Source: Octopus bimaculoides (taxonomy: Eukaryota). Taken from it: a stretch of DNA of 64,000 nucleotides. Where the stretch lies: positions 117,923,984 through 117,987,983 of the forward strand of contig NC_068984.1 of assembly GCF_001194135.2 (NCBI RefSeq), given 5' to 3'. Positions within the stretch are counted from its first letter, which is position 1, and each line of letters starts with the position of its first letter. A program made the translations under genes and the position numbers. The notes beneath the pieces are model-generated. The model worked only from the letters and a program-made list of their open reading frames with translations, was not told the origin of the DNA and ran no database searches. Below, in pieces: positions 1 through 64,000 of this stretch.

Positions 1-403
1 TACATACACACCTACATACATACATACATACATACATACATACATTTGCACACAAAGATACTACAGTAGAATTTGTGGAGGGGAATTCAGAGTCGCTGCC
101 TCACTGAGAGCTTCCTGTTACTATTCTGGTCTCTAATACTAAAATATAACAGAATGTCAGAAAGTCAAAATCTGCAACACAGAGAATGGCGCCAACTGAT
201 GTGCTTATTCAGAGAATAAATTTGGGGAGAATTCCTAAGTGTTACACTGGACCTATCTTCATTCAACTCTAATACTCTGTTATCTATATTTTCTTTAGTA
301 GCAACTGCTGATAACCTAGAATTAACAATAAAAGGATATGTGTGTAAGCATGTATCTGTGCCTGCCTGAGCTGTGTGAATATGAAATGATACACATACAC
401 ACA

Positions 404-405
<2 letters not shown>

Positions 406-468
<63 letters not shown>
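406..468. repeat. (TA)n microsatellite
   Basis: Direct reading. Confidence 0.95.
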
Positions 469-475
<7 letters not shown>

Positions 476-2944
476 TGTATGTACGTCTGTATGCATATTT
501 ATATATGTGTGTGTATAGGCATGTGTGTATGTATGTATTTACATGTAATATGTATACATATACATAAATACATATGTGTGTATTGCATGCAGTAGCTAAG
601 AAAAAGCTTGGTTTGTTTTACCCAGAAGACAACACTGAATAATACATGATTCAACGGTGTGACTCACACTGAAAGCAAAGTAGGTAGACATTATATAACA
701 CTTGATACTAAATTACTAAATGACTAAATGATGTACTTAATCCTCTGGAGCTCTGGAATCAACCGACTAACTAATTTCAGTAACTTCTACAGGAGTACAT
801 TGCAGATACTGCCTTCCATGTCAGAAACTCTAGTGGCTTCTCTACAAAGAATCCACATTGTTTTCTCTATTTCTATTTTCACCGACAAGTCTAAACTCTG
901 CGAGCTTTGCTTTCATGTTAGTTTTGAGATAATCACTCTCAGAAATCGATGAAAATGCTGACTCACATTCAAAGACATTATTGCAATGTTTCTCTTTTTT
1001 TTTTACTTATATTTTTATTTCAGTTTTCTACCCTTATCTTCCTTTTAAATTATTACATCATCGTCGTGGTTATCATCGTCAGATGGTAATGTCTAACTGA
1101 CTGATATGTCAAAGGAGCATTGAACTACAAGTTGAATGATTGGTGGTTTGTATCCTATCGATCATTTCTATGTAGACTGAAGTGGACACAGCATAGCTGA
1201 ACAGTTAAGTGGTTTCTTAGCAACAATGAGGTTGTGAGTTCAGTCCTTCTATGTGGCATCTTGGACATGTATTTCTTATCATCATCTCAGGTTCAACCAA
1301 ATTTTGTAAAGGAAACTAAGTACATAGAAACTTTAGGGAAACAGGGTTGTCTTGTCAGCATTATAGCTCTCATGCATTGAAATGCATAGAGAGCCGGGGC
1401 TGTAGTATTTATTTTTTTACAACAAATCTCAACATACATGGTTTAACATTGAAGCTCTTTAACATATAGACTCTTTTGGCAACTGGTCAGTATACTGATG
1501 TACCGATGCTTTAAGACATCACTATAAGGAAGTCCAATGGATAGATTGTACTGACCAGTGTACTCATGCTCTTTTGTAGCAAACCAGAACATATATAGCT
1601 TAGCACTGAAGTCTCAAATAAACTAAGACCTCTCAGCAACTGGTCAGTATACTGATGTACTTATGCTTTAAGACATATCTATATGGAAGTCCAGTGGATG
1701 GATTGTACTTGTGATTAAAGGTCCAACATTGTTTCACAGTGTCCTACTGATTCTGACCGTGGATTACGTTGTACACACGTATGTGGAGTATGTAGCCATT
1801 AATATATTAAATCATTGAGCTCGTTGATACTCCTGATGATCAAACAACTGAAAACTCAGCATTGCTGAAATTGATGGCTATCCACATATTTTTACTTACT
1901 TACAGCCAGTATTGATTGCCAAAGCATTTAACAGGACATAGTTTCTTGTCTATAAAAAAAAAAAAGCCTTTGCACATGCACATAACATATACAAAAGAAA
2001 CTCACTACAAAATGTTTTTTTGGCAAGATACAACAAAAGTTAACGAGCAGAGGAAATATCAGAGGAGTGTATATTGGATATACTTGAGTGGGTGGGAGTG
2101 GCATGCATATAATTAGCTACTTTGGAAATAAGTGGACTCAGATGCTGAGCATTAAGTACCATGTTGATGGACACCATACAGTGGCAATGCCAAAACAAAA
2201 AAGATCTACCACTCACTGACAGCTGTTTCATTAGTTAACCTGTTGACTTGGAAATTAACACACTCATTAGGTATGTAAATGGTTATCCATACCACATAGT
2301 GACCAGCTCTTCATGTGCATGAGGATTTTAATGGAATTGATCACTAATTCTAAATGAAATTCCAGTAAATACAAGATTTCTACTTCTTCATTTGTAGAGA
2401 AATGAGTAGCTTGGATGGCTTCGGGCACATCCCTTTCTTTGACTGGTTAAACTATAGTTAGAGCATAATCTGTTAAAAATTAGCATTTTTAAAGCACTAA
2501 TTATGACAGAATTAATCTCTCTTTGAACTTCACTCAGCTGTTGCTAATGAGCTCCCACTGGATTCATTATTAGAATAAAATGTTAATTAAACTATTTCAG
2601 AAAGTAAATATGCATGTTTATGCATGTATATACATATGTTGTGCATATTTGTGAGTATATGCTACAAATTTAAAGAATTATTATTCAAATGTTGGCAAAA
2701 ATGGCTCATGACACATTTTTCCAGCACTTTTAAGTTCTGAGTTCAAATCCCATTGAGACCAGCCTTATCATTTCGCCATTCATCTCCCTAGGATCAATAC
2801 GACAAAGTATCAACCAAGTGTTGAGATTGCTCTTATTGGCTTAATTCCCCCCCTTAAAATTGCTGGTCTGGTGCTGAAAGCAGATCATGTGTGTATGTAT
2901 GTATGTATGTATGTATGTATGTGTATAGGTATCTGATATATGTT

Positions 2945-3290
2945 GAGAAGGTATGCGGCTTAGTTAGGATGTTGACTCATGATCGTAAGATTGTGGTTTC
3001 ATATTCCTAGAGCAGGTGATATGCTGTGCTTTTAAACAAAACACTTCATTTCATGTGGCTCCAGTCCACTCAGCAAGCAAAACTGAGTAATCCTATGACG
3101 GACCAATCTATCTCTCAGTTTGGTGGTGAAGGAAGTTGATCAAGATGGTTTGGCAAATTACAGAATATAGTATTCACAATGAGTTTCATATTTACAACCC
3201 ATGAGATATGAAACATCAATGGGAAAATATATGCACCATGGAAACCAGGAAACCAGCCCTATGGGGCTATATGACTCAGGAAGACTCTAT
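2945..3290 (+). mobile_element. CORE tRNA-SINE, head A + tail Y, containing a 116-bp foreign insert
   Basis: Homology to 8698-8935 on both sides of 3104-3219. Confidence 0.8.
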
Positions 3291-3495
3291 ATATTATATA
3301 TGTATTTGTGTGTGTGTGTGTTTGTTGGTTTGTATGTACAATTAGCTTTACAGTCTTCAGAGAACAAGATAATAGTTGTTTGTGATGTTCATGCCTTCCA
3401 CAGAAGTGTTAGTGATGCATGGAAAATGGAGTAGATTTGGAGCCAAGTCAAATAACAAGACATAAGCTCAACAGAACCTCTATTCTAGGAAACTT

Positions 3496-3541
<46 letters not shown>

Positions 3542-3905
3542 GGAAACTGACTCACAATACAAGTTACTTGGAATACATTAATTTGTAGAGCTAATTAATC
3601 GCTCTCAGCCCAAGTTTTAGAAAACAACCTTCAAAATCCAAGGAAGATCACACACAACATCTGGCTTTCATATGTCTAATGAAGCAATGATATGCTCTCA
3701 TGTTCAAATAGGAAGCTGTGGAGATGATCTTGGCATCCGGAAGAAAGTATAGCAATACGTTTCTCACAATCTATCTCTCAGTTTGGTGGTGAAGGAAGTT
3801 GATCAAGATGGTTTGGCAAATTACAGAATATAGTATTCACAATGAGTTTCATATTTACAACCCATGAGATATGAAACATCAAGGAGAATGCAGTATATTC
3901 ATAGC

Positions 3906-4267
3906 CAGAGTTGCCTTAGCAGAATTTGTAGGCCCACGGGCCTACAATCAATGCACTGGGCCCTATATGGGGGTGGGGGTGGGGCAGAATAGTTCCTGGC
4001 TTTAAAGGTATTGTGAAAGGCCTAGTTGGAAGCCTAACCTTCTGAGTTCTTTTACGGGGCTTAGAAAAACTGAAGGGGTAAAATGCTGAATAAAATCATA
4101 ATTAACTGATCATCCTGTATTTTTTTTTTTTTACCCAAAGCCAGGAACCCCTCATAGTATATTTTTATTGACAGTAAGCTACAACGTACATAGGTCTAAA
4201 TTGAGCCCTAGACTCAAGAGGCCTCTGGATAACTGCCCAATATTTCCATACCTTAAGACAGTTCCTG
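3906..4267. mobile_element. Old hAT-type MITE
   Basis: Degenerate termini CAGAGTTGCCTTAG / CTTAAGACAGTTCCTG; 8-bp TSD-like TTCATAGC / CTCATGGC (2 mismatches). Confidence 0.5.
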
Positions 4268-5326
4268 CTCATGGCTACTGTACTATGGATAGTCATATAC
4301 ACATATTGACACAAGATCTAGCAAAGTAGCATAACACATTTATTAACTCAACCTGTTCTTTGTAACAACCATATCTTTCTCAATATATTCCTTAATATCA
4401 TTAACACTTTTACTGTGGAAATCAGATCCATCCCCTCAAAAGTTTATTACCCTTAACTGCGGAAAGCAGTTTTATATAACCCGATCTATCTTTTGATGAG
4501 GAATGTCATGTTTGAACCTATTTTATATCTCTTATTTTGTATCTTTTACTTGTTTCAGTCATTAGACTGTGGCCATGCTGGGGCACTGTCTCAAAAAGAT
4601 TTTAGTCGAACGAATCGACCACAGTACTTTTTTTAAAGTTTGGTACTTATTCAATCGGTTTCTTTTGCCAAACTACTTTTAAGATAAGTTCATTGACCCA
4701 ACATGACTTGAAGAAAATACCAATTCTATTTTTTTGATAGATATTTAATATCATTACTAGAATAACCTCAAAATTTAGTGTCACAGTTTTAGGGTTAACA
4801 CTTTTCTGACCATGCTTTTTAAAAGAACATACTACCAGTTCATTGCAGAGAATTCTCAAACTAAAGAATTATTTGAAAAGGCTAGTAAATTAATTGTAAC
4901 TAATTAATTATAATTAAACTGGTATTTACAATTTATCAATGATGATGATGATGAGGATGATAAAAGAACAAATATTTACAATTGGAACATCATATTGTAA
5001 TTTATGTAGAAACAATATATTGGTTGACATTTCAATTTTATAAAAGGAAAGAACATTTTAATACAAATGGCTCTGGTTAGGATGGCAAAACATGAGACCA
5101 AAGGGAAATCTTAGGTTGTGTGAAGGTATTTATATGGCTTAAAATAACCTCTGCTGATGTCATATAAAAGCACCCAGTACACTCTAAAATCGCCAGTGTT
5201 AAGAAGGGCATCCAGCTAAAATAGACATCTGGAGTCTGGTGCAACCCTCCAGCATGCCAGCTCCTGTCAAACAGTCCAACCCATGCCAGCATGGAAAATG
5301 GGTGTTAAATGATGATAATGTATGTA

Positions 5327-5359
<33 letters not shown>

Positions 5360-5502
5360 NNNNNNNNNNNNNNNNNNNNNNNNNNNNNNNNNNNNNNNNN
5401 NNNNNNNNNNNNNNNNNNNNNNNNNNNNNNNNNNNNNNNNNNNNNNNNNNNNNNNNNNNNNNNNNNNNNNNNNNNNNNNNNNNNNNNNNNNNNNNNNNNN
5501 NN

Positions 5503-5533
<31 letters not shown>

Positions 5534-5858
5534 ACCATGTGTGTGTATATATATAAATATAAACATGTGTGTGTATATAAACATACATATATGTATATCT
5601 ATACACACACACACATGCATGTATATTAAGTTACTTTGAAGTCACATTAAGTGAGTTTTACATGTTAAAGTATACAAACATATATGAATTTATGCTCCTG
5701 CTACAATGGGCTTGGAATGAAAACTAAGCTGAGAAGTAAGTTAATACAGTTCATTGCTGAAAGTTCTGAGAAAACTGCAGCTGCAAAAGGCTATCTTTAT
5801 GCTATATCACTGGTATTTGTTAGCTCATCTGCTGTCTGTGTTACCATTACTGCTGCTG

Positions 5859-5897
<39 letters not shown>

Positions 5898-6689
5898 GTA
5901 GCAGCTAAATATGCATGTTAATACAACTTGGTGCTAAACACCGATTGGTTGTTAGAAATAGCTGATGTATAATGTTACTGCCCCAGCTATTGCCATTAGC
6001 TTGCACCGCTGTCAGTGAATAGACATGCCTGTGGATACATTCGATGGCTGTAAGTCAAATCTCTGAGTACATATTTCCCTCACTGGCATACCACTGCCAT
6101 AGTCTTCTCTTTACTGTGAGATTAACATCCATACTGCCTGTTGCTATCAATCTCATTCCAATTTTGGGTCAGCAGTACCACACTGGTGAGAAACTGTAGA
6201 TATAGTTGTTGTTTGTCTAAACCAAAAATATATCAGGACCATAGAAAAAAAAATGTTAAAATCTCTGGTGTACAAGGTTTGCAATGCACTTTTGATTTGT
6301 GGCTGTAGCTTCACCCATTTTATGTATTATTATACCATTAATCCAGCCATTTTCTCTGCCCACTATACCTGGGAGGATTGTGAAGTTAGAGTTCCCAGGT
6401 ACTTCCCCCATAGGTCATATCAGAAGAATCCGTTGTTACACTTTCAGGCCAGATTCTCAAATGTCACCAACTGAGACTATCGATATTATCCAACAATCTC
6501 ATTCTTAGTCTACTCCTAAGTCTCCAGCCAGATGGCTTCACTTGAAGAATCTGTCTAGCAATTCCATTAATGTACTTGGAACAAAAGTAGAGAATCACAA
6601 TTCATATTTATAATTCTGTAGCAATGCTAAGACTGATTTCTTAGCTATGTATACATCTTAACAAATATCAAATAATTTACTATAGAGAT

Positions 6690-6848
6690 GCAGGAGTGGC
6701 TGTGTGGTAAGTAGCTTGCTAACAAACCACATGGCTCTGGGTTCAGTCCCACTGCATGGCACCTTGGGCAAGTGTCTTCTACGATAGCTTCAGGCTGAAC
6801 AAAGTCTTGTGAGTGGATTTGGTAGACGGAAACTGAAAGAAGCCCATC

Positions 6849-6850
<2 letters not shown>
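6690..6850 (+). mobile_element. SINE family A, 5' half
   Basis: Homology to 19640-20070. Confidence 0.85.
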
Positions 6851-6879
<29 letters not shown>

Positions 6880-7105
6880 TATANNNNNNNNNNNNNNNNN
6901 NNNNNNNNNNNNNNNNNNNNNNNNNNNNNNNNNNNNNNNNNNNNNNNNNNNNNNNNNNNNNNNNNNNNNNNNNNNNNNNNNNNNNNNNNNNNNNNNNNNN
7001 NNNNNNNNNNNNNNNNNNNNNNNNNNNNNNNNNNNNNNNNNNNNNNNNNNNNNNNNNNNNNNNNNNNNNNNNNNNNNNNNNNNNNNNNNNNNNNNNNNNN
7101 NNNNN

Positions 7106-7139
<34 letters not shown>

Positions 7140-7145
<6 letters not shown>

Positions 7146-7300
7146 GCTTCTTTTAGTTTCCATCTACCAAATCCACTTACAAGTGTTTGGTTGGCCTGAA
7201 GATATATTAGAAGACACTTGCCCATGGTTCCACAGAGTGGGACTGTACCCAGAACCATGCAATTGGGTAGCAAACTGCTTATGACATAGCCTTGACTACA
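7140..7300 (-). mobile_element. SINE family A, 5' half (inverted relative to 6690-6850)
   Basis: Homology to 19640-20070. Confidence 0.8.
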
Positions 7301-7312
7301 CCTATTCATACA

Positions 7313-7346
<34 letters not shown>

Positions 7347-7561
7347 AATGAATGTGTATGTATATGTGTTTTTACTGACATAATTTCGTTGTCTTAAGTG
7401 AAAATAAAAATGCAGTTAAGTGTTGTAATTGCCTGTACAAATACATCTTATATATTTGGGTTTTTCTTTTCTTCTTGGTAATTCTTAAGGTAATATTTTT
7501 CTGTGGTTCTTTCATTGTTTTCTGGTCTATCGATTTAGTGGACAATTAAATTACCAGTGTT

Positions 7562-7647
7562 TATGTATGTATGTATGTATGTATGTATGTATGTATGTAT
7601 GTATGTATGTATGTATGTATGTATGTGTATGTATGTATGTATGTATG

Positions 7648-7678
<31 letters not shown>

Positions 7679-7748
7679 AGCTATCTAACTAAACTTCTAT
7701 GTATCTATTTATCTATCTGTGTCTGTCTGTCTATCTATCTAACCATCC

Positions 7749-7805
<57 letters not shown>

Positions 7806-7807
7806 AC
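7562..7807. repeat. Compound (TATG)n(TATC)n microsatellite
   Basis: Direct reading. Confidence 0.95.
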
Positions 7808-8400
7808 TATTGACCAGCCTGTCCATTCCTCCATCCATGCATTCATTGGTCCATCTGTCTGCCTGCCTGCCTGTCTGTGTCTCTCTCTATCTATTTATCT
7901 TAAACATTTTGTTATTACCTGCTCTTAGCATTACTGAGACCACCACCACCACCAACATCAACAACAACAACAACAACATCACCACTACCACCACCAACAC
8001 CAACACCAACCAACACAGCCATCATCCTCAGTGTCCTACGAGAAAAGTTTCAAGACAAAAACACAAAAAAAAAAAAAAGAATCTAGCCAACGCAATTTGT
8101 TCATTGCCTCACCTACCCCCTTTCCACCCATTTCATTTCAAATTATGCAACAGGCAGTCTTTTTCTTCTTTTTTTTTTCCAGGTCTGTAGAGTCTATTGT
8201 TGTAAAAACCTTGTGTACTAAGTAGACGTAATGTAACTTATTAATACATAAATTAAACAAGCAGACATCATCAGTGAATGGATCAATATACTCGATCATA
8301 AAATTTATAATAGAAATTTGTTAAGAACATCTATAGTCTGTATAATAATGGTTCAGCTGCTGGAAATTCTTGAACAACAATGAACAACGAAGCACTGGTT

Positions 8401-8432
<32 letters not shown>

Positions 8433-8609
8433 GGCAGAGGCGGTGGTTGCATTGGTGGTGGTGGTGGTGGTGGATGTGATTGTGGTGGAGAGGAGCAAAG
8501 GGTTTATTTCATATTATTTCTTTTTCCCCTTTTTTTCCCCATTTTTCCCCTTTTTTTCCCCATTTTTCCCCTTTTTTTTTTCTTCCACCTGCTCATCTCT
8601 GCTTTTCAT

Positions 8610-8645
<36 letters not shown>

Positions 8646-8697
8646 CTTGTCTTATTTCATTCTTCTTCATTAATTCATCTGGTACCACCACCTTTTT

Positions 8698-8935
8698 TGT
8701 GGAGGCAGGTGGCTTAGTGGTTAAGGGTGTCGGAATCATGACTGTAAGATTGTGGTTTCGATTCCTGGACCAGGCAACGTGTTGTGTTCTTGAGCAAAAC
8801 ACTTCATTTCACGTCTACTCAGGTAACAAAAATGAGTAATCTTGTGATGGACCAGTGTCTTGTCCAGGTGGGGAGTATATGCACCATGGAAACCAGGAAA
8901 CCAGCCGTTATGAGTTGGTATGACTGGAGAAAGTA
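8698..8935 (+). mobile_element. CORE tRNA-SINE, head A + tail Y
   Basis: GGCTTAGTGGTTAAGG..GGTTTCGATTCC..GTTCTTGAGCAAAACACTT..GAAACCAGGAAACC..(TTACC)n tail. Confidence 0.85.
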
Positions 8936-9499
8936 ACTTTACCTTACCTTACCTACCACCACCTTTTTCACTTATGAAAATAACCTCCCTGCCACAGAAA
9001 GCTCCACACACACACACACACACACACACACTCATGCACAGAAGCACACACATGCACACATATATGTATACAAACACACATGCTAGAATAACAAGCCGTT
9101 AAAAATTTTTTTTTTTTAATTGTTGTTATTTAATATCACCTCATCCCTGACAGGTCCTGTCTGGATTAAGCAGAGCTATAATGAAAAGCATCCTAAACAT
9201 GGCCATTCCTTCTATTCCCTCAATAGATAGCCCACTTAGAATCACATTATGTAATTTGAATGAGAAAAAAAAATGAGAGATATAGCTGCTATTTCTAGCA
9301 TGTTAAGTGACTACATAGAAGTTACCATATTTGTTTTATATTTACTCTGTTGCTTTGTTTCTCAGGCTTCTTATTAAGGCTTTTTTTTTTCCATCTTATC
9401 TTATATTTTCATTCAATAACACATTTCCTTCTTTTAATTCTTATTCAGAGAGAAGAGGAAGGACAGTGTACATAACTTTACTTTAAATATTTCTTGCAG

Positions 9500-9800
9500 G
9501 TATAGCGAAAAACAAAATATAAATAAATAAACAAGTCCTGGGGTTGATTTGTTTGACTAAAATTCTTCAAGGCAGTTCCCCAGCATGGCCACAGTCTAAT
9601 GACTGAAACATTTGATAGATAACAGATAAAGGATAGGCATGGCTGTGTGGTGAAGAGATGTGCTTTGCAATCATATAGTCTCAGGTTCAGTCCCACTGTA
9701 TGGTATCTTTGGTAAGCAACCTCTACTAGAGTCATAGTCCAACTGATGCTTTGTGAGTGAAACTGGCAGACCGGAACACTGCACAAAAGCCCATCATATG
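9500..9800 (+). mobile_element. SINE family A 3' piece (9500-9630) followed by 5' half (9636-9797)
   Basis: Homology to 19640-20070. Confidence 0.75.
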
Positions 9801-11654
9801 TGTGTGTGTGTGTGCGTGTGTCTGTCTCCAAATCTCTCCATACATTTATGCCATTCACAAAAAAAAAGAGAAAAAATGTCATTGTCCTGTAACTTAGCAA
9901 CAAATATAGATTGTAAAATGAAAGATAATCCAAGGTGAAAGGCAGCAGTCTGCATCGGCAAAGCTTGTATCATTTGAAAAATGCAACAGAAAGTATACAG
10001 TGAAATTGGTTTGAGAAGCAGAGTATGTCTAAGAGAAGCTTAACCAGTTCCTTAAACACAGAAGATGTACAGAACTCTATTGCCTTTTTTCCATTTACTG
10101 CCTGCCATCTTTAAACCCTGAAGATGGGATTCTGCCCAAAACATTAAGTGCTCCTCCCACTTTGGAAATTGCAATATACTCTTTCTGTTACCATTATCAA
10201 CAATTAAAGATTGCTAAAATAATTACCAATCTTTAGAATTAAGTACTAGGTTTGATACAATCAACTAAAATAGCTTTCAAGATAATGCTCCAGTTTGGCT
10301 GCACTGTAATAAATAATAAAGGATAAAGCACCTGTCTGAGTTATATAGATTCATAGGGTCACTTTCCTGGATTCCCGTGTGTATATACTTTCCCTGGATA
10401 GGATGCAAACCCATTACAGCATGAAAGGCAAAGTGAACCTCAGTGGAATTTGAACTCAGAACATAAAGACAGACAAAATGCCATGAAGCATTTTGCCTGA
10501 TAAGCTAATGATTCTGCCAGCTCACCACATTGAAATCCCTGGTGATAGTGATATTTATTCTAGTACCTTAGCTTATGTGTTCAAATCCTGCCAAGATCAA
10601 CTCCAAATTTCATCCTTCTTGCATTCATAAAATAAAATACAGTTTAGAGCAATGAACAGGCAGAAACGCTTACAGGTGCTGTGCAGTGGGGCTGAACCCC
10701 AAACTAAATGGTTGCAATGCAAGCTTCTTAACCACACAGCCACAAAGACCTTTTTCCTTTCTTAGTTTATATGGTTTTTTTCTTGTTTTTTTTTTTTTGT
10801 TTGTGAGCTGTTCATCTATTTTCTGACCTCTTTGACACCCACATATTTGCTGACTTTCTCATTCATTCCACACCAATATTTTACTTTCCCACAACACCAT
10901 CCACCCACCCTCTTGTTCCCCCCACTTCCACACACATACACCAGCAACAATGATGAGCCTTATTATATTTTTTTGTTTCTTGTTTAGCTTGATTTTGTTT
11001 GTTGTTTTTTGTTTTTTGTTGTAGCCTTTTTTTTTCTTTACTTGTCTTGGAAACAAAGTAGCAGTGTTCACTATTTCATTCTATGGTTCATGGTTCTAAC
11101 ACACACACACACACAGAGAGGCATACACACACGCCCACAAGCACACTAATCAAACTAACCATTTATGAAAAGTCAGTACCAAGTACACATCCAATAAGTT
11201 GCATGTCTCTCTCTCTCTCCCCGCCCCATGTGTGTGTATTTACATATGCACATATACTCAAATATACAAAGATATATATATATGTATATATATATGCATA
11301 TATATATACATGCACACACACATATATATACACATATACATAGGTATATATATATATTAAACATTATAAGTACCAGTTCGAGACGGAACAAGACTAACAA
11401 GTATGCTGACAAAAACCCAAGCATGTTTCTATCACCTTTGCCAGGTAATCTTGTTACGTATTGCTCCACAGAGTCTCTCTCGTTCCCACCTAAAATATTA
11501 AATACAGAAATGTTACTTCTACACAAATGTTGCAGCTATTTAACTATTTCTACCTCCACAAATATCCCACTTGTTCCTCATGTAATTTCTCAGTGACATA
11601 AGCTGTAAGTATTTATATACGTGTGTGTGTGTATGCTTATATGTAAACATATAC

Positions 11655-11985
11655 AAGACTGTGTGTGGGTTAATGTCTAGGGTATTCGACTCATAATCAT
11701 AGGTTCATGAGCTCCATTCCTGGTGGCACATTGTGTCCTTGAGCAAGGCACTTTATTTCTTGTTGCTCCAGTCCACTCATCTGATAAAAATGAGTAGTAG
11801 TACTTGTAGCTCAAAGGGCCAGCTTTGTCGCATCCCATGTCATGCTGAATTAACCTGAGAACTACTTTCAGGGTATATGTATTTGTGGAGTGGTCAGCCA
11901 CCTTATGCATTAATTTCATGAGCAGGGGCTGTTTCATTGATCGAATCAACTGAAACCCTTGTCATCATAACTGATGGAGAGCCTG
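11655..11985 (+). mobile_element. CORE tRNA-SINE, head A-like + tail X
   Basis: GTGTCCTTGAGCAAGGCACTT core, then tail CCTGAGAACTAC..GTGGAGT..CAGCCAC..GATCGAATCAACTGAAACCC. Confidence 0.8.
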
Positions 11986-12811
11986 GCCAAACATGTATAG
12001 ATGCACACTTGGTTGTGTGGCAAAACATTTGCTTCGTGTCTTCTGCTGCTGCTCCAGGCTGACCAAAGCCTTGTGGAAGGATTTGGTAAATGGAAACTGA
12101 AAGAAACCCATTATATATCATCATTATCATCATGTAATGAATGGTTGACAGGAGCTGGTAAGCCTGAGAGTTTCTCAGGTTCCAGTTGTCTGTTTTTGCA
12201 TGGTTTCTACAGCTGGATGCCCTTCTAACATCAACCACTTTACAGAGTGTACTGGGTGCTTTTCATGTGGCACCAGCACCAGTGCTTTATACATGGCACC
12301 AGAATGTGTGTGTGTGTCTCCTTGTCATGATATCACATATCAGCTGTAAATGGGTGTCATACAAGCAGTGTCATTAATTCTAAATATTCCACAGCACATC
12401 TCACCATGGAACAAATATTACCTTACTTGGAAACAGGTGAGGGTTAGCAACAGAAAGAGCATCCAGCCATAGTAAATCCACCTCAAACTAAGCTCAACCC
12501 ATGCAAGTAAGGAAAAGTGTATATTAAAATGATGATGATAATGATATAAAGACATACACACACAAACACACACACACACATGCACAAAGGTATATAATGT
12601 TTTTAGAAATATTTCTTGATATCATCACAAGGTTTAAAAACAGATTATCTGAACTCCAAAATTTTTAATTAAATAAAAAGTGTCTTTCAAAATAAAAGGC
12701 AGTAGGGGAATTAACACAGACTTGATGGAAAGAAGTTTTTGTGTATGTGCATACATAGCTATCTAGTTACCCACCTAGCTACCTACATACATAAAAACAT
12801 AGATACACATA

Positions 12812-12875
<64 letters not shown>

Positions 12876-14692
12876 AATAGACAGACATATATGTATTCTT
12901 ATAAACACAAATATACATGCATACACAAATACATAAATACCTTTTCACATACATATCTACACATGCACACACACACACACACACACATACACACACATGA
13001 GCTTACTGAATTGCATATCCTCATACAATTACATAATATGCATATTTATCTTCATATAAGAATAAGAACACATATAAGCTAATATAGGGGAGTATGTATT
13101 TTGGGATAGAGAAAATGATAGGGAAAAAAGAGAGAAAGAGAGAGTGAGCAGGTTTGAGTTATATGTAGGGGGTGGAGAGTGAGAAAGAGACTATGTGTGT
13201 TATTATCTCATAGAGTAGAGAGCACATTAACCATTGAAGTACAAAAGGGAAATAACAACTGCAGTTAAGTAATCCGAAGAGATGAGACCTTGAAGATATG
13301 AAGGAATTCAATAGCAAAATTGGTAATATATTTAATCAGAAACTATTGGCACTATCCATTGATTATATCAAAATACTATTTCAAAGTAAGATATATATTT
13401 TCTGCAATTTTCTCTCTTTTATTTCATTTATTTGTTTTTGTTTTTTTTTCTTTTTGTGTAGTTTCATTTTTTTCAGAAAATGCATCTCCATTTAAATAAT
13501 ATTTATTAAACAGTAATAATAATAATAATAATAATAATGGTTTCAAATTTTTGGCACAAGGCCAGCAATCTCAAGGGAAGGGCTAAATCAATTATATTGA
13601 CTCCAGTATTCGACTGGTACTTATTTTATTGACCTCAAAAGGATGAAAGGCAAAGTCAACCTCGACAGAATTTGAACTCAGAACAAAAAGCTGGAAGAAA
13701 TCCTGCCAAGCATTTTCCCCAGAATAGTAACAATTCTGTCAGCTTGCTACCTATATAATGGTTTCGAATTTTGGCACAAAGCCAGCAATTTCAGAGGAGG
13801 ATGTAAACTTTAAGATGGCACTGACCATTGGTATAACTGGATGAGAGGTTTGTGCTCATCTAACTTGGAAGACAGCCAGACAAGGAAAAGCATAGTGCTG
13901 AGAACAAACCTTTACTCACTATGAGTACTTATGAAGAAAGGGAGGTTAAGAGAACCAGCGCTGACAGTAAATTGGGTCAGGAGAGAATTTAGATGCCACA
14001 GGCCCCATCCATTTTCAAAAGAACATAGAGCACAATTGTGAGTTGTGCCTGAGCCCCCACCCCACCCCTCAGTGTGAGGATGAGAATATTAATTCATTCA
14101 TATCTTATTCATAAGGCAATTTGTTCAGTGGTTCTCAAATTAACAAAGTAGCAGGCCCCCACCCAAATGGCAGTGAAATTATTTTGACTCATTCCCCTTC
14201 TTTATTTTGTTACTCTCTATTATGCAATTATGATAATTATATAATAAAGAACAGTAATAATAATTTGTCCCCACCTACATTTGAATCCTTCTAAAAGCCA
14301 AACCCCCAACTCCCACCTCATGAGGAACACCAAGTTAGTTGATAAAATCCAGTGAAGCATTGTGCAAAACCTAACTTGCAGTTTTTGGTTACATATCTGT
14401 ATGCTTTGAGTTCAAACCATGCATAGGTCCACTTTGTCTTTCATCCTTCTGAAGACAAAGCAAAATAGAACAAAAATGCCGTTGTTGAAGTTGGCATTAG
14501 GGTTGATGTAAGCAAGTTTAACCCAGAGGTGCTCTAGCATGGCTGCCATCCAATGAGTGAGGCAAGAAAAATATTTTTTTAAAAATAAAATGCTATATCA
14601 CTTGCTGCATTGTCTATAAAGTCTGTGTACACTTACAAAGCTACAAGTATATTAAATTGTACACGGTCTTTATATACACCCCAGTATAATCC

Positions 14693-14912
14693 TTAAGCAC
14701 TTAAACCAGCTATATCCTGCCAAAATATTCTACCTGTTTTATGTTCAAATTGGCCATATCTGGACTCTCACACCAACCTTACAATATCATTCTAAAATTA
14801 ACAGGTACCTATCCAAAATCTCAAAGCTACAAGAGAACGCCTGACTAATACAAAACAATGTGAATGAATAAGCATCACATTTGACAGAATAATGTGAATG
14901 CTAAAGGGATAA
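14693..14912. mobile_element. piggyBac-type MITE (uninterrupted copy)
   Basis: Homologous to the flanks of 26425-26925; ends AATGCTAAAGGGATAA. Confidence 0.5.
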
Positions 14913-16319
14913 AGTTGATGATGAGCCAACAGAAATAACAGTATTGCACTAAATGACTAATGCTAATTTGAACCAATGGGAGAGTCTGAATATCATCATT
15001 ACTTGATCTGAAAGAAGTACCAGCCAAATGCTATCAAGTCATATCCTACTATCTTAAAAGAAAAGGAGAAATGGATAATGGTATATGTTCCTGAGTTACT
15101 TACAAATATTAGGAAACTGGTATGGTCAGGGCTGTAATACTTTTGATTATAGATCCACTTGACTACGGTTGACCTGGGGTTAAATAAGTGCAAGAATCAA
15201 CCCCACCCCCACCACCACCACCAACAACAACCTCAACGATGAGTGTTATCTAGTCTTCTACACTAGGTATGCATCTCATTCCAATGTTTGCCAGTTCATA
15301 ATTTTCATCTACTTATGCTCAGTAAGAAAATGATGTTTGGGTTTCAATCCCACTGTGTGGAACCTTTGGGCAAGTGAGTTTTTTTTTTAATATTTTTGTT
15401 CCAATCTAATCAAACCCTTGAGAATGAATGTAATAAGCAGAAACTGAACGCACCCTGCCATATATATGAGGGGCAGCTTTGGGTAAAAGGAAATACAGGA
15501 GGATCAGTTAATTGTGATTTTATTCAACATGTTCCCCACTCAGATTCACACACTTATGGCAGGAATTCTGTAAAAGAATTCAGAAGTTTAGGCCTCCTAC
15601 CAGGCCTTTTGTGATACCCTTAATGCCAGGAACTGTACAGGACCCTTGTATGCATGCATGTATGTATGTATGTATGTATGTACATATGTATGCGTGTGTT
15701 TATGTATGTATGTATGTATGTATGTATGTGTGTGTGTGTGTATGTGTCTCATTGTCTTGACATTGCACGATAGTTGCAAATGGGTAACATCGCCATACAC
15801 TATAGACTATACCATACAAGCAGTGCTCTTCATTAATCTTCCATGAAATCATGTCAGGACATGGCAAGATATTACCTTACTTGTAAAAAAAGGTGAGGGG
15901 TTGGTGATAGGAAGTGCATCCCACCGTAATAAATTTGCTTCAAGAAATTCCCGTCTGACCCTTATAAACATGGAAAAGAGCAGGATAAATCAATGATGTT
16001 GCTGATGTTGATGATGACGGTGATGATGATATATTCAATGAACTTCAAACTTTCTCTATGAATTCAAACTATAGATATGACCCTAATTTAATAAAAAAAA
16101 CCTCAGAAAAAACCTGCTATATATGCAGTATAATAACAATATGTTGCTTCTTTCTCGAATGAAAATGTACAACATAAAATAACAGAGAATAGAAAAGCTA
16201 AATGATTGGTAAACATTTTCTCTGCTTCAAATCTCTCACTGATTAAAAAAAAATTGTATATTGTGTATTACCTAATCAAAAACTAAAAAATATACACTAA
16301 AGCTTCTTTTCAATACAAA

Positions 16320-16600
16320 CCACATGTGTATGTAGATACATACATACATACATACATATACACATATGCATATATATGTACTAGATATATATATAAATAC
16401 ATATACACACAAATATATAAATACATATGCATACAAATACATATACATGCATATATATGTATACATATATATAAATACATGTACATACAAATACATATAC
16501 ATACACATATATAGATACATATGCATACAATATATAGATACATATGCATACAAATATATATACACATACACGCACATACACACATATATATATGCATACG
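16320..16600. repeat. Cryptic AT/AC low-complexity tract
   Basis: Direct reading; the source of several spurious YIYI ORFs. Confidence 0.9.
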
Positions 16601-16675
16601 TTCAAGTCATTTAAAATGAAATGCCAGCTGTACAAAATAGACAGATAAATAAATAAATAAATAATAATGATGATG

Positions 16676-16735
<60 letters not shown>

Positions 16736-17004
16736 TTAGAAAGTTAAAAAATTTTTAGAAAAAAACACTGCAACAACAAACAGAAGCTGAAGATTATTAT
16801 GATTGTTAGTGAAGGATCTAACGATGAGAAAATAAATTAGACTTCATTGAATGCTACTACTGCTAATCATTAGCAATCGAACCAGCTGATGTGACTTAAA
16901 TAATATTCAATAACATTATCAGATCATCAGACCAAAAAATTAGATTCTAAAATAAATAAACAGCCTCCTGTCCAGTAAAGCATAATGAAGTGAAGCGCAC
17001 ACAC

Positions 17005-17005
17005 A

Positions 17006-17085
<80 letters not shown>

Positions 17086-17667
17086 NNNNNNNNNNNNNNN
17101 NNNNNNNNNNNNNNNNNNNNNNNNNNNNNNNNNNNNNNNNNNNNNNNNNNNNNNNNNNNNNNNNNNNNNNNNNNNNNNNNNNNNNNNNNNNNNNNNNNNN
17201 NNNNNNNNNNNNNNNNNNNNNNNNNNNNNNNNNNNNNNNNNNNNNNNNNNNNNNNNNNNNNNNNNNNNNNNNNNNNNNNNNNNNNNNNNNNNNNNNNNNN
17301 NNNNNNNNNNNNNNNNNNNNNNNNNNNNNNNNNNNNNNNNNNNNNNNNNNNNNNNNNNNNNNNNNNNNNNNNNNNNNNNNNNNNNNNNNNNNNNNNNNNN
17401 NNNNNNNNNNNNNNNNNNNNNNNNNNNNNNNNNNNNNNNNNNNNNNNNNNNNNNNNNNNNNNNNNNNNNNNNNNNNNNNNNNNNNNNNNNNNNNNNNNNN
17501 NNNNNNNNNNNNNNNNNNNNNNNNNNNNNNNNNNNNNNNNNNNNNNNNNNNNNNNNNNNNNNNNNNNNNNNNNNNNNNNNNNNNNNNNNNNNNNNNNNNN
17601 NNNNNNNNNNNNNNNNNNNNNNNNNNNNNNNNNNNNNNNNNNNNNNNNNNNNNNNNNNNNNNNNNNN

Positions 17668-17735
<68 letters not shown>
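17005..17735. repeat. (CA)n microsatellite spanning an assembly gap (17086-17667)
   Basis: Direct reading. Confidence 0.9.
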
Positions 17736-17746
<11 letters not shown>

Positions 17747-18489
17747 CATATAGTGATAGGTGAGGCTATCAGAACTACATTCTACACTTGCTAAGAAGAT
17801 GTGCAGAAAATGAAAGAAAAAAAAAACAGAAATGGCTTAGGAAACAAACAACATTTTAAGCGTAAAAATCAACTAAAATATTAACAGATAGAAATGAAAT
17901 TGTGGCAAGATGTGATAAGAATTTGAATGTTACATAAAGTAAATAACAACATAAGGAAATTAGTTTCTTCACAGCAAATGAATAAAAGGAAGTAGCTGAT
18001 GGCTGCTGAGGAAATTTTTGCAGAAGTTTTGTGTCAGTTTTCTTGTAGAAATAAACTAGAATACATGAAAAAACTAAAGTAAGATGAGCCAGCAAAGGAA
18101 ATTTTTGGTGGTCATTCAATCTGTAAAAAGATTAAATTTTTCTCCCTAGATATACCTTAGTATCTTGAAGAAAAATCTGAAGTTAATTTATTTATTTATT
18201 TATTGTTTGTTTATCTTATGTGTGTGAAATATGGAGCAGTGCCTGTGGCCTTTGTTAGCCTATTTGTCCTGGTGCAATTGATATTAGCTTCAAATTTTGG
18301 CACAGGGCAATAAGTTGGCTGCATCGATCCCAGTATTCAATTGGTACTTAGTTTATTGGTCCCGAAGGAATAAAAAGCAAAGTCGACCTTGGTGGAATTT
18401 GAACTCAGAACATAAAGACAGATGATATGTCGCTGAGCATTTTGCCTGACGTCCTAATGATTTTTACCAACTCACCACTTTGCTGGTAA

Positions 18490-19570
18490 AATTGATATTG
18501 TTAAAGTTTCTTTCGAACCTTTCTCAGTCAACACCTGCCGGAAAGATATAACCATGAAGGGAGTTCCAGAAGTCCAATATTCCAAGAAGAAAAGATTGGG
18601 TGTAGGGGGTCAGTGCAGTGCCTGGGTGTGTTGGACACAACAAGAATGATGGAAAGAAGAGAGAGACAGAAGGAATAGGAGTGTCTGAGTGAAAGTGTCA
18701 TGAACTCAGTCAGGTTTGAAGAGCAGAGGTCATTACAGTAATAGGAAAAAAAGCTGAGAAAGGAAACAGTACACCTGTAGGTCAGAGGCTGGAGAGCATT
18801 TGTGAGTAATTTTATGCCAATTAGTATACTTGAGATGCAGCCAAGGATGTCTATCATCATCATCATCATCATCGTTTAACGTCCGCTTTCCATGCTAGCA
18901 TGGGTTGGACGATTTGACTGAGGACTGGTGAAACCAGATGGCTACACCAGGCTCCACTCTGATTTGGCAGAGTTTCTACAGCTGGATGCCCTTCCTAACG
19001 CCAACCACTCAGAGAGTGTAGTGGGTGCTTTTACGTGCCACTGGCATGAAGGCCAGTCAGGTGGTACTGGCAACGGCCACGCTCAAAATGGTGTGGCCGT
19101 TGCCAGTACCGCCTGACTGGCCTTCATGCGGATGGCACGTAAAAGCACCCACTACACTCTCGGAGTGGTTGGCATTAGGAAGGGCGTGTGAAGTAATATC
19201 ACTGTCTCAGATATGTAAGAGCTGAACTCCATTATGGGCCTTATCTGAACTTTGATAGAGTATCAATATTTATTAGCAGCCAAGATATCTCCAGACCATG
19301 AAGAGAAGTACTGGTCACTGGATTGTGATCCTAGCTATGTTAAAGTTGTACTCTTGTACTTCTTTACAATAAAGAGTTAAACACCCTAACCACTGAGCCG
19401 CATGTCTTCAGTGATAGTGAAACCCAACAACTGGAGTGACTTCAAGGGTTCCAGTCAATAACTGCCCATGATTAAGAAGGGTGGGGTGTGATGATGTTTT
19501 GGTTACTGGTTGTCCTCAAGGAAAGATGTAATGATCGTGACAGGAGTTCTTTGATCATGTGTGTGCATAA
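18490..19570 (-). mobile_element. CR1/L2-type LINE 3' RT fragment, interrupted at 18853-19187
   Basis: VQIRPIMEFSSYI (about 19220-19260) and, after the insertion, LQPLTYRCTVSFLSFFSYYCNDLCSSNL. Both are typical of the C-terminal RT region of CR1/L2-group ORF2. Confidence 0.7.
18853..19187 (-). mobile_element. (GAT)n-tailed retroposon with GGAAGGGCATCCAGC motif; 5' end folded back as an inverted duplication
   Basis: Tail GGAAAGCGGACGTTAAACGATGATGATG on the minus strand. Relatives occur at 5140-5320, 12140-12300, 12305-12545, 15725-16030, 28200-28395, 31920-32145 and 35728-36150. Confidence 0.8.
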
Positions 19571-19639
19571 CCAGAGCTGATGAGGGACAAAACAACAACA
19601 AAATATTTTTGGTTGTTTGACACTTGAAAATAATGCTTT

Positions 19640-19849
19640 TATTTATTTACTCTTTTACTCTCTTACTTGTTTCAGTCATTTAACTGTGGCCATGCTGGAG
19701 CACCACCTTTAGTTGAGCAAATCGACCCCAGGACTTATTCTTTGTAAGCCTAGTACTTATTCTATCGGTCTCTTTTGCCGAACCGCTAAGTTACGAGGAC
19801 GTAAACACACCAGCATCGGTTGTCAAGCAATGTTGGGGGGACAAGCACA

Positions 19850-19901
<52 letters not shown>

Positions 19902-20070
19902 CATATGTACGATGGGCTTCTTTCAGTTTCCGTCTACCAAATCCACTCACATGGCTTTGGTCGGCCTGAGGCTATAGTAGAAGACACTTGCCCAAGGTGC
20001 CACGCAGTGGGACTGAACCTGGAACCATGTGGTTGGTAAGCAAGTTACTTACCACACAGCGACTCCCGCA
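19640..20070 (-). mobile_element. Full-length CORE-type tRNA-SINE, family A (head GGAGTGGCTGTGTGGTAAG, internal (TA)(TG)n)
   Basis: Has a tRNA-like A/B boxes head (TGTGGTAAG / GGTTCAGTCCC), CORE-like CACCTTGGGCAAGTGTCTT, an internal microsatellite, and the tail CAGCATGGCCACAG..GACTGAAACAAG. Many relatives occur in the window. Confidence 0.85.
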
Positions 20071-20834
20071 CCATTTATTTAATTTATTATTTTTTTTTTG
20101 TTATTGCTGTTTAACCTTAGGTAAGCCTTGGTTGAAAAGACCTATGTTCAAAGACACTCCAGCCTTAACTACTCTGTTTTTTCTTGTTTTTAAAATCCTG
20201 TATTTGACAATACATTATTCATGTCCTACCTTTTGTTTAAAGATTGTAAGTCATATCATTTGAGGACAGTCTAGCTGCTATTTCTAACAATCACTATAAC
20301 TGCATAAAAGCTGATGAATCTGTCCTCGTTGATGATCATTTTTGATTTAAGTGTGATAATTTTCACAGGAGAGAGGTTAGTGCCCTCTCCCCCATCAGCT
20401 AATGCAGTTACTTCTTTGTAACTGGAACCAGAGATTGATAACAAAGTTTAAAGTTGACTGTAATAATTTGAGACTTCCTTCTTGAATGGCTTTCCATTAA
20501 TCTCAAGATAGATAGGAGCCATCTGAATTCAGTACTGCCAATTAAGAAAATGTTCATTATTTATGAAGAAGTCATTTCACTGCTTACAGCAGAAAGTTGC
20601 ACATACAACCTGCTATCATTTTACAGCTTTGGAGACTGGATATATTAGAATTGTTTTGTTCATAGCCAATTTGCAGTTCTGCTGATGGGATTAATATGAA
20701 TCATCGACCCATCTGTAGTATGTACCTGATTAACTCATTCATATCTGGTTGTCAAAAACAAAACTAAGAAATTTTCAATTTAGCAGAGGCAATTAGTTTA
20801 AATGATATTATAGATCATTCTTTATCAGCTTTAT

Positions 20835-21256
20835 AAGGTGGCAAGCTGGCATAATCATTACTGCACAAGCATTTTCTCTGTCTGTAATGTTCTGAGTTCA
20901 AAATATTGCTGGGGTCGATTTTGCCCTTTATCTTTTCGGGATTGATGTACCAGTCAAGCACTAATTGAACTCTGGGGGTCAATGTAATTAACTTGCCCCT
21001 TCCCCCACCAAATTTCAGGCCTTGTGCCTAAAGTAGAAAGGACTGTTTACCAGCTTTGTTTAGGTGCAGGAAAATTTAATTCTATCATTTAACAACTTTG
21101 AAACAACTAATATTAAGACATGACAAAAAACATTTGTTGTATACCTGATGATCTATGTACCAGAACACCACAAAATACATGAAGATGAGCAAGTCAATAC
21201 AAATAACATTTTGATTGGTGAAATCAAATTTAAATTTTCCCATACCCATCAGTATG

Positions 21257-21319
<63 letters not shown>

Positions 21320-21745
21320 CCTTTCTACTATAGGCACAAGGCCTGAAGTTTTTGGTGGAGAGAGGAGTAATTAATACTCAACTGGTACTTATTTTATTGA
21401 CCCCAAAAGGATGAAAAGCAAAGTTGACCCTGGCAGAATTTGAACTCAGAACATAAAGCAGATGAAATGCTGCTAAGCATTTTGCCTGGCATCATAACAA
21501 TTCTGCCAGCTCACTGCCTTATATAATACTTTCTACTATAGGCACAAGACCTGAAATTTGGTGGGAGGAGTTACGTTGATTACATCAACCCCAGTACCCA
21601 ACTGGCACTTAATTTATCGACCCCGAAAAGATAAAAGGCAAAGTCAACCTCAGCGGAATTTGAACTCAGAACATAGTGACAGGCAAAACACAGCTAAGCA
21701 ATTCGTCCAGCGTGCTAATGATTCTGCCAGCTCACCGCCTTACTG
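20835..21745. mobile_element. Cluster of family M SINEs (20835-21045 +; 21318-21520 -; 21528-21742 -)
   Basis: Shared TTTGAACTCAGAAC and GCCTTGTGCC motifs. Other copies lie at 10420-10531, 13537-13752, 18285-18481, 22005-22205, 33290-33672, 34660-34860, 43460-43540 and 44330-44472. Confidence 0.85.
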
Positions 21746-23161
21746 CCTTATATAATAATAATAACAACAATGATAGCAACAATAATAACGATAATACTAA
21801 TAGGAGAGTATTGTAGTTTGCTTGAAGCATTGTGTATTGTTTGTAAAGAATAAAACGTTTACAATGGTATAACAATGCACTATAATACAAAAAATGGACT
21901 ATATACCTGTTGTAATTTGGTTATCTATAGTCCAATGATATTTCAGAATTACAATTCCTTCTTCAGATATTCTTAGATGGGGTCTCTGCTATAAATAATA
22001 CTAATTCTTTCTAATTTTGGCACAAGGCCTGCAAGTTTTAGGGCAGAATGTAAGTTCATTACATTGACCCCAGTGCTTGACTGCTACTTGTTTTATCAAC
22101 TTGAAAGGATGAAGGACAAAGTTGATCTTGATGACATATGAGCTCAGAACGTAAAGAACCAGAAGAAATATCCTGGGAGCTAACGATTCCGCTTTTTCAC
22201 TACCTTAAAAACAACAATAACAATAATAATAAATGGTTTCTGATTTTGATTTATTTACATCCCTGTTAATTTAGCAGTTCAGCAAAAGAGAATAATAAAG
22301 TAAGTACTGAGATCAATTTGTTCACCTAAAACCCTTCAGGGAAGTGCTCCAGCATGACCACCCACAGTCCAATGAATGAAACAAGTAAAAGATAAACAGT
22401 AAAAAGTAAAAGTGCGGCCTATAAATTTGCCCCTTTCAAAACCCCTGGACTAAATAGATATACTTGATTGATATGCATTTTATCAAACCTGGAAGAAAGC
22501 ATGAATGGTAAAGTTGGTCTGGATGGGATTTGAACTCAGAACGTAAGACATGTGTGTGACTAAGTAGCACAAAACACAAAACAGTTTGTCTGGTGTTGTA
22601 CTAATTCTGTCGTCTACTGGCATTGATAATGATCAATATTGATTAGTTATAGGAGTGATGTTCTCATGTACTCCTTCATAGAAGACCCTCAGAAAAGGCA
22701 CACACATGCACACACACATATATATATATATATATGTATGTATATGTATGTATATATATNNNNNNNNNNNNNNNNNNNNNNNNNNNNNNNNNNNNNNNNN
22801 NNNNNNNNNNNNNNNNNNNNNNNNNNNNNNNNNNNNNNNNNNNNNNNNNNNNNNNNNNNNNNNNNNNNNNNNNNNNNNNNNNGTTCATTTTGTTTTCTGT
22901 TTCTTTTCTTGCCTTTGAATGTGATCTACAGATTTATTGATTGGTCAAATCACTTAATGGCAGGGAGAACTCATTAAAATCGCCGCATTAGCATATTCTA
23001 TTTAATGCAAACATAAAGGAACTGAAGAAACCAGTTGCACCAAGTAACATACCTTAAACCCTGCAAACCTACCTAATATTCCGCCACACCACCTTATGCC
23101 TCACCCTCCTCCTAAACAACCACTACCACCGCCATCAAATGCAGCACAACCAACAACAGCA

Positions 23162-23206
<45 letters not shown>

Positions 23207-23816
23207 CATGGTGTACATGAATGTTTTATATTCGGAATCAATGTCCTTGATACCAGGTCACCATCAACATTATTGTTATCATTCTTATCACAGAAATCTT
23301 TATTATTATTATTGAGCGAGAGAGCAACACATGCCATCAAAGTGACATTGGGGTACAAATATAAGAAGCCCAATATACCCATCATGACTATCTGTCTGAT
23401 GAGGGTACACCAGGTACATGCATCACAACTATATATGTGCGACATGGTGATTTCATATCAAGATAAACAGCACATGACCTTGTAGGTGGAGCCCAGTCAG
23501 AATTTTCTTCAGGTTGAGTAACCCATCCTGCTCAAAAGGTCTCTGAATAAGGGTTGTTTAAGGAGGATGAACGAAACACCCATGTTTCCAAAGGTGAATT
23601 ATTCAAACCCCAAAGAATTCCTCTCAACACATGGCTATGATACTCTCCAACTACTCCTGCTCATGATCAGAGATGCACATATTGTCATCCACCCAGGGAC
23701 ATGCTCAACTGGTTAAGGTCAAACAACTGAAGGGTCAACATAATCGACTTTTTTGCAGGCCTTGTAACAAAATTAGAAAGAATTAGTATTAACTTTATTG
23801 TTGCTATTATTATTAT

Positions 23817-24042
23817 TAAGGCTGCAAGATGGCAGGCTTGTTAGAATGCCGGGCAAAATGCTTAGCAGTATATCGTCTGCTGTTACACTCTGAGTTCAAA
23901 TTCCACTGAGGTTAATTTTGCCTTTCATCCTTTCGGGATCGAAAAGTTAAGTACCAGTTGAGTACTGGGGTCGATGTAATCGATTATCCCCCTCTCCCCA
24001 AATTTCAGGCCTTGTGCCTAGAGTAGAAAAGATTATTATTAC

Positions 24043-24045
<3 letters not shown>
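23817..24045 (+). mobile_element. tRNA-SINE family M (AAGGCGGTGAGCTGGCAG head; central GACTTTGCCTTTCATCCTTTCGGGGTCGAT block; (ATT)n tail)
   Basis: Representative full copy of the most abundant family in the window. The central block resembles, from memory, the conserved domain of Meta/Sauria-type SINEs (needs a Dfam check). Confidence 0.85.
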
Positions 24046-24078
<33 letters not shown>

Positions 24079-24079
24079 C

Positions 24080-24696
24080 ATCCAGTAGTCTTATTTTTAT
24101 CATGTGCTTTCACTGCACTACCAAGCCCAGCTCTGTGTGCCTTGAGTATGTGCTGTGGTTTGTTGTGATGATCTCATTTTTACTGTATTGAAAGTGTTTT
24201 AGATAGGATGTGTGCAGTACCTAGTAGTGCTATTTCTTTTTTTGTATATTATATATATTTGTTTGTCCTGGTGTTTTTGTTATGTATTTGTCTAAATATT
24301 TTTTAATCATACCTAATGCACCTACTATGATAGGAATTATTTCTGTTTTTATACTCCACATTCAAGTTACCTCTATTTCCAGGTCTTTGTATTTTGAATA
24401 TTTCTCCATTTTTTTTAAGGAAACATTGTCATCTGTTGGTATTGATACATCAATTAGAAAAAAAAATTTTCTTGATGATCACTGACAACTATATCTGGCC
24501 TATTGATCTTAATTTCTCTACCTGTGTGTATTGGCAGATGCCAGAGTATGGTTGCTTTCTCATTTTCTGTGAACTTTTCTGGCGTGTGCCTATACCATCT
24601 TTTTCCTGTTGTTATTCCATAGTGCTGGCACAGCGTCCACTGTATATAGATCCCAACACTGTCATGTATGTGAATATATTCCTTCTTAGCTAGGAC

Positions 24697-24697
<1 letters not shown>
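24080..24697 (-). mobile_element. 5'-truncated R4/Dong-clade non-LTR retrotransposon (restriction-like endonuclease domain + 3' UTR)
   Basis: KEYIHIHDSVGIYIQWTLCQHYG..WYRHTPEKFTENEKATILWHLPIHTGREIKINRPDIVV..LIDVSIPTDDNVSLKKMEKYSKYKDLEIEV..IIPIIVGALG..ALLGTAHILSKTLSIQ* (stop at 24180-24182, two frameshifts, one internal stop). Flanked on both sides by (TAA)n. Confidence 0.85.
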
Positions 24698-24736
<39 letters not shown>

Positions 24737-25156
24737 CATCATCATCAACTCTGTAAATATTACCACCCTCATAGCAACACAGAAATCCCAGTTATCATCA
24801 ATCATTATCATCCTTTAGTATGATGCAGATCAATCACCGGGGAATTGTTAAAAAAGGAAGAAGAGAATAACAGGTCTTTTAGCAATATTTATCAAATTCT
24901 TCTTATCATTCAGATAATTTGTGAATATTTCATAGAACGCTCTATCAACAGAGGGTGACGTTTAAGGCCTTTATGTATGGTAGGATGTGAAATATTTGCT
25001 TATCAAGCAAGGTATGTTTGTTCAGTCAGTACCAGAGCAGAGCAGAGATTCAATTTCATGTTTGCTGAGTATATAATACATGAACAGAGCACTAAACATG
25101 AATATGCACACATGTACACACACACACACACACACATGGACACATGCACATACACT

Positions 25157-25206
<50 letters not shown>

Positions 25207-25424
25207 GAGAGAAATACCTCATGAAAAACACACCTTTTAAAAAGAAGGTAATGGCAATTAGAAGAAACATGCCAGAAAGTTTGGTATAAAACTGTAGGAA
25301 ATCTAAATGGGAATATGAATTGTTAATGGAGTTAGTTAGTTTTATTGTATGTGTATATATATGTGTATGCATATAAACATATGTATAGATGTGTGTGTGT
25401 GTGTATACATACAGAGAGAGAAAG

Positions 25425-25436
25425 ATAGATAGATCA

Positions 25437-25484
<48 letters not shown>

Positions 25485-25513
25485 GTAGGTAGATAGACAG
25501 ATAGATAGATAGG

Positions 25514-25549
<36 letters not shown>

Positions 25550-25554
25550 CAGAC

Positions 25555-25589
<35 letters not shown>

Positions 25590-25629
25590 CAGGTAGACAA
25601 ACAGATAGACAAACATATATACATAAATG

Positions 25630-25661
<32 letters not shown>

Positions 25662-25680
25662 TGTATGCATGTATGTATGT
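25425..25680. repeat. (TAGA)n + (TATG)n microsatellite
   Basis: Direct reading. Confidence 0.95.
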
Positions 25681-26424
25681 AGATTCTTCCCTTCCTCTTT
25701 TTAATTTAGAATAAATTTTGACCAACTATCTACTTGGTAGCAAGTAGATGGTTGTCTTCTCTCATCTCTCTTACATTTTTGTAACGTTTGATTTTTATTC
25801 CTTATTAATTTGAGCAATATATCAGTGTCGGTGGTGCACACCGTATTGTTATCATGTTATATCACAATTAGAAAGAGAGATGTTAACTGCCAGCTAATTT
25901 CTAATGTCAGCCAACAGACTGCTTGACAACAGCAATAGCTTTACCTTCTTCAGAAAAGTAAAACTTGAGTCAGAGATTCTATTCTTATCTTCCTTCACTA
26001 AGCAATTTTACAACAATCCTTTATACTAACATTTCATATACTAAGTATGTGAGAAAGAAACAGAAAAAAATATACACTAGCATTTTTTCTTCATTTTTAT
26101 ATCTCTAAACTGTAGAGGATTTTTTTTTTCCATCTATATTCAAATTATTTAACATGATTGTTCATTTTCCTCATTAAAAAGTTATATTAATAAAGTTATA
26201 GATAGAGTGTTATTAACTAAAGATTAACTCATTAACCCTTTGACTGCAAAATTAAATTTTATGGTTATTCCAGTAAAAATTTTAAATATCTACCAAAAAG
26301 TAGAATTGGTATTTTCTGCAAATCACATTGCCTTAATAAACTTGACATATTTTTAAAACAAATAATTTCAGACATGACATTCCTCAAGAAAAGATAGATT
26401 GGTATATAAAAATGCTTTCTGCAA

Positions 26425-26925
26425 TTAACACTGTAGCATTTAAATCAGTCATATCTAGCCCAAATATTTTACCTGCTCTGAGTTCAAACCAACCAGATCC
26501 AGTTTCTTACACCTATCCTACAATGTCATTTTAAAAATGAACAATCACATCATAGAAATCTCAAAGCTTCAAGATAATGCACTATTAATTAAAAACAATG
26601 TGAACATGAGCACTCAGAGAGCACAAACCTTCACCAAGGCAACACCAACGTCCTCTCAATGATTAACCAGAGATGATTTTTAAAATGAGAATATCTGAAA
26701 TAAATTTGACTGCTCTTACAAACGTAAATACTAAAAATGAACCCGACCGCTCTCAAAAGTTAAGTAAAAAAAACGGCAAAATTACCCAGAATCCTTGTCC
26801 AGTACCTGATCGATCTCAAAATTTAATCATGAGGTCCACGAACAAACAAACAAGCAAACTCACTGAAAACAATACCTTGAATAAACATTACATTTGACAG
26901 GGTAATCTGAATGTTAAAGGGTTGA
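26425..26925. mobile_element. piggyBac-type MITE interrupted by a Helitron/Helentron-like insert
   Basis: Ends TTAACACTGTAGCATT...AATGTTAAAGGGTTGA (TTAA + CCC-type termini). Colinear with the uninterrupted copy at 14693-14912. Confidence 0.55.
26603..26877 (+). mobile_element. Non-autonomous Helitron/Helentron-like repeat
   Basis: Begins AACATGAGCACTCAGAGAGCACAAACCTTCACCAAGGC and ends ACAAAC..GAAAACAATACC. Inserted precisely with no TSD into the MITE; a second copy lies at 32935-33285. The superfamily assignment is inference. Confidence 0.5.
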
Positions 26926-27504
26926 GGGTAATGAAATTTTGGGTGTATATATCTGATTTCTGCAGTAAAAGGGCCAAACTTTGGTTATACACCTAGATAA
27001 GGTGTTTGAGACTGAACTCGGAACCATGTGGTTGTGAAGCACATTTCTTAACACACAGCCACGCCTGCACCTATATGATTACAATTTTTCAATAGAGTCG
27101 AAAAAAAAGACTAAAGGGTAGATTTATGGATATATTCCACCCATCTTTAACTACTGTTGCTCAAATCAAGGCAAGCTTTGCTGACCACTGCTATCTTCCT
27201 CAACTTCATGTCACATGTTATATTTTGGAGGCTTCTGCACCCGCCAGCAGATGATGGAGGCACTCAATTAAATTGACGTTATTGGCAGAGACACACAACA
27301 TGAAATTGAAGATCTATGAAAGTTAATAGGAGACAGAGATTCCTGTTGCAGCATGCAGCATAGCAAGATGCATCTCAATTGCAGCTGCAGCTACCTGAAC
27401 ATGTAGAATGCCATTTAACCACATATGGGAATTAAATCTACGTTTCAGACTAAGCTCATCACCTGTTTACTTTTTAATTCACACTTCTTTTTTTTTTTTC
27501 TCTA

Positions 27505-27668
27505 TGCACAGCCATGCGGTTAAGAAGCTGGTTTTGCAACCACACGGTTTCAGGTTCAGTCCTACTGTACTGTATCTTACATTTGGCAAGTGTCTTTTAC
27601 AATGCCCTGGGGGGCCAACTAAAGCCTTGTGGGTAAATTTGGTAGACAGAAATTGTGTGGAAGTCCAC

Positions 27669-27672
<4 letters not shown>
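27505..27672 (+). mobile_element. SINE family A, 5' half
   Basis: Homology to 19640-20070. Further degraded pieces lie at 1165-1330, 4540-4650, 11995-12112, 22290-22400, 27000-27075, 30555-30712, 31047-31212, 34195-34345 and 63740-63925. Confidence 0.75.
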
Positions 27673-27712
<40 letters not shown>

Positions 27713-27762
27713 TGTATGTATGTGTATGTATGTATGTATATGTATGTATGTATGTATGTGTA

Positions 27763-27801
<39 letters not shown>

Positions 27802-28585
27802 NNNNNNNNNNNNNNNNNNNNNNNNNNNNNNNNNNNNNNNNNNNNNNNNNNNNNNNNNNNNNNNNNNNNNNNNNNNNNNNNNNNNNNNNNNNNNNNNNNN
27901 NNNNNNNNNNNNNNNNNNNNNNNNNNNNNNNNNNNNNNNNNNNNNNNNNNNNNNNNNNNNNNNNNNNNNNNNNNNNNNNNNNNNNNNNNNNNNNNNNNNN
28001 NNNNNNNNNNNNNNNNNNNNNNNNNNNNNNNNNNNNNNNNNNNNNNNNNNNNNNNNNNNNNNNNNNNNNNNNNNNNNNNNNNNNNNNNNNNNNNNNNNNN
28101 NNNNNNNNNNNNNNNNNNNNNNNNNNNNNNNNNNNNNNNNNNNNNNNNNNNNATATATATATATATATATACCCATCAAGTTGAGCAAAACCACAGTCAT
28201 GACAGATACAGGTGCCATGCAAATGGCACCTGTGCTGGTGGCACATAAAAGCACACATTACAATTTCAGAGTGGTTTGCATTATGAAGGGCAACCAGCCA
28301 TAGAAACAATACCAAATCATACTGGAGTCTGGTACAGCCTTCCAGCTTACCAGCATGGACAACGGATGTTAAATGATGATGATGATGATGATGATATATA
28401 TAGTATGGAGATAGAATTATAATCCAAACTGTGTCCATGTGAAGCATATTTGTATATTCCAGTACTCCAAAATTGTATGTATTATTTGATTCTCTGTCTG
28501 AAGAATTTCTAATATAAGGTATCTTACATGTTTTTCATATCACAAGAAGTAAAAGGGATTAATATATATGTATATAAGTGTGTGT

Positions 28586-28905
28586 GTGGAGGCGCAATGG
28601 CCCAGTGGTTAGGACAGCGGACTCGAGGTTGGAGGATCGTGGTTTCGATTCCCAGACCAGGCGTTGTTTGTGTTTATTGAGCGAAAACACTTAAAGCTCC
28701 ACGAGGCCTTGGCAGGGGGTGGTGGCGACCCCTGGTGTACTCTTTCGCCCCAAATTTCTCTCACTCTTTCTTCCTGTTTCTTGAGTAATGCTGCGATGGA
28801 CTGGTGTCCCGTCCAGCTGGGGTGAACACATACGCCATAGAAACCAGGAAACCGGGCCCATGAGCCTGGCTAGGGTTGAAAAGAAAGAGTGCATGAATAA
28901 AAAAA
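28586..28905 (+). mobile_element. tRNA-SINE, head B + tail Y
   Basis: Same head and centre as 58311-58691, but the 3' part GAGTAATGCTGCGATGGACTGG..GAAACCAGGAAACCGGGCCCATGAG matches tail Y. Confidence 0.85.
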
Positions 28906-29260
28906 ATATATGTGTGTATGTCTCTGTGTATGTGTTTTTCTCCCGGCAAACCACTTGACAGCTGGTGTAGGTTTGTTTATTACCCTGTAATTTAGTGGCT
29001 TAGCTAAAAGGAATGATATAGTGAGTAGCAAGCTTAATAAAGAGAAAAATGAAATATTCACCTTGAATTTGAATTTGAGGATCACATAAGTGAAATTTAT
29101 TGTTAAACAACCATATAAGTATTTTATTTGATTACATACATTTTGAGTGCAGTTCCATGGCAGGAGCTGTGTGCACCTTTTGTATCTGTGTAGAATGTTT
29201 AGTGTCCAGTACGTTTCATTTAAATTAGCCAACAATTAGCCAATGCAAGAACCTCTACAT

Positions 29261-29586
29261 CAATGTTTCTCAACCAGGTTCCATATGGCCCCTGAGGGTT
29301 CTTATAAGATTTTTGGGGGTCCACATAACACAATAGTAAATTGGGGGTCCACAATAGTATTTTAAGGGCCCCTGAAAAAATTCTGCTTTAGCTGTATGTA
29401 TTGGTATGTATTTGAAGAAACAGCTAGGTTTCTTACTCAAAGGTTTTACATAGTCCATCCAGCCTACACAATTTAATATGTAAAAAACAAAATAGGAATT
29501 TTAAAAGAAGTGTCTATAAAACTAGTTTTTAAACATCAAAATAATAATCAAAGGGGTCCATAGATAAAAATGGTTGAGAACTCTTA
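29261..29586. mobile_element. hAT-type MITE
   Basis: TIRs CAATGTTTCTCAACC / GGTTGAGAACTCTTA; 8-bp TSD CTCTACAT (29253) / CTTTACAT (29587). Confidence 0.8.
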
Positions 29587-29944
29587 CTTTACATGAAGGG
29601 TTCCTGAAACAGCAAACAGTCTGCCATAATTGGTATCAAGTGGCTTGTCAAATTATTTTTAAAATTTAACTTATGACTTTAAAAACTCTTAGTTATTGTT
29701 TTGATGTCTTGGAAAACATGTCATTCAAAATTTTGTTGATGCCTTGACTTTAACTTGGGCCCTAAAATCATTGATGGAGTCATCAGATGGGCTATCATCA
29801 TGACAAATGGCGTGTTTTGGGCATTTTGTGACATGAGGGAGCTTATCCTTCTCCGTGTCTGTTTTTTTTTGTTTTTGTTTTGAGAAAGTGACAGACAGAC
29901 AGACAAATAGTAAGAATAACAGAAATAGAATAATTACTCTCAAT

Positions 29945-30308
29945 GTTTAACTGGTACTTTATACATCGACCCCAAAAGGATGAAAGGCAACGTTGACCTT
30001 AGTGGAATTTGAACTCTAAGTGCAGAGATCCAGAACCGTTACTTCTAAGCAATCTGTCCAATGCTCTAACAACTTTGCTAGTTGGCCATCTACAATTTTA
30101 TTACATAAAAGTATAAGGCAGTGAGCTGGCAGAACCATTAGCATGCTGGTTAAATTGCTTAATGGCACTAATTCCACTAAGGCTGATTTTGCCTTTTATT
30201 CTTTCAGGTTGGATAAAGTAAAGCATCAGTTGAGCAATAGGATCAATGTAATCAACTTAGGACCGCCCCTAAAATTGCTGGCCTTGTGCCAAAATTTGAA
30301 ACCATTAT
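29945..30308. mobile_element. Head-to-head pair of family M SINEs (29945-30092 -; 30116-30308 +)
   Basis: Homology to 23817-24045 in opposite orientations. Confidence 0.8.
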
Positions 30309-31491
30309 ATTTGAAACTAAGCATGATAAATGAAATGAGAACAAACATCATTGGTGCCTAAGCAGGCTCAGTGTATAGATACACAGAAGCAAACACACAC
30401 CCACCAATACATATTTAGGTGTATGTGTGTGTGTATGCATATATAAATATTACACACATGCACGTGCACATACACAAATATACCACACACACACATACAC
30501 ACATACATACACACATAAATACACAAATATACCACACACACACAAATATATTATGGACTTCTGTACAGTTTGGGTAATCAAAATTTTAGAAGGTATTGGT
30601 GAACCCAAAGCTGTAATAGAAAATGCTTGTCCTAAGTGCAACATAGTGAAATTGAACACAGAACCCAAGAGTTGTAAAGTGGATTTCTTAACTACACAAT
30701 CATATTTATTAAAACATTGATTCATAATATAAATATGAGACTGTGAATTACTGAGGCTTTGCGATTCCTCAGCCTGGACCAGGGGTGCTCCCGGCGAAAA
30801 GTGGCCCCGCTCCACTCTAATACACCAGGAACTTCTGGAGCCCTGAGCTCGCGCTCGGACTGTGTGGGTCGCCCACGACAATCAGCCCAGGGAGTAGTGG
30901 TGGTGGAACGCATGTATCAGCCTTCTTGGCCTAGCTCGCGTCCCATGGTTTATCATACTGATATCAATACTTAACTAGGAACTTATTTCAATGATGCCAT
31001 ACCAGAAGAATGAGGGTAGCTATTAACACATCAATACATATAGTCAGCGCAGGCATGGCTGTGTAGTTAAGAAGTTTGCTACTCAACTATATGGTTTCAG
31101 GTTCATTTCCACAGCATTGCACCTTGAGCAAGTGTCTTCTACTACAGCACCAGACTATGATCAAAGCTTTGCGAGTTGTTCAATAGACAGAAACTGAATG
31201 AAGCCCATCAAACATGTATGTGTACATATACATATATATGTGTGCGTGTGTGTGTATATATATATATATATAAATATATATATATATAGATAGCACAGAA
31301 TTTTGTCAGTGAACAGGTCGCGGTCTCAAAGCGACGAAAATATTTTGACAAATTAAATTTAAATGTTGAAGTGAATCTAACGGATTTTGTGTGTTATTTT
31401 AAATGGCTTATAAACACCTTCCACGCTGCAATTGTTTTCGTTCCAGCACACGATCTCAGATCAGGTCACTTGCTATGCAAGTGCATCTCCG

Positions 31492-31538
<47 letters not shown>

Positions 31539-31555
31539 TATATATATATATACAC

Positions 31556-31592
<37 letters not shown>

Positions 31593-31702
31593 TACACACA
31601 CACACATACATGCATACATATATCATATGTATGTATGTATGTACATGTGTATGTATGTGTGATATGTTTGTATGTTTCTTGTCTTGATATTGCATGAGAG
31701 AG

Positions 31703-31912
31703 AAAGGCAGTGAGCTGGCAGAAACGTTAGCATGCTGGGCAAAATTCTTAGCAGTATTTTGTCTGTCTTTATGTTCTGAGTTCAAATTCCACCAAGGTCA
31801 GCTTTGCTTTACATCTTTTCAGGGTCAATAAATTAAGTGCCAGTTGCATACTGGAGTCGATCTAATCTATTGGCCCCCTTCCGCCAAAATTTCGGCCCGT
31901 GTGCCTAGAGAA
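31703..31912 (+). mobile_element. Family M SINE nested in a (GAT)n-tailed repeat, with TSD
   Basis: TSD-like GATATTGCATGAGAG (31686-31700) / GATATTGCATGTGAG (31918-31932). Confidence 0.8.
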
Positions 31913-32818
31913 GACAAGATATTGCATGTGAGTTGTAAATGTAAATGATTGTCACTGTCCTACAAGCGGTGTCATTCATTTCCAATATTCTGTGAAAACA
32001 TGCCTGGCCATTGGGAAATAGAAATATTACATTGCTTGGAAACTGGTGAGGGTTGGTGACAGGAAGGGCATACAGCTGCAGAGAATTTGCTTCAATAAAC
32101 TCCATCCGGCTCATGCAAGCATGGAAAAGAAAGTGGTGATAATAATGAGATTCTAATACCCTATGAGTGGAATTTGAGTGTTAGAAACCATACAAAAACT
32201 CATTATGTATTACTGTTTGTGTTTATGTTATGTCCCTTCTGTGTTGCTCTATAATTTAGTGGTGTGACATATACAGATCGATAAAATAAGTCCTGGGATC
32301 AATATGGCATATTAAAAATATTAAAGATGGTGCCGAAGCATCATCACTGTCTAATAGCTGAGACCGATAAAAGAATATCTTCATGCATATTAATAAGCTA
32401 CAATACATAATACATGCATATGTATATGCATGTATCTTGTATATATGAATATGTATTTTAGTTTATTAATATGTATGACTGCATGATTAATATTTATTAA
32501 TATGTAAGTGCATATTTTTGTGTGTAAATATACGCATCTGTAGACATAATCTTGTTTTAAAGACTAAATAGATGTGTTGAAGTTATTAACCTATTGGCAA
32601 TAAAATAAACTAAAACAAGTGCATAAGTACGTATTTTAGTTTAATTATCTGTATGACAATGCATTAATATGTATTAATATTTATGTGTGTGCTTATGTGC
32701 ATATATATTTATGAACATAACACATTGTTTGAAAGACTCAGTGGCTGTATGTTTAAGCTATTAACTCAAAGGCATAAGTTAATAACTCTGTTACTATTAC
32801 AGTTGTGTGCTTCTACAA

Positions 32819-32934
<116 letters not shown>

Positions 32935-33285
32935 AACAAGAGCACTCAGAGAGTGCAAACCTCTGCCAAGGCAACACCAATGTCCTCTCAGCGATTAGCC
33001 AGAGATGCTTTTTAAAATGAGAATATATGAAATAAACTTGACTGTTCTCACAAACAAGAATGCTAAAAATGAACCTGACCACTCTCAAAAATTAAGTTAA
33101 AAAAAAAAAACAGGAAAATAATCCAGAATCCTTGTTCGGTACCAGATCGATTCCAAAATCTAATCCTTTTGTGTTAATCACGAGGCCAAACATCCCTGAA
33201 AGTTTCATCTGAATCCATCCAGCGGTTCTTGAAATATCTTGTCCATGGACAAACAAACAAACACAACTGAAAACAATACCTCTGC
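32935..33285 (+). mobile_element. Non-autonomous Helitron/Helentron-like repeat (longer copy)
   Basis: Homologous to 26603-26877 along its length. Confidence 0.5.
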
Positions 33286-34887
33286 CAACAACAATTATTT
33301 CTGATTTAGGTTCAAGGTCAACAATTTTGAATGGAAGATACCATACTGGAGTCAATGCCATTGATTCCAGTACCAGATTGGTACTGTATTTTGTCAACCG
33401 TGGAAAAGATGAAAGGCAAAGTTGACCTCAGCAGAATTTAATCTCTAATCATAATGGCTTCTTATTTTGGTACAAGCCAACAATTTTGAGGAAAGGGCGC
33501 TATTTGATATCATTGACCCCAGTACTGGAGTGGTACTTTACTTTATAGACCCTGAAAGAATGAAAAGTGAACTTGACTTTGACGGCATTTGAACTCAGAA
33601 CATAAAATGCCAGAAGAAATACAGTAAAGCATTTTACCCAATGCCCCAATGATTCTACCAGCTCACTGCCATAAAAACAATGATGATAATAATGATGATG
33701 ATGATTATGATGATGATGATGAGGATGATGATGATGATGATAATGATGATGATGATGAGGAGGAGGAGGAGGAGGAAAATACCATTCCTTTTTTTTTTAT
33801 AAAATATCAGCTCCATCAATTTGCATAAACATGCAAGTTTCTAAATTTTCAAAAATACCATCCAACTCATGCATAGAATAGGACCACATAATATAACATT
33901 ATGAAATAGAGTTTTCCCTTTATATCACAAATGTCTCTGTAGGTTAAGATTTCGCCCAAGAATTTAGATTACTAAATAGATGGGAGTTGAACTAGTTTCT
34001 TTCTTTAAATGGATCTTGTGTCAGTTTTGGTGATAAGTGTTCCAAGTGTTCAACCAAATAAACTTATCTATTTATTGAAATATAATGTAAAGTGGAAGTG
34101 TAATTCCAATGTAATTTTTATAGAGAATCAGTATGACAAATGTATAACAAATTTGGATCTTTGAATGTCACAGGAACAGTCCATTTAAGGAGTTTCTATA
34201 TAGTTTCCATCAACCAAATTTCACTCCTGCAATTTGGACTGACCGAAGGTTATAGAAGAACCCATTATCCAAGGTGAAGTATAGTGGGATTGAACTTGAG
34301 AGCTCATGGCATTGAAGCAAACTACTTAAACATTTAGCCACCCTAGAAAGTTTCAGTTTCCTTCTACACATATTAAAAGGAAATTGTTCATTAGCAGATA
34401 CCTTCCTGGCAATTAGGTACAACAAGACAGAAAAAAAAATGAGGTCTCTTTCTTCAGAGACTATGAAATATCTTTGGCACCATCAGTTTTCAATTATTTT
34501 AATCCTTCTGATGCCAGCCTGTTGAGTCCATCTCTGGTTATATGATACAAATTTCCTGTTGAAAGTGATCTAAATTAAAATCTTCCATTAAAAATTTCAT
34601 GTTAATTTACATTCGAAATACCAGCTTAATTATTCTTTTTATCATCAGCATTTTGAATTTTTGTGAGAGGGAGGTAGTTGATTGATTGACCCCCAGTGCA
34701 CAACTGGTACTTATTTTGCCTACTCCAAAAGGATGAAAGACAAAGTAAGTCTTGGTGGGATTTGAACTCAGAATGTAAAGAACCAGAAGAAATAATATTT
34801 CTAAGTATTTGGTCTGATGTACTAACGAGTCTGTCCACTTGCTGCTGTTTTGCCAGCTTCCGAGCTAAATAATGATAGTTATTTTGT

Positions 34888-35138
34888 TGAGTGGCTGTGT
34901 GGTAAGTAGCTTGCTTACCAACCACATGGTTCCGGGTTCATTCCCACTGCTTGGCACCTTGGGCAAGTGTCTTCTACTATAGCTTCAAACATAATGCTTT
35001 GTAGGTGTGGCTGTGTGGTAAGAAGTTTGCTTTCTGACCACATGGTCTTTGGTTCAGTCCCACTGCAAGGTACCACTATAGCCCTTGTGAATGAGGTTGG
35101 AAGGTATAAACTGTGTGGAAACCTGTCGTATGTAAGAG

Positions 35139-35181
<43 letters not shown>

Positions 35182-35362
35182 GTGTTTGTCTTATGTTTGT
35201 CCCCACAACCACCACTTGACAGCCGGTGTTGGTTTGTTTATGCCCCCATAACTTGGTGGTTTAGCAAAAGAGACAAATAGAATAAACACCAGGCTTTAAA
35301 ATAAGTTGATTTGTTTGACTAAACCCTTCAAGGTAGTGCTCCAGCATGGCCACCGTCTAATG
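34888..35362 (+). mobile_element. SINE family A with two tandem heads
   Basis: Head at 34888-34985, then a second head at about 35005 continuing into the body and tail. Confidence 0.8.
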
Positions 35363-35369
35363 GCTCCAG

Positions 35370-36270
35370 ACTGCTGTATTTGACTCCAGTTCTGAACTGA
35401 TTTTCAGTTACATCAACTCCAGAAGGATGAAAAGCAACATGGATCTCATCAGTGTTTGAGCTCAGTACTTAAAGCAACATAACTAAAATACTACAGAACA
35501 CTTTTTAACAGTACTTAACTGGTGCTCTATTATATCAACCCTTGAAGGATGAAAAGCATTTTTGACCTCAATTGTGTTTGTACTCAGAACTAAAAGACTC
35601 ATAACTACAACGCCGTAGGACACTTTGAACAATTATGCTATGTCCTAATCTAATCTAATCAATAGTTGAATTCAGAACTTAAAGGGATATAACTGAAATA
35701 CTAGAGAACATTTTTTTTTTATCGAAATCAAAAATGGAAATTGTAGCTGTGGCCAATGCCAGTGCTGCTTGATTGGCTCCCATACATGCGTGGGTCGTTG
35801 TCAGTGCCGCCTGACTGGCTCTTCGTGCCGGTAGCACGTAAAAAGCACCATCCGAACGTGGCCGATGCTAGCATCCCACCCTGCCCCGACTGGCTCCTGT
35901 GCCGGTAACACGTAAAAAGCACAATCCGAATGTGGCCGATGCCAGTGCCGCCTGACTGGCTCCCGTGCCGGTGGCACGTAAAAGCACCCACTACACTCTC
36001 AAAGTGGTTGACGTTAGGAAGGTCATCCAGCTGTAGAAACATTACCAGATCAGAATGGTGTTTGATGCAGCCTCCTGGCTTGCCAGTCCCCAGTCAAACC
36101 GTCCGACCCATGTCAGCATGGAAAACGGACGTTAAACAATGAAGACGATGATGATGAAGGATGAAAAGCATTTATGACCTTAGCTGTATTTGAAATCAGC
36201 ATCTAAAGGCTCATAACTTAAGTACTGTAGGACATCTTTTTGTCCCAGCACTCTGGCAATTCTGCCATGG
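35370..36270. repeat. Diverged tandem copies of a ~120-bp family-M-like segment, interrupted by the 35728-36150 retroposon
   Basis: GAAGGATGAAAAGCA..GA(C/T)CT..TGTTTG..CTCAG at about 35421, 35545 and 36157. Confidence 0.55.
35728..36150 (+). mobile_element. (GAT)n-tailed retroposon with internal tandem repeats of about 65-70 bp
   Basis: Unit GTGGCCGATGCCAGTGCCGCCTGACTGGCTCCCGTGCCGGTGGCACGTAAAAGCAC repeated about 3-4 times before the GGAAGG.CATCCAGC segment and the GTTAAAC..GATGATGATG tail. Confidence 0.75.
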
Positions 36271-36666
36271 TCTAATCTAGTTTTTATGTAATCAGAGATT
36301 TTAATGCATATCTACTTCACTACGAAGTACTGTATAGTGCAACACAACCACAGTACAGACAAGCATCCTTGCTTTCGACATACAGCTTGCCTAGAATGCA
36401 ACAGAAATAATTGATAAAGAAAAAAAAAGAAAGAAAACACCTCACCTTTGTGAGTAACAGATGTAATACACACCTGAATGTATCAGTTGCAGGTGTGTTA
36501 GTTCTAGCATGACAGTTTAACCCCTTTAAAGGGTTCCTATCTGTTTTCTTGCCTTTCTTTCTTTCTTCTGATTTTACGAGAGTGGTGGTAAGCGGGAGCA
36601 CTATAGGAGGTGACTGGTACGTGTCCTTCAACTTCTCCCCTCTCCCACTCTCTCTCACTTTCTCTT

Positions 36667-36715
<49 letters not shown>

Positions 36716-38015
36716 TTCTCTTTCTCACTTTCTCTTGTTTATTTTATTTCTTCAAAGAAGTGTTTTTATAAGATCAAAGAAATAGTAGAGACAGTATGCG
36801 TGTGACTCTAGCGACAAATATGGTTGGATGCTAGCGTACAATTATACATGTAAGACAACTAATATATTTAACTTATTTTAATGGTTAAATATAGTTGTAC
36901 ACAGAAATGTTTACATTGAATGAAGACGTGGATATATAAACTCCGGTGTTAAATCTCTCTTTTTTAAATGTATAAATTTGAAACTTTGGATATATAAACA
37001 AGGAGAACGATCCTTAAGGAATCTAATTAATGATTTTTTGAGGGGAAATCTTATGCTATATTGGTAACGATTCCTGCAACTGCATTTAATTGAACAATGT
37101 AATCATTACTTCAATTTAAAATGCAGAGCAATCCTCAGCTGCACAAAGACAGAATTTAATTAAATTAGAACAGATGGACACATTAGTATAATAATACCTA
37201 AAATCTGCCAACAAGTTAAGGAGATAGACAAAGAACATGTTGCCTCTACTACAACATAGAAGTTAAATAAATTGTCAAGAAGACTCTTCCTGTCACTGAT
37301 TTTATTTGTTTTTCAATGGGGGTCAGTTTTAATTTATAGACTAGTTTATCAAACCTTGTATATCTAAGGCTGAGAAAAATAAAGGGCATTATCTATTTGG
37401 GGTAGGGTTGAGAGAGCAGACGGAAATCATAGTTGGTATAGTCATAAAAAATAATGAGGTTTGGTAAAGGAAAACTTAAAACAAGATGTTGGCTGACAAC
37501 TAAGATGGGTGTCGCCCACAAGCAGACCATTGATAATGAAACAGGGGAAGTCTTATTATGTAGTACCATAGTTAAATGTTTTAAAACAATGTTGCTGTAT
37601 TGTATACAGAAAAAGTTTATGGCTATTCAGAGGGTTATTAAGAAGAATATATTAACAAAAGGATAGAAATTTATGGATACTTTTGAGTATATACCAAACT
37701 TTTTACCACAATAGAAGGAAGAAAAGAAATTATTCAGAAATAGTTTAATATTTATACATATTGTACACTTAAATACTAACTCATCAGATGGTATCTGTGA
37801 ATATTAATTAATAGGTATATACTGGCGTTAATAAAGAAGCATTCAGGTAAAAAGAACATTCTAATTATATATTAAAATTATATTCTAAGCATTTTTTTAT
37901 ATGTGGTGAATATGACGCATAGTTTTATATAAGCTAAGTATGAATTTATTGCGATACAAAGATTAGCTTAATATTTTATGAATAAATATTCATAAAAAAT
38001 TAAGCTAATCTTTGT

Positions 38016-38060
<45 letters not shown>

Positions 38061-38406
38061 NNNNNNNNNNAAGAGATTGATTATTACTATCATCATCCTC
38101 CTCCTCATCATCATCATCATTATCATCATCATCAGTATCATCATCTTTATTTAAAGTATATGGTTTCTATCAGATAAAAAGCAACAGCAGCGACAATAAC
38201 AACAACACAAATGATTAATAAATAACAACTGTTAACTACCGATGCCCTGTTATTTAATTAATCCACCTAAATTGTATGTTTCATCAAATGTCTCGCTATG
38301 TTTGTTGTTGTTGTTATTGTTTTCTTGTAGAGCAACCAACCTCGATATGTCACATTGGAATGGGGTCTTTTTTATTGTTTTGTTTAGATTTTTTTAATTT
38401 TATTTA

Positions 38407-38437
<31 letters not shown>

Positions 38438-38714
38438 TTTTTTTTTAATATTTTCCGAGAAGTGTCAAGTTCACTTGCAGTCTACAAGTTCTCAGTAGCA
38501 TCATTTGGAAACCGATACTTTCCGATAAATAGCTATGATGATATAGGGGAGACAGAAAGAGAAGGGAAAGGAAAAGAGAGATGGGGAGAGAGAGATGGAG
38601 AGAGAGAGAGAGAGAGAGAGAGATGGAAGGGGAAATTAGAGAAGCAGTGTGCATCACTTACAATGAAGATGACGATGATGATGACGATGATAACGATGAT
38701 GATGGTGACGATAG

Positions 38715-38749
<35 letters not shown>

Positions 38750-38819
38750 GTAATAATAAAAAGTAACAACAACAACAGCAATGCTTATTATTCGACTGCT
38801 GGGGTATTTCAGAAAAAAA

Positions 38820-38979
38820 ACGGAGAACAAGTATTGGGTTAGGAAAAAAAAAAGAAAAAAGAAGTTTGTGTAGTGGTGGTGGTGGTGGAGGATTAAAAAT
38901 AAAAAATAAGCAATAAAAAAAAAAATCCGAGGATTAATTCTGACGGAGAATTCGATCGAAGTGGCGGCGGCGGCGGCGG

Positions 38980-39010
<31 letters not shown>

Positions 39011-39360
39011 TGACAGGGCTGCTGTTGTTGTTATTGTTGTTGTTGTTTTGTAACGGTGGATGGGTGGGGTGGGGGGTTGTGATGAAAGGCTGTTATTTAG
39101 TGCAAAGCTACTAACGGTGAATCCGATCCCGATCCGATCCGATCCGATCAGATCCGATCGTGGTGAAGAAAGATGCCCTAATTTTTCTCTCATTTATTGA
39201 CATATCTTGTCAATCTTTCCATATTGCAACATGTAAGCTTGGTCACATGACTCGCCCCGGCGAGAGTGAAGTGAAGTGAAGTGAAAACGACTCACCCATG
39301 TGACAAAACGACTTCTGGAGCAACAACAACGGCGACTACTACGACAACATCGATAACAAG
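38820..39360. promoter_or_regulatory. Orphan CpG-island-like element (candidate internal promoter/enhancer)
   Basis: Contains (GGC)n(GGT)n, (GATCC)n and (GTGAA)4, plus inverted E-boxes GTCACATGAC (39242-39251) and CATGTGAC (39297-39304). CpG is abundant compared with the 38 kb to the left. Confidence 0.4.
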
Positions 39361-41059
39361 GCAAGGGAAATGCTCCACATGATAGCTCGATTTGTTAAAA
39401 AACATAGCTGTTAAATCACCCTCAAATCACACCTTATCGTAAAAAAAAAACAGAAAAAAAATTCGTAAAGGAATAAGTGGAAATGGAATTTTGATTTGTG
39501 CCGTTTCCGCCAGTAGTCAGTCTTAGATAGCCATATACAAACCTACACACACACACACACACACAGAAGGAAAATTACAGACTGGGTGATCATAACAGGA
39601 ATGTCTGGTTACAGGTGTACTGGATCAGAATTTGACCTGAGATTAAACTGTATCACCCAGAAAAGAACATCGAAAACACGTGTTCGTCACCTCATTACTC
39701 GCCCTTGTCGCAATAAAAGCAGACATTATTATATAGTCAGTCAATGTGTTTATTAATTAATAAATAGTAATAATAATAATAATTATTATTATTACTATTA
39801 ATGTTATTATTATTATCGTTATCAATAGTTGTATCTTTATCAGTAATAACAGAAGCGGTTATAACACGGTTGAGTCGTCGGAAACTGGGTTTTTGGAATC
39901 TTTACAGCCAAATTCATTGACAATAATGATTTAAAAAACAAAACCTCGATAGAATTACTTTAGTCCTTCATCCCTTTACATTAAGGTTACGTTCAACAAG
40001 GTATAAAATACACAAGAAACAAATAGATAAATAAATAAACAGCCCAGTGTTGTTTTTTTTTTTCCTTCTCCATGATTTTCGGATTCATGTGAAGAACATA
40101 TGAGTGAGAGGTGTCAACCGTTCCAATCAACCATGCATAATATACAAGTCTCGCAGTTACATAAATTATAGTTCAATTTGACTGTTGTTCTTTCGCGTGC
40201 GTGCGTGCGTGCGTGCATGTGTGATTGTGAGGTNNNNNNNNNNNNNNNNNNNNNNNNNNNNNNNNNNNNNNNNNNNNNNNNNNNNNNNNNNNNNNNNNNN
40301 NNNNNNNNNNNNNNNNNNNNNNNNNNNNNNNNNNNNNNNNNNNNNNNNNNNNNNNNNNNNNNNNNNNNNNNNNNNNNNNNNNNNNNNNNNNNNNNNNNNN
40401 NNNNNNNNNNNNNNNNNNNNNNNNNNNNNNNNNNNNNNNNNNNNNNNNNNNNNNNNNNNNNNNNNNNNNNNNNNNNNNNNNNNNNNNNNNNNNNNNNNNN
40501 NNNNNNNNNNNNNNNNNNNNNNNNNNNNNNNNNNNNNNNNNNNNNNNNNNNNNNNNNNNNNNNNNNNNNNNNNNNNNNNNNNNNNNNNNNNNNNNNNNNN
40601 NNNNNNNNNNNNNNNNNNNNNNNNNNNNNNNNNNNNNNNNNNNNNNNNNNNNNNNNNNNNNNNNNNNNNNNNNNNNNNNNNNNNNNNNNNNNNNNNNNNN
40701 NNNNNNNNNNNNNNNNNNNNNNNNNNNNNNNNNNNNNNNNNNNNNNNNNNNNNNNNNNNNNNNNNNNNNNNNNNNNNNNNNNNNNNNNNNNNNNNNNNNN
40801 NNNNNNNNNNNNNNNNNNNNNNNNNNNNNNNNNNNNNNNNNNNNNNNNNNNNNNNNNNNNNNNNNNNNNNNNNNNNNNNNNNNNNNNNNNNNNNNNNNNN
40901 NNNNNNNNNNNNNNNNNNNNNNNNNNNNNNNNNNNNNNNNNNNNNNNNNNNNNNNNNNNNNNNNNNNNNNNNNNNNNNNNNNNNNNNNNNNNNNNNNNNN
41001 NNNNNNNNNNNNNNNNNNNNNNNNNNNNNNNNNNNNNNNNNNNNNNNNNNNNNNNNNNN

Positions 41060-41093
<34 letters not shown>

Positions 41094-41548
41094 AAACAGC
41101 CTTTAGATTTGGTTCAATATGGTGTAACTAACACAACACAGACCAAATAGAATGGCTCCATACATAGTGTATATTTGTATATATGGCTCTCGGTGTGTGC
41201 GTACAGACAGTGGCGTAAATTTACAAACATCACATACATTACGATATATATATATATAATATATATATATATAATACACACATAGATATGTATACATATA
41301 TACATACGTATGTGGTGGAGTGGGGTATGAATGTATTGGAAATCAAATACACACTGAATATTAACGTTTGAATGAACAACATGTACAACATATAGGTTGT
41401 AAATATATTAACCCTATTTTCTATACTCAGCTGAGTGCTCATCTCACGGCACTCTCTTGCCTATTCCTAATTCCATTTACAGAGAATCCACAAACATATG
41501 TATGAAAATTTACATACAGGCACACATGTACCTATTCATACATAAACC

Positions 41549-41591
<43 letters not shown>

Positions 41592-41601
41592 NNNNNNNNN
41601 N

Positions 41602-41643
<42 letters not shown>

Positions 41644-42529
41644 TCTCTGTTATATGTTCTACATATAATTACATTGAATGAAACGAATTTGACATGTTAA
41701 ATTATATGTACACAGTAGCAGAAAGGAAAATGTGTAGAATAAGAAAGATCTTTAGATTTATATGTTCACGATCAAGGTAATGTATATGTTGTTTATGACA
41801 AATGTAATGTCAGTCGGCATCAATAAAAATAATGATAGTATAATAATAATAATTTCTTTTTTATTGGCAACAAGGACCCAGGCGATAAGACAAAATGGGA
41901 GGAAAAAAAACCCATAACAAACACTGATGGATTTCCATCAAGGAAAAAAACATGGATGAGATCAACAATGAATAAATAACAGTCATGTAAATAGCTATAA
42001 TTATATTTATTATTATTATTATAGACGTTAATAATGAATATATATAATAAGAGTGAAAGCCATGAGTGAAGGAGGGAAAAAAAAATGCAACTATCTATGG
42101 CAGTCGGTTTAAATGAAATGAAAATAACACGTTCACACACGATTATTTGTAATTGTAACGGCCATGGAGGGATGAATGGATGGTTGATAGACCAGTTTAA
42201 GGAACCATACGTAAAATCGTAATTCAGGGACCAGAAAAGCGTTTATAAATCAAAGAGATTATATTTTTTTTCTTAGATACGAAGATACATAAAGCTAAAC
42301 AGATATATATGTGTGTGTATACATATATGTATATATATATATACACATGCACACACACATATGTAAATGTATGTATATATATATAGGGAACAGGTCTTTT
42401 TTTTTCAAAACGCGCATTAAAAACACGTCTATGTTCTTACTTTCATAATTTTAAAGATTTCCCCCCATATTTTTGAGTTCTTTCCATGCTTTCACCCCCA
42501 CCACACACACACACACGCATGCACTCATA

Positions 42530-42598
<69 letters not shown>

Positions 42599-44231
42599 NN
42601 NNNNNNNNNNNNNNNNNNNNNNNNNNNNNNNNNNNNNNNNNNNNNNNNNNNNNNNNNNNNNNNNNNNNNNNNNNNNNNNNNNNNNNNNNNNNNNNNNNNN
42701 NNNNNNNNNNNNNNNNNNNNNNNNNNNNNNNNNNNNNNNNNNNNNNNNNNNNNNNNNNNNNNNNNNNNNNNNNNNNNNNNNNNNNNNNNNNNNNNNNNNN
42801 NNNNNNNNNNNNNNNNNNNNNNNNNNNNNNNNNNNNNNNNNNNNNNNNNNNNNNNNNNNNNNNNNNNNNNNNNNNNNNNNNNNNNNNNNNNNNNNNNNNN
42901 NNNNNNNNNNNNNNNNNNNNNNNNNNNNNNNNNNNNNNNNNNNNNNNNNNNNNNNNNNNNNNNNNNNNNNNNNNNNNNNNNNNNNNNNNNNNNNNNNNNN
43001 NNNNNNNNNNNNNNNNNNNNNNNNNNNNNNNNNNNNNNNNNNNNNNNNNNNNNNNNNNNNNNNNNNNNNNNNNNNNNNNNNNNNNNNNNNNNNNNNNNNN
43101 NNNNNNNNNNNNNNNNNNNNNNNNNNNNNNNNNNNNNNNNNNNNNNNNNNNNNNNNNNNNNNNNNNNNNNNNNNNNNNNNNNNNNNNNNNNNNNNNNNNN
43201 NNNNNNNNNNNNNNNNNNNNNNNNNNNNNNNNNNNNNNNNNNNNNNNNNNNNNNNNNNNNNNNNNNNNNNNNNNNNNNNNNNNNNNNNNNNNAACAAACC
43301 CTTTGAGGTTAATAAAGAAATCACCATCACCATCATCATCATCATCATCGTCGTCGTCGTCGTCGTTGTTGTTGTTGTTATTGCAGAATCTCAATCGCCA
43401 ATGATACGGGACAAATGGTTTCCTTTTCTTTTTATTTTTTTTTTTTAATTTTTTTTTTGAACGGCATTTAGTTACGTCCCTTTACGTTCTGAGTTCAAAT
43501 CCCGTCGAGGTCAACTTTGCCCTTTCATTCATCCTTCCGGTGGTGATGGCAGTGGTGGTGGTGGTGGTTATGGGGGCCGCGGTAGAGAGAATAACATAAA
43601 TAGCAGCCAAGTGCAAGAGATCAATTTTTTTTTTGATCGATTATACCTTTTCAAATACATACACACAAAATTATAATCTCGTGTCTTATTTTCCAATCCT
43701 TTCTTTTTTTAAATTTAACTTCCTTTATTTTTCATAATCGATTCCTCTGTAAAATCCAACCATTTTTTTGTAATTTGTCCTTGTAATGTCTCGTTATCCA
43801 TCGCCCTTGTGCCAAAATACTGAAATTACGATTATTATTATTATTATAATTATTATTATTATTATGACAATTTCGACACACGCTTTTCACGTTCACGTTT
43901 TACTTATTCTATCTCCCTTTTTTTTTTGGCACCTTTGGGGAAACTTTGAACGCCATAAACTCCGGTTCATTTAAAAAAAAACGAACCGGAAATAATAAAA
44001 TACAGAGGCATCCAATATCTGTTTGAAATGGGACGAAGTGAATTGGTGGATTGATCACAACTGGAAAATCTTTGATCGTAATGCCAGCTCGATCAGGGGG
44101 TCTTAAAAAGGAAAAATAAAAACAAAACAAAACAAAAATGGGGCCACGTTTTGTTGTGTTTAATCAAGAATAAACCATCTCAATCAGCATTATTATGGAT
44201 GATGATAATGATAATAATAATGATAATGATA

Positions 44232-44234
44232 GTT

Positions 44235-44303
<69 letters not shown>

Positions 44304-44308
44304 ATAAT
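44232..44308. repeat. (TAG)n microsatellite
   Basis: Direct reading. Confidence 0.95.
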
Positions 44309-44483
44309 AAAGATTAGTAATTTAGGCATGAGGCTATCAATTTAAAGTGGGGGAGTGTTAGACTATATGTCGCCCCACCCCACCCCCTCCACTCCGATTC
44401 CATTACTTGACTGGTACATTATTTTATCGACACAGGGTAAAGGGAGGGGGGACCCATTGAAAGGCAAAGTTGATGACGACGAC

Positions 44484-44522
<39 letters not shown>

Positions 44523-45333
44523 AGGATAGGATAGAAGAGTTTTGAGTATAAATGGGAATAATGATAAATTCTTAGGAGCGTAACAATTTTGGGAATTATT
44601 GTGTGAATTATTCTGAGAGTGAGAGAAAGAGACAGAGAGAGAGATAGAGACAGACAGAGAGAGAGACAGAGACAGAGAGAGACATTTTGTCTAATTTCGC
44701 ATATTTCTATCAGGTAAGTTCGTTCGACTGTAGACAGCGTGATGCGAGAATCAACAGTTGTGGAAACTGCAAAACAGATTAGACAGATGCTGCTATGTGT
44801 TTAAAGGCTTTTAGTGACAGTGGAAGGTGTGTGTGTGTGTAATGTAAACGGTAGAGAACTTGGATGTAGCATCGTTTGTAAAGATATGAGGGTGTGTGTG
44901 AGAGAGAGAGAGAGATATGGCATGTATATGTACATGTTTGTGTGTTTGTTCTTGTGTTGAAGAGAGAGGGAAAAGAGTGGATGTGTGTATGAGAGAGAAA
45001 GAGAGAGAGAGATGAAAGAGGAGGGGAGAGAATAACGAATGAGAGAGAGAAAGAGAGACAGAGAGACAGAAAGAGAGAAGGGGAGAAGGAAGTAAACAAA
45101 CACATGTAAAAGAATATAAGGCAAGCTATATGGAAATTTAAGGTAGACAGATGTACGCTTACAGTGTATATATTTATAAGTATTTATATAAATATGTTTG
45201 TGTGCTTGAGAGAGAGAGAGAGAGAGAGAGTGTGTGTGTGTGTGTGTGTGCGTATCGTTAGAACAGCTAAATATTTTAGGCACATTATCCAAAGATACAC
45301 GTGTGGAAACAGATTGATAAATATATCATATAT

Positions 45334-45336
<3 letters not shown>

Positions 45337-45418
<82 letters not shown>
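45337..45418. repeat. (TA)n microsatellite
   Basis: Direct reading. Confidence 0.95.
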
Positions 45419-45427
<9 letters not shown>

Positions 45428-46059
45428 ATATATATATATATAAAACTCAACACCTTAGTGAAAAGATAAAATTAAAAGCCCAGGTGAGCCGTAAGTGTGG
45501 AGCGGAGCGAATCAAGGTATATATATGTTACTATCCAGTCTTTTAGACGAGCATGATTCAGAAGAGGTGGGGTGGGAGTGGAAGTGGGGGTCGATAGAGT
45601 GAGAAGGGAAGTAAGAAAGAGAGAGAAAGAAAGAAAGAAAGAAAGAGACAGAGAGATAAATGGTTATGGGGGGAGAGGGGAGAGAGGGGAAGAGAAGGAG
45701 TTTGTAGCTGATTATTATAAGATTCTAAGAACCCTCTGACTCTGAAAGTAAATAACTAAATCTCTTGGAATATTGCAAAAATTACTAAAGATGGACGGAA
45801 TTGAAGAATCTTCAAACTGAATCACTTTTTTATATATATATCTATATTGTGGATTACAAACAGAAATAAAAGAAAAAAATAATATACAAATATCTGATGT
45901 ATGTGTGATTGATTGTATATGTGTGTATACAAATATATAATTGTATATTTGTTTTATACACTGTTTCATATTTAAGTATTTTTAATTCGTGTCCCACCAC
46001 AGTAATTATGCACATGTGTATATCTCTATATACACAAGTATACAACGTGTTGTTTCTTA

Positions 46060-47560
<1,501 letters not shown>

Positions 47561-48183
47561 ACACAAGACAAATCGCTGGTAATACACTGACAGAGTGGAG
47601 TATGTATGAGTGCAAGTATGTATATGTGTATATGCGTGAGTGAGTGTGTGTGTGTGTGCGTGTGTGAGTGTATATAAATATATATATGCGTGTGTGTGTG
47701 TGTGTTTGTGTAAGAGCCGCGTGTGAGTTAGTGAGCGAATGAGCGAGAAAGTAACTGTGAGGTTGTACAGAGAAAAACAGTGACAGAAAGACATACAGTA
47801 ATATATACACACACATACACACATTTATAAGACACTGAGTGATATACAATCGTAGAAAAATTTTCGAATTTTTATGAAGACAGTCGTTGCTGAAGAATTC
47901 CATGGAGGAAACATATAAAACGTTATTTCGGATGGCATCTATCGCACGCAGAAAAATAGAGAAAAAATTGAAGCCCAAAACAAAAAGAAAAAAAAACAGA
48001 AAAGAAAAATCAACACAAACATGTATATATTCACTATTTTTTAATGTGTGTTGCGTGTGTGTGTATACATATGAAATTCAGACAGTAAAAATATAAAATC
48101 AAAAAATATCAATTAATCAAAGAATATGATAAAATTTCTTTCCACTTTTTTTCTTTTCTTTTTACATACATACACGTACACGC

Positions 48184-48214
<31 letters not shown>

Positions 48215-48269
48215 TGTATGTATGTATGTATGTATGTATGTATGCATGCATGATCACGTTTCCAGGTTG

Positions 48270-48335
<66 letters not shown>

Positions 48336-50640
48336 CTGTCTGTCTGTCTCTCTCTCTCTCTCTTTCTCTCTCCCTCTTTCTTCGGTTTTTACGCTTCATT
48401 TGGAACCAAAACCAAAACAGTATATATGTTACCAAAGCAGTAACATATATAACCTATTTTTATTTATTTATCTACTTATTTATTTATTTGTTTATTACCT
48501 TGCTTATGTGGGAGCCACTACGCAATCGCTCGACCTGCTAGAAATAGCAGCAAAATCTCCCCGACTCTATATGAAAAAAAAAAAAAAAGGGGGACACTTT
48601 GGATAAGGCAGCACTAGTTAAACCAGACACCATGCCTATATATAAAAATGGATAGCCATGCCTAGAACGCTGTTGAGATAATAATAAGGTTCACTCCACA
48701 CAATATGAAATGAAGTGCAACAGCAATAATCCGATCATTTTCTAAGAACTAGAAATATCACATTCTCTTTCAGCGTGACAACTCTTTTTATTTTTATTAT
48801 TACTCTCACATTCATCCACAACCACTGCCAAACGACTAAAGTCGACAGCAAACAACAACAATAATAACGACGATAAAAAATGTCATAACGTATGTCTTTC
48901 ACATTCACAGAAAATGCAACACATTAAAAAAAAAAAGAGACAACTGTTGTTTAGTTTACTGCTTTTGCGTATATTTCAAACCGACATCATGTATTTTCGA
49001 TTAAGACGTGTCTCAGACAGACGTTATATTTATTATTATTGTTAGAGATGAATAAGAACATATATATNNNNNNNNNNNNNNNNNNNNNNNNNNNNNNNNN
49101 NNNNNNNNNNNNNNNNNNNNNNNNNNNNNNNNNNNNNNNNNNNNNNNNNNNNNNNNNNNNNNNNNNNNNNNNNNNNNNNNNNNNNNNNNNNNNNNNNNNN
49201 NNNNNNNNNNNNNNNNNNNNNNNNNNNNNNNNNNNNNNNNNNNNNNNNNNNNNNNNNNNNNNNNNNNNNNNNNNNNNNNNNNNNNNNNNNNNNNNNNNNN
49301 NNNNNNNNNNNNNNNNNNNNNNNNNNNNNNNNNNNNNNNNNNNNNNNNNNNNNNNNNNNNNNNNNNNNNNNNNNNNNNNNNNNNNNNNNNNNNNNNNNNN
49401 NNNNNNNNNNNNNNNNNNNNNNNNNNNNNNNNNNNNNNNNNTATATAACGGGTAGAAAATCACGGAAGATGGACGTTTCTCTTTGGATTTCAATAAAATA
49501 TTAATTATTTGAATAATTAATAAAATATTAAAAACGCGATATAGGAATGAACAACAATATTAAATGCAAATTAATTAAATGCAAATTAATTAAATGTAGC
49601 GTATCAGTATTTATTAAAATCATATTCGATTCTAATGATTACATAATAATAATATCATTGTAAGTATTATCAATGTTATTATTATTATAACTTTTTTCTG
49701 CAACAGCGATTATTAATACTGCGAGACCTGTAAACGCGGCACAGTTGCAAACATAACGCACTTCATTTTTCACATATGCGCACATATGGAAAAATTAACA
49801 TATATCTATTTATAATATATTTATATATAAATTATTCTATTTTATTTTATTCTATTTAATTTTATTTTCGAAGCACACATTATTTTCTTATTATCTCTCC
49901 AGCTACATACACATATACGTATATATATATTTATTTCTATTTGTTTAAATCGACTGTGCTGTACTCCTTCCTGAGTTCGATTACTGCGGCGTTGCTAATA
50001 TATTCGATCGCTTGGTTTGGTGCGCTTTCATACAAACGTAACAGTTTTCTCTTCCCTTCTCTCTCATTCAGTCGCTCTCTCTCTCGTTCCTTTTCTCTGT
50101 ATCTTTGTCTCTTTCTCTCTCTCTTACTCATTCCACTTCTCTCGATCCCTCTTCTCTCAATCCGTCACACTATCTCTTTCAAACTCTTCCTCTATACCTT
50201 AGTCGGCCGGTCGGTCAGTGTGAAAAACTTAGACGTTGCTTGCGTATGCATACAAGATCGTAAGTAGAGGTATAACTCGCATCCTAACACCAGCAAAGAT
50301 CTCTCACCGTCCTGCGATCGTTCTCTTTTGTTCTATATTCGGGACGATTATTTTGGACACCTGTTTCCTCGCCGTTCTCACTCTCACATCAACAAATGCA
50401 GTGTCGCTTATGATTTCAGTGAATGATGGATGGATTCATTTGAAGACACTTAACGAAATAGCAGTTTTCGGAGCAATCGCGCATGCACTTAGTGATCCTC
50501 ACGCGTATACATATGCGCGCGTGAGTTTATGCGTACACACGTAGACATGCAAACACAGACGCACACACACACGTATATATATATATATCTATGTATATAT
50601 ACATGTGTATTTATATATATATATATAAATGCTTATACGT

Positions 50641-50671
<31 letters not shown>

Positions 50672-50793
50672 CATACATTCACATATAACAATATATATAT
50701 ATATATATAACAATATATATATATATATATATATATATTGTTATATATATATATATGTATGTATTTACATATGCATACGTATACATTCGTACT

Positions 50794-50825
<32 letters not shown>

Positions 50826-50903
50826 TATATTCACATATATATTCATTACATATAAACACACATATATGTATGTGTGTGTGCATGTATGTATATGCATACA
50901 TAC

Positions 50904-50956
<53 letters not shown>

Positions 50957-51688
50957 NNNNNNNNNNNNNNNNNNNNNNNNNNNNNNNNNNNNNNNNNNNN
51001 NNNNNNNNNNNNNNNNNNNNNNNNNNNNNNNNNNNNNNNNNNNNNNNNNNNNNNNNNNNNNNNNNNNNNNNNNNNNNNNNNNNNNNNNNNNNNNNNNNNN
51101 NNNNNNNNNNNNNNNNNNNNNNNNNNNNNNNNNNNNNNNNNNNNNNNNNNNNNNNNNNNNNNNNNNNNNNNNNNNNNNNNNNNNNNNNNNNNNNNNNNNN
51201 NNNNNNNNNNNNNNNNNNNNNNNNNNNNNNNNNNNNNNNNNNNNNNNNNNNNNNNNNNNNNNNNNNNNNNNNNNNNNNNNNNNNNNNNNNNNNNNNNNNN
51301 NNNNNNNNNNNNNNNNNNNNNNNNNNNNNNNNNNNNNNNNNNNNNNNNNNNNNNNNNNNNNNNNNNNNNNNNNNNNNNNNNNNNNNNNNNNNNNNNNNNN
51401 NNNNNNNNNNNNNNNNNNNNNNNNNNNNNNNNNNNNNNNNNNNNNNNNNNNNNNNNNNNNNNNNNNNNNNNNNNNNNNNNNNNNNNNNNNNNNNNNNNNN
51501 NNNNNNNNNNNNNNNNNNNNNNNNNNNNNNNNNNNNNNNNNNNNNNNNNNNNNNNNNNNNNNNNNNNNNNNNNNNNNNNNNNNNNNNNNNNNNNNNNNNN
51601 NNNNNNNNNNNNNNNNNNNNNNNNNNNNNNNNNNNNNNNNNNNNNNNNNNNNNNNNNNNNNNNNTATATGCTCAGAAAACGCACACAT

Positions 51689-51720
<32 letters not shown>

Positions 51721-51764
51721 CTGAATGCGTGTTTATGGATGAGTGTGTGTACGTATGCATGTAT

Positions 51765-52025
51765 TCGGCTCACGATCTTAGGTCGGGAGTTCGATTCCCT
51801 GCGGTGCGTAGTGTCCTTGAGCAAGGCACTATTTCTCGTTGCTGCAGTCCACTCAACTGGCAGAAATGAGTTACTCCTGTAAAGGGCTAGACTTGTTACA
51901 TTTTGCATTACGCTGAATCTCCCTGAGAACTATGTTAAAGATACGCGTGTCAGCGGAGTACTCAGCCACTTGCACGTTAATCCACTGGAACACTGATCGT
52001 CGTAACCGACATAGAGACTGGCCAT
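51765..52025 (+). mobile_element. CORE tRNA-SINE, head A-like + tail X
   Basis: Homology to 11655-11985 with CpGs retained. Confidence 0.8.
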
Positions 52026-53074
52026 GTAGGCATGTATGTGACATAATTTTTAACGATGGAACACGAAGTACATGAATTAATAAAATATAGTGTGTGTGTG
52101 TATATGCATATATATATACATACATGCATACATACATACATACATATATATACATATATATACATATATATACATATATATATATATATATACAGATAGA
52201 TATAGATAGAGAGAAACATTGATAGATAGATACATGTCTGTATATGTGTGTGTATATATACGTATATGTATATATATATATATATATATATACATAAATA
52301 TATATGTACACACTGCGTACGTATATATGTATGTATGTATGTATGTACGTATGTATGTATAAATGCATTTATATATGTATTTATGTATATGAGTGAGTGT
52401 ACCGAAAATTCATTAGTACTTTCCACCTTATTAGTTGTTGCCTTCTCCTGTCTGAATATTGAATTTGCTGTGAAATTAAAATTTGATCTCTTAAGATTAT
52501 CTCCCCCTTTTAAAAAAAATGTGCGCCTAGGTTTTGATTTTTTTTTTTTCATCTTCGATTTAATTCTAAATTTCATTCTTTAGCAATATCGTAATGCAAA
52601 TCAGCCAGTAATCCACCATCTACCTAAAATACAAACATGTATGTATGTGTTTGTCAGTATGTATGCGTGTATGTGTGTGTGTATGTAATATGAAAGCAGT
52701 GAACACGAAAATGAAGAAACAAGTTTTAAGAAATGTTGTTTGGGTTTAATGCTTTAAAGGAATGGTATGTCATTACGTTTCGAACACTAGTCCTTCATCA
52801 GAAAAAAAAACTTAAAGAGAATTAAAGGAGGCGTGTGATAGAATAAAAAGTGGTTTGAGGAAAACAAACGAGTAAAGGCTTAGGAAAAGGTGAAAATGCG
52901 GATGGATGGGAATAATTTAAGAAAGAAGGAAAGAAAGCGGATGTGTGTCAGGGTACAGGTGTGTATTAGTGTATCGGAATGGGCATAAGCAATGGGGGAG
53001 TGTGTGTATGCTTTTTTGGGGTGCATATGTGTAGAGGTTTGCAAATGTAGGAGTGTAGTGTTTATGTGTGTATG

Positions 53075-53108
<34 letters not shown>

Positions 53109-53749
53109 TGTTGCATATGCATGTATATACGTATATAAGCAATTACAGCTAGTTGTTATTTGCAATGTGGTATAACATGCACCATGATTTCACTAATTAT
53201 TTGATACTGGCTGGTCCCGTGCCGTCAAAAATTACGGTTAATTGTAGTATCTTATATATAAATATGGATGGTAAATAAAATCAATACACTTGTTTATGTT
53301 ATTTGGCGGTTGTCTTTTGAGATGTGACATCGGACATCGTTTGTTACTGAAAGAACGCTGGTTCACACATACAAACATTCACATACTTCCATGGTACACG
53401 CACACACATCCACGCACATAGTTGAAACGCTGTTTGATTTTTCTTCTCAGCGTTGAATGTTCACCATCCCACTTCCATTGCACACACATACGCACATACA
53501 CACACGCGCGCGTATTCACATACCTCCCTTTTACATACACATACGCATACTTACACAGAGTTGAAACGCTCCCACTACCAGTTTGTCATCACCCCTTCCT
53601 TTCTCATTCACATGCTGCGACGGAGAAAAACACAAAAGTAGATTGTAGTCACGGGCAAACACGGACACTCTCTCACCCCTTACCATACACACACACTTTA
53701 CTCAGTGGCACATCTTGTATGTATCAATTGGAGAAAGATAGCTACACCA

Positions 53750-53910
53750 GCACCTGACTGGCTGCGACTCATTTGCAGCTGAATTGACTAAAGCAACGAG
53801 AAAAGAAATGCCTTGCGCAAGAACACAGCATACTGCCTAGTCCAAGTATCGAACCCGCAGCCTTATATCATAAGCTCAGCTCAACACCCTGACAACTAGG
53901 CCCCGCACTG
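53750..53910 (-). mobile_element. CORE tRNA-SINE 5' part
   Basis: Reverse complement shows B-box GGTTCGATAC and GTTCTTGCGCAAGGCATT core. Confidence 0.6.
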
Positions 53911-55184
53911 ATAGAGAGAGAGATTATTAAATCTGAATATTTTTTATGAGTTTCATGCCATCACGATCTTCGGGCTAATACTGCTAACACTGGTGTAATA
54001 TTTATATTTGTTGTTTTAGTTGTGGTCTTTTGCTTATCCCTGTTCGATGATCTGCTATTTGTGTTTACTGATCGGCTGTTATTTTTCAGGTCTCATCACT
54101 GGTTATTTTTATTGTGATATATATTTCTCTTACCGCACCACAAAAGCAATCGTATTAACGGTTAGAAAAATACAGCGAGTTAATTACGTTTTGGACCTAG
54201 TTCTTCATCAGGATAGGGATTGTACAATACAGGATACCGTGCATCCATGACTGCAAACGCTGCCAAGTACTTTGGAAGAGCTACTCTAATGGATTTTGCG
54301 CTACTATTTGTTTCTTTACTTCAAGTTATTTCATCCATTTTGACTTTACAACTTTTATGCCTTCCGTCATTTCTTCCCTTTTTTGGCTGTAACTTCCCTA
54401 TACAGTCGCAATCAAACTATCCTCTTAATTGAGATGTTACTTAATTACGTTTTTATGGCGAAGTTTTGGGGGCACGTCTTCGACAGCTTCTGCTCTTCAG
54501 TTTGCTGCTGAACAAGGCCTTGGGTATCCTTGTGTTCCCCGAGAGATTCACATATCTCACCCAGCAAAACTGTAATTGTAACAGAACAAACTAAAGACTA
54601 GATAAATCTGTACACTGCATGTTGGAGATGTGGTCTTGCCAAGAAGTATTCATTTTACTTAGTAAATGACGTAACTGGCAGTTCATCAACTTTTTGATGT
54701 GTAAGATTACAACGCGTAGGTCTCCACCGAGTACAACAGACAGAAATGATAGCTCTGCAGTTAGGTACACTTTACACATTGGGAATAGTTTTATATTTCG
54801 TTGTTTCCGCAGAAAACCGTTCAGCTTCCCGAATATGACCGCAGCAGACTGCATGCAGCGAGCCCAGATTGTTACCATCAGAAATCATAGTGCTCAAATA
54901 CGTGAAAATCTTTCCTACACTTAAAGATAGATTCACAATCAAGGTGATAAGAGATTTACGTCCATCTCTCCATGGTCAGGATGAATCATGACTTCTAACG
55001 TTACTCGCTCGGCCGAAGGCTGTCACTACACATTTACAACAATGTATAGTTCTCGGAATATCCACCAGGGAATGAACTTCTAGAACTGAGCCATCACGAA
55101 AGGGAAAGTTGCATATGCATATATCGCAATACTTCTTAGTAGATCCTAGCCATCCCACTCTTATATATATATATATAGGGAGAT

Positions 55185-55385
55185 TTCACAAAAAAGAAGA
55201 AAAAAACAACAGACGAAGACAGGTGGTGTTGAAAATAAATAGATGTATTAGTATAACGCTCGGGAATTGAGAAAGTCGTTTTTTAACGTTTCGAGCCTAC
55301 GTTCTTCTACAGAAAGGAACACGGAAAGAAACAAGGAGAGAAAAAAAATGTGTCTAGTGGTCAGCGATTTATCATGGCGAAACAT
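55185..55385. mobile_element. Penelope-like terminal remnant
   Basis: AACGTTTCGAGCCTACGTTCTTCTACAG is the reverse complement of a hammerhead-like CTGTAGA..CGAAACGTT motif typical of PLE ends. The assignment is inference. Confidence 0.4.
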
Positions 55386-56324
55386 CTTGTCACTCTCTAC
55401 TAATAAATGAGGACTAGTTCTTCATTTTTAAATGATTGCGGAACGGAATGGTAATGCATTACAATTCTTTGAAGAACTAGTGAAGTTTATTACGCATTTC
55501 CTTCTCACCAAACTTATTGACTTCCGTAATAATTGCTTTCCTCGGTTTGTCACGAGAACAACAGCTTCCCGCTTCTCTATATTCAATGGCAAATATACTT
55601 TTGTATTTTCTGAAGCTGTTGATTGTATTTTAGAGCCTCGCAAAAAATGACTGAGGCGGTTTAGTAACTCACTAAATGTTTCTAGTAGTGTTCACTTTTC
55701 TTAGTGTAAATGTCTGAACTGTTCTCACATTCAATTGGGTAAATTTCCCTTATTCTGTAGATTGTTGATCCCTCTCAAACTGGCACAGAAAACCTTCACA
55801 TTGTTAGAACGACCATGGGCCTGAATTTCGTTTGCCTTCTGTTTACCATCAGCCCTTCAATAGCCACAATTCTTTTTGGGTCAAGACGTATAGTCTCTAA
55901 ATCGGCTGATAATCTGTTGTGTATTTCGGCCATTTTAAAACTGTTTGTAGGTACCTTATATATATANNNNNNNNNNNNNNNNNNNNNNNNNNNNNNNNNN
56001 NNNNNNNNNNNNNNNNNNNNNNNNNNNNNNNNNNNNNNNNNNNNNNNNNNNNNNNNNNNNNNNNNNNNNNNNNNNNNNNNNNNNNNNNNNNNNNNNNNNN
56101 NNNNNNNNNNNNNNNNNNNNNNNNNNNNNNNNNNNNNNNNNNNNNNNNNNNNNNNNNNNNNNNNNNNNNNNNNNNNNNNNNNNNNNNNNNNNNNNNNNNN
56201 NNNNNNNNNNNNNNNNNNNNNNNNNNNNNNNNNNNNNNNNNNNNNNNNNNNNNNNNNNNNNNNNNNNNNNNNNNNNNNNNNNNNNNNNNNNNNNNNNNNN
56301 NNNNNNNNNNNNNNNNNNNNNNNN

Positions 56325-56417
<93 letters not shown>

Positions 56418-56869
56418 GTAACAGCTGTTATATCCTCGCATCATTTTCATCAAACCAGTTGGTGTACATGTAATTAGGAAAGGCTATTTAGGCAGCAGAT
56501 GTTTTGTAGGTTGCCTCACGCACCTACTCTCAGAGAGCATTGACACGGTGCTTTTCAACTTGCTGGTTATATCCGCAGCAAGTTCACATTGCACTTCAGA
56601 AATTTTCAGTTTACAAATATCCACTCTATTTTGCACAATTCTTACGTCGTTCTTGCATTTCCGTCACGTAGACAAGTTGTTACATGTGGTCCGTATTAAT
56701 AAATGATCAATGAAGCAATAGATTTCCTTCCCATCATGGTATACGTACAGCTAACATAGATACAACCTATCTTTGGTAGGCTGCTTGACAGAGGCGAGGG
56801 GGTGGCAGTCCGATATGGGCCACACTTTTATTGGGACGGTACTCTGTTGTATAACCCTGTATAACTAAA

Positions 56870-57128
56870 GGTAAGGTAAAATTTCCTTTTCAACTTATAC
56901 TGACTCATAAGGGCCGGTTTCCCAGTTTTATGGCATATATATTCCCCACCTGGATGGGATGCCGTTCCGTCGCAGGATTACTCACTTTTGCCAGTTGAGT
57001 GGACTGGAGCAACGTGAAGTGGAGTGTTTTGCTCAAGAACACAATGCATCACCCGGTCCGGGAATCGAAACCACAATCTTAAGAACATGAGTTCAACACC
57101 CTAACCACTAAGCCATGCACCTTCCACT
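56870..57128 (-). mobile_element. CORE tRNA-SINE, head A + tail Y
   Basis: Homology to 8698-8935; inserted in the RTE remnant. Confidence 0.85.
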
Positions 57129-57375
57129 ATAAGTTTGAATCAGCTGCATTGGCCCGGATGAGGCGGCAAACTCAAAAGCTGCCCGAGCAGCACATAATGA
57201 CCCTACGCCACTGGGTATAAACGGAACGGATCGTTTCAGTCGCGGATTACACTTGCTATGAAAATCATCTTCTGGGAGGCCGGAAGACGTCTGCCACGGC
57301 CATATCGTATTTAGCACATAGTTTGAGCAGAAAATGTTGAAATTTTCTTTACCAATGTGATCTATCTGAAATACG

Positions 57376-57625
57376 TGGAAGCATGTGGCTTAGTGGTTCG
57401 GATGTTGGACTCATAATCGTAAGATTGTGGTTTCAGTTCCTAGATCGGGCGACGCGTTGCGATCTTGAGCAAAACACTTCACTTCACATTACTCCAATCG
57501 ACTCAGCTGACAAAAATAAGTAATCCTGCGACGGACCGGCGTCCATCCTGTAGGGAATATATGCACCACAGAAACCAGGAAACCGGCCTCATGAATCTGT
57601 ATGACTCGGGAAGGACCTTTATCCT
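57376..57625 (+). mobile_element. CORE tRNA-SINE, head A + tail Y
   Basis: Homology to 8698-8935. Confidence 0.85.
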
Positions 57626-58310
57626 TTGTCCTTTTATCCCAACTGAAATCCTCATTCTTGCATTAAAATCGCCCAAGCCAAGCAATGCATCGCATATTGA
57701 CACTGTGCGGCTATCAACACGGTGGGTCGTAGAAATTCTTCATTCTTATTTTGCTCGTATGTCATCGAAATAGGTTAAACACTGAGTTTATTTATTGTTG
57801 ATTTGCCATCCATACATTTCATCTTCGTTAGTCTGCAGGGTATAGCAGCAAGGAGTGACACCAAGTTGATGATAACAAGTTTGTATTGCGATGGATAAAC
57901 TTACAGTAGCTTCATTTCGAATAGCGCTCTCATTTCCTGACAAGAAGAAGCTGTATAAGTTCTGTTCTTGTAAATCTAAATTAAATAAGAATACATACAT
58001 GCGCGTGGGCGTGTGTATATGGGAGAGCATGTAAGTGCTTACGTGAGTAGGAAACAACTCTTTTTGAAGATACGTCAATAGCATGTTTCTAGAATTTAGT
58101 CAAGGTGAATAGTAAATATGACATGAAACAGTACCTGACAGAACCAAGTAATCAAGAAAATATTTAAACATATTACATATGAACTTCAGCATCACAATTC
58201 AAAGCCAAGTATTTGTCAATAGAGACTCAGTTGTTGTGTGATACAATTAAAACAGTACAAGAAACCCATAAACCTGATGAACATAAATTGTTTAGACGAT
58301 TTACTGTACG

Positions 58311-58691
58311 GTGTTGTTGGCACTCCGTCGCTTACGACGACGAGGGTTCCAGTTGATCCGATCAATGGAACAGCCTGCTCGTGAAATTAACGTGCAAGTG
58401 GCTGAACACTCCACAGACACGTGTACCTTTAACGTAGTTCTCGGGGGATATTCAGCGTGACACAGTGTGACAAGGCTGACCCTTTGAATTACAGGCACAA
58501 CAGAAACAGGAAGTAAGAGAAAGTTGTGGTGAAAGAGTACAGCAGGGTTCGCCACCATTCCCTGCCGGAGCCTCGTGGAGCTTTAGGTGTTTTCGCTCAA
58601 TAAACACTCACAACGTCCGGTCTGGGAATCGAAACCGCCATCCTATGACCGCGAGTCCGCTGCCCTAACCACTGGGCCATTGCGCCTCCAC
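58311..58691 (-). mobile_element. tRNA-SINE, head B + tail X, with TSD
   Basis: Head GGAGGCGCAATGGCCCAGTGGTTAGGGCAGCGGACTCG..GGTTTCGATTCCC; TSD ACTGTACG at 58303-58310 and 58692-58699. Confidence 0.9.
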
Positions 58692-58809
58692 ACTGTACGT
58701 TATACATATGAATATACAGTGGGAGAGTGGTATTTGCGGATATATTTAGTAATTTAATAAAACAAATCTAATTTAGCAAAGCCAAATTTATTTTAATAAA
58801 AATTTGTGC

Positions 58810-60170
58810 TCATATTCTCTTAAGCTTTTTTTATGAGATTATTCTATGAATCTGCCCTCAGCTTTGATAACTGCTTCAATGCAGGACCGAAAACATTGAT
58901 ATGCCTCCGCTAAGTATTCCTGATTCACATCGGAAATCACCTGGACAATAGCTGCCTTCGGTGAAGCTATAATATTGTGAATATGCTGATTAGTCTCCCT
59001 TTCAACAACACTCCAAACGTTGTAGTCTAGGATTTAAATTTGGCGAATCTGGAGTTTGCAAGTTTGGTGTTACATGATCGTAAAAATTGTCAGTCATCCG
59101 CTCGTTGATTACGTGAGTTTTGTGAGAACGTGCTGAGTCATATTGAAACACGTATGGCTTTCCACTGCGTACATCATCTATTCAAGGTTTAACAACTGTC
59201 TCCAGTATCTCAACGTATTCAGTGGCATAAAATTTAAATGTGAGGTGACATAACATGGCCTTCGTAACTCACCATTCCTAAACTATCACAGTCGTTGATA
59301 GTTTAGAGTGCATCACTTTGGGGACATCAGGGAGATCTGCACATAACCATCTTTACGTCTTTCCTGCTGGAGTATTTTGCTCTTGGTCAAAGTTTTTTTT
59401 CTCTCATTAGAGAAGAACCAAAGCATGCAATGTCTGTAAGAGTTTTAAATCTTAAGTAACCGCTTGGCACGGATCAAAGAGTTTTTCCTGTGTCTTTGCA
59501 GACATGAATTATCACATACTACTCAGTTGTTGTTGTTGACACTCTGTCGCTTACAACATCGAGGGTTCCAGTTGATCTAATCAACAGAACAGCCTGCTCG
59601 TGAAATTAACGTGCAAGTGGCTGAGCACTCCACACACACACGTGTACTCTTAACGTAGTTCTCAGGGAGATTCAGCGTGACAGATAGTGTGACAAGGCTG
59701 GTCCTTTGAAATACAGGCACAACAGAAACAGGAAGTAAGAGCGAGAGAAAGTTGTGGTGAAAGAGTACAGCAGGGTTCGCCACCATCCCCTGTCGGAGCC
59801 TCGTGGAGCTTTAGGTGTTTTCGCTAGATAAACACTCACAACGCCCGGTCTGGGAATCGAAACCGCGATCCTATGAACGCTAGTCTGTTGCCCTAACCAC
59901 TGGGCCATTGCGCCTCCACTACAACTCAGTATATACGACTTATATTGAATGTTCCCGTACACCACAGTTCTGACAGTTCACTCCGACACCTGAAGTACTT
60001 TGTGCCGATGGACCTCAACAATTTTCCTTGATCATCATCGTTGATGTTTTGAATCCGTTAGATAAATTGCGGTGTCCTTAGACAGCGCTTGGAGTTTGTG
60101 CTTATCTGAATTGGTTGATGTATGCAATTTTTTGAGAATAAACTTATCCGTCGCCCATCTTGTTTTGTTT
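58810..60170 (-). mobile_element. Decayed Tc1/mariner-superfamily maT (DD37D) transposase, split by a SINE
   Basis: Manual translation with stops and frameshifts gives QYKSYIL..FMSAKTQEKLLIRAKRLL..LWFFSNE..NFDQEQ..RWLCADLPDVPKVMH..YVEILETVVKP..PYVFQYDSARSHK..SPNLNP.DYNVWSVVERETN..IEAVIKAEGRFIE*. There are about 37 residues between the 2nd and 3rd catalytic Asp. TIRs were not identified. Confidence 0.85.
59528..59919 (-). mobile_element. tRNA-SINE, head B + tail X, inserted into the maT transposase
   Basis: Close homolog of 58311-58691; TSD TACTACTCAGT (59517) / TACAACTCAGT (59920). Confidence 0.9.
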
Positions 60171-60509
60171 AGTAATTTTGAGTTCACATTTTTACCTAAA
60201 TAACACAACTAGCAAAAATGATTTTAAACATTATTATTTTAAACTCAAATCACAAGAGCAACAACAATAGCATACAGTAATGTCATTTGGCTTATTTACG
60301 AACTAAACACATACTTCTGAACCAAACTACTTCATTAACAACACCGTAATTAAAAAGTATACAAAGTATACAATACAGTTCATTAAATCCAAAATTGCTG
60401 AGGGAAAGAAAAAATAGCTCTCTCCACCCTCAAAATTTGAGACTACTTCAAAATTTCTTCTTAACCTCAGGCTTTTTAGAATTGAAAACAATATAATAGC
60501 ATATATCTA

Positions 60510-61305
60510 TAAATTTTGGCCCAAGGCTAACAAATTCGGGATAGGAGGCTAGTCGATCACAGCGACCCCAGTGCTTGACTGTTACTTATTATCGTCCGTC
60601 TTTACGTCTACGTTGCCGCAGAGGTCGACTTTGCCTTTCATCCTTACGAGATCGATAAAATAAGAACCAGCTAAGTTCTGGGGTCGATGTAAACGATTAG
60701 CCCCCTACCCCGAACCTTGCTGGCCTTGAGCCAAAATTTGAAACCAATATCACGTTATTGTCTGCATTTCGTCCGTCTTTACGTTCTGAGTTCAAATTCT
60801 GCCGAGTTCGAATCTACTTTTCCTACTTTCATATATGTACCAGCAAAGTATTGGCGGTTGATGTAATCGACTCATCCACTCCCTCGAAATTTAAAAACCA
60901 ATATTCACGTCATTGTGAAAGGCGCCGTGCTAGCAGAATCGTTAGCACGCCGAGCATAATGCGTAGCGGCACTTTTGTCCGTCGTTACGCTCTGAATTCA
61001 AATACCGCCGCTGTCGACTTTGCCTTTTACATTTTCGGGGTCGATAAATTAAGTACCAATGAAACAGTGGGGTTCATATAATCGACTATTCGCCTCCCAA
61101 AAAATGTCAAGCTTTATGCCTCCAGTAGAAAGGAATATTACGCTGTTATGTAAGGTGGCGAGTTATGTAACTGGAACCTATTTTATCGACCTCGAAAAAG
61201 TGAGAGGCAAAGTTGACCCTAGCTCGATTTGAACTCAGAACACGAAGACGGACGAAATGCAGTTAAGCATGCTGCCCGGCATGCTAACTTTTCTGCTAGC
61301 TCACC
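60510..61305. mobile_element. Cluster of about 5 family M SINE pieces in mixed orientation
   Basis: Repeated GTCGACTTTGCCTTT and TTCTGAGTTCAAATT motifs, with CpGs intact. Confidence 0.8.
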
Positions 61306-62282
61306 GATATGTTTGTTTGGTTGGTTTTATATATAAAAATATATATTCCTTGATATGTTGCTATTGGTTTGTAGAGCTATGTTTCAAAGGTTTCCAAAGG
61401 TTTTCCAATAGCGACCATCCCGTATATTTTATATCCAGATCATGTATCTAGAATTACTTTAAAAATTGGTATTTTGAAATAAAACACCAGAAATTGCCAT
61501 GGAAACAAGTCTTTTTCTTTTTTTTAATACATGTTATTGTTGCTTTGTATAGTCTCAGATAAGTCTTGATCGAATAAAACTATGTACCAAAAGTTTCCCA
61601 TCAGCGACCATTCCGTCAGTTTTCTTTCTCAATAATGTATATATCTAGAACTGTTATTAAAACTACATGTTAGTGTTGCTGTTTAGATGATATATTTTCC
61701 ATTGTGTCCTTGATTTTTTTTTCTCAGGGTACTAAAGTATGAAAGGAGAGAATGTTGGCTGCTATTTCTAGCTGATCGAGCGAATACCTAGAGAAGAAAT
61801 GCAACATTAGATTAGCATTTCGCTTTTTCCTGTGACATTTGGTTGGTCTTGTATTGCAAGTTTCTCTTGAAATTGAAACATTAGCGGGACATCTCTCTTT
61901 CTCTCTCCCTCTCTCTTATTCACTCGCTCTCGATGTTAAATGATGTCGCTTGGCGATGTTAAACGTTGTGAAAATTGCGATGAATACAGACAACTTACAT
62001 ATATTTATTTAACCAACCTTCGAAGCCAATATCGAATTATGGCAGTGTTTACTAGATGATTATTTACGGACTAACAATTTAAAACCATGCTGGAAATATG
62101 AAAAGATTTATTGATAGATTAAATGTATAAATGTCTGAGATGAGTTGCTGTTAATAAGATTATAATTTTTCAGACTATTAACCTCATCTTTAAAGAGGGG
62201 AAAAATTGTTTTACAATATTTAAATCTACATGACGTTTCGGTCAGTTTCATATCCTATCGTCACCAGTTGCCTTATCCCCGG

Positions 62283-62675
62283 ATGTGTTTATCGTACCAT
62301 ACGATGCTTTATTTCTGGATGTGTGCATAGCACCAGACTATGCCTTATTCCTGTATGTGTACAAAGCAGTATATAATAACTTATTTCCGGGTTTGTGTAT
62401 CGTACCATACGTTGCCATTTTCGTGGATGTATGCATTGTATCTAACGTTGCCTTATTCCTGTGTGTGTGGAAACTATCATACAGAGCATATTCCTAGACG
62501 TGTGCACAGTACCAGATGTGTGTATCGTACCAAATGAAGCCTTGTTCTTGGGTGTGTGCATAGTACCATAATGTGTATATTCTTGGATGTTTGCATAGTA
62601 CTAAGCTATATCATCTTCCGTATTCCTGGATATGTGCGCAGTACCAGATGTATGTATAGTACCAGGCTATTTCAG
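62283..62675. repeat. Degenerate ~36-bp minisatellite (about 10 units)
   Basis: Units such as ATGTGTGCATAGTACCATACGTTGCCTTATTCCTGG are directly abutting, with no unique spacers. Confidence 0.8.
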
Positions 62676-63054
62676 CTAAAGGCGATTGAATCTTTTGGTT
62701 CCAATGCACACTTTATACGTTGTTGTTGAACCAGATTAAAGGCTTCCAGTCAGGACTATCCTGCTTTCTATCCAACGTGTCCATCCTTTAAAAAAACAAA
62801 AACGTTAAAGTGTAAACTTAACAGATATTTTGTTGCTATTGCTTGCCAGACAAGAAACCACATAAAAGCTCTTGTACTTCATCTCGTAGCTATTACTTTT
62901 AATTGGAGTATATCAAGGTATATCATCTAGTAGCTATTACTTTTAATTGGAGTATATCAAGACATGTGTGAGTAATTTCTAATCTTTTACGTATGCAATT
63001 TTTTTTTTCATTTAATGATTCTATGATGTTTTCATTTTCGTACAAAATCTAATA

Positions 63055-63625
63055 TAGGGGTCGGCGAACCGGGCTAAATTATCCTAAGTGGGATAAAAAT
63101 GAAATTCTTGGGGGTAATGAGAACTCATCTGACAAATAAAATTATATATAAAACGTGGTCCTTGTTACAACAGAAATTTTTCTTCTGGCATGAGGAAGCA
63201 GTCAAAAAGTTGCTGCCTTTTGCAATAACCTACTTTTGCAAACAAGGATTTTCCACTCTAATAAATATAAAAACAAAACTGAGTAATCGATTGGACCCCG
63301 AAGACTGTATCCAAATTGCTCTGGCGTCAAAAGGGCCCAATTTTGATGTAATTGCTACGAAGATAAAACAACGTCGTTTCTCCAAAACCTGTAGTGAAAA
63401 AGTTTCTAGAAAAATCCTCTTGTTTCATAATGAGGATATTGATTTATTTTATCGCATTTGTTTTATATTTTTTATATTTATAATTGTATTCTCCTTATAA
63501 ATAGATTCCATAAACTTTTTGAATTCTAGGAATCTATGATTTTTTCTATTTCAAATCAAGGGGGTAACATCGGTGTAAATAAATATATTTGGGGATAAAT
63601 GGTTAAAAAAGTTCCCCGGTCACTG
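63055..63625 (+). mobile_element. Non-autonomous hAT (Charlie/Buster-like) element carrying the transposase C-terminal dimerisation region
   Basis: ORF 63099-63500 contains KKLLPFAITYFCKQGFSTLINIKTKLSNRLDPEDCIQIAL. Termini are TAGGGGTCGGCGAACC...AAGTTCCCCGGTCACTG, with an 8-bp TSD ATCTAATA (63047) / GTCTAATA (63626). Confidence 0.85.
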
Positions 63626-64000
63626 GTCTAATATATGAACACGTGGTGTGCTCTGGTGGCCAGTTATTGTAAGGGAGATAGTCATCTCTAGATAAATCTT
63701 GGCGGCAATTAGGAGTTTAGATTTTCAATTGAAGAACAAGAAAGAAGAAGTGTATCTTATCTTTTACTTGTTCCAATCATTGGACTGCGGCCAGGCTGGG
63801 GGTAAGCCTTGAAAGATCTAGTCAAACAAATCAACCCCTGTATTTATAATAATATTTTTTTGAAGTCTGGTACTTATTCTATCGGTTGTTTTGCCAAACC
63901 ACTAAGTTCTCAAGCGTTAGCGGCGGACATATATATGTATGTACATGTATATATATTTATGTGGGTGTGTGCGTGTATATATATATATATATATATATAT

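What the first reader, a model, noticed from the sequence alone, without database searches (positions are those of the whole stretch)
18988..19185. 93-bp-stem foldback hairpin inside the junctophilin intron
Seen: the left arm 18988-19080 and right arm 19093-19185 are reverse complements (6 mismatches in 93 bp) around a 12-nt loop GCTCAAAATGGT. The hairpin forms the 5' end of a (GAT)n-tailed retroposon, and other family copies in the window (e.g. 35728-36150) lack the inversion. The inverted arm duplicates the same segment, which is not what ordinary twin priming gives. Established: coleoid cephalopods have very extensive ADAR A-to-I editing and expanded miRNA repertoires. Inference: a cDNA snap-back/template switch or two head-to-head insertions created a long dsRNA in a neural/muscle pre-mRNA, a strong editing substrate or hairpin small-RNA source.
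Basis: partly seen in the sequence, partly recalled or inferred. Interest (0 to 1): 0.7.

Follow-up and report, generated by a model that had tools for sequence, protein, structure and literature searches.

The report
Snap-back hairpin on an octopus retroposon
A short mobile-element copy in an octopus junctophilin intron folded back on itself, most likely while it was being inserted; this left a real 93-bp hairpin that should form double-stranded RNA, but it looks like a one-off by-product of a known copying error, not a new kind of element.

Summary
Arms 18988-19080 and 19093-19185 are reverse complements (87/93) around the 12-nt loop GCTCAAAATGGT. The RNA folds at about -193 to -199 kcal/mol (z about -22 to -24).

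The left arm, the loop and 18874-18987 form one continuous 5'-truncated copy of a (GAT)n-tailed retroposon on the minus strand. The right arm is an inverted copy of that element's own first 93 nt and has no tail. The turn needs only 1-3 nt of microhomology (GTG/CAC).

Twelve other family copies (4 in the window, 8 in Octopus vulgaris) lack the fold-back.

The six arm differences split 3:3 against outgroup copies, and four of the six sit at ancestral CpG sites. That is an aged, real duplication, not an assembly palindrome.

Best reading: the first-strand cDNA snapped back on itself during target-primed reverse transcription. This 5'-junction class has been described experimentally for R2 insertions. 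Classical twin priming, two independent insertions and an artefact fit worse. A later DNA-level fold-back repair is not excluded.

The site lies about 27 kb downstream of junctophilin exon 1 on the gene's sense strand, so it is probably intronic. Editing and small-RNA production are plausible but untested. Interest is low to moderate.

The parts
18853..18873 (-). Retroposon 3' tail: (GAT)7 on the minus strand, read as (ATC)7 on the + strand.
   Evidence: Read directly. The same tail is present on family copies in the window and in O. vulgaris.
18874..18987 (-). Unique 3' body of the retroposon that is not duplicated. It includes the conserved palindrome CCATGCTAGCATGG (18890-18903), 16 nt before the tail.
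   Evidence: Aligns with all family copies. 84% identity to the copy at 35932-36157.
18988..19080 (-). Left arm: native sense sequence of the element, made of the last 5' tandem unit plus the first ~35 nt of the unique body.
   Evidence: It is continuous with 18874-18987 in the family alignment.
19081..19092 (-). Loop: still native element sequence, the 3' end of the preceding tandem unit. On the minus strand it reads ACCATTTTGAGC, against the family consensus ACCATCCGAGC.
   Evidence: Alignment with O. vulgaris and window copies. Native sequence can be traced to 19093/19094, leaving 1-3 nt of microhomology (GTG 19093-19095 / CAC 19078-19080).
19093..19185 (+). Right arm: inverted duplicate of 18988-19080, i.e. 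element sense on the + strand. It has no tail and no 3' body of its own.
   Evidence: It shares the private variant CTTCATGC with the left arm.
19186..19202 (.). 17 nt of unknown origin (GTGTGAAGTAATATCAC) between the right arm and the candidate target-site duplication. It may be junction filler or simply flank.
   Evidence: Not family sequence. Its resemblance to 18801-18810 is at chance level (P about 0.065).
18848..18852 (.). Candidate target-site duplication TGTCT, left copy. The right copy is at 19203-19207. Weak evidence.
   Evidence: The chance frequency of this 5-mer in a 34-nt window of nearby sequence is 0.039.
19203..19207 (.). Candidate target-site duplication TGTCT, right copy. 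Weak evidence.
35728..36157 (+). Reference copy of the same family without inversion: about four tandem 62-74-bp units, then the unique body and a degenerate (GAT)n tail.
46212..46596 (-). Junctophilin exon 1 (start codon to GTAAGT donor). It defines the transcribed strand.
   Evidence: ORF. Homologues are named junctophilin and carry Pfam PF02493 MORN. Donor site read.

Best explanation
The hairpin is a snap-back 5' junction of a single retroposon insertion.

Proposed steps. A (GAT)n-tailed, SINE-like RNA was reverse-transcribed at a nick in the + strand after 18852 (target-primed reverse transcription). The first-strand cDNA, which is the + strand from 18853 rightwards, was extended only to about 19093-19095, leaving a 5'-truncated copy. 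Its 3' end (...ATGGTG) then folded back onto CAC at 19078-19080 and was extended for 93 nt using the cDNA itself as template. That produced 19093-19185. The end was then joined to the upstream target DNA.

What is shown and what is inferred. The structure is shown. The order of events is inferred.

Later history. Both arms have since decayed independently, about 3 substitutions each and mostly at CpG sites. No pairing-restoring (compensatory) change is seen, so there is no sign of selection for the structure.

Expected consequence. The element lies on the sense strand about 27 kb downstream of junctophilin exon 1. The pre-mRNA should therefore contain a 93-bp nearly perfect duplex with 2 G-U pairs, 2 A-C mismatches, 1 U-C and 1 C-C. 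In an octopus this is an expected ADAR hyper-editing substrate. That consequence is inferred, not tested. It is most likely a neutral by-product.
For: Geometry. Left arm, loop and 3' body form one continuous family copy. The loop matches the end of the upstream tandem unit in other copies, and native sequence overlaps the inverted arm by 1-3 nt. The right arm has no tail or 3' body, and nothing family-like lies beyond 19185. The arms are each other's closest relatives (93.5%, against at most 87% to any other copy) and share the private variant CTTCATGC. None of 12 other copies has a fold-back. With O. vulgaris copies as outgroup, the six differences split 3:3, and four are at ancestral CpG sites. 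The hairpin lies inside a 5.1-kb contig (17668-22759), 1.3 kb from the nearest gap. Snap-back, in which the cDNA 3' end primes synthesis complementary to the cDNA before the 5' junction forms, is an observed junction class for R2 insertions in human cells (PMC11371274; PMC11331408). Fold energies. Gene context. Octopus dsRNA and hyper-editing: PMC5625713.
Against: No clear target-site duplication brackets the composite. There is only a 5-nt TGTCT, 17 nt beyond the arm (P about 0.04). Most other family copies also lack clear duplications, so this test has no power. The final DNA structure is the same as that of a later fold-back repair at a double-strand break, or of a twin-priming variant using two cDNAs. 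The two substitutions shared by both arms could have arisen after insertion but before duplication, which would favour a later DNA event. The partner LINE and its reverse transcriptase were not identified. No independent assembly, orthologous locus or RNA data could be reached.
Confidence: 0.6

Rival explanations
1. Post-insertion DNA fold-back. An ordinary, longer or equally truncated copy suffered a double-strand break or a replication template switch near 19093. The resected + strand 3' end folded back on microhomology and was extended 93 nt by a DNA polymerase. It was then joined to the other end, with loss of any upstream element sequence.
For: It gives the same final structure and the same 1-3 nt microhomology. 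Fold-back templated inverted duplications at breaks are documented, though most are about 5-34 bp (PMC11724301 abstract). Both arms share two private substitutions that could be post-insertion changes predating the duplication. There is no convincing target-site duplication around the composite.
Against: The break would have to coincide with the 5' end of the retroposon copy, or the rest of the element would have to be deleted cleanly. No element sequence lies beyond 19185. The 93-nt extension is longer than most of the reported repair events.
Confidence: 0.17
2. Twin-priming variant. The second-strand 3' end (minus strand at 19186) primed a second cDNA on a retroposon RNA at ...GGAAGGGC. Both cDNAs ran to about the same 5' position and were joined through the GTG/CAC microhomology.
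For: The minus strand from 19185 to 19093 has cDNA polarity, so the topology is compatible. Twin priming is the standard explanation for 5'-inverted LINE-mediated insertions (PMC11702581; PMC2837659).
Against: Both cDNAs would have to copy the same 93 nt, whereas observed twin-priming junctions overlap by 1-10 bp. There is no microhomology between the putative primer end (...CACAC) and the RNA at the outer junction 19185/19186. It needs two RNAs or strand displacement, plus coincident stops within 12 nt.
Confidence: 0.1
3. Two independent head-to-head insertions of the same family, the right-hand one later losing its 3' body and tail by deletion.
For: The genome is dense in these elements. A genuine head-to-head pair of related tailed retroposons exists at 12118-12547.
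Against: Both copies would have to be 5'-truncated at the same unit boundary, 12 nt apart, and share private variants. The second would then need a deletion removing about 135 nt of body plus the tail. The genuine pair at 12 kb keeps both tails and has more than 200 nt between the copies.
Confidence: 0.05
4. Assembly or library artefact: a palindromic contig or chimeric fold-back read.
For: The window is a gapped short-read scaffold with 12 N runs totalling 4401 N. Another 'palindrome' spans a gap at 6698-7291.
Against: Artefactual palindromes reuse the same reads or k-mers, so their arms are identical. Here the arms differ at six sites, split 3:3 against outgroups and biased to CpG, as expected of real decay. 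The hairpin is 1.3 kb from the nearest gap.
Confidence: 0.03
5. A selected functional hairpin: a source of miRNA or hairpin-derived small RNAs, or a regulatory ADAR-binding element of junctophilin.
For: Very stable stem. Sense orientation in a neural/muscle gene. Sub-threshold resemblance to generic miRNA hairpin models.
Against: No Rfam family reaches its gathering score. The stem is about three times longer than a canonical pre-miRNA stem. All six substitutions weaken pairing or turn it into wobble pairs, and none is compensatory. Inverted repeats within a few hundred bases of each other, and palindromes with short loops, are common in the octopus sequence examined.
Confidence: 0.04

Closest known systems
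Snap-back 5' junctions of target-primed (R2) insertions (Zhang et al. 2024, PMC11371274; PMC11331408)
   Same: A sense copy joined at its tail to the target. At its 5' end it continues directly into the reverse complement of its own cDNA, made when the cDNA 3' end primes on the cDNA before the 5' junction forms. Extra unmapped bases can occur at the junction.
   Different: Those are engineered R2 insertions into rDNA in human cells, read from sequencing reads. This is a natural, old germ-line insertion of a non-autonomous (GAT)n-tailed element in an octopus, with an unidentified LINE partner. The mechanism here is inferred from the end product only.
L1 twin-priming 5' inversions (Ostertag and Kazazian 2001, cited from my own knowledge; data in PMC11702581)
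   Same: A retroposon insertion whose 5' part is inverted relative to its tailed 3' part, with microhomology at the internal junction.
   Different: In twin priming the inverted part comes from RNA upstream of the direct part, with only 1-10 bp of overlap or deletion. Here the inverted part duplicates the same 93 nt, and there is no microhomology at the outer junction.
Inverted SINE pairs (primate inverted-repeat Alus) and palindromic repeats (Xenopus Harbinger) as ADAR hyper-editing substrates (PMC5625713)
   Same: Repeat-derived intramolecular dsRNA inside a pre-mRNA. This is the class of structure that accounts for most hyper-editing, and it is especially abundant in octopus.
   Different: Those duplexes come from two separate insertions or from an intrinsically palindromic transposon. 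Here one insertion event supplies both arms with a 12-nt loop. Editing of this locus has not been tested.
Fold-back templated inverted duplications at DNA double-strand breaks (PMC11724301)
   Same: A 3' end folds back on microhomology and is extended, creating a short inverted duplication with a small loop.
   Different: Those are DNA-repair events independent of reverse transcription, mostly about 5-34 bp. Here the turn coincides with the 5' end of a retroposon copy.
Octopus tRNA-derived SINEs OK, OR1 and OR2 (Ohshima and Okada 1994, cited in PMC4824008)
   Same: Short, abundant, non-autonomous retroposons of octopus with simple-repeat tails.
   Different: No tRNA-like head was found in this family. 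Its 5' part is a variable number of 62-74-bp tandem units. I could not compare it with the published OK/OR sequences, so its name is unknown.

Membership tests
Snap-back 5' junction of a target-primed retroposon insertion | Sense copy with its 3' tail abutting target DNA | tested here: met
   (GAT)7 at 18853-18873 on the minus strand, followed by non-family flank.
Snap-back 5' junction of a target-primed retroposon insertion | At the 5' end of the sense copy, the sequence continues as the reverse complement of the adjacent part of the same copy | tested here: met
   The 19093-19185 arm is the reverse complement of 18988-19080, 87/93. Native sequence runs through the loop to 19093/19094.
Snap-back 5' junction of a target-primed retroposon insertion | Inverted segment lacks its own 3' end and tail, so it was not an independent insertion | tested here: met
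   Nothing family-like lies beyond 19185.
Snap-back 5' junction of a target-primed retroposon insertion | One target-site duplication brackets the whole composite | tested here: inconclusive
   Only TGTCT at 18848-18852 and 19203-19207 (chance about 0.04). An 11-nt approximate repeat is at chance level (P = 0.065). Other family copies also mostly lack clear duplications.
Snap-back 5' junction of a target-primed retroposon insertion | Formed during reverse transcription rather than by later DNA repair | not testable with these tools
   Needs an orthologous or polymorphic site, or genome-wide junction statistics. No cephalopod genome could be searched by DNA.
L1-type twin-priming 5' inversion | Inverted and direct segments come from adjacent RNA regions, with at most a few bases of overlap or deletion | tested here: not met
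   Complete 93-nt overlap, against 1-10 bp in PMC11702581.
L1-type twin-priming 5' inversion | Microhomology between the target primer and the RNA at the outer junction (frequent, not obligatory) | tested here: not met
   At 19185/19186 the flank ...GTGTG / ...CACAC does not match element sequence downstream of GGAAGGGC.
SINE in the strict sense (pol III-derived head) | 5' head derived from tRNA, 5S or 7SL RNA with internal promoter boxes | tested here: not met
   No tRNA was found by ARAGORN. No Rfam hit at gathering score or in E-value mode on 35500-36300. The longest copies start with tandem units. Truly full-length copies may not have been sampled.
(GAT)n-tailed dispersed retroposon family of Octopus | Multiple dispersed copies sharing the 3' body and tail, with variable 5' truncation | tested here: met
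   Five window copies and eight O. vulgaris copies.
Canonical animal pre-miRNA | Match to a curated miRNA family, and a stem of roughly 30-35 bp | tested here: not met
   Best match is MIR538 at 63 bits against a gathering score of 100. All others are also below threshold. The stem is 93 bp.
Canonical animal pre-miRNA | Discrete mature and star small-RNA reads | not testable with these tools
   No small-RNA data available.
ADAR hyper-editing substrate | Long, nearly perfect intramolecular duplex | tested here: met
   In minus-strand RNA, 87 Watson-Crick pairs, 2 G-U pairs and 4 mismatches.
ADAR hyper-editing substrate | Located in a transcribed region | tested here: inconclusive
   About 27 kb downstream of junctophilin exon 1 on the sense strand, with no later exon in the window. 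Transcription itself was not observed.
ADAR hyper-editing substrate | Clusters of A-to-G RNA-DNA differences | not testable with these tools
   No RNA-seq was reachable. Look-ups of ORFs spanning the hairpin found no assembled contigs.

The most novel reading that the evidence does not exclude
Snap-back could be a frequent outcome for this family's partner reverse transcriptase. The family would then have seeded the octopus genome with many self-complementary short-loop hairpins inside introns. That would contribute measurably to the unusually high dsRNA potential and ADAR hyper-editing load reported for octopus. This locus would be one visible example. Apart from the flagged copy, 0 of 12 copies show a fold-back, so the data allow a frequency of up to roughly 20% but give no positive support.
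Probability: 0.07. Interest if true: 0.6.

Novelty: new member of a known kind. Interest (0 to 1): 0.2.

Why it matters
The finding gives a clean natural example of a snap-back 5' junction, with loop, microhomology and later decay all readable. This junction class has so far been documented mainly in engineered R2 insertions. It also shows that one retroposition event can create a dsRNA-forming hairpin with a 12-nt loop inside a gene. For the biology of junctophilin or of cephalopod RNA editing, it matters only if the hairpin turns out to be transcribed, edited or processed. Octopus introns contain many other inverted repeats, so this one is not special as a substrate class. Its main use is as a template for a genome-wide count of snap-back copies.

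Tried and rejected
1. Independent copies of this locus. Exact-product look-ups of three ORFs spanning the hairpin or its flank found nothing.

2. Family copies in public DNA collections. A 20-nt degenerate core pattern gave two chance bacterial-type matches in metagenome contigs (L001 and L002, read) and none in the GTDB genomes. No cephalopod genome can be searched by DNA with these tools.

3. A protein-space detour worked. A spurious antisense ORF of the element hit two O. vulgaris 'hypothetical proteins'. Their loci gave 40 kb of O. vulgaris sequence with eight family copies.

4. Orthologous junctophilin intron in O. vulgaris. The exon-1 search returned only short proteins and no Octopus gene model.

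5. tRNA or other small-RNA head, and known miRNA families. None was found.

6. A possible second inversion at 12.2-12.5 kb turned out to be two separate tailed copies.

7. Target-site duplications. TGTCT and an 11-nt approximate repeat are both near chance. A survey of nine copies showed that the family rarely has clear duplications.

8. A named family. The SINEBase and MetaSINE papers give no sequence to compare.

9. I considered and dropped the idea that the reverse transcriptase stalled at the mini-hairpin GTGCCGGTGGCAC of the upstream unit. The stop is about 10 nt short of it.

Full report
OBSERVATION

The reported inverted repeat is present exactly as described. The arms are 18988-19080 and 19093-19185, 93 nt each, 94% complementary, with 12 nt between them. 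A base-by-base comparison gives six mismatches (18999/19174, 19011/19162, 19041-43/19130-32, 19062/19111). The loop is GCTCAAAATGGT, and complementarity stops abruptly outside the arms.

As RNA the 236-nt region folds into one long stem on either strand. The minus strand gives -193.4 kcal/mol (z = -22.3) and the plus strand -198.8 kcal/mol (z = -24.2). None of 200 dinucleotide shuffles comes close. Among palindromes with a short loop that are not simple-sequence repeats, it is by far the strongest in the 64 kb.

WHAT THE ARMS ARE

On the + strand, (ATC)7 at 18853-18873 is followed by sequence that recurs elsewhere in the window, when read on the minus strand. The recurrences are at 35728-36157, 28200-28394, about 5152-5328 and 12118-12305.

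A spurious antisense ORF of the element matched two 'hypothetical proteins' of Octopus vulgaris. Fetching those loci (L003 and L004, assembly GCA_951406725.2) gave eight more copies.

The family has four parts:
- a variable number (about 3-6) of 62-74-bp tandem units, GTGGCCG...GTGCCGGTGGCACGTAAAAAGCACCATCCGAGC;
- a unique body of about 190 bp;
- a conserved palindrome, CCATGCTAGCATGG;
- a (GAT)n tail.

No tRNA, 5S or 7SL head was detected. I therefore call it a SINE-like, tailed, non-autonomous retroposon. I could not assign a published name.

ANATOMY OF THE HAIRPIN COPY

Read on the minus strand, the stretch from 19092 down to 18853 is one uninterrupted, 5'-truncated family copy.
- The left arm is the last tandem unit plus the first ~35 nt of the unique body.
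- The 12-nt loop is not foreign. ACCATTTTGAGC corresponds to the consensus end of the preceding unit, ACCATCCGAGC.
- Native sequence can be followed to 19093/19094. It overlaps the end of the inverted arm by 1-3 nt (GTG at 19093-19095 against CAC at 19078-19080).
- The right arm is the reverse complement of the element's own first 93 nt. It has no 3' body and no tail.
- Nothing family-like lies beyond 19185.
- The arms are each other's closest relatives: 93.5% identity, against at most 87% to any other copy. They share the private variant CTTCATGC where the other copies have CTCCGTGC.

REAL OR ARTEFACT, AND HOW OLD

The other copies serve as outgroups for the six arm differences. Four of the six sites are ancestrally CpG. 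Three changes fall on the left arm and three on the right. That is about 3.2% per arm.

This symmetric, CpG-biased decay is what two real DNA segments accumulate after a duplication. Palindromes produced by an assembler or by chimeric reads reuse the same reads and would have identical arms. The hairpin also lies inside a 5.1-kb contig (17668-22759), 1.3 kb from the nearest N run. I rate an artefact at about 3%.

None of the six changes is compensatory. All weaken pairing or turn it into wobble pairs. There is therefore no sign of selection to keep the stem.

MECHANISM OF ORIGIN

The + strand is continuous through target, (ATC)n, antisense body, loop and sense arm. That is the product expected under the following sequence of events.
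1. The first-strand cDNA, primed at the nick after 18852, stopped at about 19093-19095.
2. It folded back on 1-3 nt of microhomology.
3. It copied itself for 93 nt.
4. It was then joined to the upstream target.

Twin priming fits worse.
- Its junction overlaps are 1-10 bp (PMC11702581), not 93.
- It would require two cDNAs copying the same stretch and stopping within 12 nt of each other.
- There is no microhomology at the outer junction 19185/19186.

Two independent insertions are unlikely.
- A target-primed insertion must carry the tail.
- Both copies would need identical truncation points.
- The genuine head-to-head pair at 12118-12547 shows what that situation looks like: each copy has its own tail, and more than 200 nt separate the two copies.

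A later DNA-level fold-back at a break would give the same end product and cannot be excluded (PMC11724301). It would require the break to coincide with the 5' end of the copy.

A target-site duplication bracketing the composite would settle the question, but the evidence is at chance level.
- TGTCT occurs at 18848-18852 and 19203-19207, with P about 0.04.
- An 11-nt approximate repeat has P = 0.065.
- Other family copies mostly lack clear duplications too.

My estimates are: snap-back at insertion about 0.6, later fold-back about 0.17, twin-priming variant about 0.1.

IS IT A FAMILY TRAIT?

None of the four other window copies or the eight O. vulgaris copies has a fold-back. It is a one-off among the copies I could see. 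The sample is small, and the flagged copy itself cannot be counted towards a frequency.

CONTEXT AND LIKELY CONSEQUENCE

The ORF at 46596-46212 on the minus strand is junctophilin exon 1. It encodes MORN repeats, its homologues are named junctophilin, and it ends at a GTAAGT donor. No further MORN exon is in the window.

The hairpin, in sense orientation, therefore lies about 27 kb into what is presumably intron 1. The next exon is not in the window, so this is an inference.

In the minus-strand transcript the stem would have 87 Watson-Crick pairs, 2 G-U pairs, 2 A-C mismatches (adenosines at 19042 and 19062), 1 U-C and 1 C-C. Long, nearly perfect intramolecular duplexes are the main hyper-editing substrates. 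Octopus shows the strongest hyper-editing signal and an unusually high dsRNA potential among the animals surveyed (PMC5625713). From my own knowledge, adenosines opposite C are favoured ADAR targets.

Editing here is thus a reasonable prediction, but I could not test it.

It is not a recognisable miRNA. No Rfam family reaches its gathering score. The sub-threshold hits are generic hairpin matches.

The substrate class is also not rare. The window and the two O. vulgaris loci contain many other inverted repeats within a few hundred bases of each other.

VERDICT

The 'two insertions' alternative is disfavoured. The RNA-level half (editing, small RNAs) remains untested.

The finding is a new natural member of a known kind of retroposition by-product. 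It is most likely neutral. Interest is 0.2.

The most novel reading still open is that snap-back is frequent for this family and contributes to the dsRNA load of octopus. I give it a probability of about 0.07.

Noticed in passing
L003 3682-4496 (Octopus vulgaris OX597840.1): A 137-bp tandem array (5.9 copies, 97% matches) built from the 3' half of the same retroposon, including its (GAT)n tail, next to a fuller copy at 4365-4594. A satellite-like array appears to have arisen from a retroposon 3' end.
   Followed up: partly
window 6698-7291: Two copies of a different SINE lie tail-to-tail across an N gap (6884-7105), scoring as a 297-nt 'palindrome'. This SINE has a tRNA-like head and (TA)n tails. 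The arrangement may be real or a scaffolding artefact.
   Followed up: partly
window 56957-57115 and 57386-57544: A 159-nt inverted repeat (83%) with 270 nt between the arms. Both arms carry tRNA-like head sequence facing each other. It could be an inverted SINE pair or a MITE-like element, and is another potential dsRNA former upstream of junctophilin.
   Followed up: no
window 21270-21742 and 23817-24081: Inverted repeats of 82 nt (94%) and 220 nt (77%), 2.1-2.6 kb apart in the same presumed intron. Not examined.
   Followed up: no
window 12118-12305 (minus) and about 12330-12547 (plus): Two related triplet-repeat-tailed retroposons sit head-to-head, each with its own tail. This is a natural control for what two independent insertions look like.
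   Followed up: yes
L003 16574-16978: A ~400-bp palindrome in the O. vulgaris long-read assembly: (TA)n(TG)n, a ~75-nt unique arm, a short loop, the inverted arm, then (CA)n(TA)n. The microsatellite flanks are inverted as well. Its origin was not examined.
   Followed up: partly
window 37953-38018: A small AT-rich perfect-type hairpin (arms of about 31 nt, 4-nt loop), directly followed by (CT)n(TA)n and a 10-N gap.
   Followed up: no
window 35748-35990; L004 10140-10360 (minus) and 3025-3310: The 5' part of the (GAT)n family is a variable number of 62-74-bp tandem units, each containing the mini-palindrome GTGCCGGTGGCAC, instead of a tRNA-like head. This is an unusual build for a 'SINE'.
   Followed up: partly
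window 18890-18903 and the equivalent position in all copies: A conserved palindrome, CCATGCTAGCATGG, lies 16 nt upstream of the (GAT)n tail. It is a candidate 3' stem-loop recognised by the partner LINE's reverse transcriptase. This was seen in alignments only.
   Followed up: no
window 63099-63500 (+): A 133-aa ORF that, by eye, resembles the C-terminal dimerisation region of a hAT-type transposase. It was not searched.
   Followed up: no
window, 12 N runs (e.g. 17086-17667, 40234-41059, 50957-51664): 4401 N in 12 gaps, nearly all flanked by (TA)n or (CA)n microsatellites. The source is a short-read scaffold assembly.
   Followed up: yes
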